The position numbers and the translations under genes were made by a program. From the sequence record MK327932.1: 64,000 nucleotides of DNA, one strand, 5' to 3'. The DNA is from Escherichia phage vB_EcoM_G2248. The notes under the pieces were generated by a model, which was not told where the DNA came from, did not search any database, and saw only the letters and a list, made by a program, of their open reading frames with translations. Shown here in pieces: positions 1-64,000 of this stretch; within the stretch, counting starts at the first letter, position 1; every line of letters begins with the position of its first letter.

Positions 1-1581
1 ACTACCAAAGAACTGATGGAAAAATGGTCCCCGCTGCTGGAAAACGAAAAACTGCCGGAAATCGCAACTGCGTCTAAGCAGAAACTGGTTGCTAAAATTC
101 TGGAATCTCAGGAAGCGGATTTTGCTGTAGACCCGATCTATAAAGATGAAAAAGTTGTTGAAGCATTTGGCGGCTTTATCACCGAAGCAGAAGTTGCTGG
201 CGACCACGGCTATGATGCATCCAAAATCGCCGCAGGTCAGACTACTGGTGCAATCACCAACGTAGGTCCGGCTGTTATCGGTATGGTTCGCCGTGCTATC
301 CCTAACCTGATCGCATTTGATATTTGTGGCGTTCAGCCGATGAGCACCCCGACTAGCCAGATCTTTGCAATCCGTTCTGTATACGGTGCTGATCCGCTTG
401 CTGTTGGTGCTAAAGAAGCATTCCATCCGATGTACTCTCCGAATGCATTCCATAGCTCTCTGGCTGCTAAAGGTGCAACTGTAGGTTCTCCGCTGGGTAC
501 GGCATTCCAGAAACTGGCTATGCAAAGTGCAATTCAGGCTGGCGATATCGTTCATCACACCTTCGCAGAAACTGGCATTGCATATCTGCAAAACGTTACC
601 GCAGAAGCAGTAACTCCGCAGAAAGCAGGGCAGGAAAGCGAAGATGAAGTAGTAATGAAACTGATGGAAGAATGTAAACTGGTCGAAATCGCTTTCGGTA
701 TGGCAACTTCCATCGCGGAAATTCAGGAAGGCTTTAACGGTTCTCAGAATAACCCGTGGGCTGAAATGTCAATGCGTATTGACAAACAGGTTGTTGAAGC
801 GAAATCTCGCCAACTGAAAGCCCGTTACTCTATCGAAGTTGCACAGGATCTGCGTGCTGTACACGGTATGGACGCTGACGCCGAACTGAATGCTATTCTG
901 GCTAACGAAGTTCTGCTTGAAATCAACCGTGAAATCGTTGATGTAATCAACTTTACCGCTCAGGTTGGTAAAACTGGTATGACTCAGACCGTTGGTTCTA
1001 AAGCTGGTGTATTTGACCTGCAAGACCCGATCGATACTCGCGGTGCTCGTTGGGCTGGTGAATCCTTCAAATCTCTGATCTACCAGATCGACAAAGAAGC
1101 TGCTGAAATCGCTCGTCAGACTGGTCGCGGTGCGGGTAACTTTGTTATCGCTTCCCGTAACGTTGTAAACATTCTGGCGTCTGCTGATCAGGGTATCAGT
1201 CTTGCTATGCAGGGTGCTGCAAAAGGTCTGAATACCGACACCACTAAAGCTGTTTTCGCTGGTGTTCTGGCTGGTAAGTACAAAGTATTCATCGACCAGT
1301 ATGCTCGTCAGGACTACTTCACCGTAGGTTACAAAGGCGACAACGAAATGGATGCTGGTATCTACTATGCTCCGTATGTTGCTCTGACTCCGCTGCGTGC
1401 AACTGACCCGCAGTCTTTCCATCCGGTTCTGGGCTTCAAGACTCGCTATGGCATCGGCATCAACCCGTTTGCTGACAGCAAATCCCAGGCGCCGTCCGCT
1501 CGCATCACCTCCGGTATGTTGAGCAAAGAAAGCGTAGGTAAAAACGCATACTTCCGCCGTGTATGGGTTAAAGGTTGCTAA
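1..1581 (+). CDS. 23: Major capsid protein gp23 (5' end outside window)
   Basis: Translation aligns along its length with T4 gp23 (e.g. RRAIPNLIAFDICGVQPM, GKNAYFRRV near C-terminus); reading frame is open from base 1, so the start lies upstream of the window. Confidence 0.95.
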   Translation, partial: TTKELMEKWSPLLENEKLPEIATASKQKLVAKILESQEADFAVDPIYKDEKVVEAFGGFITEAEVAGDHGYDASKIAAGQTTGAITNVGPAVIGMVRRAIPNLIAFDICGVQPMSTPTSQIFAIRSVYGADPLAVGAKEAFHPMYSPNAFHSSLAAKGATVGSPLGTAFQKLAMQSAIQAGDIVHHTFAETGIAYLQNVTAEAVTPQKAGQESEDEVVMKLMEECKLVEIAFGMATSIAEIQEGFNGSQNNPWAEMSMRIDKQVVEAKSRQLKARYSIEVAQDLRAVHGMDADAELNAILANEVLLEINREIVDVINFTAQVGKTGMTQTVGSKAGVFDLQDPIDTRGARWAGESFKSLIYQIDKEAAEIARQTGRGAGNFVIASRNVVNILASADQGISLAMQGAAKGLNTDTTKAVFAGVLAGKYKVFIDQYARQDYFTVGYKGDNEMDAGIYYAPYVALTPLRATDPQSFHPVLGFKTRYGIGINPFADSKSQAPSARITSGMLSKESVGKNAYFRRVWVKGC

Positions 1582-1590
1582 TTAAACTCC

Positions 1591-1615
1591 GGTCGGGTGC
1601 AATGCCCGACTTTAT
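1591..1615 (+). terminator. Hairpin after gene 23
   Basis: Inverted repeat GTCGGG/CCCGAC followed by a T-rich tract immediately after the gp23 stop. Confidence 0.5.
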
Positions 1616-1652
1616 CATAAACCTTATGACAGTGTAAAGTGTTAATTCCAAA

Positions 1653-1681
1653 GGGAAGACTCGAAAGGGTCTTCCCTTTTT
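1653..1681 (+). terminator. Rho-independent terminator after gene 23
   Basis: GGGAAGAC-loop-GTCTTCCC followed by TTTTT. Confidence 0.65.
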
Positions 1682-1697
1682 GCGTATTATATCCCGT

Positions 1698-1705
1698 TAT
1701 AAATA
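1698..1705 (+). promoter_or_regulatory. T4-type late promoter (TATAAATA)
   Basis: Exact TATAAATA about 40 nt upstream of the ORF starting at 1744. Confidence 0.6.
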
Positions 1706-1743
1706 AGGTTGCAAGCCTATATTCTAAGGGGAGCGAAAATTAG

Positions 1744-2052
1744 ATGCACACACTCATAAAGACCAAAACTCCAGCCGTTTCCGCACCCGTAAACTGTATT
1801 CATAGTTCTCACATGACCGTGCAAATGTCAGTTGAAGGGGTAAGGGAAGGGCAAAAAGTCATTGCGGAAGCCTTGTTAGAAGGTTCTCTAGATGGTAAAG
1901 GTTGGTTCACTATTTCAGAATTGAAAGCTGATGGTAATGAATATGCAACTGATGGTGGAGCGTTTGAAACATTATGGTCGTTTATTAGGGCAAATGTAAA
2001 ATCAGTATCTAATGATTCTACTGTAACGGTGTATCTTGCTAAACGGGGGTAA
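1744..2052 (+). CDS. Hypothetical late protein (102 aa)
   Basis: ORF with GGGGAG Shine-Dalgarno about 12 nt upstream of the ATG; downstream of a late promoter; no recognisable homology. Confidence 0.4.
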   Translation: MHTLIKTKTPAVSAPVNCIHSSHMTVQMSVEGVREGQKVIAEALLEGSLDGKGWFTISELKADGNEYATDGGAFETLWSFIRANVKSVSNDSTVTVYLAKRG

Positions 2053-2056
2053 TTAT

Positions 2057-3769
2057 ATGAAGCTAAATCCACAAGCTATCATTAGTGCTGGTTCCGTGAG
2101 TGGTGGTTGTTCTGGTGGTATTCAGATCGGGACTAACGTACCTAGCGGAATTAAAAATACCCATCGTTTCGAAAATGAAGAAGCGAGGGATACATATTTT
2201 ACCGAACATTTTCCAGAATTAGATAGACTAAAAACAATTATTGTTTGCGGTGCTAAACTTCAATTATGGACTGGTAATACAGCACAATCCCCGTATGATA
2301 ATTCTAAATGGGTCGATATGACCTGGGTGATTCAGGGCGAACAAGGTATTACTGGAGAGAAAGGCGAAAATGGACGTGGAATTGCTAGAATCGCAGCACA
2401 ATTATCTGACGATGATCGAAACTGGACTCTAGAAATTACATATACAGACTCAACGCAAGAATCTTTAGTATTTCCTGTTCCAGATGTATTAGCAAACTTC
2501 GTACAGCGTTTAAACGCAATCGAAGTAAAATGGACAACAACCAATCCAATCAACAATCTCGGGGTCGCTATATCACCCGGACGCTATCCGGTAGGTGATG
2601 CAACTTATGGAAAACCTCCAATGATGGCGAATAAGGGGTCCGCAGATGTATATGTCGTTGATGGTAGCGTTATTCAGGTGGTCCGTTCTGTTGATGGTGG
2701 CGTTTACACTCGTATCCGACACAATGGAGAATGGAGTGAATGGAACTCTCAAAACGATGGTGGAATTGGTGGCGGTGGTTTAACTGGTGATCAGGAAGCT
2801 ATGCTAACAAGTCTAAGCACTCGTTTACCGGAGACGTCACCAGAAATACTGGATTTAAACACTCTGACTAAACAAGGTCGCTTTTGTTATTTTGAAGGGA
2901 CCGCAAACCGTCCGAATGGAGCACAAGCACACGGTTCAGTAGACGTACATTCGTGTAAAAACTATGTGTTACAGATTGCAACCAGTGTAGAAGGGGTAAT
3001 GTATCATCGCTCATACACAAAGAAAACTGATTCATGGTCCGAATGGACACAGATCAGCGATCATACTGGAGGGGCGACAATATATGAGTTCCCTCGTGTG
3101 TCTAGTGTGTTCACGACCGCACAAAGTTTAATCGAGGCAACAACACCGGGTACTGGAGGCGGGGCATTTTATATTCCGTGGAAATATGTCATTCATGATA
3201 ACTATGGGTGTACACCACGGATATCAGAGCCAGTTAGACAGAACGATGCCGATCATTGGTGGGTGTGTCCGAAATATGGAAGTTATGACATGGAATTGAT
3301 TTTTGATGTTGGTTTTATTAAAACACCACAAACAATTCCTCCTATCTTTACAATCACGGTATGGCATCGATTAACCGACGGTCGAGAACAACAAGCAGCA
3401 CGTTATCAGATTGGATTAGATGTATCACAAAAAAACCAAACATCAAAATCGCTAAAATTGAGAATGACTCACATTACATCGGGAGAGATGTTCCGGTGGC
3501 ATGTTTCATTTAATGGTGGTAGTTGGTCGGCAAGCGATAACCCAGATGTTTCCCTTGTACCATTCCGAACATTGCTGATGGTCGATGAAGTGGAACACGA
3601 TTCAGCAAAACGAATTGGTTCGTTAGCATACAACACATGGGCGAATTTTCAAGCTAGAAAAGGTCTGGCGGCGACTGTAAGTGAAGACGAATTAAAAAAA
3701 GCTCGTCTTAATGCCGTTAAATGGAGCGCATCAATCGAAAGTGTTGATGCATCTCAGGACGACCAATAA
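2057..3769 (+). CDS. Hypothetical late protein (~570 aa) with short collagen-like G-X-Y stretch
   Basis: Long ORF; ATG at 2057 preceded by GGGGG RBS; contains GEQGITGEKGENGRG (five consecutive G-X-Y triplets) and Gly-rich tracts; no T4 counterpart at this position. Confidence 0.55.
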   Translation: MKLNPQAIISAGSVSGGCSGGIQIGTNVPSGIKNTHRFENEEARDTYFTEHFPELDRLKTIIVCGAKLQLWTGNTAQSPYDNSKWVDMTWVIQGEQGITGEKGENGRGIARIAAQLSDDDRNWTLEITYTDSTQESLVFPVPDVLANFVQRLNAIEVKWTTTNPINNLGVAISPGRYPVGDATYGKPPMMANKGSADVYVVDGSVIQVVRSVDGGVYTRIRHNGEWSEWNSQNDGGIGGGGLTGDQEAMLTSLSTRLPETSPEILDLNTLTKQGRFCYFEGTANRPNGAQAHGSVDVHSCKNYVLQIATSVEGVMYHRSYTKKTDSWSEWTQISDHTGGATIYEFPRVSSVFTTAQSLIEATTPGTGGGAFYIPWKYVIHDNYGCTPRISEPVRQNDADHWWVCPKYGSYDMELIFDVGFIKTPQTIPPIFTITVWHRLTDGREQQAARYQIGLDVSQKNQTSKSLKLRMTHITSGEMFRWHVSFNGGSWSASDNPDVSLVPFRTLLMVDEVEHDSAKRIGSLAYNTWANFQARKGLAATVSEDELKKARLNAVKWSASIESVDASQDDQ

Positions 3770-3786
3770 TTAGCGGGGGGTGATTG

Positions 3787-4716
3787 ATGACTGACATTAA
3801 GGCAAAAATTAGCCAGTTGCAAACTGATTTTGTTCAAGGCGAGATCACACATTTCACCGGAAACGAATCAAATGCTCTAATGGAAAGTGATGTTGAAAGA
3901 ATTTCAAATTCAATCAACACTCAATTAATTGATCCTGTAATTGATTTTGTTATTGCTTGTGATGAAGTAATAGCAGAAACAGCAAGCGAGGCACATCAAG
4001 CGGCAGAAGTAGCAAAAAATACTGCTGACGTGGCAGACCGAACGGCAGGTCAATCCATGAGTATGGCAACTGATGCAATTGCTAAAGCTACTACCGCTGA
4101 ATCAGAAGCAACACGAGCACACACCCGATTAGATGAACTGAATATTCCAACAATGCCTAATCTTGATAACCAGACATGGAACTGGCTATCAAGATCTTTT
4201 GATAGTGTCAGTATTAGAGTTGGTAATGGTGTAACATTAGCTGACTCTAATACTAAACCACATATCACATGGACACCAATTCGCCAAAACTTTGAAACAG
4301 GTAGCTATTACGTTGAAGGACGTTTTGAAGCTCGTTTTAAAGTAATGGTTCGAGATTGGATTCAGGGCGAAGGTGGTAATATTGTTTATCTGGCAGGAAT
4401 TGATAGTTTAGCGTCATTTAACGGTTGGATTTATCTGGATGGTTTATCATCTACGGATACGATGAAAACAACCAATATTCAGATTAACGCATACACACAA
4501 AAAGACTCGCAAGTAGTATTTGGCGCTAGTGCTGTTGCGTCTATGTCAGATTCAACAAAAGTTAAAATGGCGTTATTCGTAAACGTAGGAACAGATAGAT
4601 TTGATCAATATACAGATCCGGTCTATGTCGACCTTGTTATGACATTCCAGCGTGACGCTAGCGGTAATTTTGGTTTTGGTACGTTGTTCCCAGAATTAAC
4701 CCCATCTTCTTCATAA
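3787..4716 (+). CDS. Hypothetical late protein (~309 aa), N-terminal helical/coiled-coil-like
   Basis: ATG at 3787 preceded by GCGGGGGG RBS; N-terminal Ala/Glu/Thr-rich heptad-like region; no recognisable homology. Confidence 0.5.
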   Translation: MTDIKAKISQLQTDFVQGEITHFTGNESNALMESDVERISNSINTQLIDPVIDFVIACDEVIAETASEAHQAAEVAKNTADVADRTAGQSMSMATDAIAKATTAESEATRAHTRLDELNIPTMPNLDNQTWNWLSRSFDSVSIRVGNGVTLADSNTKPHITWTPIRQNFETGSYYVEGRFEARFKVMVRDWIQGEGGNIVYLAGIDSLASFNGWIYLDGLSSTDTMKTTNIQINAYTQKDSQVVFGASAVASMSDSTKVKMALFVNVGTDRFDQYTDPVYVDLVMTFQRDASGNFGFGTLFPELTPSSS

Positions 4717-4726
4717 GGAGGAAGGC

Positions 4727-4879
4727 ATGAGTAAGAAAGAAAACGGCTATGTTATGACTCGTAAGGAATACGACGAATTGATGTTAGCATTAGCGTATGC
4801 GATTATTCGTTCTGATCATGCAATTAATCTGGTGCACAAAGTCAATCGTAGTGTTGATAATGTTGCTAGGAAGAAGTAA
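4727..4879 (+). CDS. Small hypothetical protein (50 aa)
   Basis: ATG 7 nt after a strong AGGAGGAAGG RBS; ends just before a terminator hairpin; below the 60-aa ORF-track cut-off. Confidence 0.35.
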   Translation: MSKKENGYVMTRKEYDELMLALAYAIIRSDHAINLVHKVNRSVDNVARKK

Positions 4880-4888
4880 TTTTATTTT

Positions 4889-4916
4889 GGGAATCCTTCG
4901 GGATTCCCTTTTCTTT
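4889..4916 (+). terminator. Rho-independent terminator
   Basis: GGGAATCC-TTCG-GGATTCCC followed by a T-run. Confidence 0.65.
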
Positions 4917-4919
4917 TTG

Positions 4920-4927
4920 TATAAATA
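4920..4927 (+). promoter_or_regulatory. T4-type late promoter (TATAAATA) for gene 24
   Basis: Exact TATAAATA about 38 nt upstream of the gp24 ATG at 4965. Confidence 0.65.
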
Positions 4928-4964
4928 TGATATATCCATTAAGGCAAATACAGGATTCATAAAC

Positions 4965-6206
4965 ATGACTCATATTTTTACTGAACTGTTGCGGGAATCT
5001 ACTTCCTCAGTAGCTAACCAGACAGCGCGACCGCAACTATTATCACTGACTCGCGCGGTAAACAACCTGATTTTCTCTGATCTGGTGGCAATCCAACCAA
5101 CCGATCAACCAGTATCTGCATTGTACGGCCTACGTTATCTTAATCATGATGGTCAGATGACGTTCCGGACCGCTGCAACCTATGGCGGTGCTGTTGGTGA
5201 TCGTTCTGATATTGAAGAATTTTCACAAGAAAAATCCTATGATGTAGGAGCAAAATTTAAATCAGGCGATGTTGTATACGAAGTTGTAACCGCTGGTACA
5301 GTAGGTGCAGATGCAGCCACGCCCGAAGCCGCAATTTTTAAAGGTGTGATGACAAATCAGATTCGCTTCTATAGCGACTGTGCACCTGTAGAATACTTTG
5401 AAGATAAAAACACAGAGATCTCATCAACGTCAATGCAGTTTGATAAGTGGCAGGTTAATGTAGGTTCTCGTAAATTGAAAACCTCGTTCACCACTGAATT
5501 AATGCAGGATCTTGAAGCAAGCCAAATCAACTCTGAAAACTCTGTAATTGATCTTCTGGCTACTGTCGCTTCCGAAGAGATCAACAAAGATATTATACAG
5601 AAGTTGATCACTGTATCAACTCGCTATAAAATTAAAGGGATCACCCCTGATGGCGTACTTTCTCTAGTTAGCGTTCAGGACGCACCAAAACAAGCTCGCG
5701 AACTTTACCGCTATGCTTGCGAAATGAGCAATCAAATGTTGCGTACTTCCTCCTTTGCTGGCACATACGTTTTGGCGTCTTCTCGCGTGGTTGGTCTCCT
5801 GCAATCTACCGGATGGATGGAAGAAACCGACAATGCTCTAAGCGAAGGCCGTCTACGCTGTGGTCTGGAAGTGTACGCAGATACGGTAACTCCGTTTGAT
5901 TATATGGTCGTTGGCTGTAAACACATGATCGGTGATATGGAGAGTGTAGGTTCTCTTTTCTACTCCCCATACACAGAAGCCGATGGCGCTGGCGCATATA
6001 AGAGCGTAATCGATCCTAACAGCTTCCAACACCATGTAGCTATTATGAATCGTTATTCACTCTCTGTCAACCCATACACAGCAAAAGTTGACCAAGAAGA
6101 ACACCAGGTCATCAAGGGTGACGAGTGGGCTAAACTTGCTGGACGTTCAGAAATGTCCTACATTTTAGGTATCGAACTGCCACCGCTTGAGATTGACAAC
6201 TCTTAA
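4965..6206 (+). CDS. 24: Capsid vertex protein gp24
   Basis: From MTHIFTELLRESTSS... the translation parallels the T4 gp24 N-terminus and is gp23-like in fold; the track's 4797 start is an upstream in-frame extension. Confidence 0.85.
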   Translation: MTHIFTELLRESTSSVANQTARPQLLSLTRAVNNLIFSDLVAIQPTDQPVSALYGLRYLNHDGQMTFRTAATYGGAVGDRSDIEEFSQEKSYDVGAKFKSGDVVYEVVTAGTVGADAATPEAAIFKGVMTNQIRFYSDCAPVEYFEDKNTEISSTSMQFDKWQVNVGSRKLKTSFTTELMQDLEASQINSENSVIDLLATVASEEINKDIIQKLITVSTRYKIKGITPDGVLSLVSVQDAPKQARELYRYACEMSNQMLRTSSFAGTYVLASSRVVGLLQSTGWMEETDNALSEGRLRCGLEVYADTVTPFDYMVVGCKHMIGDMESVGSLFYSPYTEADGAGAYKSVIDPNSFQHHVAIMNRYSLSVNPYTAKVDQEEHQVIKGDEWAKLAGRSEMSYILGIELPPLEIDNS

Positions 6207-6794
6207 CTAAATATCTAACCAAGACAAGTCAGATCCGCCCAAGATTTTTTCGACGGCGGATCTATTTTCTTGATGATATAAGTTAAAACATGGTATCCCA
6301 TGTCTACGGGCAACATAAACAGCAATTCGAGTTCCGCCCGAAACAATACCATTAACTTCTTTCGCCCAAAATAACACACAATCTACAGGATCATCAAGTG
6401 TCTCACCTAAGACTTGAGCAACATTTCTAGAAAACAGATTTTGCATGTATAGCGGTATAGAACGAGGATTATCATAAACGTGTTCTAATTCATCCATCGC
6501 CAGATTCTTTTGCTCTAGAGTCTGCCACGCAATCACATCACGACCATTATGCTTATGATCGTAAAACTTCCAATTTGGAATGAAAATTTTTCTATAATCT
6601 GGGTCGTAATACTTCATGAAAGCATTGTCCATACCGTAAGCCCCTCCAGAATGCGCTACAACGCGATTTTCTGACAATACCCTCCCAATGGCACTAGCCA
6701 TTATCAAAATGTCGTTAGGCGCTTTTCTAGAGCCTATAAGAGCACATCTACGAAGTGGTTTTACTCCAAATAGATCTTGTAACTGGTCAAACAT
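6207..6794 (-). CDS. DprA/Smf-like (SLOG-type Rossmann) protein
   Basis: Motif pattern ALIGSRKAP...A..GR.L......VAHSGGAYGMD resembles the DprA/Smf core (GSR ... SGGA.G.D); ATG at 6794 with GGAGG RBS. Confidence 0.45.
   Translation of the reverse strand: MFDQLQDLFGVKPLRRCALIGSRKAPNDILIMASAIGRVLSENRVVAHSGGAYGMDNAFMKYYDPDYRKIFIPNWKFYDHKHNGRDVIAWQTLEQKNLAMDELEHVYDNPRSIPLYMQNLFSRNVAQVLGETLDDPVDCVLFWAKEVNGIVSGGTRIAVYVARRHGIPCFNLYHQENRSAVEKILGGSDLSWLDI
6231..6270 (+). terminator. Hairpin terminator after gene 24
   Basis: AGATCCGCC...GGCGGATCT inverted repeat followed by a T-rich tract; it overlaps the 3' end of the convergent minus-strand ORF. Confidence 0.5.
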
Positions 6795-7175
6795 AATATT
6801 TTCCTCCATAGAAAGCAGTATCATATTACAAGTTAATAACAAATACAAGTATCCGCGTAGCGGAAGCGAGCACAGCGAGCATTAAAACACTTCCAGTAAC
6901 TGATTAATAAATGTTCGAAACAAATTTTTATTATTCTATAAGATAAGTCTTCGTTTTGTTCATAATTTAATCATACATGTAAAAACTACACAAAAAGGAT
7001 ATCGCTTCGCGAACTCCTACGGAGTATAACATTTGTGTTACAATATGTAGTGATTAATAATTAACCAAAGATACATTTTCTATGTTCTAAAGATCTTTCT
7101 TCGTTTTGGTCACAATTTAATCAAACAGTATTAATATTGTCCACATGTAAACTAAATCATGATGATTTGTGGATA

Positions 7176-7201
7176 CAAAAAAGCCGCCCCGAAGGACGGC
7201 T
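7176..7201 (-). terminator. Rho-independent terminator (minus strand)
   Basis: On the minus strand: TAGCCGTCCTTCGGGGCGGC followed by TTTTTT, immediately downstream of the ORF ending at 7210. Confidence 0.6.
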
Positions 7202-7209
7202 AATGTTAA

Positions 7210-7647
7210 TTATTTGTTGATAACGATCTGATTTCGGCGAATGGTAACATTGCTCTTAGAGATGATCAGATCATCCGGCACTACGTTCGTTTTGTATGGC
7301 TGGAAGCGAACAAGCATCTGATTGCGTTTAGAACCTTCCTTAATCTTGATTTCCATCTGGATATTGTTGCCTACGTGAGCAATAGCAATTTGACCTTTGT
7401 TCTCATAGACCCACTTGCTGGTAACGTCGCCAGCGAAAGCCTTAATAACTTGCAATGCTTCGTCGTATGCAGTAGAGCTATGAACGTTCAGAAGACCAGC
7501 CGTCGCCAGACGTGAGCAAGTGATCGCTGGAGATTGCCAAACATCAACATTGATTTGCTCAATCAGAGCAACACCGCCATGATCAACTGCTTTGAATGCT
7601 TCAAACATTGCTTTTTTCATTGCTACGTGGTTTTTACGGAATTTCAT
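7210..7647 (-). CDS. Hypothetical protein (145 aa)
   Basis: ORF followed by its own terminator; no recognisable homology. Confidence 0.5.
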   Translation of the reverse strand: MKFRKNHVAMKKAMFEAFKAVDHGGVALIEQINVDVWQSPAITCSRLATAGLLNVHSSTAYDEALQVIKAFAGDVTSKWVYENKGQIAIAHVGNNIQMEIKIKEGSKRNQMLVRFQPYKTNVVPDDLIISKSNVTIRRNQIVINK

Positions 7648-7693
7648 AATTAGTCACCTCTATTGATTAGTTATTCAGAATATTAATTACAAA

Positions 7694-7972
7694 TCAGGAC
7701 ATTGCCCGTTTGAATGCGTCCATTATAACAGTGTTTTTCGGCTTGTCAACACGTTTTTGAACTTTATTTTTAATTTTTTTGTTGATGTGGTGTTTACGAT
7801 AAACAACCTTTTCACGGTTGGCGTAAGCCTCGCGTGCATCTTTCACCATCAACCATGCCTTAGCCGCATCTTGTCCGCTGATCCCGCCAATCTTCTTAGC
7901 AATATCAACAAAATTAAGACCGTGGTCTTCTCGTAGCATGTAAACCATTAACGCTGTTTTCCTGTCCATCAC
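7694..7972 (-). CDS. Small putative helix-turn-helix DNA-binding protein (92 aa)
   Basis: Segment LNFVDIAKKIGGISGQDAAKAW resembles an HTH; basic C-terminal tail; ATGA start/stop overlap with the upstream gene. Confidence 0.4.
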   Translation of the reverse strand: MMDRKTALMVYMLREDHGLNFVDIAKKIGGISGQDAAKAWLMVKDAREAYANREKVVYRKHHINKKIKNKVQKRVDKPKNTVIMDAFKRAMS

Positions 7973-8166
7973 TTCGCCTCATTGACGATTAACAGGATAG
8001 TGATCAGTACCGGAAACTGGATCATGACAGTACCAAAAAACCGGATAAACGCATTTTCTGACTTCCACACATTACATGCTGCTAGCTGATAGCACAATGT
8101 TGCAACCAGAGCAAGAATATACACAGAAAGTGGTGTAACTTCGATCAGTCGGGAAATCTCATTCAT
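7969..8166 (-). CDS. Small membrane protein (65 aa, two predicted TM helices)
   Basis: Two hydrophobic stretches (VYILALVATLCYQLAA and VMIQFPVLITILLIV). Confidence 0.4.
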   Translation of the reverse strand: MNEISRLIEVTPLSVYILALVATLCYQLAACNVWKSENAFIRFFGTVMIQFPVLITILLIVNEAK

Positions 8167-8289
8167 ACTTCACCTCATACATTCATAAACACAACAACGA
8201 ATAGAACAGTAACAGTTATTAAAGCCATTTTCAACCCCATATTCATAATATTTTCTTCGCCTCACTATGACAGTAGCATGTCGATGCGT

Positions 8290-8320
8290 GCCATTATAGG
8301 CATCTAAATCGCTCTGTCAA
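8290..8320 (-). promoter_or_regulatory. Sigma70-type early promoter (minus strand)
   Basis: On the minus strand: TTGACA, 16-nt spacer, TATAAT, upstream of the small membrane-protein gene. Confidence 0.5.
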
Positions 8321-8331
8321 GCGCAAAAAAA

Positions 8332-8358
8332 CAAAAAAGCCACCCCGAAGGATGGCTT
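8332..8358 (-). terminator. Rho-independent terminator (minus strand)
   Basis: AGCCACCCC-GAAG-GATGGCT hairpin with a T-run on the minus strand, downstream of the Hoc-like gene. Confidence 0.6.
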
Positions 8359-8363
8359 AATGG

Positions 8364-9593
8364 TTAAAGTGGCGGAGCTTCGCGTATACGAAGAACTCTT
8401 TCTAGTGTCTCTCGATCTAAGTGATGGAATTTGCTTGCATTGTAGCTATAACCATTTCTGGATTCCATACAAATACAATCGCCGTATTTTTCCTCTGCTG
8501 CCGCGATCGTCTCCAGGTCTTTGGCATATCGACTACGGGAATATACTTCTCTGTGTCTCCATTCTAAGTTTAACTCATTGAATTTAACAATCTCGTCAAA
8601 TACCCACCAGCCAATATAGATAAACGACGTTCTACGCCACGGAAGCGGATGGACATAACGGAACATAGTATGAAGAGACTCGACTATGTTCATCTGGCAT
8701 TTGGTACTGATTACAAATCCTACCTCAACACGAGTTCCGTCAATGGTTTGAAAGAGTTTAGCTATACACCAGAAAGTAGCATGATCGTCCTGTGTCGCTC
8801 TTTCTTTGTATAGTGTGCCGTTAGGTAAAATTGAAAATCCCTCTGATATCTCTCCTATGGTGTTTCCTAATAATACCTTATCTTGTCCTTCTCGTTGTAG
8901 ATACCAGTTGTATTGGATGGATAGCGGTGGCATATCGCTATTATCGCCTACAATGTCCTCTGACACAAAATACTGCAATATGATTGGATAACCTATTGCT
9001 ACGGTGTTATCTGCGTTCACATCGCGATCTACGCTCATTTTAGCGAGCATTACCTTAGAAGATGTTTTGTCGATTGAGTTTTCCGATTCACCCCAGACCG
9101 AGACAGTATACACCCCGTTATCGTCATCGCTAAATTCGTGTATTGTTAATGTGTCGCTTGTGTTGTCTAATACTCGACCGTCTTTCTCCCAGCGATAATG
9201 GAGAGTATATGTGTCTGACGGTGATTTTCCTGTGGAGTAACTAACCGTTGTTCGTAGGTCAACATCGGTTTTTGTCTGTACATAGAAATGAGTAGGTTCT
9301 GTTATTTTTACAACTAGTTCGGCCTCATCCATCCGCACCGCGTTACTGGTTGCTTCGTCTCCTGTGTCGGTATCGCGCACGGTTACTTTGTAAGACCCTG
9401 CATTTTCACTTGTTGCGTCAGAAATAGTTAACGTGTTAGTGTCGCCTTCTTGCGATTTATCGTCTTTTGTCCATGTATATGTTAGATTGCTTGGTGCAGG
9501 GTCATCCCCAGAATCCAAAGTCACCGTTAATGTGAACGTGTCACCAGCGAGAAAACATCTTTTATCCGATTTTAATTTAACGGTAAATGCCAT
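8364..9593 (-). CDS. hoc: Hoc-like capsid decoration protein (409 aa)
   Basis: Ig-like beta-rich repeats (e.g. GSYKVTVRDTDTGDE, GVYTVSVWGESENS) plus a C-terminal domain shared with the next ORF (RYVHPLPWRRTSFIYIGWWVFDEI); position matches T4 hoc. Confidence 0.7.
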   Translation of the reverse strand: MAFTVKLKSDKRCFLAGDTFTLTVTLDSGDDPAPSNLTYTWTKDDKSQEGDTNTLTISDATSENAGSYKVTVRDTDTGDEATSNAVRMDEAELVVKITEPTHFYVQTKTDVDLRTTVSYSTGKSPSDTYTLHYRWEKDGRVLDNTSDTLTIHEFSDDDNGVYTVSVWGESENSIDKTSSKVMLAKMSVDRDVNADNTVAIGYPIILQYFVSEDIVGDNSDMPPLSIQYNWYLQREGQDKVLLGNTIGEISEGFSILPNGTLYKERATQDDHATFWCIAKLFQTIDGTRVEVGFVISTKCQMNIVESLHTMFRYVHPLPWRRTSFIYIGWWVFDEIVKFNELNLEWRHREVYSRSRYAKDLETIAAAEEKYGDCICMESRNGYSYNASKFHHLDRETLERVLRIREAPPL

Positions 9594-9610
9594 ATAATAC
9601 TACTCCATAT

Positions 9611-9638
9611 AACAAAGACCGACCCGAAGGCCGGTCTA
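9611..9638 (-). terminator. Rho-independent terminator (minus strand)
   Basis: GACCGACCC-GAAG-GCCGGTC hairpin with flanking T-run on the minus strand, after the 846-aa ORF. Confidence 0.6.
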
Positions 9639-9644
9639 ACTATT

Positions 9645-12185
9645 TTAAAATAACTGTGTTCCGTCAACCAGATAACCGTTACGAGATTCAAGTACATGCG
9701 TATTGCTGTAATGATGCAGCGATGCCGCGATAGTCTCGATCTCATCTGGATATTTGGTATGCTCAAAATCTTCCAGCCAGTTTAATCCAGATTTAAGGCA
9801 TCGTTCGATCTCATCCATGACCCAATACCCTTGATATTGGAACGAGGTACGACGCCACGGGATGGGATGCACATAACGTTTAAGTGTCGCTTTAGTAAAC
9901 ACAATGCGAACTTTTTCTGTGTGTGCAACATGGCCTTCGTCGTCCTTGACGACCGCGTAATATGTTGCTTCATGGTTCTCTTTAGTCAACTCACCATGAG
10001 GGATAGTCAAAACTTTTTGAGTTGCCCCAGGAATTGTTTTGTCTATGCCTCCTTTGACTTTATGCCACTGCCAACTAACTACTTTATCATCATCGACGTG
10101 TTCAGCGTGCGCTTCCAGCTTAACGTCTTGCTCTTGACCTTCTTTTGCCACAACATCAACCGGATGTTTGATAATGTTGATGTTTTGATGTGGAGCCATA
10201 GTGATTTCTGCCGGATTAGTTTCTACAGTTGTTTCTGCGGCTGTAATAACGGCAGTATAACGACCTACGTCAGAAGGTTTAACATGCTCGATGATAAGAG
10301 TTTCCGAGTTTTCCCCTGGAATAATAACACCATCTTTTTTCCACTGATAAGTTGGTTTTATGCCAATCGTATTAGTGGCTTGAGCGTGTAAAATAACTCT
10401 CTGGTTGAGGTTGACGTGAGCATCTTGCGGATGTATTGTAATTCGAGTATCGTTTTCAACAATCGACGGATCGTCGGTAATGATAACCCTTGCCGGATTG
10501 GTCATTTGCGATACACGATGTTCACCAAAACCCGCTGATACACGGCAGGTGTATACACCAGATGACGTTATCTGAGCGTGATCTTCACCATAAGAATTTC
10601 GTTGTTCGACACCAGCCGGGAAAAGATCTTTACCGTCTTTAAACCAGCGATAACGAACAGGTAGCGCATCATTCGAGGTTGCCTCAACTGAGATGGTCCA
10701 TACTCCACCAGAACGAACACTAATAGCGTGTGGCTGTTTAGTGATGTTCATAGTGGATTTGGTGGCGTCTACAGAAACCTGAACTTCATTGGAATCTTTA
10801 ACGATGCGATGATTCGAGATACCCATAGAAACCACGCATTTATAACGACCCTCGTCGGCTTTAGTGATAGCAGAAAAATGTAATGAATCCGAAGTTTTAT
10901 TTGGGATCAACTCATTATCCTTATACCACTGATAATCTAATTTGAAATGTTCATAATTAGACGTTGCTCGACAAGTAAGAGTTTGAGATGAACTCACACG
11001 AACGTTATTGATCGGCTGTGGTTGTTGGGTGATCGTGATCACCGGAGATGACCCGACCAGAAGTGTTGCTACCTCTGATTCGGTGATCTGATTATTTCCA
11101 TATGTAATTCGAGCTTTGAATTTAGCCTCATTAACATCATTGGTCGCCGGAATGATTTTTAACTCTTTTTCCGTTTCTCCAACGATAGGAGTAAATTCAC
11201 CTTCTTCTTTTTTCTGGCGTAGCCACTGTATTTTAACATTGGTGTAATTTGTTACATAATCAACACTTAGTACCGCTGGCGTTAATGCCGGAACATTAGT
11301 GTTTAATGGCTGTCGGGAAATTCGGAAATATGAACGTCCAGACACAACAACATTACAATCTTTAGAATAAACTACAGTACCCCCTTGACGAACTTCGAGA
11401 CGCCAGATCCCAGCATCGGCTTGTGTTACATACGGGATGATCATTGCTGTACCGTCTTGATCGATGATCTTTTTCCCGTTATGAATCCATGTGTACTCAA
11501 TATCACGAGTTGCATCATCGGACCTTACCGTAACTTCTAAATCCAAACGAGCATCTTCTAATACGGTGACAGTATCAGAATAATGTTCTTCGATGTGAAT
11601 TACTGGCGGTTTATCGTTTTCTTCCACAACAACCGGACTAATACGGTAATATGCTCGTGCGTCCTGGATAACAAATACTTTACAAGTATAATTGCCGAAG
11701 TCTTCACGAGATACCCTATCAACGTGTACGTTTTTAGCTTGTACTTTGTTGGGGTCAATCATAACATGATCTTTATACCAGATTGTATCAAATTGATAAC
11801 CGTCTTCGACAATCGGAGTGGCAAAAACATCAAGTGCTTCGCCAATTCGTTTGTAGATGTAAGTCGGAGATTGGTCTTGTGGTGCGATAAATGGAATACG
11901 CTCAACCAAAATCGGATCAATATCCACATAATCCAGTGGATTCTCTTTCAATTTGACACGCGCGGTATATGTGCCAAATTGTTCTTGAGTCAATTCGGCA
12001 ATGTACAGAGATTGGTCTGGTTCTGCAACTTGATCCGCTGGCACACTCTGACCGTTTAGCTTCCATTCTACGATATAGTCTTTAAAATCTGATGTACTTA
12101 CTACCAATTTAAGAACAAGTTCATGTCCCACTGATGCGTGGACAGGACCAGTAGTTTGATGTAAAATATTGATTTTATCAGACAT
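9645..12185 (-). CDS. Giant Hoc-like protein (846 aa) with multiple Ig-like domains
   Basis: Repeated ~90-aa Ig-like modules (conserved W...Y.C/Y.V patterns, e.g. GRYKCVV, GVYTCRV, GNYTCKV) and a C-terminal domain paralogous to the neighbouring Hoc-like gene (RYVHPIPWRRTSFQYQGYWVMDEI). Confidence 0.7.
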   Translation of the reverse strand: MSDKINILHQTTGPVHASVGHELVLKLVVSTSDFKDYIVEWKLNGQSVPADQVAEPDQSLYIAELTQEQFGTYTARVKLKENPLDYVDIDPILVERIPFIAPQDQSPTYIYKRIGEALDVFATPIVEDGYQFDTIWYKDHVMIDPNKVQAKNVHVDRVSREDFGNYTCKVFVIQDARAYYRISPVVVEENDKPPVIHIEEHYSDTVTVLEDARLDLEVTVRSDDATRDIEYTWIHNGKKIIDQDGTAMIIPYVTQADAGIWRLEVRQGGTVVYSKDCNVVVSGRSYFRISRQPLNTNVPALTPAVLSVDYVTNYTNVKIQWLRQKKEEGEFTPIVGETEKELKIIPATNDVNEAKFKARITYGNNQITESEVATLLVGSSPVITITQQPQPINNVRVSSSQTLTCRATSNYEHFKLDYQWYKDNELIPNKTSDSLHFSAITKADEGRYKCVVSMGISNHRIVKDSNEVQVSVDATKSTMNITKQPHAISVRSGGVWTISVEATSNDALPVRYRWFKDGKDLFPAGVEQRNSYGEDHAQITSSGVYTCRVSAGFGEHRVSQMTNPARVIITDDPSIVENDTRITIHPQDAHVNLNQRVILHAQATNTIGIKPTYQWKKDGVIIPGENSETLIIEHVKPSDVGRYTAVITAAETTVETNPAEITMAPHQNINIIKHPVDVVAKEGQEQDVKLEAHAEHVDDDKVVSWQWHKVKGGIDKTIPGATQKVLTIPHGELTKENHEATYYAVVKDDEGHVAHTEKVRIVFTKATLKRYVHPIPWRRTSFQYQGYWVMDEIERCLKSGLNWLEDFEHTKYPDEIETIAASLHHYSNTHVLESRNGYLVDGTQLF

Positions 12186-12264
12186 GTTATATCCTCTTTT
12201 TAATTGTATAACGGAACTACAATTAAAATCATAACAAATATTTCACAACTTTCATCACCCAAAA

Positions 12265-12993
12265 TTACTTGAGTGTGTGAAATTGGCTATGTTTGGTTTC
12301 CCGTACCTTGACAGACCCATCACGTTTGATATAATAGATCAGTGACTTGAGGGTGTCGTGTACATACGCGTGAGGGAAACGCTCTGGATACTTCTTCCAA
12401 TCTGGAGTATTAACGATCCAGTCGAAAATCCACCACGGGCATGAGTAGTAACCACGACCGCCACCGATCAAACAAATGGTTGGACGGAAACCAGTAAGAT
12501 CGCAAAATGAATCAGTATCATGTGCAGGAGAACGATGCTCTGCTTCGTCAGAGAAAATGTTTGCTACCGGAGATTCCACTTTAACTTCCGGTACAACCAC
12601 AATTTCAACTGGTACTGTGTGTGGTTCGGCTTCTTCTACAACTGTAACTGTAATTGTAATTGGTTCTTCTTTTTGTTCTGGTTCTTTCATTGCTTCAACC
12701 AGAGACGGATCAACTTCGTCGAATACCACTTTATCATCTGCGGTATCTGCTGCCAGAATAAGGTCGTTAATGCTGGTTCCCTCTTCCTGGGTTTCTTCTT
12801 CCATTTCGGATGCCAGTTTAGTTAATTCTGTTTCTACGAACTCGATCATGTTCTCTAGTGATAGCGTCTTTTTGACCTTGATGTCAAATTGTTTTGCGTA
12901 GTCCGCTAATTCTGTTTTAGCGGCTTTCTGTGCTTCTTTGTCGTCGGACGCCGCAATAGCGCGGAGTTCTTCGAAATATTCTTTATCAAACAT
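12265..12993 (-). CDS. inh: Inh-like protein (possible prohead protease inhibitor)
   Basis: Assignment is by position only (T4 order hoc-inh-uvsW); acidic Glu/Pro/Val-rich central region; no motif confirmation. Confidence 0.35.
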   Translation of the reverse strand: MFDKEYFEELRAIAASDDKEAQKAAKTELADYAKQFDIKVKKTLSLENMIEFVETELTKLASEMEEETQEEGTSINDLILAADTADDKVVFDEVDPSLVEAMKEPEQKEEPITITVTVVEEAEPHTVPVEIVVVPEVKVESPVANIFSDEAEHRSPAHDTDSFCDLTGFRPTICLIGGGRGYYSCPWWIFDWIVNTPDWKKYPERFPHAYVHDTLKSLIYYIKRDGSVKVRETKHSQFHTLK

Positions 12994-13019
12994 GTTATTC
13001 TCCTGATTGGGGGTGTTTG

Positions 13020-13027
13020 TATAAATA
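13020..13027 (+). promoter_or_regulatory. T4-type late promoter (TATAAATA) for uvsW
   Basis: Exact TATAAATA about 37 nt upstream of the uvsW ATG. Confidence 0.6.
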
Positions 13028-13063
13028 TTTGTATACTGTATTTATTGAGTGAGGCTATTCGCT

Positions 13064-14566
13064 ATGCAAGATATTAAAATTCACTTTCTGAACTACTCCC
13101 ATGTTCAAATTGAATGTAGTGATTCAATTTTATTAGAAATGCGAGATTATTTTAGTTTTGAAGTCGAGGGAGCGCGGTTTCAAAAAAGATTTAAGTATGG
13201 CGGTTGGGATGGGCGTATTCGTCTTTTAGACTACAACGGAAAGTTGCCTATCGGCCTAACTAAAACCGTTGGTATCTTCGCTAAAAATATGGGTTATTCT
13301 GTATGGGTAGATCCTCGCTTATTCGAAAAAGAACAGGTTACAGAAGAAGAGATCACAAAATGGTGTAACGACTTAGAATTATATTCCGGTGCTAACAGGA
13401 TCACCCCGCACTGGTATCAATCAAAGGCTGTCTTTGAAGGTATTCATCATAAACGCCGTATGTTAGTTTTGCCTACGTCCGCTGGTAAATCTGCGATTGC
13501 TTGTATGTTGTCTCGTTGGTACTTAGAGAACTACGAAGGGAAAGTGCTGATCATCGTTCCTACCACGTCGCTAGTGCTGCAAATGCGTGATGATTTTGTT
13601 GATTATCGCCAGTTTCCGTATGAAGCAATTCATACTATCATGAGCGGTACTAGTAAACACGTAGGTGATCGCCTGATCGTTGTTAGTACGTGGCAATCAG
13701 CATGTAAACAGCCGAGTGAATGGTTCCAGCAATTTGGGATGGTTATTGTTGATGAATGTCACAAGGCCACTGCTAAAAACCTGCTAAACATCGTTACTGA
13801 TATGGATCATTGCCAGTTTAAGATCGGTATGACTGGTTCCCCTCGTGACGGGAAAGCTAACATGATGCAGTATGTCGGTCTTTTCGGTGATATTTCTAAG
13901 ATCGTGAGTATTGACCGCCTGATGGAAGAAGGTCAAGTGACGAAACTGAAAATCAACTGTCTTTTCCTTCGTTATACCGATGAGGAATGTAGCGCGGTTA
14001 AGGGTAGAGAATATGCGGAAGAGATCAAGTATATTACGTCTAACCCACGACGTAATAAGTTTGCTTGTAATTTGGCGCTAAAACTCGCTAAGAAGGGCGA
14101 AAACGTATTCCTGATGTTCCGCAATACTAAGCACGGAAAACTTATGTATGACGCGTTACAGAAGGTACACGACAAGGTTTATTATATTGACGGTGGAGTT
14201 AAGACAGAAGAACGTGATGAATTTAAGAAATTAGCGGAAGGGGAAACAGGGATCATTTGTGTTGCTTCCTATGGTGTTTTCTCTACTGGTGTTTCAATTA
14301 AGAATTTGCACCATGTTATTTTCGGTCATCCCGTGAAGGAATCAACTATCGTTCGTCAGAGTATCGGTCGTGCATTGCGTAAACATGGTTCGAAAGACAT
14401 TGCAACGGTCTGGGATCTTATCGATCATTTGGCAGTTAAGACAAAGAGCAAGAATGCTAAGAAACAGTTTAGTCACCTTAATTATGCTCTTAAACATGCC
14501 CTGGAAAGAATAAAAATTTACAACACAGATCGATTCGAATATGTAACGAAAACTATAGAGATTTAA
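13064..14566 (+). CDS. uvsW: UvsW DNA/RNA helicase
   Basis: MQDIKIHF... aligns with the T4 UvsW N-terminus; helicase motifs LPTSAGKS (Walker A), DECH, GSPRDGKANMMQYVGLFG; ATG at 13064 with GAGTGAGG RBS. Confidence 0.9.
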   Translation: MQDIKIHFLNYSHVQIECSDSILLEMRDYFSFEVEGARFQKRFKYGGWDGRIRLLDYNGKLPIGLTKTVGIFAKNMGYSVWVDPRLFEKEQVTEEEITKWCNDLELYSGANRITPHWYQSKAVFEGIHHKRRMLVLPTSAGKSAIACMLSRWYLENYEGKVLIIVPTTSLVLQMRDDFVDYRQFPYEAIHTIMSGTSKHVGDRLIVVSTWQSACKQPSEWFQQFGMVIVDECHKATAKNLLNIVTDMDHCQFKIGMTGSPRDGKANMMQYVGLFGDISKIVSIDRLMEEGQVTKLKINCLFLRYTDEECSAVKGREYAEEIKYITSNPRRNKFACNLALKLAKKGENVFLMFRNTKHGKLMYDALQKVHDKVYYIDGGVKTEERDEFKKLAEGETGIICVASYGVFSTGVSIKNLHHVIFGHPVKESTIVRQSIGRALRKHGSKDIATVWDLIDHLAVKTKSKNAKKQFSHLNYALKHALERIKIYNTDRFEYVTKTIEI

Positions 14567-14571
14567 TAAAT

Positions 14572-14594
14572 AGGGGCTTTAATGCCCCTTTATT
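14572..14594 (+). terminator. Hairpin after uvsW
   Basis: AGGGGC-TTTAAT-GCCCCT followed by a T-rich tract. Confidence 0.55.
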
Positions 14595-14609
14595 CTACGG
14601 AGATTAAAA

Positions 14610-14846
14610 ATGATTAGCTTTAAACGTTTTTTGGTTGAGGCCGTTATTGACGGTTTTATGAGTAAGATTTATTCTTGTAATACTATCGAGGGATTAAATG
14701 AACTTGAGGCATATTATGAGAAGCGCAAGAAAGAAACAGAATTGAAACCTGCTGATGATATTTCGATCCGTGATGCCATCGCTGGACGCCGTAAGCAACT
14801 GGAAGCGGACAACGAGCCGGAAGAGGAGCCGGAAGAGGATTTTTAA
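14610..14846 (+). CDS. uvsW.1: UvsW.1-like small acidic protein
   Basis: 78-aa ORF immediately after uvsW, as in T4; acidic C-terminus. Confidence 0.6.
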   Translation: MISFKRFLVEAVIDGFMSKIYSCNTIEGLNELEAYYEKRKKETELKPADDISIRDAIAGRRKQLEADNEPEEEPEEDF

Positions 14847-14851
14847 GATAT

Positions 14852-14884
14852 AAAAAAAGCCCCATCATTGATGGGGCAAAATAA
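14852..14884. terminator. Bidirectional terminator between convergent genes
   Basis: GCCCCATC-ATT-GATGGGGC flanked by A-run and T-run. Confidence 0.6.
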
Positions 14885-14910
14885 ACCAATTAAAATCGGT
14901 TATCAACAAA

Positions 14911-15105
14911 TTACATTAACAGCATTGTTTGCTCTACGAGTTGTTCTTGTTCTTCGCCGTTCGCATCTTCACTAATCGAACGTTCTGTTACTAGCTGTAA
15001 GCAGTAGCCAGTGTGAACAACGCCGTTTTCTGTCTGAACGGATAACGCATCCTCGACAGGTTGTTTACAACAAATACAGATTTTCATAAAAAATTCCTCC
15101 TGCAT
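14911..15105 (-). CDS. UvsY.-2-like small Cys-rich protein
   Basis: Small ORF downstream of uvsY with CxxC motif (CICCKQ...C); positional analogy to T4 uvsY.-2. Confidence 0.4.
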   Translation of the reverse strand: MQEEFFMKICICCKQPVEDALSVQTENGVVHTGYCLQLVTERSISEDANGEEQEQLVEQTMLLM

Positions 15106-15109
15106 GTAT

Positions 15110-15517
15110 TTAGCGACCAGATTCCAGCATACGCAATTCTATAGCATTCTTGATCGCAAAGCCACGAGATTTAACGATATCAAGTGCGCGACCAGCAAAA
15201 TCCATTACCATCTGGTAATATGCAATTTTTGTATCAAGCGGTAAGATCTCGTCGTCTGCTGCCATGACAACTTTCAATTCTGATTTCTCATATTCAGCAC
15301 GACACCAGTCATCACTACGGTTAGTGTAAAAGTCAAGACGATTTTTCATAGCCTTTTTCTTTTTAGCCTCAAGAGCAATCGTCTCTCTTTTCGCCTCGCT
15401 GTAAATCCTTAACCACTTTGAGTATACTACCGGATTATTCAGCGCCTCCCATTGCAACTTAGTCGCATCGATCTTCATGTCAGCTTCTAATTGTTCTTTC
15501 AAATCGTTTAGGTCCAT
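15110..15517 (-). CDS. uvsY: UvsY recombination mediator
   Basis: 135 aa; aligns with T4 UvsY (KLQWEA.NN..YSKWL, KSRGFAIK conserved). Confidence 0.9.
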   Translation of the reverse strand: MDLNDLKEQLEADMKIDATKLQWEALNNPVVYSKWLRIYSEAKRETIALEAKKKKAMKNRLDFYTNRSDDWCRAEYEKSELKVVMAADDEILPLDTKIAYYQMVMDFAGRALDIVKSRGFAIKNAIELRMLESGR

Positions 15518-15564
15518 AATATCCCCTTATTCACACTAAGACCTATATCATATCACACACAAAA

Positions 15565-15951
15565 TCACTTTGCAAGTCTTATGCGTAGTTGTTCAAGATC
15601 ATCTGGGTTGTCTATTACTGAAAAGTAGATTGATACTATGATTGAGTTATCGTCGTACTGCGGAGTTACTTCTACTGTCAGGTTTCGGACCCGTGGTTCA
15701 TAGTTTCGGATCGCCTCATTGATGTTTTTTGATAAGGTATCCACTGTCAGTGGGTTCATGTTCTCAAACAAAGATTTATTGAGATCGCATCCAAACAGTG
15801 GATCAAATGGACGAGATCCCTTGCGAGTAGTAACGATCAGTAGAATAGAATCCTTAACCGCTTTAATCCCTATGTTCTTTTTAACGTCGTTATTCCACGA
15901 TCTGGATATATTGAGATCCAAATCAGTATACATCTGATTAATAGTTGCCAT
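15565..15951 (-). CDS. 25: Baseplate wedge protein gp25
   Basis: TRKGSRPFDP.FGCDL, FSVIDNPDD motifs as in T4 gp25; start taken at MATINQMY. Confidence 0.9.
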   Translation of the reverse strand: MATINQMYTDLDLNISRSWNNDVKKNIGIKAVKDSILLIVTTRKGSRPFDPLFGCDLNKSLFENMNPLTVDTLSKNINEAIRNYEPRVRNLTVEVTPQYDDNSIIVSIYFSVIDNPDDLEQLRIRLAK

Positions 15952-15959
15952 GTTATACC

Positions 15960-16589
15960 TCAAAGAATTTTAAGGAAACTGGATAGACCTGATAATGAAT
16001 ATACACCAGATTCCCCGCATTCGCACTTGATCGGTACTGCCAGCGTGATTTGATTTCTTGTTAGCTCGTCGATCACTTCTTCCACTTTATCCGTGGTAAG
16101 CATATCCAGCAAGCGGTCAAAGTCCTGTGCGTTCAGGTCGTCTATATTGAATTGCTGATCGCCGATCACGATATATTCGATACATGCAATTACCATCTGC
16201 ATAATATCAACATCTTCTGTAAACTTAGGTTGACGAAACTTGATTTTTACTTGTCCTAAGTCTAAAATATATGGTTCAACTTCTGGTATCTGTGTGCGTG
16301 AAACATCAAGAGAGTATACTTTCTCTTTATTGCATACACCACACACCCAAGTAGCATCAATTTTCATCTTATTGAGGCTGTGACACCATAAGAGAAGAAA
16401 AATATATTCTGCTTCGCATTTCTCTAGCTCTAATGCATTGATCCCCGTACATTCATGTATGATCTCTATAACAACCTCTGACAGCTTGCCAGTCTCTTTT
16501 GCTGCTACCAGTTTTTGAAATTCGCCGAAGGTGAAAGCACGGGCGTGTATCAACTTTTCGCCTAATTGGATCTTGAAAAAGTATTGCAT
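15960..16589 (-). CDS. 26: Baseplate hub protein gp26
   Basis: Position and size (209 aa) match T4 gene 26 between 25 and 51; overlaps gene 25 start. Confidence 0.7.
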   Translation of the reverse strand: MQYFFKIQLGEKLIHARAFTFGEFQKLVAAKETGKLSEVVIEIIHECTGINALELEKCEAEYIFLLLWCHSLNKMKIDATWVCGVCNKEKVYSLDVSRTQIPEVEPYILDLGQVKIKFRQPKFTEDVDIMQMVIACIEYIVIGDQQFNIDDLNAQDFDRLLDMLTTDKVEEVIDELTRNQITLAVPIKCECGESGVYSLSGLSSFLKIL

Positions 16590-16631
16590 AATAAAACACC
16601 CTTTATAAACACATAGAATTATTTAGTATTT

Positions 16632-16639
16632 TATAAATA
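16632..16639 (+). promoter_or_regulatory. T4-type late promoter (TATAAATA) for gene 51
   Basis: Exact TATAAATA about 21 nt upstream of the gene 51 ATG. Confidence 0.55.
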
Positions 16640-16659
16640 CCCGAAAGGGGGATTATACC

Positions 16660-17430
16660 ATGAATATTATCCGAATAAAACTGCCGGAAGGTGTGCAGAG
16701 ATTTAAACCATTCACGGTAAAAGATTATAGAGATTTCCTTCTGGTGTCAACTGAAATTAAGATGAATCCAGAAGAAGAACAAACGATTCTTGATGAGCTA
16801 TTAGAAGAAATATATCCAGACGTAGACCCGGCATTTCGTGAATATATTTTCCTGAATGTCTTTACTAGTTCAATTGGTAAAACTAAGATACCGCTTTGTT
16901 TTACTTGCCCGACTTGCAACAAAGAAAGAAAAATGTTGCTTAACTTACAGGTTGAAGCACTAAAACCAATCGTTCTAGAGGCCGCAGGGCTTAAAATAAC
17001 TTTCCGGTATGTTAAACCATCAACCGACTATGCAAAAACGTTTCTGGATGCGATAGAGCGTGTATCTGATGGTATTAATGATTATCTATGGACTGAATTA
17101 CCGGAAGAAGTTAGAGAACAGGTTATCGATTCAATCTCATTTGCTGAATTTGAAGAAGTTGTTAAGCAGATGCACACAATCAAGATCGAACAAAAGATAT
17201 CTTGTTGTGAAAGTCATGACCTGAAATACATAGGTCTTCTTCCATTATTCAAATTGTTGTTGAATCCAGATGAGTTATTCATCTTTTATCGAATAAACCA
17301 TCTATTGGCAAAATCAAATTATTCTATCAGTGATCTTATGGATATGTTACCGATTGAGAGAAACATTGCACTGACACTGGTCGAGAAAGACGTAAAAGAG
17401 GCAAATAATGCAAAGAACGGGGTTTCCTAA
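16660..17430 (+). CDS. 51: Baseplate hub assembly protein gp51
   Basis: Position and size (256 aa) match T4 gene 51; Cys cluster CFTCPTCNKER. Confidence 0.7.
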   Translation: MNIIRIKLPEGVQRFKPFTVKDYRDFLLVSTEIKMNPEEEQTILDELLEEIYPDVDPAFREYIFLNVFTSSIGKTKIPLCFTCPTCNKERKMLLNLQVEALKPIVLEAAGLKITFRYVKPSTDYAKTFLDAIERVSDGINDYLWTELPEEVREQVIDSISFAEFEEVVKQMHTIKIEQKISCCESHDLKYIGLLPLFKLLLNPDELFIFYRINHLLAKSNYSISDLMDMLPIERNIALTLVEKDVKEANNAKNGVS

Positions 17431-18517
17431 TGTCTCAATAAAACTTTATCAGGATTATGAGGCATTTCTAAATCATCGCTTTATAGAGTTGGGTGCTACC
17501 TTTGTTACAATGACTCTGCGTGATTCGATTCGTGGGGTGAATGAAGGATTGTTGCAATTCTATGATAATAAGGCGATGCATACAAAATTAAACGGGAGAG
17601 AGATCATTCAGATTTCGCTATCCACTGCTAATACAGATGAAGTGTTTAACCGAATCTATGGGATCTCTCATAGTAATGTAACAATTGACCAAAAATCCGA
17701 CAATATTTTAACATTCCAGTTAAAGAGCTATCACGAAACATTAAACCTTAAATTTTCTCGCTCATTGACAAATAACGCGGTTAATAACGTAACTAGCATG
17801 ATTGATGCCATCTATAAGGAAGTTCCTTTATGGAAACCTACTATAAAGGGTGATAACGTTGTTATTCCTCGTTGTCCGTGGGTTAGTACCATAAATGACT
17901 ATATGGATTTTGTTAGGGCATACGGGCAAAGCGTAGAAACCGAGTCTTTCGTGTATTGCTGGGAAGATTTTGATGGTATAACGATTGCTGGATACGATAC
18001 AATATTAAAAAATGAGCCAATACCAGCTATAATCTGTGAGCCTAGACTCATGGGGCAATTTATTGATATGTCGCCTAATCTGATGGTTTTTAATTTCGAG
18101 TGGCAGACTAAGAGCAATGCTAAAGTTAAAAATTCATTTAGCAATGTGACATACACAACTATTGATTTTGTTACTAAGCAGTATAATAAAATTGTTGTTG
18201 GTAATGGGGATAATATTGCACACTTTGCTCATGGTGGCGCTTATGGTAATTTAACTTATAAGAATGCGTTTTTGGAAGGTTCTAAACTTGCCACAATAGA
18301 ACAATATGATTCATATGCTACCGCCGTGTGTCACGGTAATTTTTCGTTGCGCCCCGGCATGGTTATTCGATTCTTTGATGAGAAGCAACAAGCACGCAAT
18401 GATTTTATTGTTGACGAAGTGGTGCATGAAATTAGCCGAGAGCAATCATTAACTCACCTGTATATGATCGGTAACAGCGAAGAATTACAGGAAGTCAAAT
18501 TTGAAGGTAAGATATAA
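17408..18517 (+). CDS. 27: Baseplate hub protein gp27
   Basis: 369 aa in the T4 gene 27 position; overlaps the gene 51 stop. Confidence 0.75.
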   Translation: MQRTGFPNVSIKLYQDYEAFLNHRFIELGATFVTMTLRDSIRGVNEGLLQFYDNKAMHTKLNGREIIQISLSTANTDEVFNRIYGISHSNVTIDQKSDNILTFQLKSYHETLNLKFSRSLTNNAVNNVTSMIDAIYKEVPLWKPTIKGDNVVIPRCPWVSTINDYMDFVRAYGQSVETESFVYCWEDFDGITIAGYDTILKNEPIPAIICEPRLMGQFIDMSPNLMVFNFEWQTKSNAKVKNSFSNVTYTTIDFVTKQYNKIVVGNGDNIAHFAHGGAYGNLTYKNAFLEGSKLATIEQYDSYATAVCHGNFSLRPGMVIRFFDEKQQARNDFIVDEVVHEISREQSLTHLYMIGNSEELQEVKFEGKI

Positions 18518-19035
18518 TGACAGAAACTAAACCTATGTTAAAATTTGTTGTTCCTGTAAAAAAATTAGAGATAAACGGGAAACATATTAAGATCCCAAAA
18601 ATGGGGATTAAGCAACATCGATTATTAAAAGATGTTCGTAGCTGTGATGAAACATTAAAGATTCTTCTTGATTCAATCTGTCCTGGGTTAAACGCTGCCG
18701 AGTCTGAATTGGTTATGCTTAACCTTTGTGCGTTTAATGGTAAGTGTCTGGAAGAAAAAGATGGTCTTAAGCTGTCTGATGTGTATATTTGTACAGAGAC
18801 TGAATTTACTTTAAATGGTAAAGTCTTTAAATTTAAAAATCCAATGTATACTTCTGACCCCATTATCGATGACGCTGATTTCTTGAGTCATCATTATCAC
18901 GATCCTAGCGTAGACTTCCATGATTTCCCAGCTTTTATTATGGATTGGGCTACAGGATTAAGAAAAACTATTGCACTGGATACACCGGAAGGTACTATCT
19001 ATGGTGGAATTAACATATTGGATCGCCTATCATGA
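18517..19035 (+). CDS. 28: Baseplate hub distal protein gp28
   Basis: 172 aa in the T4 gene 28 position; ATGA overlap with gene 27. Confidence 0.7.
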   Translation: MTETKPMLKFVVPVKKLEINGKHIKIPKMGIKQHRLLKDVRSCDETLKILLDSICPGLNAAESELVMLNLCAFNGKCLEEKDGLKLSDVYICTETEFTLNGKVFKFKNPMYTSDPIIDDADFLSHHYHDPSVDFHDFPAFIMDWATGLRKTIALDTPEGTIYGGINILDRLS

Positions 19036-20765
19036 ATGACGCATTAACATCATTTCGCGGGATGCGCAAGGAAGCGGAAGAAAACCCGATTGATAAACTT
19101 AACAAATTAGATAAACTTGATTCTATTGATAATTTGCAAGCCGCTACCGAATTGGTGGCAGAGACAGTAGAACAAAAATCTAATGAAGTTGTTGGTGCGG
19201 TCGAGGATAACACCGCAGCCAATGAATTGACGGCAGAAAATACACAATCTACCGCTGGCAATACACAAAAAACTTATGAAGAATTGCAAAAACTCAATAA
19301 TTTCTCTTCTCAGATGAATGAGAAATTACGTGGTTTTGGTGTTATGATGGAACGTAGATTTGGTGTTGTCAGTAAAATGGCTAGCGGTATTGGTGCGATT
19401 GAAGAAGCATTGAAAAAACCGGAACAACCGCAAACAATGCCATCACCTCAGCCAGTTTTGCCTACTGTACCGGAACAGCCTAACAATGACAACTATCAAG
19501 GTCTTCCAAAGAAAAAACCAGATGTTGAGGAACGGAAGAAAAAGAACGCCGCAGATAAGCGTAATGCTGATTCTATGGAAAATCTTCTTAAAGTTGTTCG
19601 TGGAGGATTTAAAGAAACCATAGGTATCTCTAATAAGGTCTTAGGGATGTTATTTAAGATCACTTTGACCGCTATGGCAGAAGCCGCAAAATGGGGTGCT
19701 ATTTTGATGGGTATTGTTTTTGTCATTGATACCCTGATGGTTCATTTCAGATATTGGAGTGATTTATTCGAAACAAAATTCAAGGAATTTATGGATAAGG
19801 CCGGAGGATGGGCTGGTCCTATTAGCGATATTTTAACTACTGTTCGTCAGGTTCGAGATTATTGGTCTAAAGGAGAATATAAAGAATTAATTAAATCGCT
19901 GGTTATGGGTATTGGTGATGCGTTCTATAAAACCTTTATCCAACTTGATCGAATTATCACTACTGGTATTGCTAAAATTCTTCGCATGATCCCTGGTATG
20001 GGTGATTATGCCGATAATTTAGAATACGGTGCTTTAAAATCTGCTGTTGCTAAAGGCTATAAGCCAAATGAAAGAGAACTCGAATTAATGGATAAGGTCG
20101 AGTCTGAACACGAAGAAGACAAATATGGAGAGCGCACAGGATGGACAGGAAAAGCCCGTGATATTGGCGAGGCCATAGGCGAATCTATTAAAGATAAATT
20201 TAATGAAGGTCTTGTTAGTCTGGGCTGGAGAGATCAAAAGGATGTTGACGCAGAGAAACGACAAGAAGAATTAAAACGCGGGGAATACAAGTCTGTTTCT
20301 GCTGAACAACGATCTGCTAGTCGTAAACTTAAAATTAAAAGCGAGGGAGCGATCAATAATATTAATGAAGTTATGGAGAATTTGAGCGGTGACTATGACA
20401 AAGAAAGAATGGAAGAGTTGAAAAAGGATATTGATGTTTACCGTGAGCAAGTTCAAGATCCTACATTAGTTGAAAGTGACCGTTCTCAGTTAGAGCGTCT
20501 TATTGAAAAATTTGATGAGATGTATGCTGATAAAACTAAGGGTGTGGTTCCAACTAATCCTGTTCCTGCAACTGAAACGGAAACAGCAAAACAAGCGGAA
20601 CGTACTGAACAAATGCAGAAACAAGCTGCAATCCAGCAACAAACGACAAATCAGACCTCAAACGTAAATAATACACAAATTGTAACAAACAATAGAACTA
20701 TTAAACAGGGTGCACCAACAACTAGAATTGATGCCCCAGGTACAATTAATATGGGGAACTTTTAA
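19032..20765 (+). CDS. 29: Baseplate hub / tail tape-measure protein gp29
   Basis: 577 aa (T4 gp29 is about 590 aa); helical, charged, with a hydrophobic segment; position matches. Confidence 0.75.
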   Translation: MNDALTSFRGMRKEAEENPIDKLNKLDKLDSIDNLQAATELVAETVEQKSNEVVGAVEDNTAANELTAENTQSTAGNTQKTYEELQKLNNFSSQMNEKLRGFGVMMERRFGVVSKMASGIGAIEEALKKPEQPQTMPSPQPVLPTVPEQPNNDNYQGLPKKKPDVEERKKKNAADKRNADSMENLLKVVRGGFKETIGISNKVLGMLFKITLTAMAEAAKWGAILMGIVFVIDTLMVHFRYWSDLFETKFKEFMDKAGGWAGPISDILTTVRQVRDYWSKGEYKELIKSLVMGIGDAFYKTFIQLDRIITTGIAKILRMIPGMGDYADNLEYGALKSAVAKGYKPNERELELMDKVESEHEEDKYGERTGWTGKARDIGEAIGESIKDKFNEGLVSLGWRDQKDVDAEKRQEELKRGEYKSVSAEQRSASRKLKIKSEGAINNINEVMENLSGDYDKERMEELKKDIDVYREQVQDPTLVESDRSQLERLIEKFDEMYADKTKGVVPTNPVPATETETAKQAERTEQMQKQAAIQQQTTNQTSNVNNTQIVTNNRTIKQGAPTTRIDAPGTINMGNF

Positions 20766-21823
20766 TGAAAATTAGTGTTATCAATGATGCCGTTGATAGC
20801 TTTAAAGCGGGGGTTAAAACCTCCGCTGGTTTTACCTCAAAAAATAAAGGGAAAACATTAACCGCTCAATTCCCCGCTGAACGTGCTAGCGGTAATGATT
20901 CTAGCGGTTATTATATCAACGACTTATATAATAATGGTCTGTTATTCACTGCATACGATTACACATCTCGTACTACTGGATCGTTGCGTGATTTCAGGAA
21001 AAAGAAAAATGTTGCTAGCGGTTTTGGCGGTAGCGTTAATATCGCTGGTTTTGATTTAAATTTGGGTGGGAGAAATGCTGCATTTGACCGAGAGGCAATT
21101 GCTAATATTCTTCTTCCTCGTAGTCAATCTGACGTTGACGCTGCCAGCCATAAGTTTAATGATGTTGGTGAATCTGTTATTTCTCGCGGCGGTGGTACTT
21201 TAGGCGGTGCTCTTTCTAATATGGCATCTACTGCCGTTTTTGGTGGTATCGAAAGTATTACTGGTGGATACCTTGCCGATCACGGTGAACAGATTTATAA
21301 TACGGCGCGAAGCATGTATGCGGGTGCTGACGCACGAACGAAAAACTACGTATGGCATCTAACCCCACGTAGTATTGAAGACCTTCGCAATATTCTGATC
21401 ATATACGAAACGTTTTTAGAGTTGTCTTATGGTTCTAGTGGTATTTCCAGCACCGCAAAAGAATTAAAAGCGGAAGTTGATGCGTGGTATAAAAATACAC
21501 TATTGAGCAAATCCACTCCAGCCGAGGCAAAGAGAAATGATACGCTGTTTGAAGGGATCACCGATTTTCTATCAAACGTAATTACTGTATCTAACCCGAC
21601 AATATGGATGATCTCTAACTTCGGCAAGCGTACATCGTTTGAAGGGCGTAGCGATGCATTTGGTCCCGCTCAGATCTCAAGTGTACGTCTGGACAAGTCG
21701 CCTGATGGTAAGTTTAATGGCCTTGCTATTTCTCCTAACTTGCCGAGTACCTTTGTTCTGGAAGTATCATTTAGAGAGATCTTGACACTTTCCCGTGGTA
21801 CTATATTTGGGAGTGCGGCATAA
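20765..21823 (+). CDS. 48: Baseplate tail-tube cap gp48
   Basis: 352 aa in the T4 gene 48 position; translationally coupled. Confidence 0.75.
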   Translation: MKISVINDAVDSFKAGVKTSAGFTSKNKGKTLTAQFPAERASGNDSSGYYINDLYNNGLLFTAYDYTSRTTGSLRDFRKKKNVASGFGGSVNIAGFDLNLGGRNAAFDREAIANILLPRSQSDVDAASHKFNDVGESVISRGGGTLGGALSNMASTAVFGGIESITGGYLADHGEQIYNTARSMYAGADARTKNYVWHLTPRSIEDLRNILIIYETFLELSYGSSGISSTAKELKAEVDAWYKNTLLSKSTPAEAKRNDTLFEGITDFLSNVITVSNPTIWMISNFGKRTSFEGRSDAFGPAQISSVRLDKSPDGKFNGLAISPNLPSTFVLEVSFREILTLSRGTIFGSAA

Positions 21824-22755
21824 TGTTTGATTTAAATGATTTTAACGAACAAGCCGCTAACCTTGACTTTCAGCGATCTAACTTATTCAGCGTGGCATTT
21901 GCCACCACTCCAAGTAATAAGACACAAGCGATCCTAGAAAGTATGGGTGGTGCGGTATATGATATTATACCAAATGCATTAAATGACTATTTCGGGATTA
22001 CTCGTGGTGATTATACTGACGCATTAACAAATCTTGCTGTACAGGGTGTTAGGCGTGCTGTTGATTCATCTGGTGTCAAAAAGTATCTTTTAGGTGCAAT
22101 GTCATCCCGCGTAGTTCAATCTCTTCTGGGGCAATTTGATGTTGGTACATATGCGCTTGACTGGTTCAATATGGCATATAAGACAAACGGTCTTCTGGTG
22201 TATGCTGTTAAGGTTCCAGAAAACAGATTGAATTATGAAATGGACCGTAACCACAATGCGCCAAACATTCGAATTACCGGACGTGATTTTGATCCGCTTG
22301 TATTGAGCTTTAGAATGGACTCTAGCGCATCAAACTATAGAGCAATGCAGGATTGGGTTAACTCAGTAGAAGACCCCGTTACAGGGCTTCGTGCGCTTCC
22401 TGTTGACGTTGAAGCAGATATTCAGGTCAACTTACATAACCGAATGGGAGTTCCTCACACGATCATGATGTTTAATGGTTGTGTTCCTGTTGGTGTGAGT
22501 GCACCGGAATTAAACTATGAAAACAACAACGAAATCACAACATTCGATGTTACTTTCGCATATCGTTCTATGCAAACTGGTGCTGTAGGAGAGCAAGCCG
22601 CGCGAGAATGGATTGAGGATAAGGCAATAAACGCAATAACAAACACTTTCGGCAATAATTTACTTGATAGTGGGTTATCTGCTGCTGGTAATGCTTTATC
22701 GCGTCTAAATGGCGTTGGTGGGCGTGTGGTGAATACTGTCACTAACTGGTTCTGA
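21823..22755 (+). CDS. 54: Baseplate tail-tube initiator gp54
   Basis: 310 aa in the T4 gene 54 position. Confidence 0.75.
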   Translation: MFDLNDFNEQAANLDFQRSNLFSVAFATTPSNKTQAILESMGGAVYDIIPNALNDYFGITRGDYTDALTNLAVQGVRRAVDSSGVKKYLLGAMSSRVVQSLLGQFDVGTYALDWFNMAYKTNGLLVYAVKVPENRLNYEMDRNHNAPNIRITGRDFDPLVLSFRMDSSASNYRAMQDWVNSVEDPVTGLRALPVDVEADIQVNLHNRMGVPHTIMMFNGCVPVGVSAPELNYENNNEITTFDVTFAYRSMQTGAVGEQAAREWIEDKAINAITNTFGNNLLDSGLSAAGNALSRLNGVGGRVVNTVTNWF

Positions 22756-22761
22756 TAAGCG

Positions 22762-22790
22762 AAAGGCGGGGATTATCCCCGCCTTTTTAT
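22762..22790. terminator. Bidirectional terminator
   Basis: GGCGGGGA-TTA-TCCCCGCC followed by TTTTT. Confidence 0.65.
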
Positions 22791-23272
22791 TTTGCTAAAT
22801 CATTGCAGTATTTTAGTGCCTTAGTTTGAAATTCTGCGCTGTTAAGTTCTTCATAACGGTCATAATCACCGTTTAATGCTGCCTTTCTTGCTTCTTGCTC
22901 TATCTGCATGTCAGACATGATAATACAGCGATCCCGTGCTTTCAGCTTCTCAAGTTGTATAGACTCTTCTTTCTGTTTGCGCAATTCTTCTTGACGCTTC
23001 TTTTCTTCTCGTGCTTTCTCTTCCCGCGCTTCTTTGATTGCATCCTTGAACATCTGCGTTTGTGGTGCTAAACCAACTTTAACGCGATCCACGTCTCGAC
23101 GTTCCATTTTAGAAATAAAGCATGATTCGATCTGATCATCACTTGCATATGCTGCTTTACATTCACGAAGCAAGAAAACCGGATCTGATTTAGCATTCAT
23201 CATAGCTTCCATGTTGGCACAACCAGTAAGCATGAATGCAGCCGCAAGACCAATCAGTTTAATCATTTTCAT
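22787..23272 (-). CDS. Putative lipoprotein (161 aa)
   Basis: N-terminal signal peptide with lipobox (LAAAFMLTGC); charged coiled-coil-like centre; ATGA overlap with the upstream ART gene. Confidence 0.5.
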   Translation of the reverse strand: MKMIKLIGLAAAFMLTGCANMEAMMNAKSDPVFLLRECKAAYASDDQIESCFISKMERRDVDRVKVGLAPQTQMFKDAIKEAREEKAREEKKRQEELRKQKEESIQLEKLKARDRCIIMSDMQIEQEARKAALNGDYDRYEELNSAEFQTKALKYCNDLAK

Positions 23273-24093
23273 TTAGTCACCTCACCGAAAATTGTAAATT
23301 GTCTACGATTCTCATCGCCGAAAGATTCTACTACGTCGTTTACCTTGACGCAAGTCCCGCGCGGTAAAATTACTTCACATTCGCAAGGATTCCATGCAAT
23401 TGACCCAACAACAAAACCTTTATGATCTTTTACGTCAATTACCCATGATACATTACAAGAATGTTGCATCTTTCCGGTCATTGATTCATATCGATTCTCA
23501 CAATAAAGGCTAGTGCTGTTTGATAGCCATCCTCCAAAGATGATCGGTGTCATGCTGGTCGATACAAAGTTTTTAAAGGTAAACTCCTTATCTTCAATGA
23601 TGCGCTCTATTGTCTGAATGTCAAGATGTTGACCGCGATAAAGAGTACCGTTTAACTTTTCGGTTTTATCCATGACACAATCCATCAAATCAACAATCTC
23701 TGATATCTCATCGGTCATGTCTTCTTCCCCTAAGAGAGCACCATTTACCCATTCGTATTGTTCAGATACATAATCACAGATTGCATTATATTCTGCTGGG
23801 GTTATGTTGTTATGTTTGTAATGTTTGAATACATTATCTCCAAAGTCTTCGGAGTGTACTTCATACATCACATTAATGATTTTCTTGACAAATCCATAAT
23901 CTTGTGTCTCGCGCTCAAGGAAGCGGATAACCTTCACATAATCATCAAAGTTAATCTGATCGCTGATCATCTCAGTGATCATGTAACCATTAATACCCTC
24001 AATGTCATATGTTTCGATGTAATTATCCATACGTTCCATCATTGATTCGCGTGATTCTTCTGAAAGACGAAAATCCTGTAATTTCTTGAACAT
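23269..24093 (-). CDS. Alt-like ADP-ribosyltransferase paralog (274 aa)
   Basis: C-terminal region paralogous to the Alt catalytic region (LYRGQ...FKNFVSTSMTPIIFGGW versus LYRGM...FKNYVSTSLAPNIFGGW). Confidence 0.6.
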   Translation of the reverse strand: MFKKLQDFRLSEESRESMMERMDNYIETYDIEGINGYMITEMISDQINFDDYVKVIRFLERETQDYGFVKKIINVMYEVHSEDFGDNVFKHYKHNNITPAEYNAICDYVSEQYEWVNGALLGEEDMTDEISEIVDLMDCVMDKTEKLNGTLYRGQHLDIQTIERIIEDKEFTFKNFVSTSMTPIIFGGWLSNSTSLYCENRYESMTGKMQHSCNVSWVIDVKDHKGFVVGSIAWNPCECEVILPRGTCVKVNDVVESFGDENRRQFTIFGEVTK

Positions 24094-24126
24094 TTTAAAC
24101 CTCCCATATAACAGAAAACGGGGCTA

Positions 24127-24158
24127 GTATAAAACTAGTCCCCGTTTGAGTCAACCAT
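24127..24158 (-). terminator. Hairpin terminator (minus strand)
   Basis: AACGGGGCTAGT...ACTAGTCCCCGTT inverted repeat with a T-run on the minus strand. Confidence 0.55.
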
Positions 24159-24171
24159 TATTTCTTAAAAA

Positions 24172-26223
24172 TTACATTTTAAATTTATCTGGCATTGCGT
24201 CTACAGATACCAGATCAGCGATAAGCTGACGTAGAGTTGCCTTATCTGCTTTCTTACGTTCGGTTTTAGCTTCGCTAATGAAGCTGGAGAAAGACAGGTC
24301 AGAAGCAGGTTTAACAACACCTTCACGGATGAATGCATCACCGTCCGCGATCATCTCGCCAGATTCTTGTAATGCTGCCAGTTCATTTTTGTTCATAATA
24401 TGTGCCTCAATGTAATAAGTTTCTTGTGAATCCGTCGATGCCGTAGCACGAGTTACCGTATCAAAGGATAACACAACACCGCGAGGAAGTAAAATCTCGC
24501 ATTCTTTGTAAGCAAATGCTTTGTTACCTACTGGCAAGACAGGGATGTTTTCCGCGCCAGCAATGGAGAAAGCAACATTAGCGCCACCTTCACCGCGAGA
24601 GCCAGCCATAGAATCAACACCAGCAACGGCACTAGCCACGTTTGCATTCCAGCCGCCAAAAATGTTAGGTGCAAGGGAAGTGCTCACATAGTTTTTAAAG
24701 TAAAACGCTTTTTGCTTACGTGCAGTTTCCCACATTTGCGACCGGAAGTCCATACCACGATACAGAATAGTACCCGGATCAAGTTTAACGCCATAGTTGG
24801 AGAAGGCATTATCCAGTGCATCGCACATCTTGACCAATTCTTCTGGATCTGAGATGCCTTCAAACTCTTCCAGCTTACGATCAGTTAGGAAGTTGTTCAT
24901 ATTGATGTATGCTGCATCGGCATATTCGCTCAACACAAAACCTTCCGCGCCTGGCAGATCAAGATCAATATCTGCCATCATTTCACCCATGTTACTAGCA
25001 ATTGCTTCAAACATACCGGAAGCAACATTACGCAGGGCATCGGTTTTAATCTGGGTGATATGACTACGCAGCATTTCAGCTTTTACATCTGCTGGCATAG
25101 ACTGGTCTACTCGATCCATTGCCAGGGCGGTGATCTTGTTTTCGAATACTTCCTCGCTCATGATTTCTTTTAAGCGTTTGATTGATGCTGCGATAACTTC
25201 CGCAGACAACGGATCATATTGATCCTGAACTTTTACCAGTTCGCTTACTGCGTATTTTGCATCGGCTTCGCTTTCAAAAATAGTACGCATGAAACCATAG
25301 CGAGTGATAATATCACTTGTCCAGTCATTCAGAGAACGGGCGGTTGAACGTTCTAAGGCTTGACGATCAATCAGAGTATTAAACTGTTTCTTAGGTTCGG
25401 CTTCGGTGATATCTTCTTCCGGTTTAAGATTAATTTTTTCTGGATGATTCACATAGTCGCTGTTATAGGTCGCTTGAGTTTTCAGCATTTCTTCTTTAGT
25501 CAAACGAGATTTAGCCGCTACGCGTTGTTCCGCTTCCGCGTTTCGTTCTTCTTCTGACACCAGACTAGCCGCATACGCCTCATCTTTAGTCAGAGATTCA
25601 CCAGTAGCCTTAGATACCCAGCGATCACCTAAATCACTTTCTACTTTAGTGAACAAGGAATCATCAAGTTTAATCCCTTTAATCTTATCAATCGCCATAC
25701 CGCGACGCTTGACAACAACTAAAGCGATCTTTTTGCTGGTCATTACTTCCTGCTGGAATACTTCAAACTTCGGTGTACGACGCACCAAACGCTCTATAAC
25801 GCGCTTAACCAGTTCGGTCTTACCTTTCATGCGGGATACGTTAAAACGGAACATAACAGCGTCTAATTGCGCTTTACGGGCTGTTTCCATAACCACATCA
25901 AAAGCACTTGCCATAACTGCAATCGGGTTATCGCCTAGACCATTTTTAAGCTGTACAATACGACCGCTTTTGTTCATTTCGCACAGTACAACATGTGCGG
26001 TCTTGTCACCCATACGAATGATTTTAGGTGTTTTGTTGGTGAAGTTACAAAGACGGACAATCACATCTTTATCGCGTGTCTGTACTGCAAAAAGCTGTTT
26101 AGGATTCTGCTTAGGCTTTAAGCACTGTACCGGAGCAATACTGCCAAAGTTTTCTTCCTCTTCCGTCAACAGCCATTTCTCGAAAGATTCAATCATTAGA
26201 TCGTCGATTTCTAAGTTAAACAT
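24172..26223 (-). CDS. alt: Alt ADP-ribosyltransferase (packaged, modifies host RNA polymerase in T4)
   Basis: 683 aa (T4 Alt is 682 aa); position after gene 54; ART-like C-terminal motifs. Confidence 0.8.
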   Translation of the reverse strand: MFNLEIDDLMIESFEKWLLTEEEENFGSIAPVQCLKPKQNPKQLFAVQTRDKDVIVRLCNFTNKTPKIIRMGDKTAHVVLCEMNKSGRIVQLKNGLGDNPIAVMASAFDVVMETARKAQLDAVMFRFNVSRMKGKTELVKRVIERLVRRTPKFEVFQQEVMTSKKIALVVVKRRGMAIDKIKGIKLDDSLFTKVESDLGDRWVSKATGESLTKDEAYAASLVSEEERNAEAEQRVAAKSRLTKEEMLKTQATYNSDYVNHPEKINLKPEEDITEAEPKKQFNTLIDRQALERSTARSLNDWTSDIITRYGFMRTIFESEADAKYAVSELVKVQDQYDPLSAEVIAASIKRLKEIMSEEVFENKITALAMDRVDQSMPADVKAEMLRSHITQIKTDALRNVASGMFEAIASNMGEMMADIDLDLPGAEGFVLSEYADAAYINMNNFLTDRKLEEFEGISDPEELVKMCDALDNAFSNYGVKLDPGTILYRGMDFRSQMWETARKQKAFYFKNYVSTSLAPNIFGGWNANVASAVAGVDSMAGSRGEGGANVAFSIAGAENIPVLPVGNKAFAYKECEILLPRGVVLSFDTVTRATASTDSQETYYIEAHIMNKNELAALQESGEMIADGDAFIREGVVKPASDLSFSSFISEAKTERKKADKATLRQLIADLVSVDAMPDKFKM

Positions 26224-26290
26224 TTTATATCCTCTAGTTGATAACCTATAAACCTATATTTATGAAAACGGGGCTTAACGCCCCCTTTTA

Positions 26291-26503
26291 TTATAATGCA
26301 CCAGCAAGCAATTGCTCTAAGGTGTATCCTGAATAGTCTTTTTCAATCAGGGTATATTTTCCTACTCGTTTAATCCAGCCACGCATTTCAACGTATTCTG
26401 CGTAGTTGATGGTACGAGTTGTTCCATCTTCTAGCAAAGCAGTACCGATTTCGTTAATGCGGTCATAAGTTACGTCGGTAATGATGATTTCGATGTTAGC
26501 CAT
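26291..26503 (-). CDS. Small hypothetical early protein (70 aa)
   Basis: ORF immediately downstream of a PeSL-like early promoter. Confidence 0.45.
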   Translation of the reverse strand: MANIEIIITDVTYDRINEIGTALLEDGTTRTINYAEYVEMRGWIKRVGKYTLIEKDYSGYTLEQLLAGAL

Positions 26504-26570
26504 TTGATACTCCTTAGTAGTTCGTTTCGGTATGGGTGTATTATGATATACACCCTCTGTTATGTCAACA
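26504..26570 (-). promoter_or_regulatory. PeSL-like early promoter cassette
   Basis: Minus strand reads TTGACA, 17-nt spacer, CATAAT, then ACCGAAACGA leader and RBS before the ATG. Confidence 0.6.
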
Positions 26571-26573
26571 ACT

Positions 26574-26754
26574 TTTAGAACATTTTTGAAATTAATTCTG
26601 CTTTGATTTCGCAGAGAACATCTAAAGATTTCTCGTCACCCGCTTTTGCTGCTTCTGCTTGCATTTTTGAAATGGCTTCAATCTCAGTGCAATTATAAGC
26701 CGCTTGAACTTTAGCGATTGCGATGATTGCCGATTCGATGGTTAAGTGTTTCAT
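26574..26754 (-). CDS. Small hypothetical early protein (~59 aa)
   Basis: ORF below the track cut-off, preceded by a PeSL cassette and GGAGAATCAAACATG start context. Confidence 0.4.
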
Positions 26755-26816
26755 GTTTGATTCTCCTTTCGTTTCGGTATGTGTGCATTATAGGGGATCG
26801 GTGACCCCCTGTCAAC
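26755..26816 (-). promoter_or_regulatory. PeSL-like early promoter cassette
   Basis: Minus strand: TTGACA, GGGGGTCACCGATCCCC (palindromic 17-nt spacer), TATAAT, leader, GGAGAATCAAACATG. Confidence 0.65.
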
Positions 26817-26822
26817 AACTTT

Positions 26823-27341
26823 TTAGTTATTTTTTAATTGTTCATCTTGCAATAATGCAATCACATGCTGGCGATGTTCTTCCGATTGAGGCACACCGAA
26901 AAAGTTTGTTTTGTAGAAATACTCTAATCGGTCTTCTCGTGTGCTCTCTTCCATCATGATCGCGGGTAGTCCGAGATTTCGGAAACGTCGCTTTTCTGCT
27001 GGCGTAAAATCACTGTAATACAACATAGAATCATCATTACCAGCAATGCTAAACTCATCATTCATGAAGGAGAATATTGCGTTTAAACGCTGTTTACCGT
27101 CCACGATTTCGATCTCATAGCGAGAGCCATCATCAATCTTAGCCATTGCGATAGCACCAACCGGAAAATCATTAATCAGGTTTTCGATAAACATACGTTT
27201 GTTTTCGGTGTCCCATACCAAAGGACGCTGATAATCTGGGTTCATGTTGATATATCCATCTTCTAACCACGCCTCATAAACAGAGATGACAAAGTTTTTA
27301 GTATTGGTATAGTAACGGCGTTTAGGCGTTAAACGGTTCAT
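26823..27341 (-). CDS. DUF262 / ParB-like (GmrSD N-terminal-type) domain protein
   Basis: Motifs DYQRPLVW and VDGKQRLNAI match the ParB/Srx-fold DUF262 signature ((Y/F)QR...W, DG.QR); ATG at 27341 with AGGAGA RBS, TAA-ATG coupling to the upstream gene. Confidence 0.55.
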   Translation of the reverse strand: MNRLTPKRRYYTNTKNFVISVYEAWLEDGYINMNPDYQRPLVWDTENKRMFIENLINDFPVGAIAMAKIDDGSRYEIEIVDGKQRLNAIFSFMNDEFSIAGNDDSMLYYSDFTPAEKRRFRNLGLPAIMMEESTREDRLEYFYKTNFFGVPQSEEHRQHVIALLQDEQLKNN

Positions 27342-27342
27342 G

Positions 27343-27675
27343 TTATAGTCTCCTGAATGGATCATCACGTAAATCAATATCTTTTAAGAACTCATCCCAT
27401 GAATGGCGGATATTGTTCTTAATTCTCCAGATAAGCGCAGGGATTGAACGCTCTCCCATCTGGAAGTATGGATCATATGATCCGTATGCCCAATATGCTA
27501 CTACAATTCCACAATCAGCGCAATAGTATTCTATTTCACTTGCTGGCGACCAAAGTCCATCAATATGATCGGTGATCTTGCTTTCGATGTTATGGCTATG
27601 ACAATCAGGGCAACGGATGCAATGACCTTGTTTATCGTAATTTGACGTTAGCGAATACTTAAACAATCTCATCAT
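27343..27675 (-). CDS. Zinc-finger protein (110 aa)
   Basis: CIRCPDCHSH ... CADCG: two CxxC pairs. Confidence 0.45.
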   Translation of the reverse strand: MMRLFKYSLTSNYDKQGHCIRCPDCHSHNIESKITDHIDGLWSPASEIEYYCADCGIVVAYWAYGSYDPYFQMGERSIPALIWRIKNNIRHSWDEFLKDIDLRDDPFRRL

Positions 27676-28388
27676 AGATCCTTATTTGCTTCAAATACTG
27701 CCTTTGCGAATCCTCGCGGGGTAAGTGACCTGATAGTCTTTGTTTTCGTTCCTTTCCCGCCTAGCTTAGAATGCTGTTTACTGTACCCTTTATTAATCTG
27801 CAAAGGTTTCTTTTCTGGCATTATAAAGCCTTGTCCGGTCCATAAGCAAGTCTTTTTCGGGTACATATCACGGGCGGCAATATACTCAGGAAAAGTAGGA
27901 TGTTTATCATCTTCCGGCAAATAACCGCCATATTCCCACGGATGGAACATATAATCAGGCTTACGCCACATGCTAGAGATAACGCTTACAGGATTCTCTA
28001 TCATGTAGGGAACTCCTAGCCATTCACCCAAATAAGCGGTTATTTTAGCTGCCCTTACATCATGAACTTGAATCAATGGTCCTTGCTCTCGTTTCTTTCG
28101 TTCAAAGTGTGCAGCGCCACTAACAGCTAAATTGGTGCACGGTGGGAATGCAAAGATAATATCCGGTTTCCCCCATTCAAGGTCCATTGCTCTTTCCAGC
28201 CAGTTCAAATCAATCCATGTGTTTACATAGGTAATGTTTGGATGTTCAAATCGGGTATTATACTTTTTGTATGTACCGTGGTCGCCATCGTCAGCATTAA
28301 AGCAGATCACCTTATGACCTGCTTTAGCCCATTCTAACCCCATTATCCCCGATCCGTCAAAGTTGCAGAATATTAATTTTTGTTTCAC
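27672..28388 (-). CDS. C5-cytosine DNA methyltransferase-like protein (238 aa, compact)
   Basis: Motif I-like FCNFDGSGIMG (F.G.G), motif IV-like FAFPPCTNLAVSG (PC...S.G) and motif VI-like MIENP (ENV-type), with spacing resembling C5-MTase catalytic cores; lacks an obvious target-recognition domain. Confidence 0.45.
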   Translation of the reverse strand: MKQKLIFCNFDGSGIMGLEWAKAGHKVICFNADDGDHGTYKKYNTRFEHPNITYVNTWIDLNWLERAMDLEWGKPDIIFAFPPCTNLAVSGAAHFERKKREQGPLIQVHDVRAAKITAYLGEWLGVPYMIENPVSVISSMWRKPDYMFHPWEYGGYLPEDDKHPTFPEYIAARDMYPKKTCLWTGQGFIMPEKKPLQINKGYSKQHSKLGGKGTKTKTIRSLTPRGFAKAVFEANKDL

Positions 28389-28636
28389 GCTGCCCCCATT
28401 GGTTTGATAGTAACAGAATCTAAAAGACCTTTGTTAGCCAGTTCGCGGCAAGTTTTCAGATCCGCAACTTCCCAGCCAGCCGCAATCAGGTTGTCAATGA
28501 GGCTGTTAGCAACTTCTTCGCTCATGAAAGAGCACTGTTTGCCGATGGTGTAGCGTACACGCTGTAATTTCAGTTTACGGAAGCCTTTAACGTTCAGGTC
28601 TTTAGCGATTTTCTTTGCGGTTTCGATGTTAGCCAT
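28385..28636 (-). CDS. Small hypothetical protein (83 aa), first gene of the operon
   Basis: ORF directly after a PeSL promoter; ATGA overlap with the MTase-like gene. Confidence 0.45.
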   Translation of the reverse strand: MANIETAKKIAKDLNVKGFRKLKLQRVRYTIGKQCSFMSEEVANSLIDNLIAAGWEVADLKTCRELANKGLLDSVTIKPMGAA

Positions 28637-28706
28637 TGTTTGATTCTCCTAAGTGGTATCTCGTCTTGATGGTTGCATTGTAGGGGAGTTATCCTCCCCT
28701 GTCAAC
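28637..28706 (-). promoter_or_regulatory. PeSL-like early promoter cassette
   Basis: Minus strand: TTGACA, GGGGAGGATAACTCCCC palindromic spacer, TACAAT, leader, RBS. Confidence 0.6.
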
Positions 28707-28721
28707 ACTTTTTATAAAATT

Positions 28722-28886
28722 ATTTGTTAATTTCTGGTGCGTTGCTAGGATAGTAACCTTCTTTAACTCCGAGGTATTTCGCAACCATCCCTACAATCTT
28801 CTGTGCTACTACAATGTCAAATTTCAGATAATCTTCGCCGTGGGTTTCAATGATATATGCTTCACATGCTGCTTTAGTCTCGAACA
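28722..28886 (-). CDS. Small hypothetical protein (~55 aa), duplicated gene copy 1
   Basis: MFETKAACEAY...; near-identical at nucleotide level to the copy at 32000..32167, including flanks. Confidence 0.45.
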
Positions 28887-28887
28887 T

Positions 28888-28950
28888 TTTGATTCTCCTA
28901 TTTCGTTTCGGTATGTGTGTAGTATAGGGGATCTCCCGATCCCCGTCAAC
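28888..28950 (-). promoter_or_regulatory. PeSL-like early promoter cassette
   Basis: Minus strand: TTGACG, GGGATCGGGAGATCCCC palindromic spacer, TATACT, leader, RBS. Confidence 0.55.
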
Positions 28951-28963
28951 AACTTTTTTAAAA

Positions 28964-29245
28964 TTATTCGTGATTAGTTTCGATGTTGTGCATTTTGCAC
29001 CAGTTCAGCCAATCACCCAGATCCTGATAGTTAATGCTTTTATCTGCTGCCATCGTTTTTGTCTTGATACCCATATGTGCGTTATGAGTAAGCATTTTTA
29101 CAGTGAACTCGATTTTATCGCCTTTAGCTTTAACATCAACCAGTTTGGTCCACTGGCTACCAGCGCCGCGAATGTTCATGCCAACGATGTTTCCGATGTA
29201 TGCTTCTTTGTTTTTCATGATTTCGGTTGCTTTGATGAATTTCAT
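28964..29245 (-). CDS. Small hypothetical early protein (93 aa)
   Basis: ORF with PeSL cassette upstream. Confidence 0.45.
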   Translation of the reverse strand: MKFIKATEIMKNKEAYIGNIVGMNIRGAGSQWTKLVDVKAKGDKIEFTVKMLTHNAHMGIKTKTMAADKSINYQDLGDWLNWCKMHNIETNHE

Positions 29246-29309
29246 TTTTGATTCTCCAATTCGTTTCGGTATGGGTGTATTATGCTATGTTCTTACTTTG
29301 GTGTCAACA
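29246..29309 (-). promoter_or_regulatory. PeSL-like early promoter cassette
   Basis: Minus strand: TTGACA ... CATAAT, leader, GGAGAATCAAAAATG. Confidence 0.55.
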
Positions 29310-29314
29310 ACTTT

Positions 29315-29584
29315 TTAGATATTTTCAGAAATAAATTTTAAAACTTGACGTAAATGTTTCTCATCTTTGATAGTCGCCGGAAGTTCTTCTTTTACTTCTT
29401 GTGCAAGATAGATATTTCCGTTCCAAGTGAAAGATCCGTCTTCGTTTACGCGATAGCTGAACATCCACTCGCAATCATTTTCGATTTCATATACACACAG
29501 AAGGGTGTAATCGTTAAAGCTATTGATTTCAAGGTCGAAGCCGTGACGTTTTGCAAAGTTGGTAGTGGTTTTAGTCAGTACCAT
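29315..29584 (-). CDS. Small hypothetical early protein (89 aa)
   Basis: ORF with PeSL cassette upstream. Confidence 0.45.
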   Translation of the reverse strand: MVLTKTTTNFAKRHGFDLEINSFNDYTLLCVYEIENDCEWMFSYRVNEDGSFTWNGNIYLAQEVKEELPATIKDEKHLRQVLKFISENI

Positions 29585-29654
29585 TGTTTGATTCTCCTAA
29601 GTGGTATCTCGTTTCGATGGTTGTATTATGCTATACACAGGATCTGGTGTCAAT
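29585..29654 (-). promoter_or_regulatory. PeSL-like early promoter cassette
   Basis: Minus strand TTGACA ... CATAAT-like; followed upstream by a terminator hairpin (29686..29703). Confidence 0.55.
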
Positions 29655-29710
29655 ACCTTTTTTAAAAATTTTGGCAATAAAAAAGCCGACACTAAGGTCG
29701 GCTAATAAAA

Positions 29711-30019
29711 TCAACGAGATAGATAATCGTTTTGCGCGATCTGGTCGGCGTATGCTGGTGTTACGTCAATCGCCAGCACTTTAACGCGTGCTTTCTTGCG
29801 ACCTGGGTTTTCTCGTAACCAGTGCTCATGACCGTGAACATTTTTATACTGCGATGCTTCTTCGAAGGTACGGATCGGACCTGGGTAATCAGCGTAAAGG
29901 ATCTCTAGATCTTCGGTGATGTAAAAATATACATCGTAATTGCTGTTCTCTAGCTTAAGCAGAGACTTTCGGAACATTGGGAGATTTTCGCGGGTAAATT
30001 CAAAGATATTATCTTTCAT
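29711..30019 (-). CDS. H-x-H-W family small protein, paralog A (102 aa)
   Basis: YFYITEDLEILY ... HGHEHW ... VKVLAIDVT shared with six other ORFs in the block. Confidence 0.5.
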   Translation of the reverse strand: MKDNIFEFTRENLPMFRKSLLKLENSNYDVYFYITEDLEILYADYPGPIRTFEEASQYKNVHGHEHWLRENPGRKKARVKVLAIDVTPAYADQIAQNDYLSR

Positions 30020-30075
30020 AGTATTATCCTCAATAGTTGGATGAAAAGGGGGGGGGGGGCTTAATGCCCCGTATA

Positions 30076-30363
30076 TTAAAACAGTCCTTCCTGTACACCG
30101 TAGTAGAGTTCATCGCTGATAATTTCATTAATGCGACGGTGTGCATATTCCTGATTTGCGAAGTTGTCAGCAAGTTCTACTTTAGTTTCGCCGTCATGAG
30201 TCCATTTAGTGATAACTTTACCATCTGCAAATTTGAAGTTGAACTCTTTAGCTACCGCATCGCGTACCAGACGTGCAAACTTATTGTTGCGGATTGCATT
30301 GTCGGTTTCGTGTGCAGCGTGAGCGAATTTGTTAACTTTCAGAGTGATAGTAATGTATGCCAT
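30076..30363 (-). CDS. Small hypothetical protein (95 aa), paralog of the 33627..33938 ORF
   Basis: Shares the segment VR.A.AKEFN.K with the ORF at 33627..33938. Confidence 0.45.
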   Translation of the reverse strand: MAYITITLKVNKFAHAAHETDNAIRNNKFARLVRDAVAKEFNFKFADGKVITKWTHDGETKVELADNFANQEYAHRRINEIISDELYYGVQEGLF

Positions 30364-30439
30364 AATTTGATTCTCCTAGTTAGAAAGTGTATCTCGTTTC
30401 GATGGGGATATTATGCTATATCCCCGATCCGGTGTCAAC
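30364..30439 (-). promoter_or_regulatory. PeSL-like early promoter cassette
   Basis: Minus strand: TTGACA, CCGGATCGGGGATATAG spacer, CATAAT. Confidence 0.55.
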
Positions 30440-30444
30440 ACTTT

Positions 30445-30723
30445 TTATAAAATAATTTTTTGATATTTTTCTATGATGTTCGTGTAAGTCACATCAACCG
30501 CTAGCACCGTTGCTTCGAATCCACCGTTTAGCCAATGGCTATGATCATGATCGTGAAAGAAACCTAGACCAGTACGAAGACCTTCTTTATATTCTGCGCG
30601 TACATTCAGTTTGTCGTCGATAAACAGATAAAACCATGAATTTTTACTAGGATTGATGATACAACCTTTCAGATTAGGGAGAATATCACGACTAAGAATA
30701 AACTTATCACCTACTTTGAACAT
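30445..30723 (-). CDS. H-x-H-W family small protein, paralog B
   Basis: WFYLFIDDKLNV ... HDHDHSHW ... VLAVDVT; start taken at MFKVGDKF. Confidence 0.5.
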   Translation of the reverse strand: MFKVGDKFILSRDILPNLKGCIINPSKNSWFYLFIDDKLNVRAEYKEGLRTGLGFFHDHDHSHWLNGGFEATVLAVDVTYTNIIEKYQKIIL

Positions 30724-30737
30724 AATATTTTCCTCAC

Positions 30738-31046
30738 TTATAAAGTTTGACCGTTGTTTTTCGCGTAATGCTGAATGCGTGCTTGATCTGCTTCCGCTGG
30801 TGATAGATTCCATGCGATCACTACAACTTCTGGCGCATCATGATCATTATCACTTACCCAATGATTATGATTCATACAATTGTTTGCTATCGCGTGAGCA
30901 AATGATCTCATTACCGGAGACGTATAATCATAGTAACGGATTTTCAGATTTTCATCAACGTACAAGTAGATCGTATACGGCTTATATTCAGTAACCAGTA
31001 ACAGACAGTTACGCAATTCTGGGAAAATCTTTTTAGTTAATTTCAT
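30738..31046 (-). CDS. H-x-H-W family small protein, paralog C
   Basis: YLYVDENLKIRY ... NHNHW ... VVVIAW; start at MKLTKKIF with GAGGA RBS. Confidence 0.5.
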   Translation of the reverse strand: MKLTKKIFPELRNCLLLVTEYKPYTIYLYVDENLKIRYYDYTSPVMRSFAHAIANNCMNHNHWVSDNDHDAPEVVVIAWNLSPAEADQARIQHYAKNNGQTL

Positions 31047-31047
31047 T

Positions 31048-31278
31048 TTATAATCCTCGGTCGCGGCTATAGTACACGGTACGCCATACAATTTCATGTT
31101 TCGTGTCGCTCCAGCACACGATCTCATTTACTCTTAAATCTTTGTTATCAACAAAAGATGAACATTGTGACGCTTCTTTCATCATTTTATCTGCTGTTTT
31201 CTCATCAAATACAGCACAGATTTCTTTATACACTCGATAATCTTTGAATTGACTCTGGATACCCATAATTAACACCAC
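31048..31278 (-). CDS. Small Cys-containing protein (76 aa), paralog pair member 1
   Basis: FKDY.VYKEI..VF.E..A.KMM.EAS.C.SF shared with the next ORF. Confidence 0.45.
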   Translation of the reverse strand: MVLIMGIQSQFKDYRVYKEICAVFDEKTADKMMKEASQCSSFVDNKDLRVNEIVCWSDTKHEIVWRTVYYSRDRGL

Positions 31279-31478
31279 TCAAGAGTTTTTGAAAACACAT
31301 CTATCCATTGTTGAGTATATGCGGTTTCTTTCCATGAGACAATACCAGTAGAATAATGGTTTTTGTTTCCAGAAAAGGACGGGCATTTTGATGCATCTTC
31401 CATCATCTTTTCGGCGAACTCTGGTTCGTATACTCGCAAGATCTGTTGATATGCTTTATAATCTTTAAATTTGCTCAT
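31269..31478 (-). CDS. Small Cys-containing protein (69 aa), paralog pair member 2
   Basis: SKFKDYKAYQQILRVYEPEFAEKMMEDASKCPSF paralogous to the preceding ORF. Confidence 0.45.
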   Translation of the reverse strand: MSKFKDYKAYQQILRVYEPEFAEKMMEDASKCPSFSGNKNHYSTGIVSWKETAYTQQWIDVFSKTLEWC

Positions 31479-31743
31479 AATCGTTAACTACCTTATCAGC
31501 TTCTTTTATTGTTTTTACATCAACTGCGATAACCCGTAAAGGTTCGTCATGGTTCCACCAATGATCGTGAATATCGGCTTGTGATTTATCACCAAAGGAA
31601 TCACGAATATCATTTTTACATTTATAGCTAATGTGACCGTCATAGTCAACATAAAGGTAATTATCGAAAATCGGCGTTTTTAAGATCATACCGAAAAATC
31701 TTTCTTTGTGTGTCTTATCCAGCGTTGCAGTAATTCGCATCAT
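31465..31743 (-). CDS. H-x-H-W family small protein, paralog D
   Basis: YLYVDYDGHISY ... IHDHWW ... VIAVDV. Confidence 0.5.
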   Translation of the reverse strand: MMRITATLDKTHKERFFGMILKTPIFDNYLYVDYDGHISYKCKNDIRDSFGDKSQADIHDHWWNHDEPLRVIAVDVKTIKEADKVVNDYEQI

Positions 31744-31755
31744 AATATATTCCTC

Positions 31756-31935
31756 TTAGAAAGGGATGGTCATTTCTTGAGCTTGTACATTCTCGTTAGG
31801 ATTAAACTTCATCCAACCGATATTGTCTACCAGCATATGTACATTTTTATCATATCCTACTTGAGTAGTCAACACTAAATGTGCTTTACCTTCAACGATG
31901 ATTTCCATGTACTTCTGAACTTCGATAGCTTTCAT
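31756..31935 (-). CDS. Small hypothetical early protein (~59 aa)
   Basis: ORF below the track cut-off, preceded by a PeSL cassette and GGAGAATCAAAATG context. Confidence 0.35.
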   Translation of the reverse strand: MKAIEVQKYMEIIVEGKAHLVLTTQVGYDKNVHMLVDNIGWMKFNPNENVQAQEMTIPF

Positions 31936-31997
31936 TTTGATTCTCCGTTTGTTGTCTTGATGGGAGTATCTTACTACTCCCTTTAATCATTGTCAAC
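31936..31997 (-). promoter_or_regulatory. PeSL-like early promoter cassette
   Basis: Minus strand: TTGACA ... GGGAGTAGTAAGATACTCCC palindrome ... leader. Confidence 0.5.
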
Positions 31998-31999
31998 GA

Positions 32000-32167
32000 T
32001 TATTTGTTAATTTCCGGTGCGTTGCTTGGATAGTAGCCTTCTTTAACACCCAGATATTTTGCAACCATTCCGGTGATCTTCTGTGCTACTACGATATCGA
32101 ATTTCAGGTAGTCTTCACCGTGGTTTGCTACAATGTATGCTTCGCATTCTGCTTTAGTCTGGAACAT
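32000..32167 (-). CDS. Small hypothetical protein (~55 aa), duplicated gene copy 2
   Basis: MFQTKAECEAY...; near-identical to 28722..28886; the ORF-track start at 32203 runs into the promoter, so the internal ATG with GGAGAATCAAAAATG context is used. Confidence 0.45.
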   Translation of the reverse strand: MFQTKAECEAYIVANHGEDYLKFDIVVAQKITGMVAKYLGVKEGYYPSNAPEINK

Positions 32168-32232
32168 TTTTGATTCTCCTATATCTCGTTGGTATGTGTG
32201 CATTATAGGGGATCTCCCGATCCCCTGTCAAC
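32168..32232 (-). promoter_or_regulatory. PeSL-like early promoter cassette
   Basis: Minus strand: TTGACA, GGGGATCGGGAGATCCCC palindromic spacer, TATAAT. Confidence 0.6.
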
Positions 32233-32240
32233 AACTTTTT

Positions 32241-32576
32241 TTATTCTTTATACGCATATTTCATAAATTTGTCTGCTACTTCATCGGCATGTTCCGATTC
32301 TACGCCGGATTCGAGAACAATAGCAAGGTCGGTTTCGTCGTGACCTTCGTACCAGTGATTATGTGTGTCGTTTGAATCAATATAGAATTTATCACCTTCG
32401 TAAGTTCGAGCAAATACATCTAAATTCTCGTCGATGTAAAAGATCCAATCTTCATAAAGAATAACCGTATTAGCCAGATTTTTATTGCCTTCAACGAAAG
32501 GTTCGACTACAAACAAATTAGTATTTTCCTCAAAATTATACAGCTTCGTAAACTTCCCAATGTTCAGCGCCAACAC
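32241..32576 (-). CDS. H-x-H-W family small protein, paralog E (start uncertain)
   Basis: WIFYIDENLDVF ... THNHWY ... LAIVLESG; the N-terminus overlaps the next ORF so the true start may be internal. Confidence 0.45.
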   Translation of the reverse strand: MLALNIGKFTKLYNFEENTNLFVVEPFVEGNKNLANTVILYEDWIFYIDENLDVFARTYEGDKFYIDSNDTHNHWYEGHDETDLAIVLESGVESEHADEVADKFMKYAYKE

Positions 32577-32727
32577 GCTTAACGAAAAGGTTTTCTTTGA
32601 TGTTATTCATAAACGTCTGGATGGATTTAATGCGGTTGGAAGGTTTCCAGTCTTTGTTGGCATTGCGGCGATACATAATAATATTACCAGTTCGCTTATA
32701 TTCAGCAACCATTTTAAGACCACACAT
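32536..32727 (-). CDS. Small hypothetical early protein (63 aa)
   Basis: ORF directly downstream of a PeSL cassette. Confidence 0.4.
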   Translation of the reverse strand: MCGLKMVAEYKRTGNIIMYRRNANKDWKPSNRIKSIQTFMNNIKENLFVKRVGAEHWEVYEAV

Positions 32728-32783
32728 AATATTATCCTCAATTTGTGGGAGAGTATTACCCTCCCGATTATTGTTATACTACA

Positions 32784-33086
32784 TTACGCAAAATGGCGTG
32801 TCAATGCTTCTTTTGCTGTTCCGCTAAGATTCTCGATCTCTCCTGGCATAACATCAACCGCCAGAACTTCTACAACATCCTCTGATCCTAACCAGTGAGT
32901 ATGACCTTTGTAGAACTTGATATCCCATTTATCGCTATCGCTAGCCCACCACACATCACCGTCTATAAAGTTGATGTAAAGCACACTACGACACATTGAA
33001 TTAGTTACTTTCAATACTGCGCCTTTCATCTCTTCCACGGTATGGTCTTCCATTTTGAAGACCTCGCCTACCTTAACTTTTGCCAT
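32784..33086 (-). CDS. H-x-H-W family small protein, paralog F
   Basis: LYINFIDGDVWW ... KGHTHW ... VEVLAVDVMP; start at MAKVKVGEV. Confidence 0.5.
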   Translation of the reverse strand: MAKVKVGEVFKMEDHTVEEMKGAVLKVTNSMCRSVLYINFIDGDVWWASDSDKWDIKFYKGHTHWLGSEDVVEVLAVDVMPGEIENLSGTAKEALTRHFA

Positions 33087-33087
33087 G

Positions 33088-33354
33088 TTACATGCTCCGA
33101 ATATGTTTAGATGCATCTTCCAGTTCGTCGATAGTGACACTGTGAGCCAGTAAGTGTACTGGTTGTGGTTCTTCACCTTCCATAGTATTGATCAGATGAC
33201 CGTTTCCTGGGTGGAATGTATCGTTGCCGTTCCAAATAGCATACACATCATCTTCTGTTACGTAGATAATAAGTCCAATCGGTGATTCTGGTAATTGAAA
33301 AATTTTACCCACTGCATCTTTGCGATTGTTTACGATATCTTTTACTGTCTTCAT
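33088..33354 (-). CDS. Divergent H-x-H-family-like small protein, paralog G (88 aa)
   Basis: IIYVTEDDVYAIW ... HPGNGH ... VHLLAHSV follows the family layout with weaker motif conservation. Confidence 0.4.
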   Translation of the reverse strand: MKTVKDIVNNRKDAVGKIFQLPESPIGLIIYVTEDDVYAIWNGNDTFHPGNGHLINTMEGEEPQPVHLLAHSVTIDELEDASKHIRSM

Positions 33355-33373
33355 TTAGTTACCTCTCGTTAAA

Positions 33374-33553
33374 TTACATCACAATCACGCCAGCCGTTGA
33401 AAGTTGATGTTTCAACTGAGCATTTTCTGCTACTGTCAAATCAATGATTTCTTGTGACGCTGCAATCATATAGCCATTGGTGATATTGTTTTGCATCAGT
33501 TCAATGGTTTCTTCGTTGTAGCGGATTTTAGCGATGATTTCGTTGAAGTTCAT
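33374..33553 (-). CDS. Small hypothetical early protein (~59 aa)
   Basis: Start taken at MNFNEII directly after a PeSL cassette. Confidence 0.4.
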   Translation of the reverse strand: MNFNEIIAKIRYNEETIELMQNNITNGYMIAASQEIIDLTVAENAQLKHQLSTAGVIVM

Positions 33554-33618
33554 GTTTGATTCTCCTAGTTCGTTTCGGTATGTGTGTATTATAGGGGAGT
33601 TTAACCTCACCTGTCAAC
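33554..33618 (-). promoter_or_regulatory. PeSL-like early promoter cassette
   Basis: Minus strand: TTGACA ... TATAAT, leader ACCGAAACGA, GGAGAATCAAACATG. Confidence 0.6.
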
Positions 33619-33626
33619 AACTTTTT

Positions 33627-33938
33627 TTAAAGTTTTTCCATGATAACGGTCATAATTACATCTTCTGCGCGAGCGGTCAGATTATCAGCGTCAGTATGTG
33701 GGCGGTTGGTTGTTACAGAGATAACACCGTTGCGCACTGGTTTGATATTGATATCAAGATGATCCGCGAAACGTTCGCCAGTTACAGAATGAATTTTGGT
33801 GTTAAATTCTTTTGCCAGTGCCTTGCGAACTTCACGAATCAGGATAGCGTTTTTCAGTTGGTTCTCCGCGCTCATGGTCTTCTGGGTGTTCATGGTTCCG
33901 TCGAAGTCAATCATTGGCAGCGTTACGATGTATTTCAT
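33627..33938 (-). CDS. Small hypothetical protein (~103 aa), paralog of 30076..30363
   Basis: Start at MKYIVTL after a PeSL cassette; shares VRKALAKEFNTK with the 30076 ORF. Confidence 0.45.
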   Translation of the reverse strand: MKYIVTLPMIDFDGTMNTQKTMSAENQLKNAILIREVRKALAKEFNTKIHSVTGERFADHLDINIKPVRNGVISVTTNRPHTDADNLTARAEDVIMTVIMEKL

Positions 33939-34052
33939 TTTTGATTCTCCGTTTAAGAAAGTGTGTTTCGTTTTGATGTGTGTAGTATAGGGGATACGTG
34001 ATCCCCTTCGTTTTGATGTGTGTAGTATAGGGGATACGTGATCCCCTGTCAA
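33939..34052 (-). promoter_or_regulatory. PeSL-like early promoter cassette containing a perfect 40-bp tandem duplication
   Basis: The unit TCGTTTTGATGTGTGTAGTATAGGGGATACGTGATCCCCT occurs twice in direct tandem (33968..34007 and 34008..34047), duplicating the -10 region and stem-loop; -35 TTGACA lies just beyond. Confidence 0.6.
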
Positions 34053-34065
34053 CAACTTTTTTGAA

Positions 34066-34410
34066 TTATTTTTTCATGAGCTTAATGGCTTCTTCCATAG
34101 CCAGCACATTTCGATAGTTAGGGTATCGTGTTAGATCGTCATACATTCGCTTAAGGGTGGAAACTTCCTCAAACTCTGGGTTTTCTAGATATAGTTGAAC
34201 AAATTGTTTCTCTACCATCTCGGCTTTTAGCTTGTCTGCTTGTTCCTGTTCATATGATTTCGTTGGACCCAACACCAACAAAATGATAAAGGTGATCAAC
34301 GGGCTAATGATCAATGATAGGATAACATAACCGATAACGCTACGGTTTAAACGGCTTGCGTACATGCCTACCAGGAAAACAAAAAGGATATAGATAAACA
34401 GAAAGAACAT
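34066..34410 (-). CDS. Small membrane protein (114 aa)
   Basis: Two strongly hydrophobic N-terminal segments (FFLFIYILFVFLVGM, VILSLIISPLITFIILLVLG). Confidence 0.5.
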   Translation of the reverse strand: MFFLFIYILFVFLVGMYASRLNRSVIGYVILSLIISPLITFIILLVLGPTKSYEQEQADKLKAEMVEKQFVQLYLENPEFEEVSTLKRMYDDLTRYPNYRNVLAMEEAIKLMKK

Positions 34411-34417
34411 ATAATGG

Positions 34418-34891
34418 TTACTCCTTATTTTCGCGCTCGTACTTTTCGAAATAAAATTCTACTGGCTGGTCATGAATTGACAGCAAGCCAAAGCGTTTAG
34501 CCGCTCGCAATCCCATATTGCGCTGAATGTACTTCTGGAAGTTCTCGCGTATACACTTACGCCAGTATTCTAAGCCCATACAGCTTTTATAAAGATTGCA
34601 TTGCACACACGCCGGATTCATGTTATCAAGTATATCATGTTCCGGTTTATGCATTCCTACAACCTTATACTTCCACGATCCATCATCATTACGGGCAATT
34701 CGTCCATTTTCATCATAGACTACCTTTGAGCGTCGCAATACTGGTTTGATGTGGTCTGCGTGCCAGCGATCCCCTAGTTCCTCGCCACAATAGGCACAAC
34801 GTCCACCATATTTCATTTTCAGGATCTGGCGTTGCTCTTTCTTTGACAATTTTTTAGGTTTAGGGGCTTTCGCCCCTTCATTATCACACAT
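34418..34891 (-). CDS. HNH endonuclease
   Basis: CAYCGEELGDRWHADHIKPV ... NMNPACVQCN: HNH motif with two CxxC pairs; overlaps the 3' end of the ligase gene. Confidence 0.65.
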   Translation of the reverse strand: MCDNEGAKAPKPKKLSKKEQRQILKMKYGGRCAYCGEELGDRWHADHIKPVLRRSKVVYDENGRIARNDDGSWKYKVVGMHKPEHDILDNMNPACVQCNLYKSCMGLEYWRKCIRENFQKYIQRNMGLRAAKRFGLLSIHDQPVEFYFEKYERENKE

Positions 34892-36386
34892 CGAATACCT
34901 CTTTTACTGTATTTGCAGTGGTCTTGTCGTAGCGAATACGTTTGATGATCGGGAGAAATAAAGAGAACTCAGGTTCATCTTCTTTACGTGATTTGCTGCG
35001 AATGTACCCGTTGCATGTCATCTCAATGACTTTTCCAATCAGGTTATGACGGTCAGCCCATAACATTTCTCGGTCGAGTTCATTTCGACGATCGAACGGA
35101 ATTACACGTTCAATACCATCATCACCTTTTTCGGTTGTGGTGTCGGTTAATCCCGATCCGGTGTTAGTCATCATTCGTCCGCACGCACTACGGACAGTAA
35201 AACCGCCTACCTTATTAGGATCTTTACTATGCGGATATACATCAACAATTTCAGCGTCGAAGTCAATCACTTCTTTAAATTTAACCTGGTCTTTACTGCG
35301 ACGATCTTCAAATACACCATGTAAATTTTTAAGGATAATACCTTCTAAGCCCATGTTTACATAGCGATGATATACTTCGCGAGCTTCATCTATATTGTTA
35401 ACTACAGTGTTTTCGATTATCTGAACACGAGGATCGTTAAGTTCTTCAACAATCTGTTTTAGTTCTTCGAATCGATCTTTATATTGCTTCGTTGCTTTCT
35501 CGTTTCCGTAATACACATCACGGTCGATAACATCCCAGACAGTATAAACAATACATTGGGCTTCTTCTTTTGGAATAGTTCCTTTAAGTGATTTGTTGAG
35601 GATACCATTTCCGGTCTGACGATCTGCAACAACGGATTCTTTTACTGCTTCCGCTACTGGCGTTAATGGCATTTCCTCTTCTTCAAATATCCATGACAGA
35701 GTACCATCATAAACGCTCTCAACGAAGTTCTGCGCTGGTGTTTGCGAAAGGGTAGGCATATATACCAATTCGCCATCTAGAACAATTCCACGGCCTCGTA
35801 GACGCTCTAAAACCGCAAACAAATCATCAAGTCCTTGATAGGTATTACCTGAGCGGGTATAGATTGCTAATGTTTCCCCGTCAATATCAGCCATACCACG
35901 AGCGCCATCGCTTTTAAGTTGTGCATACGCCGGATACTTGATATTAGCAATAGTCTTATCAGAACATGACGATGCAAGGTGACACGGTTGCTGGGGGATC
36001 AGTTTCTTCCATACCTTGTTTGCAGTGGTAGCGGAACAACCACATTCCAGATCACGATTCAGGACCATCATTGCAACTTTAGCATCATCTTCTGACAAGC
36101 AAGTCAGAGTATCGGTAACTAGCTGTAATGCTGCGTTACCAGTTACTTGACGCGTGGCAAGTTTATTTTTAAAGACCTGTAATGCACCGGATAAAGACAA
36201 TACAGACGAATAACGCGATGGTTTATCGTATTTCTTTACGCCAAACGTAACCTGTTTGCAATATGCCAGATAAAAGCATTCTTTCAGTGTTTCATTGCTT
36301 GCAGATTCTTTCAGGATCTTTTCTTTCAGCGATGTTTTGTCTGTTGCTGCAAGCTGGTTAATGATATTAAGAATTGACATTTTCAC
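34884..36386 (-). CDS. 30: ATP-dependent DNA ligase gp30
   Basis: 500 aa; adenylation motif AQLKSDGARG (KxDG); position and size match T4 gene 30. Confidence 0.85.
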   Translation of the reverse strand: MKMSILNIINQLAATDKTSLKEKILKESASNETLKECFYLAYCKQVTFGVKKYDKPSRYSSVLSLSGALQVFKNKLATRQVTGNAALQLVTDTLTCLSEDDAKVAMMVLNRDLECGCSATTANKVWKKLIPQQPCHLASSCSDKTIANIKYPAYAQLKSDGARGMADIDGETLAIYTRSGNTYQGLDDLFAVLERLRGRGIVLDGELVYMPTLSQTPAQNFVESVYDGTLSWIFEEEEMPLTPVAEAVKESVVADRQTGNGILNKSLKGTIPKEEAQCIVYTVWDVIDRDVYYGNEKATKQYKDRFEELKQIVEELNDPRVQIIENTVVNNIDEAREVYHRYVNMGLEGIILKNLHGVFEDRRSKDQVKFKEVIDFDAEIVDVYPHSKDPNKVGGFTVRSACGRMMTNTGSGLTDTTTEKGDDGIERVIPFDRRNELDREMLWADRHNLIGKVIEMTCNGYIRSKSRKEDEPEFSLFLPIIKRIRYDKTTANTVKEVFDV

Positions 36387-36846
36387 CTCGTTTTGTTAAA
36401 CGTTCACGAATATCATTGAGGATACTACAAAATTCCGATTCAGTCAATATAGTCTTTAACGGATCAGTTCCACCTATGCTATGACGTAATTTCTTATTTC
36501 CTGTAGCGAGTAATGCTTTACAAAATTCTGGGTTATCCCGTGCCATCGTAACAAATGCCAGATGTACCAGTCTGTAATAATGCTCACTCATTCGATGAAT
36601 AGGGCGACCCTGAAAATATAACATGTGATTCTCAATCTTTTCAGTTCTTCCGGTTCTTTTTGCTTTGCCACCGTGCATCAAAAAGATTTCTCTTTGTCTC
36701 TGAGGGTTCTTAAATCTTAGCCCCTGTAAAAATCCTTCTGTGCTGTTAATATCGCAACCAAATAGACGGAATGGTCTTTTATTGAAATTGCTCAATTCAC
36801 CCGATGGATAAGGTCCACCCGCATAGATATCAATTTCAGAAGTCAT
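36367..36846 (-). CDS. NADAR (YbiA-like) domain protein
   Basis: GELSNF...F......EGFLQGLRF and ALLATGNKKLRHS resemble the YbiA/NADAR pattern (LSNF ... E..FQ..KF ... ALL.T....L.E). Confidence 0.55.
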   Translation of the reverse strand: MTSEIDIYAGGPYPSGELSNFNKRPFRLFGCDINSTEGFLQGLRFKNPQRQREIFLMHGGKAKRTGRTEKIENHMLYFQGRPIHRMSEHYYRLVHLAFVTMARDNPEFCKALLATGNKKLRHSIGGTDPLKTILTESEFCSILNDIRERLTKRGENVNS

Positions 36847-37052
36847 TGAAACTAATCTCGCTAATCAGAGAGAACGGATCATAATCGTCATTAGGAATAT
36901 CGATAGTAATCGAATGAGGATTTACCCATACACCAAACTGGTCTTCTTCGGTGAATACTTCGGTATGGATTTCGTGGATGTTTACATTCATAGTTTTCAT
37001 AATAAAATTCCTTAATAATCAATAACTTACAAAATCATATAGCCAAAATATA

Positions 37053-37071
37053 GGCGGGATTATTACCCGCC
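37053..37071 (-). terminator. Hairpin terminator after gene 31 (minus strand)
   Basis: GGCGGGATTATTACCCGCC with a T-rich tract on the minus strand. Confidence 0.55.
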
Positions 37072-37082
37072 GTTTAAAATCA

Positions 37083-37406
37083 TTAACCGTAAACTACCAC
37101 AATATTCTGTTTGTGTGTTACAGTCCATTTCAGGTCGATCTCTTCTTCCTTCTTAACGCCGTTAATAACGTCTGGATGAGGAACTTTATTCATCTTTCCA
37201 TGTGGCAGTAGAACAGTTTTACCCAGCAATTCTTGATCTACCGTTTCACCAATATCAATAATCTTACCTACCAGCGGAATCTCGCCCATAGTGCGCTTTT
37301 GCTCAATAATGATCCCCATAGAGCTTTTTACTTCGGTCCCTGCGCTTTCTGCTTTAGCTTCGATAATTACATAATCACCAAGTGCTTTAGGAGTTTTAAC
37401 GGTCAT
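37083..37406 (-). CDS. 31: Co-chaperonin gp31 (GroES-like)
   Basis: 107 aa (T4 gp31 is 111 aa); GroES-like layout (GDYVIIEA ... NKVPHP); position after ligase. Confidence 0.75.
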   Translation of the reverse strand: MTVKTPKALGDYVIIEAKAESAGTEVKSSMGIIIEQKRTMGEIPLVGKIIDIGETVDQELLGKTVLLPHGKMNKVPHPDVINGVKKEEEIDLKWTVTHKQNIVVVYG

Positions 37407-37447
37407 AATTTTATTACCTCTTCAAATCAATACAGTTTAATGATGAA

Positions 37448-37768
37448 TTATTTATAAATTTCGACGATCTGCGCTGGAGTCAGCCCGTCTACATTAATCA
37501 GACTATCAAGCCCAAAACTACGGAAACCTTCAACTGCAATTTCATATACTGGCAAAGATGTTTCTGATTCTTTACGCGGTTTTTCAACATTCGGAACTAA
37601 CCACTTTTCGTATGTTTCGAAAGGCATCAGTGCCGGATCTCGCGTAGCGATCATATCTCGGACAGTACCATCTTTCTTAGTAAACTGCAAAGAGTGAGTA
37701 CCGACCGAAAACATTTTCTTTAGTGCTTCACGAAGTGCGATATTATCAACTTGTTCAGTCATTATCAA
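37448..37768 (-). CDS. Hypothetical protein (106 aa)
   Basis: ORF between cd and 31; overlaps the cd stop. Confidence 0.4.
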   Translation of the reverse strand: MIMTEQVDNIALREALKKMFSVGTHSLQFTKKDGTVRDMIATRDPALMPFETYEKWLVPNVEKPRKESETSLPVYEIAVEGFRSFGLDSLINVDGLTPAQIVEIYK

Positions 37769-38261
37769 TACCCTTCAAATCAGTCAATAATGCTTTTGGA
37801 ATACGCGTGATCGTAATATCGGCATTATTCAGAATATCAGCCCAATCACGCCCACCATTTCGATCATATGTGTCGCAATAGTATAGATGTTTAATTCCAC
37901 TGTTTGCAATTGCTTTAGCGCAATCTGGACACGGTGAAGCAGTACACCACATACTAGCGCCTTCAATCGATACACCGCTACGGGCAGCAAACAAAATAGC
38001 ATTTAATTCAGCGTGGATCTCGTTTTTCTGTGACCATGCACTATGCTCTGGTCGTTTTTCTGGGATCATTTTGCCGTCATCATCCAGCCAACCGCTTTTA
38101 TGTGCATGACAGCTACAATTTACTTGCCCTGCTGGAGTTCCGTTAAATCCAGTAGAAATGATTCGCCCGTCTTTTTCGATCAGTGCGCCTACCTTCCACG
38201 AAACACATTTAGAGTTCTTTGCGATCAGATAGGCGATCTGCATGTAAGTTTGTGACAACAT
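37755..38261 (-). CDS. cd: dCMP deaminase
   Basis: Cytidine/dCMP deaminase zinc motifs HAELNAI and ASPCPDCAKAI. Confidence 0.8.
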   Translation of the reverse strand: MLSQTYMQIAYLIAKNSKCVSWKVGALIEKDGRIISTGFNGTPAGQVNCSCHAHKSGWLDDDGKMIPEKRPEHSAWSQKNEIHAELNAILFAARSGVSIEGASMWCTASPCPDCAKAIANSGIKHLYYCDTYDRNGGRDWADILNNADITITRIPKALLTDLKGIDND

Positions 38262-38282
38262 AATATAATCCTCACATATTAA

Positions 38283-38486
38283 TTAACCGTATACGCGAAA
38301 GTATTCTACTGATCCGTCGCTATACTGTTTTACATTGAATGTATTCACACCATGATTATTTCTCATGATGACATATACACTGCGACGCTCATCACCAAAC
38401 GGCATAACTGGCGCTGGTTCAATATCAACACTAAAACCACGTTTAGCAAGTGCTTCGCCTAATTGCTTGATTTTATCGGTAAACAT
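38283..38486 (-). CDS. Small hypothetical protein (67 aa)
   Basis: ORF between pseT and cd; adjacent start/stop. Confidence 0.4.
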   Translation of the reverse strand: MFTDKIKQLGEALAKRGFSVDIEPAPVMPFGDERRSVYVIMRNNHGVNTFNVKQYSDGSVEYFRVYG

Positions 38487-39364
38487 TAAAAGTCTCCGTA
38501 GTTAACCTGAAAACATTCTACACCAATTGAGCGGTACATGTCAACCACTTGATCACGATCATCTACTGCCAACACAACATGATAACGCGGTGCAATTTCA
38601 GAGAAGAAAATCTCTTTCTTCACTTCATGATCGGGACGACGATCATTAGTTTCACGTTGAAAGTGATCACTCGGTTCAATACCCTGTTCACGCAACCATT
38701 GCAGAGTATCTTCTTCGCAAACATCCTCACGCCCTGAGCATGTAATGATACGATAACCATTATCACGATACAGTTTAAGCATTTCGATCACTTGCGGACG
38801 CGGTTTATCTTCTTTGACCTTTGTCCAGTCAAACGGATGACGACCGCCCTTATCCGCTAATGTTCCATCAATATCAAAGATCACTGCCTTCGGCAGCATG
38901 GTATTCGGTTTGTATACTTCTTGACCCATATATTCCTGCATCAGATAAAATTGGTTACGCAAATGAGAAAGTGGAATTGCTTTCTCGCCTCGATAGAAAT
39001 TACGTTTCTTTAGTGTCTCAAATGATTCATTGAACACTTGTTCAGTATACACCGCGTTAAATTCTTTTGCAAGTTCTTTGTAGAATACACGATGTTTTTC
39101 TTTCAGGTTAGTATCAGAGATAATGATACTTAATCCGCGTGATAGAGTCTCACGAGCAATCATTCTCTGAATAGACTCTACCAGTTTTTCTTTTTCCTTA
39201 GTATACTTGTATTTCAAATGTGAGTCAACACCAAACAACATAAGACGAAGATCATCGCGATTCACATTACGATAATTACTAAACCGTTTACACGTTTCCA
39301 TAGCCCATGTAGTTTTACCGGACCCAGAACAACCAACGGTTAAAATCACTTCACATTTCGGCAT
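38486..39364 (-). CDS. pseT: Polynucleotide 5'-kinase / 3'-phosphatase
   Basis: Walker A GCSGSGKTT in the kinase domain and HAD motif VIFDIDGTL in the phosphatase domain; start at MPKCEV with TAATG coupling. Confidence 0.85.
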   Translation of the reverse strand: MPKCEVILTVGCSGSGKTTWAMETCKRFSNYRNVNRDDLRLMLFGVDSHLKYKYTKEKEKLVESIQRMIARETLSRGLSIIISDTNLKEKHRVFYKELAKEFNAVYTEQVFNESFETLKKRNFYRGEKAIPLSHLRNQFYLMQEYMGQEVYKPNTMLPKAVIFDIDGTLADKGGRHPFDWTKVKEDKPRPQVIEMLKLYRDNGYRIITCSGREDVCEEDTLQWLREQGIEPSDHFQRETNDRRPDHEVKKEIFFSEIAPRYHVVLAVDDRDQVVDMYRSIGVECFQVNYGDF

Positions 39365-39816
39365 TATTTCTCCTTCGGTTTGCACCGTTCCTCATTAAGT
39401 TCTTTTCGATAATAACACATGATCAACTTACTTTCAAGTGTATATCTCTTAATATCAGCAAGCCAGACTCTAAATTTTTGGGAGTCCTCCCACGACATAG
39501 AAACTCTAGGTTTACCGTCTATTGTATCCACTTTCAGGTCAATGTCAACTTTTTCTATTGGTGCTGGTAGTTGAGGATGTAATTTCGGTTCCTGTGAATA
39601 ATGGTCCAGTGTACACGAAGAAAGAGCAAATACAATAGGCACAGCGAAGACATGGATTATGGCGGTCTGAAAATTCTTATGTGCTTTCTTAAACATCCGG
39701 TGTATCACGAAAATTGAAAACACCATCAGGATAATAATGCTTGCCCCTATCCCCAGATAATCAACCAGATTAAAATTGCTTATCTGCTCTTGCGTAGGCA
39801 ATATTTCTATGCTCAT
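39364..39816 (-). CDS. Membrane protein (150 aa)
   Basis: Two hydrophobic helices near the N-terminus. Confidence 0.45.
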   Translation of the reverse strand: MSIEILPTQEQISNFNLVDYLGIGASIIILMVFSIFVIHRMFKKAHKNFQTAIIHVFAVPIVFALSSCTLDHYSQEPKLHPQLPAPIEKVDIDLKVDTIDGKPRVSMSWEDSQKFRVWLADIKRYTLESKLIMCYYRKELNEERCKPKEK

Positions 39817-40136
39817 TTAGTAGCCTCCTTTAATTCTTCGGTAAACTCCTTAAATGAATCATTAAGCTGTTTCTCTACCAACTTGGGTTTTTGTGCTACT
39901 ACATAGCCTCGTGTAGCGTCTTTCATTGCTTTGTTTTGTTCTTCTGCAAACTTAGTTCTTATTCCGTACATATCCTTTTGTAGTGAGTCTACGACCTTCA
40001 TCTTTTCATCTGTCTTTTTCTTATACTCTGTAAATTCCTGATTCAGTCGGTCTACCTCCTTTTTATTTTCCCACCACATATTACCACCTACCCCTAGCAA
40101 CACAGAGATGATAACAATGTATATCAGCTTTGACAT
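39813..40136 (-). CDS. Small membrane/secreted protein
   Basis: Start taken at MSKLIYIVIISVLLGVGG (hydrophobic N-terminus) downstream of the rnlA terminator hairpin. Confidence 0.4.
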   Translation of the reverse strand: MSKLIYIVIISVLLGVGGNMWWENKKEVDRLNQEFTEYKKKTDEKMKVVDSLQKDMYGIRTKFAEEQNKAMKDATRGYVVAQKPKLVEKQLNDSFKEFTEELKEATK

Positions 40137-40180
40137 ATTACCCCCAACGACAAAAGGCGGGGAACTAGCCCCGCTTATTA

Positions 40181-41350
40181 TTACCAATCAATCTTATCAG
40201 CCGGAATAAGTTTCTTATAATTCCGTAGATAGTAAGTTTTCATTGAATCCAGAATACGGTCATAATCAAGACCATCAAATGCAATCATCAGACACATGAA
40301 AATATATGCTTGTGCATCACCATGTTTACGTGATTCGATAGTCGCATTTGATGCATATGTCTTTCTGTCTTCTCCCGCGTGTGCGTTATAAAATTCTGTT
40401 GCTGTCGTGAAGGCATTGCGAAGAATAGACCTGAATGCTTCCTCGAATAGCTCGATTCGTTCCAGTGCTTCCGGTTCGCCTTCATATGCAGCACGCAAAT
40501 CATCGGTTTCGCTTTCTACGACATAGTAGATCAGGTTATTAGGAAACATCGATGTGTTTTTAATGTTATGCACACCAATATACCATTCACTCTTCACTTT
40601 GAACATTTGACCGTCTTTAGTGCGTGCAACAATTCCTTCGATACCTTCTGCGGTCCGAACTTCGTCAAGAATATTGCCAAAACGCGCTGAATCAACCTGT
40701 AACGCATTTACCAGATGAGGACGTAGGATTGCGTCAGCAAATAGCATTTGATGCGGTACGTACTCTCCTGTGACGTTATGGCGTACATTCAGAAGTGTTA
40801 GCGACGGTTCAGAATATTCTACAACAATTCGGTTGCTGGGTGCTGTATATTCAAAGTTGAAAGTATAATCAGACCCAATATCAGCAATCTTAGCGCGTAG
40901 ATCCGCATACTTCTCTGAATACAGAAGACCGTTTGCTCTCTCTGCCTGGCTTGAGTACAAGGCCGCTTTAGACTTCAACTGAACATAGCCGTTATCAATG
41001 TATGTGCTTACTAGACTACCGTCCATTTTGTCCATGACCATTTCCACATCTTCCGGCTTAAAGCGAGCGCGATCATTCTCACCCAAATTAAAAAACTTCT
41101 CCATAGGACGAGATGCGATGCGGACCGGACGACCTTTATCGTCAATTTCAAACATGATCCCGCGACACTCTAACGCATCTGGTTTATTCCACATTTCCGG
41201 TTTGCTCAAGTACAGATAACTAAAAATGCGCATACGGGTTTGCATCGCCGTAATTTCATCTTTGTAATAGAACGTATCAGATCCGTCACATAGTGCCATC
41301 AGATTTTTGAACAATGCTAAAACTTTTTTGTTGTTTTCTTTTGTTGACAT
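40181..41350 (-). CDS. rnlA: RNA ligase 1
   Basis: N-terminus aligns with T4 RnlA (RIFSY.Y ... PDALECRGIMFE ... PVRIASRPMEKFFNL.EN). Confidence 0.85.
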   Translation of the reverse strand: MSTKENNKKVLALFKNLMALCDGSDTFYYKDEITAMQTRMRIFSYLYLSKPEMWNKPDALECRGIMFEIDDKGRPVRIASRPMEKFFNLGENDRARFKPEDVEMVMDKMDGSLVSTYIDNGYVQLKSKAALYSSQAERANGLLYSEKYADLRAKIADIGSDYTFNFEYTAPSNRIVVEYSEPSLTLLNVRHNVTGEYVPHQMLFADAILRPHLVNALQVDSARFGNILDEVRTAEGIEGIVARTKDGQMFKVKSEWYIGVHNIKNTSMFPNNLIYYVVESETDDLRAAYEGEPEALERIELFEEAFRSILRNAFTTATEFYNAHAGEDRKTYASNATIESRKHGDAQAYIFMCLMIAFDGLDYDRILDSMKTYYLRNYKKLIPADKIDW

Positions 41351-41747
41351 AATTTGTGTTCCATTCTGGTTTAAATTTGGTGATCAAAACAGGTTCTTCG
41401 ATATCGGCAGTGCTTATAATATCCTTACCCGTTGGATTCTCGATGTACAACTCAAAGCACTGTCGGTAATAGAATGTTACTGTCTTACCTTCCTCTAGCG
41501 CCTTATGAATATTCTTACTCTTGCGAGTATCCGCTGTTGGTGTTTGTCTGTTAATGCTAGTCCTGTAATAATTGATCCTCTTTCTGAGATTGACAGTCTG
41601 ACCAATGTATACCAGTTCATCATCAACAACAATAGCGTAAAGAACATTTAAACGGTTCTTCTGAGGCGGCAGAATCACATCACCATCTTTACACTCTAAA
41701 CATGAATATTTAACGAATCCATAGTTTTCTATTAGCTCATTAATCAT
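41286..41747 (-). CDS. denA: GIY-YIG endonuclease (endonuclease II-like)
   Basis: GIY-YIG-type motif LVYIGQT...R..Y; position after rnlA as in T4 denA; the true start is probably internal to avoid overlap with rnlA. Confidence 0.55.
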   Translation of the reverse strand: MINELIENYGFVKYSCLECKDGDVILPPQKNRLNVLYAIVVDDELVYIGQTVNLRKRINYYRTSINRQTPTADTRKSKNIHKALEEGKTVTFYYRQCFELYIENPTGKDIISTADIEEPVLITKFKPEWNTNYVNKRKQQKSFSIVQKSDGTM

Positions 41748-41797
41748 TATCCTTTCCTCACGTCACAACAAAGGCGGGATTTCTCCCGCCCACCTTA

Positions 41798-42196
41798 TTA
41801 ACTTTCCAGAATATCGCGAGCTTCGTTACGCTCCTTGATGATTTTCAGGACAAATTCCAGTTTTTCTTTGTTCAGTGTTCCGTTTTCCATTGCTTCTTTG
41901 ACGGTAAACACTCCGCCACCTTGCCCGTATACAGTGACAGTGATTTCACCTAACATCGTGGTGTGAAAACCGCCAATTTTCGGTGATTCGAAAGAAACAA
42001 TTACCTCGCGGACAGTATTACCGTCGTTGATTTCTGAGAGGGTAATGTCGTTTTTGTAGGCGGTTGCTTTAACCATACGGATCAGCATAGTCTGATCTGG
42101 GGAGATGGTCATTTTGTCCATTGCATGTTGCAATGCAGCGTAACCGAAAACTTTAACGAAGTCCAGAACGTCTTTGCGAGTTTGAAATTTAATCAT
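41798..42196 (-). CDS. Hypothetical protein (132 aa)
   Basis: ORF with a PeSL cassette upstream and a hairpin downstream. Confidence 0.45.
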   Translation of the reverse strand: MIKFQTRKDVLDFVKVFGYAALQHAMDKMTISPDQTMLIRMVKATAYKNDITLSEINDGNTVREVIVSFESPKIGGFHTTMLGEITVTVYGQGGGVFTVKEAMENGTLNKEKLEFVLKIIKERNEARDILES

Positions 42197-42258
42197 CTTG
42201 ATACTCCTTAGTTGTTTTGGTATGGGAGTATCTTACTACTCCCGTGATATGCTGTCAA
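42197..42258 (-). promoter_or_regulatory. PeSL-like early promoter cassette
   Basis: Minus strand: TTGACA ... GGGAGTAGTAAGATACTCCC ... leader. Confidence 0.5.
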
Positions 42259-42266
42259 CTGCTTTT

Positions 42267-42416
42267 TTATGCAACCGCAAACATCAACATTTGAACATTC
42301 TTGGCTGTCTGGCTTTCAAAGTTCTGACATTCTTTGATAATGTCCTCTACTTTCTCGCCGGAGATCTCCGCGTAAGTTTCGATTGCCATTTTCAGTACCG
42401 CGTCAAAGTTGTTCAT
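42267..42416 (-). CDS. Small hypothetical early protein (~49 aa)
   Basis: Start at MNNFDAV after a PeSL cassette. Confidence 0.35.
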   Translation of the reverse strand: MNNFDAVLKMAIETYAEISGEKVEDIIKECQNFESQTAKNVQMLMFAVA

Positions 42417-42484
42417 TTGATTCTCCTTAAAGTGTATTTCGTTTCGATGGGGGTATATTACTACCCCCCGTTTCATGCTGTCAA
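42417..42484 (-). promoter_or_regulatory. PeSL-like early promoter cassette
   Basis: Minus strand: TTGACA ... GGGGGGTAGTAATATACCCCC palindrome ... leader. Confidence 0.5.
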
Positions 42485-42703
42485 CTACTTTTTAATGACA
42501 AGTTCGAATTTTGCTACCTTGCGTCCTCGTTTATTGAAAGCAACCCACGGACGATTTTCAATGTAGAACAATTCTTCGCCAATAATGAATACTGGCTGAT
42601 TGTAAAGGCGACCCATCAGGTCACGCTGGCGAATGGTAGTAGATTCGTATACTTCGCCTACTACAAAGTGCTTGCTGATAGAGTCGGTGCAAGTAAATTT
42701 CAT
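42485..42703 (-). CDS. Small hypothetical early protein (72 aa)
   Basis: ORF between two PeSL cassettes. Confidence 0.45.
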   Translation of the reverse strand: MKFTCTDSISKHFVVGEVYESTTIRQRDLMGRLYNQPVFIIGEELFYIENRPWVAFNKRGRKVAKFELVIKK

Positions 42704-42765
42704 TTTGATTCTCCTTTGTTTCGTTTCGATGGGGGTATATTACTACCCCCGTTATTCAGTGTCAA
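42704..42765 (-). promoter_or_regulatory. PeSL-like early promoter cassette
   Basis: Near-duplicate of the cassette at 42417..42484. Confidence 0.5.
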
Positions 42766-42772
42766 CTACTTT

Positions 42773-42991
42773 TTACTTGTTGTATTCATTCCACCATTGG
42801 GTTAGCTTATCAATTATTTTTGTGTTTCTATCCAACTTATCCCACCGTTTTCGAGGGTTTATCAACCGTAATAGGTAAGGTGTACTTGTTAAGTGAACTC
42901 GGTCAATGTAGTGATTGATGTACTGTTTTTCGATTCTAAGTTTCATCTTTTTACGATGAAAATATGCAATGACTTGTTCTTCTGTTTCCAT
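42773..42991 (-). CDS. Small hypothetical early protein (~72 aa)
   Basis: Start at METEEQ after a PeSL cassette; basic, helical. Confidence 0.4.
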   Translation of the reverse strand: METEEQVIAYFHRKKMKLRIEKQYINHYIDRVHLTSTPYLLRLINPRKRWDKLDRNTKIIDKLTQWWNEYNK

Positions 42992-43089
42992 ATGTTCCTC
43001 CGTTTCGATGTGCATTATGCTATACCCCGATCCGATTGTCAACACCCAATAACAAAAAAGTCGCCACGATGGGCGACTTTGAACAAACA

Positions 43090-43566
43090 TTAATCATGAC
43101 CGTGATTTGCAATATCCGCTCGCGTCTTATCTTTGTGATTTCCTACGTCAAAGACACGATAACCATTTTCACGCAAAACTTTAATCACTTCTGGGTTATC
43201 CTCAAAGACTCCGACAACTTCATCTTTATCAAAGGATTTAATTACCTCTAATTTGATGTGATAGTCTTTACGGGAATCGGTACGGCCTCTCATAAAGATT
43301 TTATCAAAACACACCCCGTTAGAAATTAACCAATCAATTGTTTCCATGTAAGCATGTGAACTTCGTCCGGTGAGGATGTAAATCAAATGCCCGTTGTCGG
43401 AAAGAGCATTAATAACACGAATTACATCGTAAATGGGGGAATCTCCCCCACATGCTTTGTTATATTCGATCCATGACTCGACTTTATCAAGATTTTCGGT
43501 TGGCATCTTTGCTAGTCGATGCGTTGGATCTGTGATCGTAAAATCTAAATCGACAAAATATATCAT
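43090..43566 (-). CDS. HAD-family phosphatase
   Basis: HAD motif I FVDLDFTIT (DxDxT), motif II ILTGR, and Asp-containing motif FEDNPE. Confidence 0.55.
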   Translation of the reverse strand: MIYFVDLDFTITDPTHRLAKMPTENLDKVESWIEYNKACGGDSPIYDVIRVINALSDNGHLIYILTGRSSHAYMETIDWLISNGVCFDKIFMRGRTDSRKDYHIKLEVIKSFDKDEVVGVFEDNPEVIKVLRENGYRVFDVGNHKDKTRADIANHGHD

Positions 43567-44723
43567 AGATATTTCCCGAATCGGTTGTAGTCGTCGTCTG
43601 TTAAATCGGTATTAACCTGAGATACCAGATACATGATCTCTACTTCTTGCGCCGCGTTTTGAACTTCGTCAGAGTTTAACCACTTACGCATCCACGGTAA
43701 AGGATGACGACGAACACTAAACGGGCTTTTCAGTCCGGCAGCACGCATACGGGAATCTGCCAGGTATTCTACATAGGTTTTCAGAATTTCCGGTGACAGG
43801 TTAGGAATTGCCCCCATTGCGAATAAGTGATCTACCCATTCTTTTTCTTGCTCGACAACATCCAGAAAGATTTTCGTTGCTTCGCCTTCAAGTTCTTCCG
43901 CAATCTGTTTCCACTCATCACCATCAGCCCCCGTTTGCCATTGACGAATAATGTATTGTGTGCCTTTTAAGTGAAGTTGTTCATCACGCGCAATAAATTT
44001 CATGATCTTCGCGTTACCTTCCAGTAAACCACGTTCGGCAAAGCTGAAAGTACATGCAAAGGACACATAAAAACGGATTGCTTCCAGTGCATTTACGCAG
44101 TGTGCACACAGATAAATCGAAGCCATCAGATCTCGTTTTGTATCTTCAAAAAATCTTCTTGCATCATCTAATTCTGTCTGATCGTCTCGTTCTTCCCAAT
44201 AGCGGAGATCTTCTTTTGCATTCTCATACTTACGAATCCAATAGAGAACATCATCATAATATTGCCCGATAGATTCCGCTCGCTTCATGATAGCAGGGTT
44301 ATCGATGATCTGGTCGAACTCACTAGCCGGATCAATGAAACAGTTACGCATAATGTGTGTATAGCTTCGGCTATGAATCGTTTCGCTGAATGTCCATGTT
44401 TGCAACCATGTATCAAGAGTCGGATCAGATACAATTGGACCAAATGCTGCGGACGGTGCGCGACCTTGAATAGAATCAAGTAATGTCTGATACTTCAAGT
44501 TTTCGGTAAAGAAACGCTTTTCAACGTCACCCATATTAAGATATTGAATACGGTCGGTTGCAAGTGAAATCTCTTCTGGACGCCAGAAAAATGACAATTG
44601 CTTTTCGATCAGTTCTTCAAATACTTGATGACGCTGAATATCATAGCGAGCGATACCCAACCCACTACCCAGAAACATTGGTTCGTTCATAATATCAACA
44701 TGTTCGCGGTTAAATACGCTCAT
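43563..44723 (-). CDS. nrdB: Ribonucleotide reductase small subunit
   Basis: 386 aa (T4 NrdB is 388 aa); di-iron ligand pattern (E..H repeats); position before nrdA. Confidence 0.8.
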   Translation of the reverse strand: MSVFNREHVDIMNEPMFLGSGLGIARYDIQRHQVFEELIEKQLSFFWRPEEISLATDRIQYLNMGDVEKRFFTENLKYQTLLDSIQGRAPSAAFGPIVSDPTLDTWLQTWTFSETIHSRSYTHIMRNCFIDPASEFDQIIDNPAIMKRAESIGQYYDDVLYWIRKYENAKEDLRYWEERDDQTELDDARRFFEDTKRDLMASIYLCAHCVNALEAIRFYVSFACTFSFAERGLLEGNAKIMKFIARDEQLHLKGTQYIIRQWQTGADGDEWKQIAEELEGEATKIFLDVVEQEKEWVDHLFAMGAIPNLSPEILKTYVEYLADSRMRAAGLKSPFSVRRHPLPWMRKWLNSDEVQNAAQEVEIMYLVSQVNTDLTDDDYNRFGKYL

Positions 44724-44735
44724 TAATTCACCTCA

Positions 44736-44903
44736 CTGTCACTTTTTAACACAAAAGAACTTAGTATTTCTGTTAACTTCGCTATCCTGCTGCAATTCCT
44801 GCACAGCTTCAAAACAATTTTGATGTGATGAAAACTCTACGCTGGTAACAGTTCCTTTATTATATAATCCTACGCTAACGGAAAGCAATAACCATATTGT
44901 AGC
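44736..44903 (-). CDS. Small secreted/membrane protein (~55 aa), tandem paralog 1
   Basis: MATIWLLLSVSVGLYNKG...; paralogous to the adjacent ORF; below the track cut-off. Confidence 0.35.
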
Positions 44904-44910
44904 CATTAGT

Positions 44911-45081
44911 TCACCTTCTGCTTTTCAACACAGTACAGATTCATAAAGCGTTTATTGTCTTCGCGGATAATCTCGCGAGCTTTAACGCAATCCTGCTTTG
45001 TTGCAAATTCAATGCTTGACATATTTCCGTAATTATACATTGAATTGCTGATTGCAATCAATAACCATACAGTAGCCATTA
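44911..45081 (-). CDS. Small secreted/membrane protein (~56 aa), tandem paralog 2
   Basis: MATVWLLIAISNSMYNYG...; paralogous to the adjacent ORF. Confidence 0.35.
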
Positions 45082-45246
45082 TCCGACAACCTCAAAACAT
45101 TTATCATCAGGAAGAATCGCCCATTCTACGCCATATTCATCCTCAACGTAGTAGCAAGCCCCATCATGTCGAGCATCATATACATCACCGACAACAAAGC
45201 TATCAGCTAGCTCAAAATCTACAGCAACACATTTTAATTTGGTCAT
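45079..45246 (-). CDS. Small hypothetical early protein (~56 aa)
   Basis: Start at MTKLKCVAVDF after a PeSL cassette. Confidence 0.35.
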   Translation of the reverse strand: MTKLKCVAVDFELADSFVVGDVYDARHDGACYYVEDEYGVEWAILPDDKCFEVVG

Positions 45247-45306
45247 AATAAAATCCTCACTTGTTTTTGATGGTTGTATTATAGCGGGGATTTCTCCCCG
45301 CGTCAA
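45247..45306 (-). promoter_or_regulatory. PeSL-like early promoter cassette
   Basis: Minus strand: TTGACG, CGGGGAGAAATCCCCGC palindromic spacer, TATAAT. Confidence 0.55.
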
Positions 45307-45314
45307 CACTTATT

Positions 45315-47558
45315 TTACAGCTTGCAAGATGAGCACTCGCTAGCGTCTTCTGTACCATCTGCACCGTCGCGAACGTTCGCATAATACAGGGTTTTCAGAC
45401 CGTAATGTTGAGCGAACAACATATCATCTAACACATCAGCAATATCGACTTTACCAGTCTTATAAGTGCTTGGATCATAGGATGTATTGGAACTAATCGC
45501 CTGATCTACAAACTTCTGCATGATCGCTGCCAGTGTCAGATAGGGCTTGTTACCTTTCTTGATCAGTGTCCAAAGCAGGTCAATAACATCAGCATTATTC
45601 TCTACGTTCGGAATAACCTGATTAAATTGCCCTTCTTTCGATCCTTTAACCGATACAATCCCGCGAGGCGGTTCAATACCGTTTGTGCTGTTAGACACCT
45701 GAGAAGATGACTCACAGGGCATCAGCGCCGAAAGCGTACTGTTACGAATGCCATATTTTTTCAGGTCTTCGCGCAGTTCTTCCCAATCCATCTCATACAC
45801 CGGATCAACCAGTTCATCTACTGTCTTTTTGTACCAGTCGATAGGAAGTTCACCGCGACCATAGCGTGTTTCGTGCATCAGTTCGCAAGCACCCTTCTCT
45901 TTAGCCAGTCGCACACTAGCCTTAATCAGAGCATATTGCAAGCGTTCAAACGTTTTATGCGTAAACTCGTTAGCGTCTTCATATGTGAAGAAATTATCTG
46001 CTAGATATGATGCAAAGTTAGTAACACCAACACCCAGAGAGCGACGTTTTTTGGCTGTCAGAGCTTGTTCTACAGGATAATCCTGATAATCTAACAGGTT
46101 GTCAAGTGCACGCACCATAACCATAGCAATGCGTTCTACTTCTTCCATATTTTCGATATCGAAATTACCTAAAACATATGCTGCCAAAGTACATAGGCTA
46201 ATTTCTGAATCATCACGACCCATCGGTTTTGTTGGCAGAGCAATTTCACAACACAGGTTAGATTGTTTAATCGGTGCTACATTACGAATAAACGCCCCGT
46301 GATTGTTCATGTTGTCTGTGAACGCTGGATAGATTCGACCAGTGTTAAAACGTTCAATTGCCACCGCTAAAAACAGGTCTTCGGCTTTAACACGAGTTTT
46401 ACGAACACTCGGATCTTTTTCCAGTTTTTCGTAAAGCTGGCGGAAACCTTCCTCATCTCGGAAGTACAGATCCCACAACAAGCCACCCGCAACATCTGGA
46501 CTAAACAGAGTAATGTAATCCCGTTTAAGGAATCGCTCTACCATCAGGTTATTAATCTGTACGCCGTAATCAAGATGACGAATGCGGTTATCTTCCACCC
46601 CCTTATTGTTCTTTAACACAATCAGACTTTCAAACTCTAAATGCCACATTGGGTAATAGAGTGTCGCTGCCCCGCCACGAATACCGCCTTGTGAGCATGA
46701 CTTAACGGCAGTCTGAAAATGTTTCCAGAATGGGATAACGCCAGTATGACGAACTTCACCATGCCCGATCTTAGATCCTTCCGCGCGAATCATACCAGCA
46801 TTGATACCGATACCAGCACGCTTGCTAATATACTTGATGATTGCATTTGCTGTTTCGTTGATGCCCGGCAATGAGTCATCACTTTCAATCACCACACACG
46901 AACTAAATTGGCGTGTTGGGGTACGCACACCTGCCATAATCGGAGTAGGCAGAGAGATTTGCTTATTCGCAACAGCATTATAAAAATCAATCACATGTTC
47001 AAGTCGATTTTCTGTCTCTTCTTGATGCAAGCACATACCGATCAGCATATACGCAAATTGCGGTGTTTCGATTATTTTCTTAGTGCTGCGATCCTGAACA
47101 AGATATTTCTCTTTTAACTGCATCGCACCAGCATAGGTCATTTTAAAATCAAGTTTATGGTCGATGAATTTCTCCAGATATTCCACTTCTTCACGGGAAT
47201 ACTTTTGCAGAATTTCGCGATCATATTTTCCGGTTGCAATATTACTCTCAATATGGCTGTAAAAATCAATCGGTTGGAATTGACCGTATACTGATTTGCG
47301 AAGCGCGAACATTGCAAGGTTACTTGCTACATATTGATAATCGGGTGTTTCTACAGTGATGTTATCTGCGGCGACCTTAATCAATACTTTCTGGATATCA
47401 TTGGTAGACATACCTTCTGTCAGAAGTGGTTCAACCATATCAAACAATTCATATGGATCAACGTTATGACCTTCGGCTGCCGCTTCCAGAATTTTCATTA
47501 CTTTTTCTTTTTCAAACGGAACAGTCAGACCGGAAGACTTAACAACATTTTTAATCAT
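45315..47558 (-). CDS. nrdA: Ribonucleotide reductase large subunit
   Basis: 747 aa (T4 NrdA is 754 aa); ATP-cone N-terminus and class I RNR catalytic core; C-terminal CxxC tail. Confidence 0.85.
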   Translation of the reverse strand: MIKNVVKSSGLTVPFEKEKVMKILEAAAEGHNVDPYELFDMVEPLLTEGMSTNDIQKVLIKVAADNITVETPDYQYVASNLAMFALRKSVYGQFQPIDFYSHIESNIATGKYDREILQKYSREEVEYLEKFIDHKLDFKMTYAGAMQLKEKYLVQDRSTKKIIETPQFAYMLIGMCLHQEETENRLEHVIDFYNAVANKQISLPTPIMAGVRTPTRQFSSCVVIESDDSLPGINETANAIIKYISKRAGIGINAGMIRAEGSKIGHGEVRHTGVIPFWKHFQTAVKSCSQGGIRGGAATLYYPMWHLEFESLIVLKNNKGVEDNRIRHLDYGVQINNLMVERFLKRDYITLFSPDVAGGLLWDLYFRDEEGFRQLYEKLEKDPSVRKTRVKAEDLFLAVAIERFNTGRIYPAFTDNMNNHGAFIRNVAPIKQSNLCCEIALPTKPMGRDDSEISLCTLAAYVLGNFDIENMEEVERIAMVMVRALDNLLDYQDYPVEQALTAKKRRSLGVGVTNFASYLADNFFTYEDANEFTHKTFERLQYALIKASVRLAKEKGACELMHETRYGRGELPIDWYKKTVDELVDPVYEMDWEELREDLKKYGIRNSTLSALMPCESSSQVSNSTNGIEPPRGIVSVKGSKEGQFNQVIPNVENNADVIDLLWTLIKKGNKPYLTLAAIMQKFVDQAISSNTSYDPSTYKTGKVDIADVLDDMLFAQHYGLKTLYYANVRDGADGTEDASECSSCKL

Positions 47559-47626
47559 ATTACCTCACTTCATATTTTAGCAGGAACAAGTTTATCCTCC
47601 ATATTGGGGGCTTTCGCCCCCTTTGT

Positions 47627-48847
47627 TTATACTGCCATTTGAGCGGTGATTGCTGGATGGCTTTGATAGTTGTGAATTTTAAAGTCTTTCGGAGTCTTTG
47701 TCAATACCTCATCTAAAGATTTAAATTCCGGCAACTCAATTGTTGGTTTATCAAACGGAACACGGCTTAACTGTTCCATAACTTGATCAAAATGGTTTTT
47801 GTAAATGTGAGTATCTCCACCAGAGAAAATCAGTTCTCCTACCTCAAGATCACACATTTTCGCTATGATGTGAGTTAACAGCGCATAGCTGGCGACGTTA
47901 AAGGGCAAGCCCAAAAAGCTGTCTACGCTTCGCTGAAACCACATACAAGACAGTTTACCTTCATTGACGTAGAATTGCACGAAAGGATGACATACACCTA
48001 ATACAGCATTATGTGTTCCTTGTACGTTCCATGAGTCAATAATGATCCGGCGATCCGTTGGATTGTTTTTAATTTGTTCAATCACGTTTTGTAACTGGTC
48101 TTCCCAAATCTTCTGGCGATAGACATATTCTTCATCGTCTTTAGGGCTTGATGTGTCTACGTCCATACTAACAAAGATCGTGGTATCCGGTGCTAAAATG
48201 TCACCGCCCAGATATTCATTATCAAGCAGATAACCGAAATAACCATCATCTACCCATTCCTGGAATCCCCACAAGCAATATGCATCATTAACAAAATTAG
48301 ATTGAGTCTTCCAGTGGTCTGCTACCAGAATATAATCAAACTCTTCATAACGCATACCACGCCAGATAGCACATAAACGGTCTTCTGTGTCGTTGGTTGG
48401 TGTAAAGTCTTCTACCCACGGGTGCTTAAATGTATGTGTATATTTGCTCTTAACGCGCTTAATTTTGATTTCACCATGTGGATGAATCGGTTTTCGTCGC
48501 CACGCCATACCATACATATTGCCGACATTATAACCATTGAATCGCAAGGGATTCTTTTCTTTCATATCAAGACAGTTGCCGCGCCAAATATCAAAGGCTT
48601 CCTCGTCAAACTTGCCGCGTGTAATTTCCTGTAAGCGACGGCGGTCAAGTGATCCCTCCATAAACCATAGCAATTCGCCAATTACAGAGGCTGTAGCCAT
48701 CTTTTTAGTGGTCAGTAATGGGAAACCCTTGCTTAAATCAATTCGCATCTCTGCGCCGAATTTAGAGAGCGTACCTACCCCCGTGCGGTCTTCACGAGGA
48801 CAGCCATTATCAAGAACATCACGCAATAGTTTCAAATATTCTTTCAT
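47627..48847 (-). CDS. td: Thymidylate synthase with ~115-aa internal insertion
   Basis: N- and C-terminal thirds align with ThyA (DRTGVGT, CHPFVQFYV, LGLPFNVASYALL), but a ~115-aa aromatic-rich segment is inserted between the YG..WR motif and the DQL..V...K..P.DRR motif, giving 406 aa. Confidence 0.75.
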   Translation of the reverse strand: MKEYLKLLRDVLDNGCPREDRTGVGTLSKFGAEMRIDLSKGFPLLTTKKMATASVIGELLWFMEGSLDRRRLQEITRGKFDEEAFDIWRGNCLDMKEKNPLRFNGYNVGNMYGMAWRRKPIHPHGEIKIKRVKSKYTHTFKHPWVEDFTPTNDTEDRLCAIWRGMRYEEFDYILVADHWKTQSNFVNDAYCLWGFQEWVDDGYFGYLLDNEYLGGDILAPDTTIFVSMDVDTSSPKDDEEYVYRQKIWEDQLQNVIEQIKNNPTDRRIIIDSWNVQGTHNAVLGVCHPFVQFYVNEGKLSCMWFQRSVDSFLGLPFNVASYALLTHIIAKMCDLEVGELIFSGGDTHIYKNHFDQVMEQLSRVPFDKPTIELPEFKSLDEVLTKTPKDFKIHNYQSHPAITAQMAV

Positions 48848-49088
48848 CCCACATCACCTTTTTCTTATTGATTGCTTTCTTACGCAGTTTTGCTACTGTA
48901 TCGTCAATGTCTATAAAGATAACACCACGGTCGAATATAGTAGCAGGTCTTGATATATCGCTATTTTCTTGCACAGGAAGCCATGATGCGCTCGCTTCAT
49001 CATAGAGATATTGTAAACCGTAATAATCTACGGCTACTGCGTAGTTTTCACTGGTAGCTGACCATAATTGAATAATACCGACTTTCAT
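48819..49088 (-). CDS. Hypothetical protein (~90 aa)
   Basis: Start taken at MKVGIIQLW; TAATG coupling to the upstream micro-ORF. Confidence 0.4.
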   Translation of the reverse strand: MKVGIIQLWSATSENYAVAVDYYGLQYLYDEASASWLPVQENSDISRPATIFDRGVIFIDIDDTVAKLRKKAINKKKVMWDERIFETIA

Positions 49089-49180
49089 TATTGTTCCCGT
49101 CCGCAATGTAAACACCGACTACCAGCAAACATCAAAGATTCACCACAATGTTTGCACTCATAATCTGTCAGAATTTTCAT
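49088..49180 (-). CDS. Zinc-ribbon micro-protein (30 aa)
   Basis: MKILTDYECKHCGESLMFAGSRCLHCGREQ: two CxxC pairs; nested between frd and the next gene with TAATG coupling. Confidence 0.35.
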   Translation of the reverse strand: MKILTDYECKHCGESLMFAGSRCLHCGREQ

Positions 49181-49181
49181 G

Positions 49182-49751
49182 TTACGCCTTCTTACGTTCT
49201 AAAATTTTTTCGCTGATCAGGTAATCATCAAGGAAGTAATTATGTTCTTCTTTTGTTGCAAAATCAAAATATAATTCCTGAATCATTTCCTTAGAGATAC
49301 CAACATCATATTCAAATGGATCGTTGATTCCTGAGCGTTGAACATACGTTAACACAATACGATCCGCAAAGTCAACCGCTTTTTCAATCAGGGAAGGTCC
49401 GCCGATAACACTTACCAAACCTTGCATTTTCTCCATGACTTTTAACAGATCCTTCAATTCAATTCCAGTATATACATCTGGTTGGTCTCCATTTTTTGTT
49501 TTCGGTTCTGGCTTGCTGGCATCGGTACTAATAACCACATTCACACGACCTTCCAGTGCTTTAGGGAGACTTTCAAAGGTATTGCGACCCATCACAACCG
49601 CAGCAAGATCAACATCTCCCATAGTGCGCATTTTAAAGTTTTCCATGTCCTTTTTGATTGGACGTCCCCACGGTAAACCGCCTTTAAAACCAAAAGCCCA
49701 ATTTTCATCTGACATTTTAGTGTTACCAATCGCAAATACACATTGAATCAT
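49182..49751 (-). CDS. frd: Dihydrofolate reductase
   Basis: 189 aa; DHFR pattern (IGN...LPW, GRNTFESLP); adjacent to td as in T4. Confidence 0.8.
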   Translation of the reverse strand: MIQCVFAIGNTKMSDENWAFGFKGGLPWGRPIKKDMENFKMRTMGDVDLAAVVMGRNTFESLPKALEGRVNVVISTDASKPEPKTKNGDQPDVYTGIELKDLLKVMEKMQGLVSVIGGPSLIEKAVDFADRIVLTYVQRSGINDPFEYDVGISKEMIQELYFDFATKEEHNYFLDDYLISEKILERKKA

Positions 49752-49765
49752 AATATAATCTCCTG

Positions 49766-50095
49766 TCAGATCAGTTTAAAGAAGTTTTCGTTTACATTTT
49801 CTTCGGTGATTGCTGTCTTAAATTCTTGACCGTTATCCGGTGTGATGAAATAACGGTCAGAATAATCACGAAAACGTTTTAAGTGAGATACCCCAACATT
49901 AACACCATTTTCCCAGAAACGAAAGGTAATCATTTTTGGTTCATATCGATAGTCGCTGGTTAACACAGTACCATCACCGCGACGGGCTTCATAAACCGTA
50001 ATACATTCACGATTAGCGGCTTTAATACATTCTTCAATAGTGCCACATGAGATAATACTTACTGTTTCATCTACGATTTGTTCTACAGTCCACAT
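49766..50095 (-). CDS. Hypothetical protein (109 aa)
   Basis: ORF after a PeSL cassette. Confidence 0.45.
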   Translation of the reverse strand: MWTVEQIVDETVSIISCGTIEECIKAANRECITVYEARRGDGTVLTSDYRYEPKMITFRFWENGVNVGVSHLKRFRDYSDRYFITPDNGQEFKTAITEENVNENFFKLI

Positions 50096-50153
50096 AATAT
50101 AATCCTCTTTGTTTCGATGTTTGTATTATACATCATCTGTGTTTGACGTCAAC
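50096..50153 (-). promoter_or_regulatory. PeSL-like early promoter cassette
   Basis: Minus strand: TTGACG ... TATAAT-like, leader, RBS. Confidence 0.5.
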
Positions 50154-50478
50154 CTTTTTGTTCCATGAAAAGCGGTGCTGTTTCTTCTTTCAGTTTAATA
50201 ACTAGCGCGGAAACTTCATCAAGAAAATCTTTTTCCATATGAGCAAGCATTGATTTAGAATCTTTGATGACTTTCAAAGAATATTCACTTAGATTTCCTT
50301 TTCCTAACAATAATGCGGGATACACACTATGTGGGATCTCGATTTCGTGATATTCGCTCATAGTATAATATTTGTGAATTTTTAAATCTATATTTCTTCG
50401 TTGTACGTCTACATCAGCAATGACATACAGAAGTTCGATTTTATCACTTTTCTGGGAAAGGGTAGCATTCAAAAACAT
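50149..50478 (-). CDS. Hypothetical protein (109 aa)
   Basis: ORF after a PeSL cassette. Confidence 0.45.
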   Translation of the reverse strand: MFLNATLSQKSDKIELLYVIADVDVQRRNIDLKIHKYYTMSEYHEIEIPHSVYPALLLGKGNLSEYSLKVIKDSKSMLAHMEKDFLDEVSALVIKLKEETAPLFMEQKG

Positions 50479-50535
50479 TGTTAATCCTCCGTTGTTTCGA
50501 TGAGTTCATTATACATTACCTCGCCAACATGTCAA
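50479..50535 (-). promoter_or_regulatory. PeSL-like early promoter cassette
   Basis: Minus strand: TTGACA ... -10-like element, leader, RBS. Confidence 0.5.
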
Positions 50536-50558
50536 CACCTTTTTCATAAATTTTTAGG

Positions 50559-50578
50559 CAATAAAAAAGCCTCCCCGA
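50559..50578 (-). terminator. Rho-independent terminator after gene 32 (minus strand)
   Basis: GCCTCCC-TTCG-GGGAGGC followed by TTTTTT on the minus strand. Confidence 0.65.
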
Positions 50579-50597
50579 AGGGAGGCTGTAAAATTCA

Positions 50598-51545
50598 TTA
50601 CATCGCTAACAGAGAGTCCAGGTCATCCAGATCAGAAGCGGAGGAAGTACCGCCACCCAAGTCCAGAGATGCCATCAGGTCATCAGCGGAAGAATCGGAC
50701 GCTGTGCTAGTTGCGGTAGTACCAGCGTCGAATGCATTCATCTGTGCATCAAAATCATCAAGCTGGCTGTTAATCGCTGCCGCAGCACCAGAAGCCGAAG
50801 CACCAGCTACCAGGCTTACACCTTTAACTTTCTTAAATTTAGCATCCAGTTCCTCGAAAGATTTAAACTGGTCTTTTGCTACGATAACATCAATATCTAC
50901 CATGTTTTCGAACAGATATTTCTGGAATGCTTCATCTTCGATGTTCGGAATCGCTGATTGCTGCATGAAACGTGAATCATCGTAGTTCAGGAATTTATCT
51001 ACTTTCTTAGCTTTCAGAAGGAAGTTAGCGCCTTCGAACGGACATACGATGTTTACAGGTTTTTCGCCCAATTCCGTGTTTACGTTGCTCATTGCCAGAA
51101 TCTTGTCATAAATTTTCTTACCGAAGCGGAATTTAAATACTTTACCTTCGTTTTCCGGCGCTTTCGGATCTTTCATTACCAGAATGTTTGCGAAGTAAGA
51201 AGATTTACGCTTAACATCTTGATATTCTTTATTGTTGGTGTTGTACAGGTCATTTTCGCTAATGTATTTGCACACAGGGCAAGAATCAAAATCGCCGTGG
51301 GTGCTAGGGCAGTTTTCCCAATAATACTTACCATTTACTTTGAAAGAATGGTTTACAAGGTTGATGATCGGTAAACCGTCTTCGGTGCGTGCTGGAAGAA
51401 AACGAATCACCGCTTCACCGTTACCCGCCGCGTCAGTTTTAATCTTCCACTCTTTCGGATCTTCTTTGGAGAAGCCGTTGCTACCTTTCAGTGCTGCCAG
51501 TTGAGCTTGCAGTTTGGAAGAATCTTGACGACGAAAAATGTTCAT
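50598..51545 (-). CDS. 32: Single-stranded DNA-binding protein gp32
   Basis: Aligns with T4 gp32 (GNG.AVIRFLP, zinc site H...[27 protein letters not shown]); start at MNIFRRQ with GAGG RBS; acidic Ser/Asp-rich C-terminus. Confidence 0.9.
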
Positions 51546-51611
51546 AATTATACCTCTTTTATACATTAACTATTAATTTGCTAGATTATTATACAGATTT
51601 AAATTTACTTG

Positions 51612-52292
51612 TCAACTATTTGTTTCGGCTTTTAATTGAGATATTTCTTTACACTCTTTAACTACTTTAACAAATAATGCTCTTGCTTTTGCGGCGTCAA
51701 TAACAAGTAGTTTCTTGTACGCCTTCATTTTAACACTATAAGTTTGCCAAATCAAGTCTTTGGCTACCTTGTCGTGTTCGTCGATTATATTTAGAAAGCT
51801 ATCTAACAACATAAACGACTCAAACGATATAATCCGATTTTGCAGTAGTTTAAAGATACCGCTAGTTTCGGTTGCGGGATTGTATGTAATTAGCTCTTTA
51901 AGAGTAACCCCGCGTTTCTCGGAGAAGTATACCAGACTTTTAATGTCATCGTCAAATCTTGTTGCTGCATCGGTTATCTTTCCTATGTATTCCATATAAA
52001 AGCCGTATGCGTCAACATCAGTGATTTCACCTACCCATGCATCGGTATTAGCTACCAGATTGCTTAGGAATAGGAAGTATAATTCTCTTAGATTGTACTT
52101 ATCCGCTAATTTCGCGAAATAATACTTATCTCTGCGTTTATTGAATGCGGCATCAGATAACCGCATCCTCCAATTATATTTTACGCAATCATAACGCCCG
52201 TTCATATGAGCTTTCATCATGCAATATAACATATACACAGATTTAGCATTAATTCGCATATCTGGATCTGGAGGAAGACGGTTTCTGATCAT
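51612..52292 (-). CDS. 59: Helicase loader gp59
   Basis: Aligns with T4 gp59 (KSVY.LY.M.K.HMNG.YD..KYNW.MR.SDAA..KRRDKY.F.KL). Confidence 0.85.
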   Translation of the reverse strand: MIRNRLPPDPDMRINAKSVYMLYCMMKAHMNGRYDCVKYNWRMRLSDAAFNKRRDKYYFAKLADKYNLRELYFLFLSNLVANTDAWVGEITDVDAYGFYMEYIGKITDAATRFDDDIKSLVYFSEKRGVTLKELITYNPATETSGIFKLLQNRIISFESFMLLDSFLNIIDEHDKVAKDLIWQTYSVKMKAYKKLLVIDAAKARALFVKVVKECKEISQLKAETNS

Positions 52293-52301
52293 ACATACCC
52301 C

Positions 52302-52571
52302 TTAAATATCGAGAGTGTTGGTCGGTTCGTCGATCACTCCCTTCCTGAGCGTTCTATTTACTATACATTCTTGTGTGATCTTGTCAATAATGGACACCGG
52401 AATATACTTCTGATAGTGACCATATTCTATAGAGTTTTCCTCTACAAACTGCGTTGTCGCTTCAAGATAAGTCAATCCCTCTTCAACAACCAGTTTTTCG
52501 ATTGCAAGACCGTTTGCTGTTTTATTCGCGGCTTTTACCGCATGTTCATTAAGCATTGAACACCCGATCAT
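52302..52571 (-). CDS. 33: Late transcription co-activator gp33
   Basis: C-terminal half aligns with T4 gp33 (YLEATT.F.EENSI ... NTLD). Confidence 0.75.
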   Translation of the reverse strand: MIGCSMLNEHAVKAANKTANGLAIEKLVVEEGLTYLEATTQFVEENSIEYGHYQKYIPVSIIDKITQECIVNRTLRKGVIDEPTNTLDI

Positions 52572-52824
52572 AGAGTTCTACCGCTTCGTCGCGTTCTGCT
52601 TCGAAGGTTTCGCGCTGTTGTTGGTGATACAGTTTAAACAGAATGCCCCACATTTTACCATCTACGCCTAATTCTTCTTTAGCACGCTGTTTGATCTCTT
52701 TGATCTTATCGCCATATGCTTCTTGAATTGTTTTCTGATCGCTGGCTTCTTTAATCAGTTGTGCCAGGGTATTTCCGTGTACTGCTTCGTCAAATACTAC
52801 TTTTTCTTTTTTCTGTTCAGTCAT
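52549..52824 (-). CDS. dsbA: DsbA-like dsDNA-binding protein
   Basis: 91 aa (T4 DsbA is 89 aa); assigned by position between 33 and rnh. Confidence 0.5.
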   Translation of the reverse strand: MTEQKKEKVVFDEAVHGNTLAQLIKEASDQKTIQEAYGDKIKEIKQRAKEELGVDGKMWGILFKLYHQQQRETFEAERDEAVELYDRVFNA

Positions 52825-52828
52825 AATA

Positions 52829-53428
52829 TTAACCCTCTTTCGTCATTAATTGAAAACCACGTTCAGCTTTTGAGATTTCGCTAGGACTTAAATCATCGCC
52901 GACATATTCTAGCATCATTTCTCGGATAATGTCAAGTGCTTTTTCATCACCTGATTTTAACTCGAACTCAAGTTCATAATGAGCAGTGTCGCCCATTCCT
53001 TCGCCTACTTTGCCATAATAGAAAGTGTCTTTGCACATTTCCACTATACCGCAACCCATATCTAGAGTCAATGACTTGCGATATGTCATTACTTGCATTA
53101 TTGTAGTGATATAGTCGGAGTTTACCCCTAGACTATCAATAAAATGGACGAACTCATCCCAATTTGAAAATGTCATTTCCTCGCGGTTGAATATTCCAGA
53201 TTCATTATCACCCATTTTGACCATGATCTCTGATTTTCTACAGTCAAGTCGTGCATAAATTCCTTTTTGACGTAGTGCATGGTCTTCGGTGTCATAATAA
53301 AAATCGTGTTTTAATATGTTATCACGGTCTACGAGATTGTACCCGTCATACATTGCCACCCACAAATCACAGATTGTTTCTACACCATCCTGTGAATGGG
53401 CATAGTATTTTAATTCAAGTTCTTTCAT
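52829..53428 (-). CDS. CYTH-like (triphosphate tunnel metalloenzyme family) protein
   Basis: N-terminal E-x-E-x-K (ELELK), central Arg/Lys residues, C-terminal acidic strand YELEFELK; size 199 aa is typical of CYTH domains; no T4 gene occupies this position. Confidence 0.5.
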   Translation of the reverse strand: MKELELKYYAHSQDGVETICDLWVAMYDGYNLVDRDNILKHDFYYDTEDHALRQKGIYARLDCRKSEIMVKMGDNESGIFNREEMTFSNWDEFVHFIDSLGVNSDYITTIMQVMTYRKSLTLDMGCGIVEMCKDTFYYGKVGEGMGDTAHYELEFELKSGDEKALDIIREMMLEYVGDDLSPSEISKAERGFQLMTKEG

Positions 53429-53438
53429 ATGTCAACCC

Positions 53439-54386
53439 TTAGAACTCACCAATTTTCTGCAACATTTTAACTAACGCATTTGTTACAAAATAGTTATAAA
53501 TTTTACCGCGTGGTGCTGGTTTAGACTTTTCCCATGACTCCAGAATCTGAGTCTGAATATCATCTGGGATGTAATCGAAATCAATAAGTTCGCGGTTTTC
53601 GTCAAAGCGTCGTGATTCTTCCTCTGTCATCAAAGACTTTGGATCTTCGGCATCGAAAATTTGCTCTAACCATTTGGTCGCAACTGGTTTAGCTCGCTCC
53701 CCTTCCAGTCGAGAGATAATAAAATCACTACGACATTTGACAGAGGCTACACCGTCTTTTGCGTCACCCTTAACACATTTTACCATAAGGTCTTTGTAAG
53801 GGCTACCATATTTGCATTTCTTCCATGCTTTCTGTACTGGCGCCCACTGTTTCACGTTTTTGTATTTGTGCAACTGTGTGTAGTCACCATCGCCGGAGTT
53901 GATCAGTACCTGGCGACCTTCTACAGAAAACTTTTTAGTTAATACAGCGATTATATCATCTGCTTCAACTTTGTCAACCTTAATAACGTGATAAGGCATG
54001 TTCTCTTTAAACTCTTCGGTGATCTTATTGATCGCAGCAAAGATCATCTCCCAATCACGCGGATCTGCGTCTCGTTTTTCCTTACGGTTGCGTTTATAGT
54101 AAGGGGCGATATCACGTCGCCAGTAACCTTTGCTTGAATCAAAAGCAAGTACCGTAATAGGGTATTGCTCTTTGAATTTTGTCATATTATAACGCATGGT
54201 GTCAAGAATAAGATGACGGATCATACCTTCACTAATAAGGTCTTCCGGTTTAAAGGTATGCGAGATAGTAGCAATCATAAGCTGAGACATATCAATCAAA
54301 TGCACACCTTCCGGCAGTTTATCTTCTGGATCATCGAAGAAATCATTAAGTGTAGCGGTAGTTTTTGTAAACGGGTTATACGTCAT
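53439..54386 (-). CDS. rnh: RNase H (5'-3' exonuclease, FEN family)
   Basis: Aligns with T4 RNase H (GYWRRD.A.YYK.NR, DDIIAVL.KKFS.EG, VKQWAP, PRGKIY.YFV). Confidence 0.85.
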   Translation of the reverse strand: MTYNPFTKTTATLNDFFDDPEDKLPEGVHLIDMSQLMIATISHTFKPEDLISEGMIRHLILDTMRYNMTKFKEQYPITVLAFDSSKGYWRRDIAPYYKRNRKEKRDADPRDWEMIFAAINKITEEFKENMPYHVIKVDKVEADDIIAVLTKKFSVEGRQVLINSGDGDYTQLHKYKNVKQWAPVQKAWKKCKYGSPYKDLMVKCVKGDAKDGVASVKCRSDFIISRLEGERAKPVATKWLEQIFDAEDPKSLMTEEESRRFDENRELIDFDYIPDDIQTQILESWEKSKPAPRGKIYNYFVTNALVKMLQKIGEF

Positions 54387-54388
54387 AA

Positions 54389-54574
54389 TTAAGTTCTCTC
54401 CACTCTCACAACAACAGTCTCATCAAACGAGTTAGATACTTCACGATCATACCCGTATTTCTCCATAACACGCAGAATTGCATTGTTTAGTTCTGCGCGA
54501 AAATAATTGTAATCCTTATCAGGGATTCTGTCAACTACCCATTTTGCACCGTCTGACAAATCAACTTTAACCAT
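54389..54574 (-). CDS. Small hypothetical protein (61 aa)
   Basis: ORF upstream of rnh with start/stop overlap. Confidence 0.4.
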   Translation of the reverse strand: MVKVDLSDGAKWVVDRIPDKDYNYFRAELNNAILRVMEKYGYDREVSNSFDETVVVRVERT

Positions 54575-54612
54575 AATATATCATCCTCTTTTGTTTCTAT
54601 CAAGCCTCATTT

Positions 54613-54620
54613 TATAAATA
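54613..54620 (+). promoter_or_regulatory. T4-type late promoter (TATAAATA) for gene 34
   Basis: Exact TATAAATA about 29 nt upstream of the gp34 ATG. Confidence 0.6.
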
Positions 54621-54648
54621 TGAACATACTATAAAAGGAGACCCAATA

Positions 54649-57600
54649 ATGGCAGATTTTTCTCAACATTTCAAGGCCACATTTGGCTTTGATGCTGGTA
54701 ATGAAAAGGTCGTCAATGTAGCATTGGCTGATAAGAATGTCAACACCGATGCGGTCAACGTTGAATTTTTCAATTACCATAATGGTATTACTCAGTATGA
54801 CACAACTCGCGGTTATGATCAATACGGAACTACAATCCATCAAAACCGTCCGTATTATGCAAAAGAAGATATCACAAAGCCAGCAGGTGACTTTGACCCG
54901 ACTAAATGGCAAGCACTGCGCACGGACCCACGTTGGGATTATGTTGCAGCAACTTCCGGCGATACTCCTTTAAAGTCCGGTGATTATATCGCAGCGGACT
55001 GTCAGTTTGCAAACTTAACATTCTCAATGCCTACTAATCCGGCAGAGGGCGACACTATAACAGTGAAAGATATCGGTGGCAAGTGCGGTGTTAATGAGTT
55101 ATCGTTCCTTGCGGCTGGTCATGAGTTCTATCATAACGGTGTGGTAAACAACCGCAAATGGTACTGTACTACCCCTTATGCAATGAACTACTTCATTTTT
55201 GTTCGCAATCGCTGGCACGTTTACCAGACGGGAACAGAGCCGCGCGGGGTATATGCACAGCCGTCTATTGATCCGATTCAGATGCAAAACGGTGATCAGG
55301 TATTCCGTCGTAGTTCTTTAGGTAACATCGTTTTGATGCTTCCTAAATTTGCTAATAACGGTGATATGATTCAGACTACCGACCTTGACGGATTGACTGC
55401 AACCAACCATGTTACGGTAAAAGTGCATGAAGGTGCGCAAGAACAATCAATCGGTACTTTCGGGTTAAAAGAAATTGTTGGTAAGCGTAGCGGTCACGGC
55501 GTATTCATCTTTGACAAGCCGGAAAACTTATGGCGTGTGTGGGATGGTGATCAGTCAGTTCGCTTGAATCCAATCATTGATGATACTCGCTTATCCCCCA
55601 ATAGCTATGTTGCTGTATTTGGTGATCATGATGTTACTCTGACATTACCGACTAACGTAGAGCCTGGCGATCGTATCCAAGTTTCTATGCAGTATATGCA
55701 CGGAAACCAGACCTGCCGAATCATTACCGCCGCAGAAGATACAAAAATTCTTATGCAGAAAAACATGGTTCAGTTTCCTAAGCGTAGCGAGTACCCATTC
55801 AATGGGACCGATACATGGACGGAAGTGTCTGAATTGTCTTTCAACGCTGCAAATGATTATGTACCTTATCTGGAGTTCTCTTATTCAGAAGGTGATGATG
55901 GTAAGAAACACTGGTTGGTGGCACATGCTCACCCGATTGTAGAACGAGTAGATCCGACTCGTAAAGATCGTGTTGGTGTAATTGCACTGGCTACCCAGGA
56001 TGAAACAAACAAAAACCATGAAGATAATCCTAGCGACGAAGTTGCGGTGACTCCAAAGGTTCTGGCTAACAAAACAGCCAACGAGACTCGACGCGGTATT
56101 GCTCGCATTGCGACTCAAGCGGAAACGCATCAAGATACTGGTTCCAGCTTCCTGGATGATGTTATCGTTACACCTAAAAAGTTAAATGACTGTGTTGCTA
56201 CCGAAGCCCGTCGTGGTGTGATGGAAATTGCAACTCAGCATGAAACCAACGAAGGTTTAGACGATACTCGCGCAATCACTCCTAAGAAGTTAGAAGAACG
56301 TCGCGCGTCCGAGGATCTTGCTGGTATCGCTGAAATTGTTCAGGTAGGCGGTAATGCTGCCGCTCGAAGGGGTGAAGCTGGCACGGGGATCTATAACATC
56401 AACGACCACGCTAAAATCGTTACTCCGCAAAACATCAACGAAGTTAAAGCTACTGAAACTTCTCGTGGTGTTGGGTATCTGGCAACTGACGCGGAAGTGC
56501 AAGGGGCTACTGAATCAACCCCGCAAGATGCATTGCTGATCACTACTCGCACGTTAACTAAGCGTATTGCTACCGAATCACGTACTGGTATCGCTGAAAT
56601 TGCAACTCAGGAAGAAACAAACTTAGGTCAAAGTGATAACCATATCATCACGCCTAAAAAGCTACATACTCGCCGTGCAACTGAAACTTTACACGGTTTA
56701 GCAGAAATTGCAACTCAACCGGAGTTTGACGCAGGTCGTGACGATGCTCGCATTTCTACCCCATTGAAGATTAAAACCTTCTTTGAGAATGCACAGCGTT
56801 TGAAAGTAGATCCGACTCAGGGGCTTAACCTTACTGGTGACTTGTGGCAGGGTATCATGATCAGCGGTCTTGATGCAACCGAAGATACAAAAGGTGTCGC
56901 GAAAGTTGCAACTACTCAGCTTACGGACGCAGGAGAAGATGACGCTACGATCATTACTCCTAAAAAGCTGCAAGGCAAAAAGGCCACCGAAGGTAAAGAA
57001 GGTATTATCCGAGTTGGTACTCAAGCCGAAACCGTCGCTGGTACTATGGACAATGTAGCAATTTCGCCTAAAAACTTCAAGTATGTTGCGCAGACAGAAG
57101 AGTCATGGCAAGCAACGGAAGCCCGTCGCGGATTCCTGAAAGTAGCAACACAAGAAAACTGTTTTGTTGGTGACAATCTGCAAGGTTCTACTCAAGATCT
57201 CGATAACTATCAGCATGATGGGATTGCAGTAACTCCGAAAGGATTAAACTACGCACTTGCTAATTTCTTACCTAAGATGGCAACAGCCCAGAATAGTTTG
57301 AAATTGGGTAACGTAGAGGCCGCTAAATGGGCGCGTAGAGACATTGATCAGACCATCGAGAGCAATTACACGTTTAATAAAAACGTCAACGTGAAGGGCG
57401 ATTTAGAGTGCTTAAAATCAGGTTCCTTTGAAACTCTGTATGTGACTAAAAACTCTACTGACGATCCAAGTAATGGTCATCTGGTATTGGGTGAGCGTGG
57501 AGTTGATGGTCACACCGGAATTACATTGCATGGTACTACCCTGTCAGAAGGTATGGAAAACTCATGGTCTATTATCGTTGGTGGTACTGGTACGGCGCAA

Positions 57601-58389
57601 GTAGTTGATAGTGATGCTATCGCTTTCGGTAAGATTAACGATTCTGGGTTTGTTGAGCATTACGCCTTTGCTATGGAACATAATGGCGACGCGGCAGCAT
57701 ATAGAGACTTTATCGCAGGTCGTAACCTGTATGCGAAACAAGGCGGTTTATACATTGTTGATCAGTCTAATCCGGCAATGACTCGCTCAGAAGATGGTAT
57801 GTTGAATATCGGTCACGGTGGAAGTGTTAACATCAAAGCAGGTTATCAGACGCTTACTACAGAGATTGCCGGGCAGAAATATCAGATCGTCCACGCAGGA
57901 AACGCAGACGAAGTTCTTAATCGTCAGTTTGTTAAGAATGCTGGCGATACAATGACTGGTAAATTGATTATGGATAATGCGTCTATTGTATCAGTTAAGC
58001 ATGAAGCGATCGCTACTACTGCACCAGCAATTGGTAACATTGGCTTCTGGAACATGCGAGTAACTACCCAAAACATCAAAGAAACCTACCCAGAAAAGAA
58101 AAATGGTACATTGATGCAATGGGGTACTGATGAAAACGGCCTTACCCAAATCTGGTCGCCTGATGGTACTCATAAGCATTATATCCGTTCCGGTACAGAT
58201 GGTCAATGGACCGCATGGGGCGAAATTTACACCAAACAGAACAAGCCTACCGCTCAGGAAATAGGGGCAGTGGTTGCCGAAGGTGGTTTGATGAACTCTA
58301 TGACGGTTCGTGACTGGATCAAGGTTGGTAATGTTAAAATTATTGCCAATAATCTGACTCGTACCGTAGATTTTATCTGGGAAGACTAA
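54649..58389 (+). CDS. 34: Long tail fibre proximal subunit gp34
   Basis: 1246 aa (T4 gp34 is 1289 aa); N-terminus aligns with T4 gp34 (INVALAD..V.TD.VNV, QYD.TRGY, KPAG.F, W.ALRTD, GDTI...DIGGK.GVN). Confidence 0.85.
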   Translation: MADFSQHFKATFGFDAGNEKVVNVALADKNVNTDAVNVEFFNYHNGITQYDTTRGYDQYGTTIHQNRPYYAKEDITKPAGDFDPTKWQALRTDPRWDYVAATSGDTPLKSGDYIAADCQFANLTFSMPTNPAEGDTITVKDIGGKCGVNELSFLAAGHEFYHNGVVNNRKWYCTTPYAMNYFIFVRNRWHVYQTGTEPRGVYAQPSIDPIQMQNGDQVFRRSSLGNIVLMLPKFANNGDMIQTTDLDGLTATNHVTVKVHEGAQEQSIGTFGLKEIVGKRSGHGVFIFDKPENLWRVWDGDQSVRLNPIIDDTRLSPNSYVAVFGDHDVTLTLPTNVEPGDRIQVSMQYMHGNQTCRIITAAEDTKILMQKNMVQFPKRSEYPFNGTDTWTEVSELSFNAANDYVPYLEFSYSEGDDGKKHWLVAHAHPIVERVDPTRKDRVGVIALATQDETNKNHEDNPSDEVAVTPKVLANKTANETRRGIARIATQAETHQDTGSSFLDDVIVTPKKLNDCVATEARRGVMEIATQHETNEGLDDTRAITPKKLEERRASEDLAGIAEIVQVGGNAAARRGEAGTGIYNINDHAKIVTPQNINEVKATETSRGVGYLATDAEVQGATESTPQDALLITTRTLTKRIATESRTGIAEIATQEETNLGQSDNHIITPKKLHTRRATETLHGLAEIATQPEFDAGRDDARISTPLKIKTFFENAQRLKVDPTQGLNLTGDLWQGIMISGLDATEDTKGVAKVATTQLTDAGEDDATIITPKKLQGKKATEGKEGIIRVGTQAETVAGTMDNVAISPKNFKYVAQTEESWQATEARRGFLKVATQENCFVGDNLQGSTQDLDNYQHDGIAVTPKGLNYALANFLPKMATAQNSLKLGNVEAAKWARRDIDQTIESNYTFNKNVNVKGDLECLKSGSFETLYVTKNSTDDPSNGHLVLGERGVDGHTGITLHGTTLSEGMENSWSIIVGGTGTAQVVDSDAIAFGKINDSGFVEHYAFAMEHNGDAAAYRDFIAGRNLYAKQGGLYIVDQSNPAMTRSEDGMLNIGHGGSVNIKAGYQTLTTEIAGQKYQIVHAGNADEVLNRQFVKNAGDTMTGKLIMDNASIVSVKHEAIATTAPAIGNIGFWNMRVTTQNIKETYPEKKNGTLMQWGTDENGLTQIWSPDGTHKHYIRSGTDGQWTAWGEIYTKQNKPTAQEIGAVVAEGGLMNSMTVRDWIKVGNVKIIANNLTRTVDFIWED

Positions 58390-58423
58390 TTAAAAGGGGG
58401 CGAAAGCCCCCTATGGGGTTATT

Positions 58424-59563
58424 ATGACACAAGAGATAGAATTACGCAATACTGGAATTAAGTTTGCGCATTTCGACGAAGACTCCGCGACATTTACAAG
58501 CATTTCAGAAAACAACTCTGTGATGTATAAGCTGGAAGTGCGCGGATCTAATGCGGATTCTTCCAAACCAGCAAGGATTAGATTTAATGGAGTGGAGATC
58601 GTCGGGACTGGCTATGAGACTGGCCTAAACTTTAAAGTTCTTACTCCAACTGGACAATTGCACGAAGAAAAGGTATTCTATGGTCGTGGTGCTGTATTGG
58701 CAATGCGTGATTATCTTTCTTTACTGAAAGGGGATTATATTATCGCAATGGCATCACATGGAGAACTATTTGCAGATGTTGTAAGTGATGGCATATTTGC
58801 TAAGTTAGGATCTGTGTCTTTCCCTAATTATATTCTATTACAGCAAATGCCTCGTGTATCGTATGCAGCAATTTACTCTACTAAAATGGGTAAAATTGTT
58901 TGTGAAGGCATGCAAGCAACTCACGGAGAAGGGCAAGATTCATCTATACAGATTGAGAAAGTCTATGATACTATAGGTGATCTTGCAATTACAGGAACAC
59001 CACAACGATTTTTAGATTATCCGGTCGAGTATGTTAGCGAAGATGCCGAACATTTCGAGCTAATACAATGGCCTCATGATGAGATCAGCGCACCACTTGA
59101 AGATTTTAACATCAAGGCAGGTGACAAACTATCAATATCTTTTGAATTGTTCCGTGATAGTGCCGCAGCCGCAGCCAACGTAACAGCGCGATTCTTCCAT
59201 AACTATTTTATGGAGGGGCAATATAAAACTGGCGTTCGCTACAATGCCAGCCAGAAAGATCAATGGGAAAAATTCGAAGCTGTTTATACTGTACCGGAAG
59301 GTGTCGATAGTGTAGTAACTGGTTGTATCAGATATCCAACCAACTCCAATGAAGGTGTTGTTAAGGTTAGAAACATCCTGATTACTCCTATAAGCGGTGT
59401 CGTCAAAACTACCGGACCTACTTCCTTTGGTGTTAACGGTATTAGAACAACTCACATTCAGGATAACGGCAATTTCGATAACCCTGTTATGAGTCTTCTT
59501 AAACTACCTAGAGATAATAAACATATCACGTCAAACAACTTTAAAGAGTTTGATGTTGATTAA
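58424..59563 (+). CDS. 35: Long tail fibre hinge protein gp35
   Basis: 379 aa (T4 gp35 is 372 aa); position after gene 34. Confidence 0.7.
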   Translation: MTQEIELRNTGIKFAHFDEDSATFTSISENNSVMYKLEVRGSNADSSKPARIRFNGVEIVGTGYETGLNFKVLTPTGQLHEEKVFYGRGAVLAMRDYLSLLKGDYIIAMASHGELFADVVSDGIFAKLGSVSFPNYILLQQMPRVSYAAIYSTKMGKIVCEGMQATHGEGQDSSIQIEKVYDTIGDLAITGTPQRFLDYPVEYVSEDAEHFELIQWPHDEISAPLEDFNIKAGDKLSISFELFRDSAAAAANVTARFFHNYFMEGQYKTGVRYNASQKDQWEKFEAVYTVPEGVDSVVTGCIRYPTNSNEGVVKVRNILITPISGVVKTTGPTSFGVNGIRTTHIQDNGNFDNPVMSLLKLPRDNKHITSNNFKEFDVD

Positions 59564-59573
59564 CATTTTTAAC

Positions 59574-59612
59574 AAGCCGATCCTCGTGGTCGGCTTTATT
59601 TTTATGCAGTTG
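59574..59612 (+). terminator. Rho-independent terminator after gene 35
   Basis: GCCGATCC-TCGT-GGTCGGC followed by TTTATTTTT. Confidence 0.6.
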
Positions 59613-59724
59613 GTTAAAACATAACCAAAACGAAGAAAGATCTTTAGAATAATAGAAAATTTGTTTCGGTTAAAAAATAATCAGTGCCTACGGCACGTCG
59701 CGAAGCGATATTTTGTTAACATTC

Positions 59725-59732
59725 TATAAATA
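59725..59732 (+). promoter_or_regulatory. T4-type late promoter (TATAAATA) for gene 36
   Basis: Exact TATAAATA about 34 nt upstream of the gp36 ATG. Confidence 0.6.
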
Positions 59733-59765
59733 CTCGGAACTATAACTAATTTTTGAGGTTACTTT

Positions 59766-61256
59766 ATGGCAGATTTGAAACATGGATCTACTGTAGGCGG
59801 ATCTCCCATTTGGACGCAAGGAAACTTGACGATCCAGCCAGCGGGGGACCAGCTTTTCTATAAAGGTCATAAAATCTATACTGCGTTTGACAAGCCAACG
59901 GCGGAAGATTCTGATTCCGTCAGTGCAACCGAAGGTGGTACATTTCAGAAACTGGTCCATTTTGAGGAAGGTTTAAGCGTAGGTAGCGCATCCGGTGGAG
60001 AAACCAAAAAGAACGGGATCTTTAAAGGCAAGAGTGATGCTGCTAACTTTGATGGTGTAAGTTGGGGTTTGCATTCGTGGAAATCCATCGGTTTTGTTAA
60101 TGCTCGTGATGATGTTATCATGGCTTATATTGACACTACCACAGGTGATTTTAAAACTAAAGGGACCATCGAAGGGACAACCATTAAAGACACTGGTCAA
60201 CGCGTCTATAGCCCTGTTAATAAGCCGACGAATAATGATTTAGATTTGGTGTCTCGTCGCGGTGATACTCTCACAGGAACATATAACTTAAACACTGTCA
60301 CTGTTAAACTATCGGTTGATTCGAAATTAATTGCAAGGGGACGTGATTTAATTAATTTTGATGCGACTAAGATCTATTATGGTAACGTTCTTGATACGTT
60401 GGTATTCCGTAGCAAAGATGAGCCTACCATTTTTGTTAATGGCAAAGAAGGTCGTTTTTATCACACCAACAATAAACCAACTAAAGCCGATGTTGGACTA
60501 GGTAATGTCACCAATGATGCACAGGTTAAACGTGCTGGTGATATTATGGAAGGTAACTTGCAAGCGCCTAGAATGTTGGCGACAAACGATCCTGCTGGTC
60601 CGAATGAATTGGTTCGTTTGAGCTACTTTGAGAAAAAATCAATGGTAGCAAATCCAACAATCATTGGAAACGTTGATTGGAACACTCTTATTAATCGCGG
60701 TATCTATCGTGTGGAAAATGCTGGATCAGGTACTAATAAACCGTCTGATAGCTATTATAACGGCGTTTTGATGGTATATCGCCCAGAAGATGCGGTCGGT
60801 ACTCGTCGAATTGTTCAGGTATACTATCCTGAATCTATTGATCATCCGATGTGTTGGCGTTCTTGTTCTAATGAATCATGGACCGCATGGAACTATGTAG
60901 ATCACCGTAAATTGGCTGATGCTCGCTATGTTAATGTGACTGGCGATACCATGACGGGTGCTTTGACAGTTCCCGCTGCAAACGGCGTTCGTACAGCAAA
61001 AGCCAACTATAATGGTGATAATTGCTACGCTGGACTTAATAGCTTAGATGGTACAGCAATGATTCATCGTGTTAGCGATATTAAAGCGCACGAGAAACTA
61101 GGCATCACACATGATTCTAAAATTATTTTCGTTAAATCCCGTGACAATACTCAGGACACCGATACATTTGAATTATACCACGAAGGACACAAACCAACTC
61201 CTGATGATGTTGGTGCTGTTCCGCTTAATGCGGTAATTGATTTTGGTACTTTCTAA
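59766..61256 (+). CDS. 36: Long tail fibre distal connector gp36 (extended, 496 aa)
   Basis: N-terminus aligns with T4 gp36 (MADLK.GST.GGS.IW.QGN...PAGD...YK..KIY); more than twice the T4 length (221 aa). Confidence 0.75.
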   Translation: MADLKHGSTVGGSPIWTQGNLTIQPAGDQLFYKGHKIYTAFDKPTAEDSDSVSATEGGTFQKLVHFEEGLSVGSASGGETKKNGIFKGKSDAANFDGVSWGLHSWKSIGFVNARDDVIMAYIDTTTGDFKTKGTIEGTTIKDTGQRVYSPVNKPTNNDLDLVSRRGDTLTGTYNLNTVTVKLSVDSKLIARGRDLINFDATKIYYGNVLDTLVFRSKDEPTIFVNGKEGRFYHTNNKPTKADVGLGNVTNDAQVKRAGDIMEGNLQAPRMLATNDPAGPNELVRLSYFEKKSMVANPTIIGNVDWNTLINRGIYRVENAGSGTNKPSDSYYNGVLMVYRPEDAVGTRRIVQVYYPESIDHPMCWRSCSNESWTAWNYVDHRKLADARYVNVTGDTMTGALTVPAANGVRTAKANYNGDNCYAGLNSLDGTAMIHRVSDIKAHEKLGITHDSKIIFVKSRDNTQDTDTFELYHEGHKPTPDDVGAVPLNAVIDFGTF

Positions 61257-61258
61257 TT

Positions 61259-61285
61259 CTAGCGGGGATAATCCCCGCTTTTCTA
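61259..61285 (+). terminator. Hairpin after gene 36
   Basis: GCGGGGATAATCCCCGC followed by TTTTCT. Confidence 0.5.
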
Positions 61286-61323
61286 AATAATATTATTCTA
61301 ATAACCGTTAAGGATTTTATAAA

Positions 61324-64000
61324 ATGGCAGATTTACAGAGAATCCAATTTAAAAGAACAAGTACGGCAGGTCGCAAGCCGGATGCGAATATTCTAACTCC
61401 GGGTGAACTTGCTATTAACCTAGCGGATCGAGAACTATATACAAAAGATGACAGCAATAATGTAATTACTTTGGGACAGTTTCGCGGTGAATTGCCATCT
61501 GATGCAAATTTAGATAATTATGGACCTACTGGTAAATTTACTGGCATTTGGTCTAAATCAACTTCAACCAACGCTCAACCAACGCATAAATTCCCAGAAG
61601 AGAATGCTGTAGGTGTATTAGAAGTATTTGTGGCTGGCCAATTTGCTGGTACTCAGCGATATACAACTAGGTACGGTAACGTCTTTATTCGATCTTTGTC
61701 TGCTAAATGGAATGGTGTTGATGGTCCGTGGGGTGTGTGGAGAAATATTCAATCCGGTACTCGTCCATTGTCAACCACAATTGATCTTAATGATCTAGGT
61801 GGCGCGGAACATTTTGGTTTGTGGCGGAATAGTTCAAATACCATTGCTACCTTTGACAGAAATTTCCCAGAAGAAGGATCGTCCGCTCAAGGACTTTTAG
61901 AAGTATATGAAGGTGGAAACTATTCTCGCACACAGAGATATACGACCAGATTTGGTGTTGTTTATACTCGTTGTCTTGCTGCTGCGTGGGATGCTACTGC
62001 TCCTAAATGGGGACCGTGGCAACAAGTCGGTAACGTCACACCAGCGACTTTCTATGACGGAAACCTGAATGATTTTAAAACTCCTGGGTTATATAATATT
62101 TTAGGCACTGATGCCGTTATTAACTGTCCTACAGGTGAAGGTTTGCCGCCTGTTATTGTTGGTTTACTGGAAGTTAAACAGCGTGCTTCCGGTGGTGCTA
62201 TTTTCCAAAAATTTACTACTGCCGGAACGAGTGCAACTACTCGCGGACGTATTTTTGAGCGTGCATATACTGGTGGTGCGTGGGGAGCATGGAACGAAGT
62301 ATATACATCTTATTCTCTGCCAATTACTTTGGGTATGGGTGGTGTTAAATCTCAATTAACAGAGTTAGATTGGCAAACATTTGACTTTATTCCTGGTGGG
62401 ATGTATAGCGTACCGCTGAATAAAGTCAAGAACATGCCAGCAAATATGGATTGGGGAACGATTGACGGTAACTTAATTATGTTATCCGTTGGACCTAGTG
62501 AGCATACCGGAACAGGTCGCACCGTTCAAGTTTGGCGTGGTACTGTGACACAAGCTAACTACCGTTATTTTGTCGTTCGTGTTGCTGGTAATCCGGGAAA
62601 TAGAACTAATACCGTTCGCCGTGTTGTTGTTGAAGATGGTCGCCACACATGGACGGCGCAGCAAGATTTTAATGGCGCTGTTAATTTCGGCGGTTCGACC
62701 GTATTTAAATCAACTACAACATTCAATACAGAAGTTAAATTCCGCTCATCTAATGCATTTAAAATGTACGGCGGTAAATTTGGTACAATTTTCCGTAATG
62801 ATGGTGAAAGTCTTTATATTCTTTCCACCGACGAAGATGATCAAGATGGAAACTTTAACACAAATAGACCTTTCCGGTATCAATTCAAAACTGGTGATGT
62901 TACTTTAGGTGGAACTAGCGGTGCTGATATTTTAAGATTAAAAAGTAGTTCGCTTGCTGCTACCTTTGGTGGTGATGTTAACTTAAGTAAAGGTACATTG
63001 ACGTTTGCAGCTGGTGGTAAGCAATCACGCGATTACTTCCGGTTTAATCATTGGGGTGATAGCAATAACGCTCGTGATAACATTATTCAGTTAGAAGATA
63101 GTAAAGGCGCTCATTTTTCCACTGAACGTACTTTAGCGACGGGTGCAATTAAAACTAAATTCTTTGGTGAAGTTGAATCCGATGGTCGATTGACTATTAA
63201 ACGTCCGGGTGATGCTATTGTATTATCGACTACAGCTAGCAACGCTTTGCATATTCGCGGCGATGTTGATGGAAACAATAACTGGTATATTGGTAAAGGT
63301 GGTGCTGATAATTCACTAGCATTTTATAGCTATGCAACTCAGGCTGGTATACACATCACGAATAATGGCGAGATAGCACTTGCGCCACAAAATTTTAATA
63401 ATGTTAGTATTAGCAAAGACCGCATCTATATCAACGCTACACAGTGGGTTGCTAATCATTCTGGTGCGTGGGATGGGCAATGGCGCGAAGAAGCACCTAT
63501 CTTTGTTGATCAGGGTAGTGTTGGAGAAGATAGCTATTATCCACTTATTAAAGGACATAGCCAGATCACAGGTCAAGGTTATTCTACTAAGGTTGATTTT
63601 GGCTTACGTCGTACTCCCCAAACATGGGGACAAGCTGTTATTCGTGTTGGTTCTGCGGAAAACTCTCCGGCTTCTGGACGCCCTCAAGGAATATTTGAGT
63701 TTCATGCTAACGGAACTTCATATTCTCCTAAAGTTAAAACCGAAGCACTTGCCATCGGTACAGAGTCTATTTGGGGATCGCCACATTTAGTTCTCGGTGA
63801 TAATGACACTGGCTTAATGTGGGGTGGTGATGGACGTATTAACCTGCTTGCTAACGGACAGCATATTGCATCATGGGGTGTTTTCCATCAAGAACATCCT
63901 GGACTATGGTCTGTCGGTGCTGGGTTATGGACAGAAGTCGATAAAGCGATTATTTCTCATGGTCATTTGATTCAGGCGAATGACAACTATTCGACATATG
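61324..64000 (+). CDS. 37: Long tail fibre distal subunit gp37 (3' end outside window)
   Basis: N-terminus aligns with T4 gp37 (MA.L..IQFKR...AG..P.A..L..GELAINL.DR...TKDDS.N); frame is open to the window end (spot-checked at 62101 and 63961). Confidence 0.85.
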   Translation, partial: MADLQRIQFKRTSTAGRKPDANILTPGELAINLADRELYTKDDSNNVITLGQFRGELPSDANLDNYGPTGKFTGIWSKSTSTNAQPTHKFPEENAVGVLEVFVAGQFAGTQRYTTRYGNVFIRSLSAKWNGVDGPWGVWRNIQSGTRPLSTTIDLNDLGGAEHFGLWRNSSNTIATFDRNFPEEGSSAQGLLEVYEGGNYSRTQRYTTRFGVVYTRCLAAAWDATAPKWGPWQQVGNVTPATFYDGNLNDFKTPGLYNILGTDAVINCPTGEGLPPVIVGLLEVKQRASGGAIFQKFTTAGTSATTRGRIFERAYTGGAWGAWNEVYTSYSLPITLGMGGVKSQLTELDWQTFDFIPGGMYSVPLNKVKNMPANMDWGTIDGNLIMLSVGPSEHTGTGRTVQVWRGTVTQANYRYFVVRVAGNPGNRTNTVRRVVVEDGRHTWTAQQDFNGAVNFGGSTVFKSTTTFNTEVKFRSSNAFKMYGGKFGTIFRNDGESLYILSTDEDDQDGNFNTNRPFRYQFKTGDVTLGGTSGADILRLKSSSLAATFGGDVNLSKGTLTFAAGGKQSRDYFRFNHWGDSNNARDNIIQLEDSKGAHFSTERTLATGAIKTKFFGEVESDGRLTIKRPGDAIVLSTTASNALHIRGDVDGNNNWYIGKGGADNSLAFYSYATQAGIHITNNGEIALAPQNFNNVSISKDRIYINATQWVANHSGAWDGQWREEAPIFVDQGSVGEDSYYPLIKGHSQITGQGYSTKVDFGLRRTPQTWGQAVIRVGSAENSPASGRPQGIFEFHANGTSYSPKVKTEALAIGTESIWGSPHLVLGDNDTGLMWGGDGRINLLANGQHIASWGVFHQEHPGLWSVGAGLWTEVDKAIISHGHLIQANDNYSTY

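What the first reader, a model, noticed from the sequence alone, without database searches (positions are those of the whole stretch)
33968..34047. Perfect 40-bp tandem duplication inside a promoter cassette
The unit TCGTTTTGATGTGTGTAGTATAGGGGATACGTGATCCCCT occurs twice head-to-tail with no mismatches, duplicating the -10 region and stem-loop of the cassette upstream of the gene starting at 33938. A perfect repeat implies a very recent slippage or recombination event. It could create tandem promoters or alter the leader, or it could be an assembly artefact.
Basis: seen in the sequence. Interest (0 to 1): 0.4.

Follow-up and report, generated by a model that had tools for sequence, protein, structure and literature searches.

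The report
Small duplication in known phage promoter
An RB49-like T4-type coliphage carries an exact 40-base doubling inside an already well-described promoter/stem-loop cassette (PeSL211/210). The doubling copies the hairpin and -10 box but not the -35 box, so it lengthens the message leader and does not make a second promoter. It is either a very recent private mutation or a contig-joining error, and either way it is ordinary.

Summary
Window 33968-34047 is two perfect head-to-tail copies of a 40-bp unit; TRF extends the match by one base to 33967-34047. The window is an RB49-like Krischvirus, with genes here on the minus strand. In single-copy form the cassette is base-for-base identical to RB49 PeSL211/210, the 'promoter-early stem-loop' between ORF211 and ORFan210 described by Arbiol et al. 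2010. The unit holds the 7-bp stem-loop, the -10 box (TATACT) and the next 16 nt, but not the -35 box or the AT-rich region. There is therefore one complete sigma-70 promoter; the second -10 has no usable -35. If the duplication is real, the predicted leader grows from 39 to 79 nt and gains the cassette's own hairpin plus a -10-like element, so I expect attenuation, not stronger expression. The new junction is absent from 58 Krischvirus GenBank records, 37 fetched loci, IMG/VR, JGI metagenomes and GTDB genomes. Junction microhomology is 1 nt, which argues against classical slippage or homologous unequal crossover. No reads or independent assembly of this strain could be found, so an untrimmed 40-nt contig overlap remains a live alternative (about 0.3). 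Known element, private allele, low interest.

The parts
34066..34410 (-). Upstream ORFan, orthologue of RB49 ORF211 (114 aa, predicted small membrane-like protein, function unknown)
   Evidence: 113/114 aa identical to RB49p211; phrog_25625, unknown function; no Pfam hit
34053..34065 (-). AT-rich region of the PeSL between the ORF211 stop codon and the -35 box (TTCAAAAAAGTTG)
   Evidence: Sequence; 85% A+T in the 20 nt upstream of the -35; the AAGTTGTTGACA word recurs 11 times on the minus strand against 0.54 expected
34047..34052 (-). -35 box TTGACA of the only complete promoter (P1); not duplicated apart from its last A
   Evidence: Promoter scan: TTGACA, 17-nt spacer, TATACT, 11 of 12 matches
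34008..34047 (-). Duplication unit, copy 1 (promoter-proximal): stem-loop, -10 box and 16 nt
34029..34047 (-). Stem-loop copy 1 (AGGGGAT CACGT ATCCCCT); it forms the 17-nt promoter spacer plus one flanking base on each side
   Evidence: RNA fold -9.3 kcal/mol, z = -2.6
34024..34029 (-). -10 box TATACT of P1; predicted transcription start about 34017
   Evidence: The start site is inferred from the usual 7-nt distance and was not measured
33968..34007 (-). Duplication unit, copy 2 (gene-proximal); absent from all relatives
   Evidence: Alignments with G37-3, JSE, RB49, Cognac, PHB13, Skers and the ECD7-like contig show a clean 40-nt gap in every comparator
33989..34007 (-). Stem-loop copy 2, now inside the predicted leader (about +11 to +29)
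   Evidence: It forms in the MFE and centroid folds of the 97-nt leader
33984..33989 (-). Orphan -10-like hexamer TATACT (about +29 to +34 of the P1 transcript) with no -35 partner
   Evidence: -35 candidates match at most 2 of 6 at spacers 15-19; no TGn; not reported by the promoter scan
33947..33950 (-). Shine-Dalgarno GGAG, 8 nt before the ATG
   Evidence: Sequence
33627..33938 (-). Downstream gene, orthologue of ORFan210 of RB49/phi1 (103 aa, function unknown)
   Evidence: 99% and 98% identity to RB49p210 and phi1p210; phrog_7474, unknown function; no Pfam hit
33588..33617 (-). Next cassette downstream (PeSL210/209); with PeSL211/210 it brackets the ORFan210 module
   Evidence: 12 of 12 consensus promoter; context

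Best explanation
This is a strain-private, very recent partial tandem duplication inside a known regulatory cassette, PeSL211/210 of an RB49-like Krischvirus. One illegitimate replication or recombination event, with only 1 nt of junction homology and its left breakpoint exactly at the base of the stem-loop, copied 40 bp: the stem-loop, the -10 box and the first 16 nt after it. The -35 box and the AT-rich region were not copied. The cassette therefore still has one sigma-70 early promoter (-35 at 34052-34047, -10 at 34029-34024, predicted start about 34017). What changes is the transcript. The ORFan210 leader grows from about 39 to about 79 nt. It now carries the cassette's own hairpin at about +11 to +29 and a -10-like TATACT at about +29 to +34. 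The PeSL211/210 stem-loop was reported to cut downstream lacZ expression as strongly as rrnB T1, and -10-like elements in early transcribed regions can cause sigma-70-dependent pausing. The likeliest functional effect is therefore mild to strong attenuation of ORFan210 expression from its own promoter, plus doubled insulation from read-through out of ORF211. It is not a gain of a second promoter. Shown here: the anatomy, the identity with PeSL211/210, the uniqueness of the junction and the lack of a -35 for the second -10. Inferred: the start site, the attenuation and the mechanism of origin.
For: The repeat is perfect and far beyond chance. The window is a Krischvirus. The cassette meets every sequence criterion of a PeSL (against the definition). 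It is 100% identical to RB49 PeSL211/210 apart from the extra unit, and it is flanked by ORF211 and ORFan210 orthologues. All comparators carry a single copy with identical flanks. The junction is absent from 58 Krischvirus records, 37 fetched loci, IMG/VR, JGI metagenomes and GTDB genomes (the 20-mer hits are chance matches). The unit occurs nowhere else in the window, so it is a self-duplication. The second -10 lacks a -35 and a TGn. The hairpin folds in the longer leader (-9.3 kcal/mol alone; leader MFE goes from -2.6 to -13.8 kcal/mol). Published data cover terminator activity of the PeSL211/210 stem-loop and very strong PeSL promoters, PeSL crossovers mapped next to or inside the stem-loop and between the -10 and the SD, and degraded PeSLs with multiplied -35/-10 pieces ascribed to 'recombinational slippage'. 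There is also an independent precedent at this locus: RB49 ORF210 has a private, perfect 18-bp tandem duplication with no junction homology.
Against: No reads or independent assembly of this strain were available. gp30.3 has no exact record, and the only contig sharing the Alt protein belongs to a different phage. Physical reality is therefore unproven. A 1-nt microhomology is as well or better explained by an untrimmed contig overlap, and de Bruijn contigs do end inside this PeSL in public assemblies. On the sense strand the hairpin is followed by AUACUACACACAUC with no U-tract, so it is not a canonical intrinsic terminator. I could not verify the exact oligonucleotide tested in the paper because the supplement is not held. 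A 5'-proximal hairpin could instead stabilise the mRNA, so the direction of the expression change is an inference.
Confidence: 0.6

Rival explanations
1. Assembly or finishing artefact. Two contig ends, or the two ends of one circular contig that was later rotated to a reference start, overlapped by 40 nt (k-1 for k=41). They were concatenated without trimming, which produces a perfect 40-bp tandem repeat that does not exist in the phage.
For: The copies are perfectly identical and junction homology is essentially nil (1 nt), as expected for a pasted overlap. The junction is found in no other sequence anywhere. Public k=31 assemblies break contigs inside this very PeSL (L016, L018-L020). PeSL stem-loops are reported to block sequencing reactions. 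T4-type genomes assemble as circles and are commonly re-oriented (general knowledge).
Against: Within the window, the longest word this PeSL shares with any other sequence is 23 nt, too short to break a k=41 graph. 40 or 41 is not a default k of the commonest assemblers (general knowledge). The left breakpoint falls exactly at the base of the stem and both breakpoints lie in published PeSL crossover zones, which a random contig end would hit only rarely. A real private microduplication without junction homology exists about 400 bp away in RB49.
Confidence: 0.3
2. A real and selected regulatory allele. The duplication either creates a second working promoter (tandem promoters) or is a beneficial retuning of ORFan210 expression that was fixed by selection, not by drift or a plaque bottleneck.
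For: The second -10 (TATACT) matches the consensus at 5 of 6 positions. PeSL promoters are reported to be so strong that they are deleterious when cloned, so a down-tuning allele could be advantageous. This PeSL is a hot spot of natural rearrangement.
Against: The second -10 has no -35 (at most 2 of 6), no extended -10 and no A-tract UP-like sequence upstream. The allele is seen in a single genome and in none of the roughly 60 relatives or metagenome assemblies, so there is no sign of spread. ORFan210 has no known function.
Confidence: 0.07
3. A by-product of the published PeSL homologous-recombination or mini-circle pathway: excision and re-integration of the ORFan210 mini-circle, or an unequal exchange between two PeSLs.
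For: ORFan210 is flanked by the two PeSLs shown to recombine into mini-circles and dimers. Natural chimeras of this PeSL exist. L018 shows a different promoter module joined to the same leader close to the duplication's right breakpoint.
Against: Both copies are pure PeSL211/210 sequence, and the unit is found nowhere else in the window. The neighbouring PeSL210/209 has a different stem-loop and a different -10. The two breakpoints share no homology that could support a homologous exchange. Mini-circle re-integration would duplicate about 400 bp including ORF210, not 40 bp.
Confidence: 0.03

Closest known systems
PeSL211/210 of coliphage RB49 (promoter-early stem-loop cassette; Arbiol et al. 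2010, PMC2839356)
   Same: [quoted passage not shown]
   Different: The window has an extra 40 bp repeating the stem-loop, the -10 box and 16 nt. The order is therefore -35 / SLS / -10 / SLS / -10-like, and a copy of the stem-loop lies downstream of the promoter instead of only inside it.
Degraded or multiplied PeSLs in phages PST and nt-1 (Comeau et al. 2014, PMC4122927, Fig. 5 legend)
   Same: PeSLs with more than one copy of promoter sub-elements and one or more stem-loops, attributed by the authors to 'recombinational slippage'.
   Different: Those are described as weak, degraded and inappropriately spaced, so they are old and decayed. They occur in other T4-like lineages. Here the copies are perfect, in register and private to one genome.
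18-bp in-frame tandem duplication in RB49 ORF210 (ERFADH x2)
   Same: A perfect, private, small tandem duplication with no junction homology, in the same ORFan210 module and about 400 bp from this one.
   Different: It is coding and in frame (18 bp), occurs in a different genome and does not involve a PeSL.
Sigma-70-dependent promoter-proximal pause elements, e.g. lambda PR' (general knowledge, not tested here)
   Same: A -10-like hexamer on the non-template strand in the early transcribed region downstream of a strong sigma-70 promoter.
   Different: The classical elements lie within roughly the first 25 nt, whereas here the hexamer is at about +29 to +34. No pausing data exist for this sequence.
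Untrimmed k-mer overlap duplications in finished circular phage assemblies (general knowledge)
   Same: A perfect tandem repeat of fixed length with no junction homology, seen in one record only.
   Different: The length of 40 is not a default overlap of the common assemblers. The location and the breakpoint at the base of the stem are non-random. It is not testable without reads.

Membership tests
PeSL (promoter-early stem-loop cassette of T4-type phages) | Sigma-70 consensus-like -35 and -10 boxes at canonical spacing | tested here: met
   TTGACA, 17 nt, TATACT, 11 of 12 matches
PeSL (promoter-early stem-loop cassette of T4-type phages) | AT-rich tract upstream of the -35 box | tested here: met
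   85% A+T in the 20 nt upstream; the conserved word AAGTTGTTGACA recurs 11 times against 0.54 expected
PeSL (promoter-early stem-loop cassette of T4-type phages) | Stable stem-loop with a polyG...polyC stem in or next to the promoter | tested here: met
   AGGGGAT-CACGT-ATCCCCT, -9.3 kcal/mol, z = -2.6. The stem is kept while the loop varies among relatives: CACGT, CACCG, GGT
PeSL (promoter-early stem-loop cassette of T4-type phages) | [quoted passage not shown] | tested here: met
   It lies between the ORF211 stop (34066) and the ORFan210 ATG (33938). Both genes are of unknown function. It sits within a run of small minus-strand ORFs with many such cassettes
PeSL (promoter-early stem-loop cassette of T4-type phages) | Orthology to a published PeSL | tested here: met
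   100% identical to RB49 PeSL211/210 apart from the 40-bp insertion
PeSL (promoter-early stem-loop cassette of T4-type phages) | Promoter and terminator/attenuator activity in vivo | not testable with these tools
   Published for the PeSL211/210 stem-loop and for the PeSL206/205 promoter. The exact tested oligonucleotide could not be checked
Tandem (double) promoters | Two complete promoters, each with its own -35 (or extended -10) and -10 box | tested here: not met
   The second -10 has at most 2 of 6 -35 matches at spacers 15-19 and CCC instead of TGn. The scan reports only one promoter in the cassette
Intrinsic (Rho-independent) terminator on the sense strand | GC-rich hairpin immediately followed by a U-tract | tested here: not met
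   The tail after each hairpin is AUACUACACACAUC, and the minus strand has no terminator-like site. On the + (antisense) strand the duplication does create hairpin + TCGTTTTGAT
Slipped-strand mispairing or unequal homologous crossover between direct repeats | Short direct repeats of several nt at both breakpoints of the single-copy ancestor | tested here: not met
   Breakpoint contexts are TTGTTGAC|AGGGGATC and CAAAACGA|AACACACT, which share only 1 nt (A)
Contig-overlap assembly artefact | The junction is unsupported by individual reads, and the repeat length equals the assembler overlap | not testable with these tools
   No reads are available. The source genome is not on record, and the nearest Logan contig belongs to a different phage

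The most novel reading that the evidence does not exclude
The duplication is real and marks a hairpin-directed, homology-independent breakage and joining activity at PeSL stem-loops. That would be a site-specific or structure-specific component of PeSL mobility, a possibility Comeau et al. [quoted passage not shown] It would also make a naturally occurring self-attenuating PeSL that re-tunes ORFan210 expression.
Probability: 0.07. Interest if true: 0.45.

Novelty: already known. Interest (0 to 1): 0.15.

Why it matters
It matters very little. The cassette is a published element and the duplication is a one-genome polymorphism or an artefact. If real, it is a small natural experiment on the best-characterised PeSL. 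It places the cassette's own stem-loop, reported to act as a terminator, downstream of its own very strong promoter. Comparing one-copy and two-copy phages would show directly whether these stem-loops attenuate transcription in their native context. The near-absence of junction homology and the breakpoint at the base of the stem would add one data point on how PeSLs break and rejoin. If it is an artefact, the practical value is a correction to the genome record.

Tried and rejected
1. Second source of the unit. I searched the window for the -10+leader part and for the stem-loop with up to 3 mismatches. Only the two local copies turned up, plus one 3-mismatch stem-loop in another PeSL at 26793-26809. 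Import from another PeSL is therefore rejected.

2. Recurrence of partial PeSL duplications in the genus. A perfect-repeat scan and TRF over 37 loci (444 kb, about 106 PeSL-like cassettes) found none. My first TRF run on loci covered only the window, because the file pattern matched nothing, and it should be disregarded.

3. Junction in public data. A 30-mer gave 0 hits in IMG/VR, JGI metagenomes and GTDB genomes. A 20-mer gave 0 hits in IMG/VR and 8 hits in unrelated organisms with unrelated flanks, which are chance matches.

4. Independent assembly of the same strain.
- The ORF210, ligase and PseT proteins are too widely shared to isolate the strain.
- gp30.3 has no exact record.
- The Alt-like protein occurs in one Logan contig only, and that contig is only 75-80% identical to the window in the baseplate genes, so it is a different phage.

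5. IMG/VR as a source of relatives. Only one locus was found, on a contig whose length equals that of the ECD7 record.

6. Known RNA families. There is no credible Rfam match in 33000-35000.

7. Mini-circle origin. Rejected on anatomy: both copies are the same PeSL, the breakpoints share no homology, and the size is wrong.

8. Supplementary figure S1 of Arbiol et al. It is not held, so the exact stem-loop oligonucleotide tested could not be compared.

Full report
**Observation**

The repeat is real and exactly as described. TRF finds one array at 33967-34047 with period 40, 2.0 copies, 100% identity, no indels and score 162. It is the only sizeable tandem repeat in the 64-kb window. A direct scan shows 41 consecutive positions with s[i]=s[i+40]. 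The two 40-mers are identical. The chance expectation for such a run in this window is about 2e-17.

**Orientation and anatomy**

All genes in this part of the window are on the minus strand. Read on that strand, the intergenic region contains, in order:
- the TAA stop of the upstream gene (34068-34066);
- an AT-rich tract, TTCAAAAAAGTTG;
- TTGACA (34052-34047);
- GGGGATCACGTATCCCC, a 17-nt spacer that with one flanking base on each side forms a 7-bp stem and 5-nt loop;
- TATACT (34029-34024);
- ACACACATCAAAACGA;
- a second AGGGGATCACGTATCCCC TATACT ACACACATCAAAACGA;
- AACACACTTTCTTAAAC GGAG AATCAAAA ATG (33938).

The unit is therefore the stem-loop, the -10 box and the 16 nt that follow. The -35 box (apart from its last A) and the AT-rich tract lie outside it.

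**What the genome and the cassette are**

A 2-kb query matches 58 records, all RB49-like T4-type phages (Krischvirus, Straboviridae), at 90-99.7% identity. Over 24 kb the best record reaches only 97% identity with 86% coverage, so this exact genome is not in the collection.

RB49-type phages are known for 'promoter-early stem-loop' cassettes (PeSLs). These consist of a consensus sigma-70 early promoter, an AT-rich upstream tract and a G/C stem-loop. [quoted passage not shown] 2010, PMC2839356).

The window shows the same picture:
- The word AAGTTGTTGACA recurs 11 times on the minus strand against 0.54 expected.
- TTGACA-N17-TATACT-like sites occur 38 times against 8.3 expected.
- Several cassettes have GGGG...CCCC spacers.

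Annotation of phi1 and RB49 and alignments show that the upstream gene is ORF211 (113/114 aa identical) and the downstream gene is ORFan210 (99% identical). In single-copy form the cassette is identical, base for base, to RB49 PeSL211/210.

That cassette is one of the best studied. Its stem-loop, placed between a strong promoter and lacZ, reduced expression about as much as the rrnB T1 terminator. [quoted passage not shown]

**Is the duplication found anywhere else?**

It is not.
- In a 251-bp query across the repeat, no Krischvirus record matches in one full-identity piece. G37-3 matches 211 of 251 positions, which is identity apart from one 40-nt gap.
- Explicit alignments with G37-3, JSE, RB49, Cognac, PHB13, an ECD7-like IMG/VR contig and Skers all show a clean single copy. 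In Skers the same PeSL lies between other genes.
- A 30-mer across the new junction has no match in IMG/VR, JGI metagenomes or GTDB genomes.
- A 20-mer that avoids most of the variable loop has none in IMG/VR. Its eight hits elsewhere have unrelated flanks; the three in named genomes are from Lewinella, Paenibacillus and Roseicyclus.
- Among 37 fetched Krischvirus loci (444 kb, partly redundant, about 106 PeSL-like cassettes), none has the junction. Sixteen have the exact unit once and none has it twice.
- The unit occurs nowhere else in the window, so the second copy is a self-duplication and not an import.

**Correction to**

My TRF run covered only the window because of a file-pattern error. 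One search replaces it.

**Consequences if the duplication is real**

The second -10 has no partner. The best -35 candidate at spacers of 15-19 nt matches 2 of 6 positions, and CCC stands where an extended -10 TGn would be. The promoter scan reports a single promoter at 34052-34024. 'Tandem promoters' is therefore not supported.

With the usual 7-nt distance, transcription should start near 34017; this is inferred. The leader then grows from about 39 to about 79 nt. It gains the hairpin at about +11 to +29, which is -9.3 kcal/mol alone and moves the leader MFE from -2.6 to -13.8 kcal/mol. It also gains a -10-like TATACT at about +29 to +34.

Two considerations point towards attenuation of ORFan210 expression and doubled insulation from ORF211 read-through. 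The first is the published terminator-like effect of this stem-loop. The second, from general knowledge, is that -10-like elements in early transcribed regions can cause sigma-70-dependent pausing.

There are caveats:
- The sense-strand tail (AUACUACACACAUC) has no U-tract, so this is not a canonical intrinsic terminator.
- I could not check the exact oligonucleotide tested, because the supplement is not held.
- A 5' hairpin could instead stabilise the mRNA.

On the + strand, the duplication creates a hairpin followed by TCGTTTTGAT, a terminator-like site for antisense transcription.

**Origin**

In the reconstructed ancestor the breakpoint contexts are TTGTTGAC|AGGGGATC and CAAAACGA|AACACACT. 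They share a single A. Classical slipped-strand mispairing between direct repeats and homologous unequal crossover are therefore both unsupported.

The left breakpoint is exactly at the base of the 7-bp stem. [quoted passage not shown] In L018 a different promoter module joins the same leader close to the right breakpoint.

A mini-circle route is rejected. Both copies are pure PeSL211/210, the breakpoints share no homology, and re-integration would duplicate about 400 bp.

There is local precedent for homology-free microduplication. RB49 ORF210 carries a private, perfect 18-bp tandem duplication (ERFADH x2) about 400 bp away. Comeau et al. 2014 also describe degraded PeSLs with multiplied -35/-10 pieces, which they attribute to 'recombinational slippage'.

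**The artefact alternative**

A perfect repeat with essentially no junction homology, seen in one record only, is also what an untrimmed 40-nt contig overlap would produce. This could happen with k=41 and a k-1 overlap, either when contigs are joined or when a circular contig is rotated.

Points in favour of an artefact:
- Public k=31 assemblies do end contigs inside this PeSL.
- PeSL stem-loops are reported to block sequencing reactions.

Points against an artefact:
- The longest word this PeSL shares with the rest of the window is 23 nt.
- 40 is not a default overlap of the common assemblers.
- The breakpoints are non-random.

I tried to obtain an independent assembly of the same strain through exact-protein look-ups:
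- The ORF210, ligase and PseT proteins are too widely shared to isolate the strain.
- gp30.3 has no exact record.
- The one Logan contig sharing the Alt-like protein is only 75-80% identical to the window in the baseplate genes, so it belongs to another phage.

The question cannot be settled here. I put a real private mutation at about 0.6, an artefact at about 0.3 and the other readings at about 0.1.

**Comparison, novelty and score**

The cassette passes every sequence-level criterion for PeSL membership and is orthologous to a named, experimentally studied member. The duplication is a private allele of it, or an error. It fails the tests for tandem promoters, for a sense-strand intrinsic terminator and for repeat-mediated slippage. 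Nothing here lies outside known kinds of system.

Interest is low (0.15). The most novel reading not excluded is a structure-directed, homology-independent joining activity at PeSL stems that also yields a self-attenuating cassette. I give it about 0.07 probability, and it would be of moderate interest if true.

Noticed in passing
L010 2525-2560 (RB49 NC_005066.1, about 123024-123059), inside ORF210: RB49's ORF210 carries a perfect 18-bp in-frame tandem duplication (CGAACGTTTCGCGGATCA x2, giving ERFADH twice). It is absent from the window and phi1, and the ORF210 homologues annotated or called in the other records examined are likewise 312 bp / 103 aa. It has no junction homology and lies about 400 bp from the position of the 40-bp duplication.
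   Followed up: partly
L021, L023/L030, L024 (downstream of the ORF211 homologue) and L008 (Skers): The PeSL after ORF211 is joined to at least four different downstream ORFans in different genomes and metagenome assemblies. [quoted passage not shown] These are natural examples of the published PeSL-mediated module shuffling at this exact cassette.
   Followed up: partly
window 33989-34007 (+ strand): On the + (antisense) strand the duplication places the hairpin directly before TCGTTTTGAT. This creates a terminator-like site that the single-copy cassette lacks in that form.
   Followed up: no
L016, L018, L019, L020 (Logan contigs of SRR13517628, SRR21977551, SRR21977572, SRR35641394): Short-read k=31 contigs carrying ORF210 start 31-54 nt upstream of its ATG, inside the PeSL. 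This shows that de Bruijn assemblies routinely break in this cassette. L018 carries a different promoter module (…TAGCATAAT…) fused to the same leader.
   Followed up: partly
window 14814-14839: A perfect 12-bp tandem repeat (GAGCCGGAAGAG x2.2). Its counterpart in PHB13 (L006 1430-1455, one base different per copy) lies inside the CDS annotated 'DNA helicase' next to uvsW. It is probably a conserved Glu/Pro-rich peptide repeat and not a recent event.
   Followed up: no
window 34418-34891 (- strand): An HNH endonuclease gene (Pfam PF01844; phrog_2118) sits between the DNA ligase gene and ORF211 and overlaps the start of the ligase gene by 8 nt. Its called length varies among relatives (132, 157 or 158 aa). 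ORF211 is missing from some genomes (phi1, L026, L040, L041, L044, L045), so this side of the cassette is also variable.
   Followed up: no
window 24172-26223 (- strand) and L039: The 683-aa Alt-like ADP-ribosyltransferase of this phage has an exact protein match in only one public contig (Logan SRR35032026). That contig belongs to a phage only 75-80% identical in the adjacent baseplate genes, which points to recent exchange of the alt module between fairly distant relatives.
   Followed up: partly
window 33627-34055 (- strand): The mechanical ORF list extends the ORF210 frame upstream through both repeat copies to a TTG at 34055 (142 aa). This happens only because no stop codon intervenes. 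The conserved SD and ATG at 33938 is the start used in all annotated relatives.
   Followed up: yes
stem-loop of PeSL211/210 in the window, L004 (Cognac), L029 and L009 (phi1): Loop and inner-stem variants (GGGGAT-CACGT-ATCCCC, GGGGATC-ACC-GATCCCC, GGGGATC-GGT-GATCCCC) all keep a perfect G/C-rich stem. This is consistent with selection on the structure and not on the loop sequence.
   Followed up: no

What the first reader, a model, noticed from the sequence alone, without database searches (positions are those of the whole stretch)
34418..34891. HNH endonuclease gene overlapping the 3' end of DNA ligase
A 157-aa HNH protein (CAYC ... HADH ... CVQCN) begins 8 nt before the ligase stop. A GGGGCTTTCGCCCC hairpin lies inside its first codons, and similar GGGGGC-loop-GCCCCC hairpins recur at 47603 and 58399. 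Free-standing HNH genes in T-even phages are usually mobile homing endonucleases, so this may be a recent insertion next to an essential gene.
Basis: partly seen in the sequence, partly recalled or inferred. Interest (0 to 1): 0.4.

Follow-up and report, generated by a model that had tools for sequence, protein, structure and literature searches.

The report
Ancient HNH nuclease gene behind ligase
A small DNA-cutting-enzyme gene sits directly behind the DNA ligase gene of this RB49-like (T4-type) phage, but it is an old, fixed and already annotated resident of the whole phage group, not a recently arrived mobile element.

Summary
A 157-aa HNH ORF lies on the minus strand at 34891->34418. Its ATG overlaps the gene 30 ligase stop by 8 nt. 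A GGGGCGAAAGCCCC hairpin covers codons 6-10, and two more copies lie at 47606-47621 and 58396-58411.

The window is a Krischvirus. The protein is identical to RB49 ORF212 (NP_891783), annotated as an HNH endonuclease and listed as a putative mobile element in 2006 and 2010.

The "recent insertion" reading fails:
- The gene is at this site in 58 of 58 Krischvirus genome records.
- It is also there in four metagenomic lineages whose ligases are only 72-51% identical. HNH divergence tracks ligase divergence.
- pN/pS is 0.025, against 0.033 for ligase.
- It is absent only in the next clade, where ligase identity is 48% or less.

It is therefore an anciently acquired, vertically inherited, selectively maintained zinc-finger HNH nuclease, co-expressed with ligase. 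Its biological role is unknown.

One modestly new point concerns the hairpin. It is a 24-nt in-frame insertion, and its stem is kept by two compensatory changes that alter amino acids, so an RNA structure is under selection.

The real local polymorphisms are the downstream 114-aa ORF (21 of 58 records) and a different HNH gene found in ECD7.

Interest is low to moderate.

The parts
34418..34891 (-). HNH nuclease gene of 157 aa. The protein is identical to RB49 ORF212 / NP_891783.
   Evidence: ORF. Pfam HNH. phrog_2118. 100% aa identity to RB49.
34586..34798 (-). Catalytic core, codons 32-102. It holds the Cys4 zinc site (C32, C35, C95, C98), the general-base pair D46-H47, N90, the metal ligand N99 and K102.
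   Evidence: All of these residues are invariant in a 75-member family alignment (add 1 to the printed numbering). The AF2 model has pLDDT 91.4.
34884..34891 (-). 8-nt start/stop overlap ATGTGTGA between HNH and ligase, allowing translational coupling.
   Evidence: The overlap is identical in 12 Krischvirus sequences. A start/stop overlap is also found in L012 and L035 (TAATG) and in L038 (23 nt).
34898..34901 (-). Shine-Dalgarno GAGG for HNH, lying inside the ligase coding sequence.
   Evidence: Read from the sequence.
34862..34885 (-). 24-nt in-frame insertion (codons 3-10, DNEGAKAP) that carries the hairpin. It is absent in the L012/L013 lineage, which reads MC|KPKKL.
34862..34877 (-). RNA hairpin A-GGGGC-GAAA-GCCCC-U with a 6-bp stem, a GNRA tetraloop and a predicted free energy of -11.6 kcal/mol.
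   Evidence: Two compensatory pair changes against L035 are shown.
34884..36380 (-). Gene 30 ATP-dependent DNA ligase of 498 aa. It is the upstream partner and shares a transcript with HNH.
   Evidence: Pfam PF01068. RB49 annotation. No promoter-like site scoring 10 or more of 12 lies between the two genes.
47606..47621 (-). Paralogous hairpin GGGGGCGAAAGCCCCC in the td-nrdA intergenic region, 5 nt after the td stop.
58396..58411 (+). Paralogous hairpin GGGGGCGAAAGCCCCC in the gp34-gp35 intergenic region, 6 nt after the gp34 stop.
34066..34410 (-). Downstream 114-aa membrane-type ORF (RB49 ORF211). This is the element that is actually polymorphic at this locus.
   Evidence: Present in 21 and absent in 37 of 58 genome records. 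Absent in ECD7. Reported as RB49-unique relative to phi1 in PMC2839356.

Best explanation
This is an anciently acquired, now fixed and vertically inherited gene for a small zinc-finger HNH (beta-beta-alpha-metal, 'H-N-N') DNA nuclease. It was inserted once, directly behind gene 30 (DNA ligase), in the common ancestor of the Krischvirus-like clade.

Shown:
- The gene has no promoter of its own.
- Its start codon overlaps or abuts the ligase stop in four of five lineages. It is therefore made from the ligase message, probably by translational coupling.
- The catalytic residues (D46-H47, N90, N99) and the Cys4 zinc site are invariant.
- The gene evolves under purifying selection as strong as that on ligase.

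Inferred:
- The protein is an active divalent-metal-dependent DNA nicking or cleaving enzyme.
- It has been kept because it is useful. I put about 0.55 on a domesticated accessory nuclease of phage DNA metabolism or of attack on non-self DNA, made together with the enzyme that can reseal nicks. I put about 0.3 on a long-fixed homing-type endonuclease retained for excluding competitors.

The hairpin in codons 6-10 is a separate, later 24-nt in-frame insertion. It is a stable GNRA-tetraloop RNA stem-loop of the kind this phage also places just after the stop codons of td and gp34. Its stem is maintained by compensatory substitutions at the cost of amino-acid changes. It most likely acts on the RNA, either as a 3' barrier that stabilises the ligase message or as a damper on independent initiation of HNH translation. 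That function is inferred, not shown.
For: Identity:
- The window is 98-99% identical to RB49-type Krischvirus genomes.
- The protein is 100% identical to RB49 NP_891783, annotated 'HNH endonuclease'.

Fixation:
- The gene is present in 58 of 58 genome-length records at the same site. The 59th hit is a 1.5-kb fragment.

Deep synteny:
- Metagenomic relatives with ligase 72% (L035), 71% (L012), 60% (L037) and 51% (L038, a 169-kb contig) identical all carry the homolog immediately downstream of ligase. HNH identity is 87, 70, 58 and 60%.
- The pairwise identity matrices of the two genes are congruent.

Absence outside the clade:
- Ligase 48% and 46% identical: ligase is followed by a 63-aa ORF and then alt.
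- Ligase 41-44% identical: no HNH within 3 kb.

Selection:
- Among 10 Krischvirus genomes, pN/pS is 0.025 for HNH and 0.033 for ligase, with similar pS (0.13 and 0.11).
- Against L035, pS is 0.83 (saturated), and dN is 0.109 for HNH against 0.230 for ligase.

Active site and fold:
- Invariant residues are listed.
- The AF2 model has pLDDT 91.4.
- The best solved relative is the Mn-dependent Gme HNH nicking endonuclease 4H9D (profile E 3e-5). Foldseek top hits are Cas9 HNH, 4H9D and Cap5.

Expression:
- No promoter-like site scoring 10 or more of 12 lies between ligase and HNH.
- A GAGG Shine-Dalgarno and the 8-nt overlap are present.

Hairpin:
- 3 copies against 0 expected, all in sense orientation.
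- Predicted free energy is -11.6 kcal/mol, and -11.2 in L035.
- 2 of 6 stem pairs changed on both sides, and 96.7% of cells are paired.
- The 24-nt segment is absent from L012/L013.
Against: - No biochemical or genetic data exist for this protein or its subfamily. Nuclease activity, substrate and benefit to the phage are all inferred.
- Family members occur at unrelated positions in unrelated phages, so the family is horizontally mobile over long times. A selfish origin, and possibly continued selfish maintenance, cannot be excluded.
- Foldseek E-values to solved HNH domains are weak (0.05 or higher) and TM-scores are 0.3-0.37. The roughly 40-residue insert and the C-terminal helical part have no solved counterpart.
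- The four deep lineages are single metagenomic contigs. HNH-less members of the clade may simply be unsampled.
- One Krischvirus (Cognac) carries a stem-breaking C->A change in the hairpin, so the hairpin is not indispensable.
- The hairpin starts at +15 and leaves the SD and AUG unpaired in the MFE fold, so an effect on initiation is uncertain.
Confidence: 0.75

Rival explanations
1. This is the first reader's view: an active, recently inserted free-standing homing endonuclease gene. It spreads by cutting the ligase region of HNH-less relatives and being copied in by repair.
For: - The gene is a free-standing HNH next to a conserved essential gene.
- It has been listed as a putative mobile element or HEG in PMC1524935 and PMC2993671 Table 5.
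- Family members are scattered in unrelated contexts.
- Truly polymorphic HEGs exist in the genus, such as the ECD7 203-aa HNH between gp31 and 31.1.
Against: - The gene is present in 58 of 58 genomes, and in four lineages down to 51% ligase identity.
- No empty site exists among relatives close enough for homologous repair. The nearest HNH-less ligases are 48% identical or less.
- pN/pS is 0.025.
- Synonymous sites are saturated against L035.
- The ligase 3' flank is less conserved than the HNH, so there is no co-conversion tract.
- No recognisable sequence-specific DNA-binding module was found by Pfam.
Confidence: 0.07
2. The protein is a structure-specific or repair nuclease. On this view it acts like a second endonuclease VII, or as a nickase that works together with ligase in recombination or repair, or that acts on stem-loop DNA such as the PeSL promoter cassettes bordering the adjacent hyperplastic region.
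For: - The residue pattern matches T4 EndoVII: CxxC ... HxDH ... CxxCN, and both proteins are 157 aa.
- Weak PHROG hits are labelled endonuclease VII (phrog_1035 E 1e-9, phrog_2914 E 6e-7).
- BFVD neighbours are labelled recombination endonuclease VII.
- Coupling to ligase is conserved.
- The gene sits at the border of the PeSL-rich variable region (PMC2839356).
Against: - RB49 has its own gene 49 EndoVII.
- There is no Pfam Endonuclease_7 match at E 0.01 or better.
- The Foldseek match to 1E7L has probability 0.16.
- Family members in other phages are not next to ligases.
Confidence: 0.12
3. The protein is an HK97 gp74-type HNH accessory factor of the DNA packaging terminase.
For: - In Bas77-type siphoviruses the homolog lies about 0.8 kb upstream of the large terminase gene, at the genome start.
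- The closest solved relative, 4H9D, belongs to the small phage-type HNH proteins.
Against: - The gene here lies in an early-gene block far from genes 16/17.
- T4-type phages package by headful mechanism with gp17's own nuclease (established knowledge).
- Other homologs lie in nin, ea or replication regions.
- hhalign of the family profile against HK97 gp74 gives probability 0.7%.
Confidence: 0.03
4. The gene is a decaying relic with no function, and the hairpin is a chance GC-rich palindrome.
For: - HEG relics are common in T4-type genomes (PMC2993671).
- One metagenomic scaffold encodes a truncated version (P0004).
Against: - The ORF is intact in all genomes, the active site is invariant, and pN/pS is 0.025.
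- Hairpin: 3 identical copies against 0 expected, with compensatory changes.
- The P0004 tail lies at a scaffold end and matches nothing in the window, so it is probably an assembly chimera.
Confidence: 0.03

Closest known systems
RB49 ORF212 (RB49p212, NP_891783.1) and its Krischvirus orthologs (phi1 ORF212, JSE, ECD7 gp207 and others)
   Same: The amino-acid sequence is identical. The position and the 8-nt overlap with gene 30 are the same. It is annotated as an HNH endonuclease and has been counted among putative mobile elements or HEGs (PMC1524935, PMC2993671).
   Different: Nothing differs; this is the same gene. The literature label 'putative mobile element' is not borne out by its distribution.
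Free-standing HNH homing endonucleases of T4-type phages (T4 MobA-E, Aeh1 MobE, RB49 ORF040 AP2-HNH, ECD7 HNH_2)
   Same: All are HNH catalytic modules encoded by free-standing genes placed beside conserved essential genes. All are expressed from the neighbour's transcript, and several have RNA hairpins near the start of the gene (PMC3014915).
   Different: - Those genes are sporadic even among close relatives. This one is fixed across a deep clade.
- It lacks an AP2 or other recognisable DNA-binding module.
- Its hairpin does not sequester the RBS.
- No empty target allele is known.
Gme HNH, the Mn-dependent nicking endonuclease of Geobacter metallireducens (PDB 4H9D)
   Same: It is the best solved relative by sequence profile (E 3e-5) and ranks second by fold. 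It is a small CxxC...DH...CxxCN zinc-finger HNH.
   Different: It is only about 19% identical. It lacks the roughly 40-residue insert between DH and N and the conserved C-terminal helical part (W110, R111, R129, G135-L136, F146-x-F148-E149).
HK97 gp74, terminase-associated HNH
   Same: Both are small phage HNH proteins.
   Different: There is no profile similarity beyond the motif (hhalign probability 0.7%), and this gene is not next to packaging genes.
T4 endonuclease VII (gp49)
   Same: Both are 157 aa, have a Cys4 zinc site and share the pattern HxDH ... CxxCN.
   Different: There is no Pfam Endonuclease_7 match, the fold match is poor, and RB49 carries a separate gene 49.
Stable tetraloop hairpins in intercistronic regions of T4 mRNAs (Tuerk et al. 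1988, cited from my own knowledge)
   Same: Both are short G/C stems closed by an unusually stable tetraloop, placed just after stop codons on the sense strand.
   Different: Here one copy lies inside the coding sequence of the next gene, because the two genes overlap. The loop is GAAA rather than UUCG. The function is untested.

Membership tests
HNH / beta-beta-alpha-metal nuclease superfamily (Pfam PF01844) | A profile match above the curated threshold. | tested here: met
   27 bits against a cut-off of 21.4. phrog_2118 has E 2.7e-54.
HNH / beta-beta-alpha-metal nuclease superfamily (Pfam PF01844) | Catalytic residues: a D-H general-base pair, a structural Asn and a metal-ligand Asn or His. 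| tested here: met
   D46, H47, N90 and N99 are invariant in 75 family members.
HNH / beta-beta-alpha-metal nuclease superfamily (Pfam PF01844) | A Cys4 zinc finger flanking the motif, as in the zinc-finger subclass. | tested here: met
   C32, C35, C95 and C98 are invariant.
HNH / beta-beta-alpha-metal nuclease superfamily (Pfam PF01844) | The beta-beta-alpha fold. | tested here: inconclusive
   The AF2 model is confident (pLDDT 91.4), and its top PDB neighbours are HNH domains. However, E is 0.05 or higher and TM-scores are 0.3-0.37.
HNH / beta-beta-alpha-metal nuclease superfamily (Pfam PF01844) | Metal-dependent nuclease activity. | not testable with these tools
   This needs purified protein.
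Mobile free-standing homing endonuclease gene | Presence/absence polymorphism among closely related genomes. | tested here: not met
   Present in 58 of 58 Krischvirus records and in 4 of 4 divergent lineages.
Mobile free-standing homing endonuclease gene | A cognate HEG-less allele similar enough for homology-directed repair. | tested here: not met
   The nearest HNH-less ligase loci are 48% aa identical or less.
Mobile free-standing homing endonuclease gene | Co-conversion, meaning elevated identity of the flanking host gene. | tested here: not met
   The ligase 3' end is 54-66% nt identical to L035, against 70-81% for the HNH.
Mobile free-standing homing endonuclease gene | Relatives at unrelated loci in unrelated genomes, showing horizontal mobility over long time. 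| tested here: met
   Morganella vB_Mm5, Bas77, HK225, Sasha, g341c and prophages.
Mobile free-standing homing endonuclease gene | Site-specific cleavage of the empty allele and biased inheritance in crosses. | not testable with these tools
   This needs an experiment.
HK97 gp74-type terminase-associated HNH | Adjacency to terminase or portal genes, and similarity to gp74. | tested here: not met
   The gene lies in the 31-30.3-30 early block. hhalign probability is 0.7%.
T4 endonuclease VII (Pfam Endonuclease_7) | A profile match, and being the only such gene in the genome. | tested here: not met
   No Pfam hit. RB49 has gene 49.
Conserved structured RNA element (the hairpin) | Base pairs maintained by compensatory substitutions. 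| tested here: met
   2 of 6 pairs changed on both sides, and 96.7% of cells are paired against 23-67% in slid controls. Only 5 sequences and 3 orthologous variants were available, so the support is modest.

The most novel reading that the evidence does not exclude
The HNH has been domesticated as a functional partner of DNA ligase in the Krischvirus clade. It might be a nick-and-reseal or non-self-DNA attack module. Alternatively, it might be the nuclease that starts the PeSL-mediated shuffling of the adjacent hyperplastic region. On this reading, the coding-embedded GNRA hairpin is a dedicated RNA element that sets the ligase-to-nuclease expression ratio.
Probability: 0.15. Interest if true: 0.55.

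Novelty: already known. Interest (0 to 1): 0.22.

Why it matters
The practical value is corrective. A gene that two reviews count among 'putative homing endonucleases' of RB49-type phages behaves as a stably inherited gene, conserved as strongly as ligase. Free-standing HNH genes in T4-type genomes should therefore not be assumed mobile without a distribution test.

If the enzyme proved to have a phage-beneficial role linked to ligase, it would be a clean example of homing-endonuclease domestication.

The hairpin is a small, tidy case of an RNA structure constraining a protein-coding sequence, since compensatory changes force amino-acid changes.

None of this opens a long-standing question.

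Tried and rejected
- IMG/VR scans with the HNH and with ligase returned only two Krischvirus contigs plus distant hits. They were not useful for intermediates. The large protein database plus contig look-ups were needed instead.
- A sequence search of PDB with the single protein gave nothing below E 0.18. Only the family profile reached 4H9D.
- The idea that the family is the terminase-associated gp74 type was suggested by Bas77. It was rejected after other contexts were seen and after hhalign against HK97 gp74.
- The idea that it replaces EndoVII was rejected because RB49 has gene 49.
- The apparent 59th record, with ligase but no HNH, is only a 1.5-kb GenBank fragment.
- P0004 looked like a naturally truncated HNH. 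Its divergent tail lies at the end of a scaffold and matches nothing in the window or Pfam. I treated it as a probable assembly chimera, but this is unresolved.
- An alternative start at TTG (L15, the position of the family-typical MKLSK start) was rejected. It has no Shine-Dalgarno, and the upstream ATG and its frame are conserved in L012 and L035.
- The NCBIfam retron-HNH hit (16 bits against a cut-off of 52) is noise.
- A terminator role for the hairpin was rejected because no U-tract follows any of the three copies.

Full report
**What is at the site**

The ORF lies at 34418..34891 on the minus strand and encodes 157 aa from an ATG. Its ATG (34891-34889) overlaps the TGA of the upstream 498-aa ORF (34884..36380) by 8 nt, ATGTGTGA. 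A GAGG Shine-Dalgarno lies at 34898-34901.

The upstream ORF is an ATP-dependent DNA ligase (PF01068, E 2.8e-22). The gene before it is gp30.3 (PF08010).

The 157-aa protein matches Pfam HNH above threshold (27 bits against 21.4). It matches PHROG 2118 'HNH endonuclease' at E 2.7e-54.

The hairpin is real and non-random. GGGGC-N4-GCCCC occurs three times in 64 kb against 0.00 expected. These are the only all-G/C 5-bp-stem, 4-nt-loop hairpins in the window.

**Identity of the window and prior knowledge**

The region is 98-99% identical to RB49-type phages of the genus Krischvirus, Straboviridae. The protein is 100% identical to RB49 NP_891783.1, annotated 'HNH endonuclease'.

- Nolan et al. 2006 list RB49ORF212c under 'putative mobile DNA elements' (PMC1524935).
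- Petrov et al. 2010 count one 'other HNH' among the putative HEGs of RB49 and of phi1 (PMC2993671).

Both the gene and the homing-endonuclease idea are therefore already in the record.

**Test of 'recent, mobile insertion'**

Within the genus:

- The HNH sequence is found in 58 phage records, all at 96% nt identity or more, each once, always under 'HNH | DNA ligase'.
- The ligase region hits 59 records. The extra one is AJ550428, a 1.5-kb RB49 fragment.
- So 58 of 58 genome-length records carry the gene at this site. That is about 52 distinct phages after GenBank/RefSeq duplicates are removed.
- The first 105 nt around the start are nearly invariant in 12 sequences.

Beyond the genus, I searched the large protein collection with the ligase and looked up the contigs of the intermediate hits.

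| Locus | Ligase identity | What follows ligase | HNH identity |
|---|---|---|---|
| L035/L036 | 72% | HNH homolog, directly | 87% |
| L012/L013 | 71% (C-terminal half) | HNH homolog, directly | 70% |
| L037 | 60% | HNH homolog, directly | 58% |
| L038/L039 (169-kb contig) | 51% | HNH homolog, directly | 60% |
| P0125, P0128 | 48% and 46% | 63-aa ORF, then alt; no HNH | none |
| Aeromonas-type T4-likes | 41-44% | no HNH within 3 kb | none |

All-against-all identities for the two genes are congruent. The simplest history is one insertion behind gene 30 in the ancestor of this clade, followed by vertical co-inheritance.

**Selection**

- Among ten Krischvirus genomes, summed pN/pS is 0.025 for HNH and 0.033 for ligase. 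Synonymous diversity is similar (0.13 and 0.11).
- Against L035, synonymous sites are saturated (pS 0.83). dN is 0.109 for HNH and 0.230 for ligase. The high protein identity is therefore constraint, not recent transfer.
- Nucleotide identity to L035 is 54-66% in the last 350 nt of ligase and 70-81% across the HNH. There is no co-conversion tract.
- Base composition is close to that of the neighbours: GC is 43.5% for HNH, 41.2% for ligase and 40.8% for the window.

A fixed selfish endonuclease with no empty sites would be expected to decay. This gene has not.

**The protein**

A 75-member alignment (A1) shows these invariant residues, in full-protein numbering: R21, C32, A33, Y34, C35, G36, L39, D46, H47, N90, P93, C95, C98, N99, K102, R111, F146, F148 and E149.

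This amounts to a Cys4 zinc site, a D-H general base, a structural Asn and an Asn metal ligand (an 'H-N-N' variant). It also includes a conserved C-terminal helical segment.

- AlphaFold2 with this alignment gives pLDDT 91.4.
- The family profile reaches one solved structure, the Mn-dependent Gme HNH nicking endonuclease 4H9D (E 3e-5).
- Foldseek ranks Cas9 HNH domains, 4H9D and Cap5 first, but weakly: E is 0.05 or higher and TM-scores are 0.3-0.37. The roughly 40-residue insert and the C-terminal part have no solved counterpart.
- BFVD returns only family members and generic phage HNH proteins.

Two other families were ruled out:

- HK97 gp74 type: hhalign probability is 0.7%. Homologs in other phages sit in nin, ea or replication regions as well as near a terminase.
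- EndoVII: there is no Pfam Endonuclease_7 hit, and RB49 has its own gene 49.

The only other T4-type phage seen with a homolog, Morganella vB_Mm5 (50% identical), has it at a different locus. The family is therefore horizontally mobile over long times, although it is stable here.

**The N-terminus and the hairpin**

Family members start MKLSK. That corresponds to residues 13-17 (KKLSK) of the window protein. The start regions in the clade lineages are as follows.

| Lineage | N-terminal sequence or start position | Relation to the ligase stop |
|---|---|---|
| L037 | family-type start (MALSKK) | 16 nt after it |
| L038 | start inside ligase | overlaps ligase by 23 nt |
| L012 | MC\|KPKKL | TAATG overlap |
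| L035 | MSETNEGTKVPKPKKL | TAATG overlap |
| Krischvirus | MCDNEGAKAPKPKKL | 8-nt overlap |

The start was evidently moved upstream to the ligase stop. A 24-nt in-frame segment carrying the hairpin was then added in the Krischvirus/L035 branch.

The hairpin reads A-GGGGC-GAAA-GCCCC-U in Krischvirus (-11.6 kcal/mol). It reads GGGGAC-GAAA-GUCCCC in L035 (-11.2 kcal/mol). Both are predicted in the local MFE fold.

Two of the six pairs differ by changes on both sides: G-C to A-U, and A-U to G-C. These changes alter the peptide (A7T and A9V). Overall 96.7% of cells pair, against 23-67% when the partner is slid. Cognac has a stem-breaking C->A change (A9D).

The two other copies lie 5-6 nt after the stop codons of td and gp34. 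All three read GAAA on the sense strand, and none is followed by a U-tract.

I read them as RNA elements of the stable-tetraloop intercistronic type known from T4 (Tuerk 1988, cited from my own knowledge). They most plausibly act as 3' decay barriers. For the HNH copy, the hairpin may also limit ribosome loading independent of ligase translation. RNA hairpins that reduce translation are documented for mobE and proposed for segB (PMC3014915). There, however, they sequester the RBS. Here the SD and AUG are left free.

**Verdict**

The best-supported description is a long-fixed, selectively maintained zinc-finger HNH nuclease gene, translationally linked to ligase, whose role is unknown. Between two possible reasons for its retention, I favour domestication (about 0.55) over retention as a competitor-excluding homing-type enzyme (about 0.3).

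The gene is already annotated and already discussed as a putative HEG. The new elements are modest: the deep ligase-HNH synteny, the strength of constraint, and the covarying coding-embedded hairpin.

Noticed in passing
window 34066-34410 (-): The 114-aa membrane-type ORF directly downstream of the HNH (RB49 ORF211, phrog_25625) is the real presence/absence polymorphism at this locus. It is present in 21 and absent in 37 of 58 Krischvirus records. The breakpoint lies inside the last codons of the HNH, so the HNH C-terminus is ...ERENKE with the ORF and ...EREHQEK without it. Arbiol et al. 2010 describe ORF211 as a homolog of a Vibrio superintegron ORF.
   Followed up: partly
window 33967-34072 (-), also 33569-33637: These are early promoter plus stem-loop cassettes of the PeSL type: TTGACA, a 17-nt spacer containing GGGGATCACGTATCCCC, then TATACT. 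A perfect 40-nt tandem duplication (33967-34006 and 34007-34046) lacks the -35 box in its first copy. The copy number varies among genomes, which shows as partial coverage. L035 carries the same motif after its HNH.
   Followed up: partly
L002 (ECD7) 5655-6266; corresponds to window ~37410-37445, between gp31 and 31.1: ECD7 carries a 203-aa HNH endonuclease gene ('HNH_2') between gp31 and gp31.1. It is absent from the window and from RB49. This is a genuinely polymorphic free-standing HEG in the same gene block.
   Followed up: no
window 47627-48847 (-): The thymidylate synthase gene encodes 406 aa instead of the usual ~280. The Pfam Thymidylat_synt match is split into two stretches by an insert of roughly 130 residues (about residues 110-248) with no Pfam match.
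   Followed up: partly
window 47606-47621 (-) and 58396-58411 (+): Two intergenic copies of GGGGGCGAAAGCCCCC lie just after the td and gp34 stop codons, one in an early and one in a late transcription unit. No copy occurs in RB49 30-62 kb. Their function is unknown.
   Followed up: partly
L044 6001-6504 (ENA scaffold_8678): A Krischvirus-like scaffold encodes HNH residues 1-75 fused to an unrelated 92-aa tail. The junction lies ~500 nt from the scaffold end, and the tail matches nothing in the window or Pfam. It is either an assembly chimera or a natural disruption of the HNH.
   Followed up: partly
L035 607-1047: The 72%-ligase relative carries a 146-aa ORF with a weak GIY-YIG match just upstream of rnlA. 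It is a possible seg-like homing endonuclease with no counterpart at that position in the window.
   Followed up: no
window 37053-37071 (-): A terminator-like hairpin, GGCGGG-N7-CCCGCC followed by a T-rich tail, lies between gp31 and the small ORF upstream of 30.3. No strong promoter-like site lies between it and ligase, so it is unclear how the 30.3-ligase-HNH unit is transcribed.
   Followed up: no

Follow-up and report, generated by a model that had tools for sequence, protein, structure and literature searches.

Gene 30.3 of a Krischvirus Encodes a Putative AdfN-Type NADAR with a Lineage-Specific Lysine-to-Arginine Change

Gene 30.3 and Its Neighborhood

The window analyzed here is a 64,000-nucleotide stretch of the genome of Escherichia phage vB_EcoM_G2248 (sequence record MK327932.1), and the feature under study is a 159-aa open reading frame that lies on the minus strand between the genes for DNA ligase and a 54-aa protein. 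The features of the immediate locus are the following.

34884..36386, minus strand: gene 30, ATP-dependent DNA ligase (PF01068, E=2.8e-22; PHROG 114, E=1.4e-141)
36367..36846, minus strand: gene 30.3/adfN orthologue, a phage-type stand-alone NADAR (putative ADP-ribosyl-guanine glycohydrolase); 159-aa ORF, ATG...TAA
36836..37000, minus strand: 54-aa ORF (31.-1 in RB49), PHROG 15277, overlapping the 5′ end of 30.3 by 11 nt, with its stop 8 nt inside 30.3
37053..37071, minus strand: terminator-like site, a GC-rich hairpin with a T-run behind it, located past gene 31 and just upstream of the block formed by the 54-aa ORF, 30.3 and 30

The boundaries of the ORF were recovered exactly as the initial annotation of this DNA had given them, now with the minus strand specified. 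That annotation had also placed the gene immediately downstream of the DNA ligase gene, which is correct in plus-strand coordinates only, since the two genes are read from the minus strand, which places 30.3 transcriptionally upstream of the ligase. The ligase itself is 41% identical to T4 gp30. The stop codon of 30.3 (TAA, 36367–36369) lies within the ligase reading frame, and the overlap of the two genes amounts to 14 nt when counted from the ligase ATG at 36380 and to 20 nt from the GTG at 36386; the former codon is closely preceded by GAGG and is the start used in the RB49 annotation. At the other end, the stop codon of the 54-aa ORF falls inside 30.3, so that translation of the two is probably coupled, and the same small ORF also precedes 30.3 in the phages GEC-3S, FL15, Whisky and GoldenSnicker and in a metagenomic relative (L011).

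Beyond the hairpin come the 54-aa ORF, 30.3 and the ligase gene, each overlapping the next, and the site homologous to the hairpin carries a “terminator” annotation in phage GEC-3S. The stretch from the hairpin to position 37000 contained no convincing sigma-70 promoter, and the promoter scan gave 25 sigma-70-like sites as compared with 19.8 ± 4.2 in shuffled sequence, i.e. no excess. The base composition of 30.3 is unremarkable, with a GC content of 0.377 against 0.37–0.44 in neighboring windows, and does not indicate recent foreign acquisition. The minus-strand block that holds 30.3 is syntenic with the T4 early genes, and the end-repair enzymes for RNA and DNA (ligase, PseT and RnlA) share this early-type block with it. 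No DarT1 toxin gene adjoins 30.3, its neighbors being the 54-aa ORF and the DNA ligase gene, and the nearest genes for ADP-ribosyltransferases (ARTs) in the window are of the Alt type, at a distance of 10–13 kb.

24172..26223, minus strand: Alt-like protein, 683 aa, PF03496 (ADPrib_exo_Tox) match
23269..24093, minus strand: Alt paralogue, 274 aa, PF03496 (ADPrib_exo_Tox) match

The presence of Alt and of a second ART paralogue in the same genome, which had been pointed out earlier, is confirmed by these two matches.

Orthology, Distribution, and Selection

The 4.5 kb around 30.3 is 98–99% identical at the DNA level to Krischvirus genomes such as those of FL15, JSE, RB49 and Sf20, among others, and the 30.3 protein shares 99.4% of its residues with RB49 gp30.3. 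More distant homologues are widespread, with tblastn retrieving them from 1,509 phage records (query coverage of at least 80% in 1,501), which belong to T4-like phages of Escherichia, Klebsiella, Shigella, Aeromonas, Acinetobacter, Vibrio and other hosts. T4 gp30.3 is itself among the relatives, with 38% identity over the full length (E=3e-30).

Gene order agrees with the orthology. In T4 the region reads 31-rIII-30.9...30.4-30.3-30.2-30.1-30, and in the window, as in RB49, it reads 31-(54 aa)-30.3-30, so that the gene occupies the same 31-to-30 slot. When the proteins of the T4 region were compared with the window by tblastn, matches were obtained for 30, 30.3, 31.1, cd, pseT and pseT.2/.3, and none for 30.1, 30.2, 30.4–30.9 and rIII. 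Few small ORFs of the region have a T4 counterpart and are kept across the family, and gene 30.3 is among them. A metagenomic relative whose protein is 68% identical likewise retains 30.3, in an arrangement of genes that is unchanged from rnlA through the ligase gene. Among six Krischvirus orthologues the dN/dS of 30.3 is 0.02–0.16, a range that is based on small counts, and the gene is under purifying selection in Krischvirus.

Family Assignment and Fold

The 30.3 protein scores 131.9 bits on the Pfam family PF08010 (Phage_30_3), for which the cut-off is 36 (E=1.9e-38), in an alignment that spans positions 2–138 of the 138 in the profile, and it also matches PHROG 652 (E=4e-45). Together with the tblastn matches and the dN/dS values, these scores put the ORF well outside what chance would produce. 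The three motifs that had suggested a YbiA/NADAR protein in the first place are all present, GELSNF at residues 16–21, FLQGLRF at residues 39–45 and ALLATGNKKL at residues 111–120. The HMM search for DUF1768/NADAR that the initial annotation had put forward as a check did not bear it out: the generic model PF08719 scored 15 bits against a threshold of 35.1 (E=0.03), so that this search taken alone would have appeared negative. NCBIfam returned only a sub-threshold match to “NADAR family anti-phage protein” (E=0.099), and a PADLOC search with the 30.3 protein gave no match, neither outcome being informative.

Homology to the NADAR proteins is nevertheless supported along three other lines, namely the identity to T4 gp30.3, a profile–profile alignment in which the 58-sequence family profile matches the YbiA-family profile with 98.0% probability (E=2.4e-13), and the existence of several proteins that match both Pfam models, PF08010 and PF08719. 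The YbiA/NADAR identity proposed for the ORF is upheld by these. The protein has a YbiA-like α+β fold, and its closest structural match is E. coli YbiA.

Active-Site Residues and C-Terminal Helix

Residue columns were counted in 170 family domains, the library-wide search having given 1,664 clusters at E≤1e-3, and were compared with alignment A4, which comprises 58 sequences. The residues and the structural element discussed below map to the window as follows.

36736..36738, minus strand: E37, codon GAA, equivalent to T4 AdfN E36, YbiA E48 and PnNADAR E43
36715..36717, minus strand: R44, codon AGA, in the column of T4 K43, YbiA K55, PnNADAR K50 and E. coli C7 NADAR K95
36658..36660, minus strand: K63, part of the A-K-x-x-G-(R/K) loop and sharing a column with PnNADAR K75 and E. 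coli C7 NADAR K115
36481..36483, minus strand: H122, codon CAT, the last-strand His in L-R-H-S-I-G (motif L-x-H-S-I-G), a hallmark of the phage gp30.3 type
36376..36441, minus strand: C-terminal α-helix, residues 136–157, from the secondary structure of the model; the alignment reaches the T4 C-terminus

The glutamate E37 is shared by every one of the 58 A4 sequences and by 162 of the 170 family domains, and its column is invariant in alignments A1, A2 and A4; the equivalent residue of PnNADAR, E43, coordinates the distal ribose (PMC11543638, PMC11825919). K63 belongs to a column with Lys in 147 of 170 domains, the correspondence being taken from a motif alignment of A62-K63-R64-T65-G66-R67 with the A-K-K-L-G-R of PnNADAR, and K115 of E. 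coli C7 NADAR, in the same column, is required for rescue in vivo (PMC11543638).

The last-strand position is occupied by Glu in YbiA-type, Asp in DarG1-type and His in phage NADARs (PMC11543638, PMC11125620, PMC12945103). In PnNADAR it is E125, which structural work likewise assigns to the distal ribose (PMC11543638). The histidine H122 is shared by 158 of 170 domains and is invariant in A4. In an ungapped register counted from LLATG+7 it falls on E125 of both PnNADAR and YbiA, whereas in hhalign it pairs with YbiA H126 in the next column, which leaves the register uncertain by one column. Since the two sequence registers disagree, the equivalence of H122 to the glutamate is taken from the structure-based statements of the cited papers. 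In the YbiA family both E125 and H126, of the E-H-T motif, are invariant, while the window protein reads R121-H122-S123, without a Glu.

The position of R44 is different, in that its column holds Lys in 159 and Arg in 6 of the 170 family domains, and the conserved Lys is not found in the window protein. An arginine at the column of T4 K43 is seen in the window protein, in its Krischvirus cluster, in the 68%-identical relative and in one bacterial protein, the remaining cases being the second domains of two two-domain proteins, which also lack the Glu. R44 is a lineage-specific and conservative K-to-R change. The initial annotation had tied its assignment to the conserved NADAR catalytic residues, and these are indeed in place as regards E37, K63 and H122, with the exception of the lysine. 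In PnNADAR the lysine at this column, K50, contacts the phosphates and the adenine of ADP-ribose, and in E. coli C7 NADAR the substitution K95R preserves hydrolysis of guanine-ADPr in vitro, but abolishes DarT1 rescue in vivo (PMC11543638). Judging from these data, R44 would be compatible with catalysis, with an uncertain consequence in vivo.

A second departure from the family is F78, which replaces a Trp in a column that is 94% W. Both R44 and F78 are invariant in 6/6 Krischvirus orthologues and are common also to the 68%-identical relative. Of the 41 columns with a conservation of 80% or more, the window protein agrees with the family consensus in 38, the exceptions being T36, R44 and F78. 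It has to be noted that an assignment of F78 to the column of the pyrophosphate-binding W89 of PnNADAR, from which the thin hhalign alignment was only one column off, was dropped, as a richer profile–profile alignment treats the hairpin of residues 75–84 as an insertion and does not pair F78 with W89.

The C-terminal helix (residues 136–157) is intact according to the predicted model; the corresponding helix, described as required, is missing in the frameshifted, DarTG1-sensitive allele of RB69 (PMC11825919). By all sequence and structure criteria, except for the K-to-R substitution, the 30.3 protein belongs to the gp30.3/AdfN family.

Published Function of gp30.3/AdfN

Gene 30.3 of T4 was renamed adfN (anti-DarT factor NADAR) by Johannesman et al. 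(Nat Commun 2025; PMC11825919), who described its product as a guanine-ADP-ribose DNA glycohydrolase, both necessary and sufficient against DarTG1. In that work, T-even phages with a full-length adfN resisted DarTG1 and RB69 was sensitive, deletion of adfN in T4 or T2 led to DarTG1 sensitivity, and ectopic adfN(T4) rescued RB69; purified AdfN stripped ADP-ribose from DarT1-modified DNA, an activity that was weakened by E36A and K43A, and AdfN was ineffective against DarTG2 (PMC11825919). An independent transposon screen found 30.3/adfN to be essential on DarTG1 hosts only (bioRxiv 10.1101/2025.11.20.689424), and T4 NADAR was reported to hydrolyze guanosine-ADPr on both DNA and RNA, and not thymidine-ADPr (PMC11125620, PMC11833690, PMC12945103). 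Full activity of T4 AdfN depends on an additional T-even factor, and the protein fails to neutralize DarT1 in uninfected cells (PMC11825919).

The suggestion that the phage gene is a counter-defense factor against guanine ADP-ribosylation by DarT is thereby supported, its T4 orthologue having been published as the anti-DarTG1 factor AdfN (PMC11825919). The anti-DarTG1 function of the gp30.3/AdfN family is already known from publications of 2024–25, and the RB49 annotation has long named the gene 30.3. The published DarTG1 panel consisted of Bas35-47, T2, T4, T6 and RB69, with Krischvirus absent (PMC11825919), and a literature search returned no paper joining Krischvirus or RB49 with DarTG or AdfN. 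As all the Krischvirus records inspected label the product “hypothetical protein”, the useful outcome is an update of the annotation, in which the gene can be relabeled as putative AdfN or phage NADAR.

Proposed Role and Alternatives

The ORF is best explained as the Krischvirus (RB49-type) orthologue of adfN, which would act like T4 AdfN against DarT1 modification, a reading to which we assign a probability of roughly 0.78. The present analysis showed the ORF with its synteny and orthology, its NADAR fold and the purifying selection acting on it, and found E37, H122 and the C-terminal helix to be conserved. For catalysis and for the action against DarTG1 we rely on the literature on the T4 protein, and we infer the same role for its 38%-identical orthologue.

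In this model, the 30.3 product would be a minimal stand-alone NADAR-fold enzyme that, by analogy with T4 AdfN, is made during infection. The DarT1 toxin of a host DarTG1 toxin–antitoxin defense would place ADP-ribose on the guanine N2 of phage DNA, and the enzyme would hydrolyze the N-glycosidic bond between the ADP-ribose and the guanine N2, allowing phage DNA replication to proceed. Within the active site E37 and H122 likely flank the distal ribose, R44 (Lys in most relatives) and K63 likely make the contacts to the diphosphate/adenine and to the nucleic acid, and the helix 136–157 likely completes the fold.

Several observations count against the AdfN-like reading. They comprise the replacement of T4 K43 by R44 and of the Trp by F78, the failure of C7 K95R in vivo, the need of T4 AdfN for a T-even factor, with Krischvirus being outside Tevenvirinae, and the lack of a significant match in PF08719, PADLOC and NCBIfam.

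The alternative that survives best, although it is unlikely, holds that the protein is a NADAR of weakened or shifted specificity owing to K44R (and W78F), and hence a poor anti-DarT1 factor that acts on another substrate or toxin, such as guanosine-ADPr in RNA or a different DarT/pierisin-like toxin. It draws on the rarity of both residues in their columns together with their fixation in the lineage, on the in vitro activity and in vivo failure of the C7 K95R variant (PMC11543638), and on the removal of RNA G-ADPr by T4 NADAR as well (PMC11833690). These points are weakened by the conservative nature of the exchange and the finding that Arg supports hydrolysis (PMC11543638), by the match at 38 of 41 strongly conserved columns, and by strong purifying selection, which argues for a retained function; moreover, the phage NADARs tested to date all act on guanine-ADPr and counter DarTG1 (PMC11825919). 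That the Krischvirus AdfN pocket has been remodeled by K44R and W78F, both held fixed by purifying selection, in a way that marks a real functional shift is doubtful. Such a shift might mean a new range of toxins or substrates, for instance guanosine-ADPr in RNA or another DarT-like ART, or independence from the T-even helper factor, and if it were real, the protein would represent a naturally occurring variant, altered in specificity, of a counter-defense enzyme. The natural K-to-R variant could also help to explain in vivo differences among NADARs that are alike in vitro.

It is quite improbable that the protein degrades soluble ADP-ribose derivatives (immune signals or by-products of RNA repair) instead of macromolecular adducts. 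This was proposed for phage NADARs on genomic grounds, before the biochemistry (PMC9503650), and the early-type block shared with ligase, PseT and RnlA would suit it, but experiments on the T4 orthologue revealed de-ADP-ribosylation of DNA and a DarTG1-specific phenotype (PMC11825919; bioRxiv 10.1101/2025.11.20.689424), and no soluble substrate has been demonstrated for the gp30.3 family.

Still less probable is a role in erasing the ADP-ribosylation made by the phage’s own Alt and its paralogue, as might be suggested by the location of these genes in the same window and by the early expression of NADARs together with ARTs in T4-like phages (PMC9503650). The Alt-type genes and 30.3 are, however, not adjacent, the NADAR literature surveyed does not report activity on protein ADP-ribosylation, NADARs are inactive on phosphate-linked ADPr (PMC11833690), and DarTG1 alone explains the T4 deletion phenotype (PMC11825919; bioRxiv 10.1101/2025.11.20.689424). 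Finally, a YbiA-like N-glycosidase acting on intermediates of the riboflavin pathway, for which the best structural match to E. coli YbiA could be cited, is hardly credible given the replacement of the subfamily-defining Glu by His, an identity of only ~20%, a score short of the NADAR/YbiA Pfam threshold and a context free of riboflavin genes.

Comparison with Known Systems

The AdfN-like reading places the protein closest to T4 gp30.3/AdfN, with which it shares the PF08010 family, the position between genes 31 and 30 of a Straboviridae phage and a stand-alone core NADAR fold of ~155 aa. Like T4 AdfN, it has the catalytic Glu (E37, numbered E36 in T4), a His of the phage type (H122) and the helix at the C-terminus. 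It differs from T4 AdfN by R44 in place of K43 and by F78 in place of the family Trp, and its phage, a Krischvirus, lies outside Tevenvirinae. The T4 genes 30.2 and 30.1 are absent in the window, so that 30.3 abuts and overlaps the ligase gene, and the window contains no internal 30.3′ ORF.

The NADARs associated with DarG1/DarT1, such as E. coli C7 NADAR and the NADAR of Geobacter lovleyi (PDB 8bat), have an N-terminal extension that the window protein lacks, and those of the DarG1 type use a catalytic Asp, whereas the window protein has His and is an orphan without an adjoining DarT1 gene. On account of these three differences, the 30.3 protein is not a DarG1. E. coli YbiA (PDB 2b3w) and the NADAR of Phytophthora nicotianae (PDB 8bau) are only ~20% identical to it and carry Glu where the window protein has His; relative to YbiA, the latter also has an inserted β-hairpin (residues 75–84). 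As the defining Glu is absent, the 30.3 protein is not of the YbiA type, and a YbiA-type riboflavin role is not expected.

ADP-ribosylation of phage DNA by DarT is also countered by AdfA (T4 gp61.2), by the AdfN proteins of Bas32 and Bas60, and by AdfM. AdfA is unlike the 30.3 protein in that it binds the toxin and is non-enzymatic (PMC11825919; bioRxiv 10.1101/2025.11.20.689424), the NADARs of Bas32 and Bas60 fall into clades other than that of the 30.3 protein, and AdfM (T4 tk.4) is a macrodomain that acts against DarTG2, i.e. on thymine.

Distribution and domain architecture of the gp30.3-type NADAR domain

The "phage" NADAR domain of the gp30.3 type (PF08010) has a range that extends beyond phages. 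A library-wide search returned 1,664 clusters carrying it, and among 163 PF08010-type proteins, made up of the best representatives of that search together with earlier hits, 76 were longer than 200 aa. The proteins and loci of interest are as follows:

PF08010 proteins: P0073, P0109, P0086, P0111, P0154, P0014 and P0142
Loci: L003-L006

The gene of P0142 lies on a contig of 788 kb, a length that implies a cellular genome, and no annotated ADP-ribosyltransferase was found in its neighbourhood on that contig.

Among ten long PF08010 proteins are some in which the domain is joined to BspA-type leucine-rich repeats, to a prolipoprotein diacylglyceryl transferase (Lgt), to an FtsW/RodA-like membrane protein or to a D-Ala-D-Ala ligase (Ddl), and a tandem arrangement of PF08010 also occurs. 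The gene for the Ddl-PF08010 fusion is neighboured by NUDIX, histidine-phosphatase and NYN genes. It has to be noted that some fusions may reflect errors in gene calling.

Residue 104 of AdfN and other genes of the window

Residue 104 of AdfN (codon 36535-36537, minus strand) is an aspartate in the window and an asparagine in all five of the other Krischvirus genomes compared, D104 being the sole amino-acid difference of this AdfN from that of RB49; the corresponding column is variable across the AdfN family.

The following other genes of the window were considered:

26823-27377, minus strand: 184-aa ORF with a GmrSD_N / DUF262 domain (PF03235, E=5e-20)
34418-34891, minus strand: free-standing HNH endonuclease gene (PF01844; PHROG 2118, E=2.7e-54)
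36836-37000, minus strand: 54-aa ORF, "31.-1" of RB49 (PHROG 15277, without known function)
37448-37768, minus strand: gp31.1 homologue (PF10902, E=1.7e-9), which belongs to the WYL_2 / Sm-like SH3 barrel proteins

The 54-aa ORF, which is preceded by a good AGGA ribosome-binding site, lies upstream of 30.3 and overlaps it every time, both in Krischvirus and in the 68%-identical metagenomic relative; it and adfN are tightly coupled. Farther away, the GmrSD_N / DUF262 domain, which is typical of type IV restriction enzymes, is encoded in this phage genome within a few hundred bases of the Alt-like gene.

Comparison with T4

The T4-specific claims are based mainly on the study of Johannesman et al. 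(PMC11825919). For T4 gp30.3 itself, the 152-aa ORF of NC_000866 (positions 4308-4766 of the T4 locus) disagrees with the methods of the Toxins 2024 paper (PMC11125620), in which the "T4 phage NADAR (gp30.3)" construct is given as residues 1-208. A tblastn comparison detected no counterpart of the 54-aa ORF among the T4 proteins of the region. In T4, gene 30 is followed by alt.1 and alt, without an HNH gene at the corresponding locus, whereas the RB49-like genomes inspected carry one there, placed in the window directly 3' of the ligase gene with an overlap of 8 nt, and this gene looks like a homing-endonuclease insertion. The gp31.1 homologue of the window is conserved, with 36% identity to T4 31.1.
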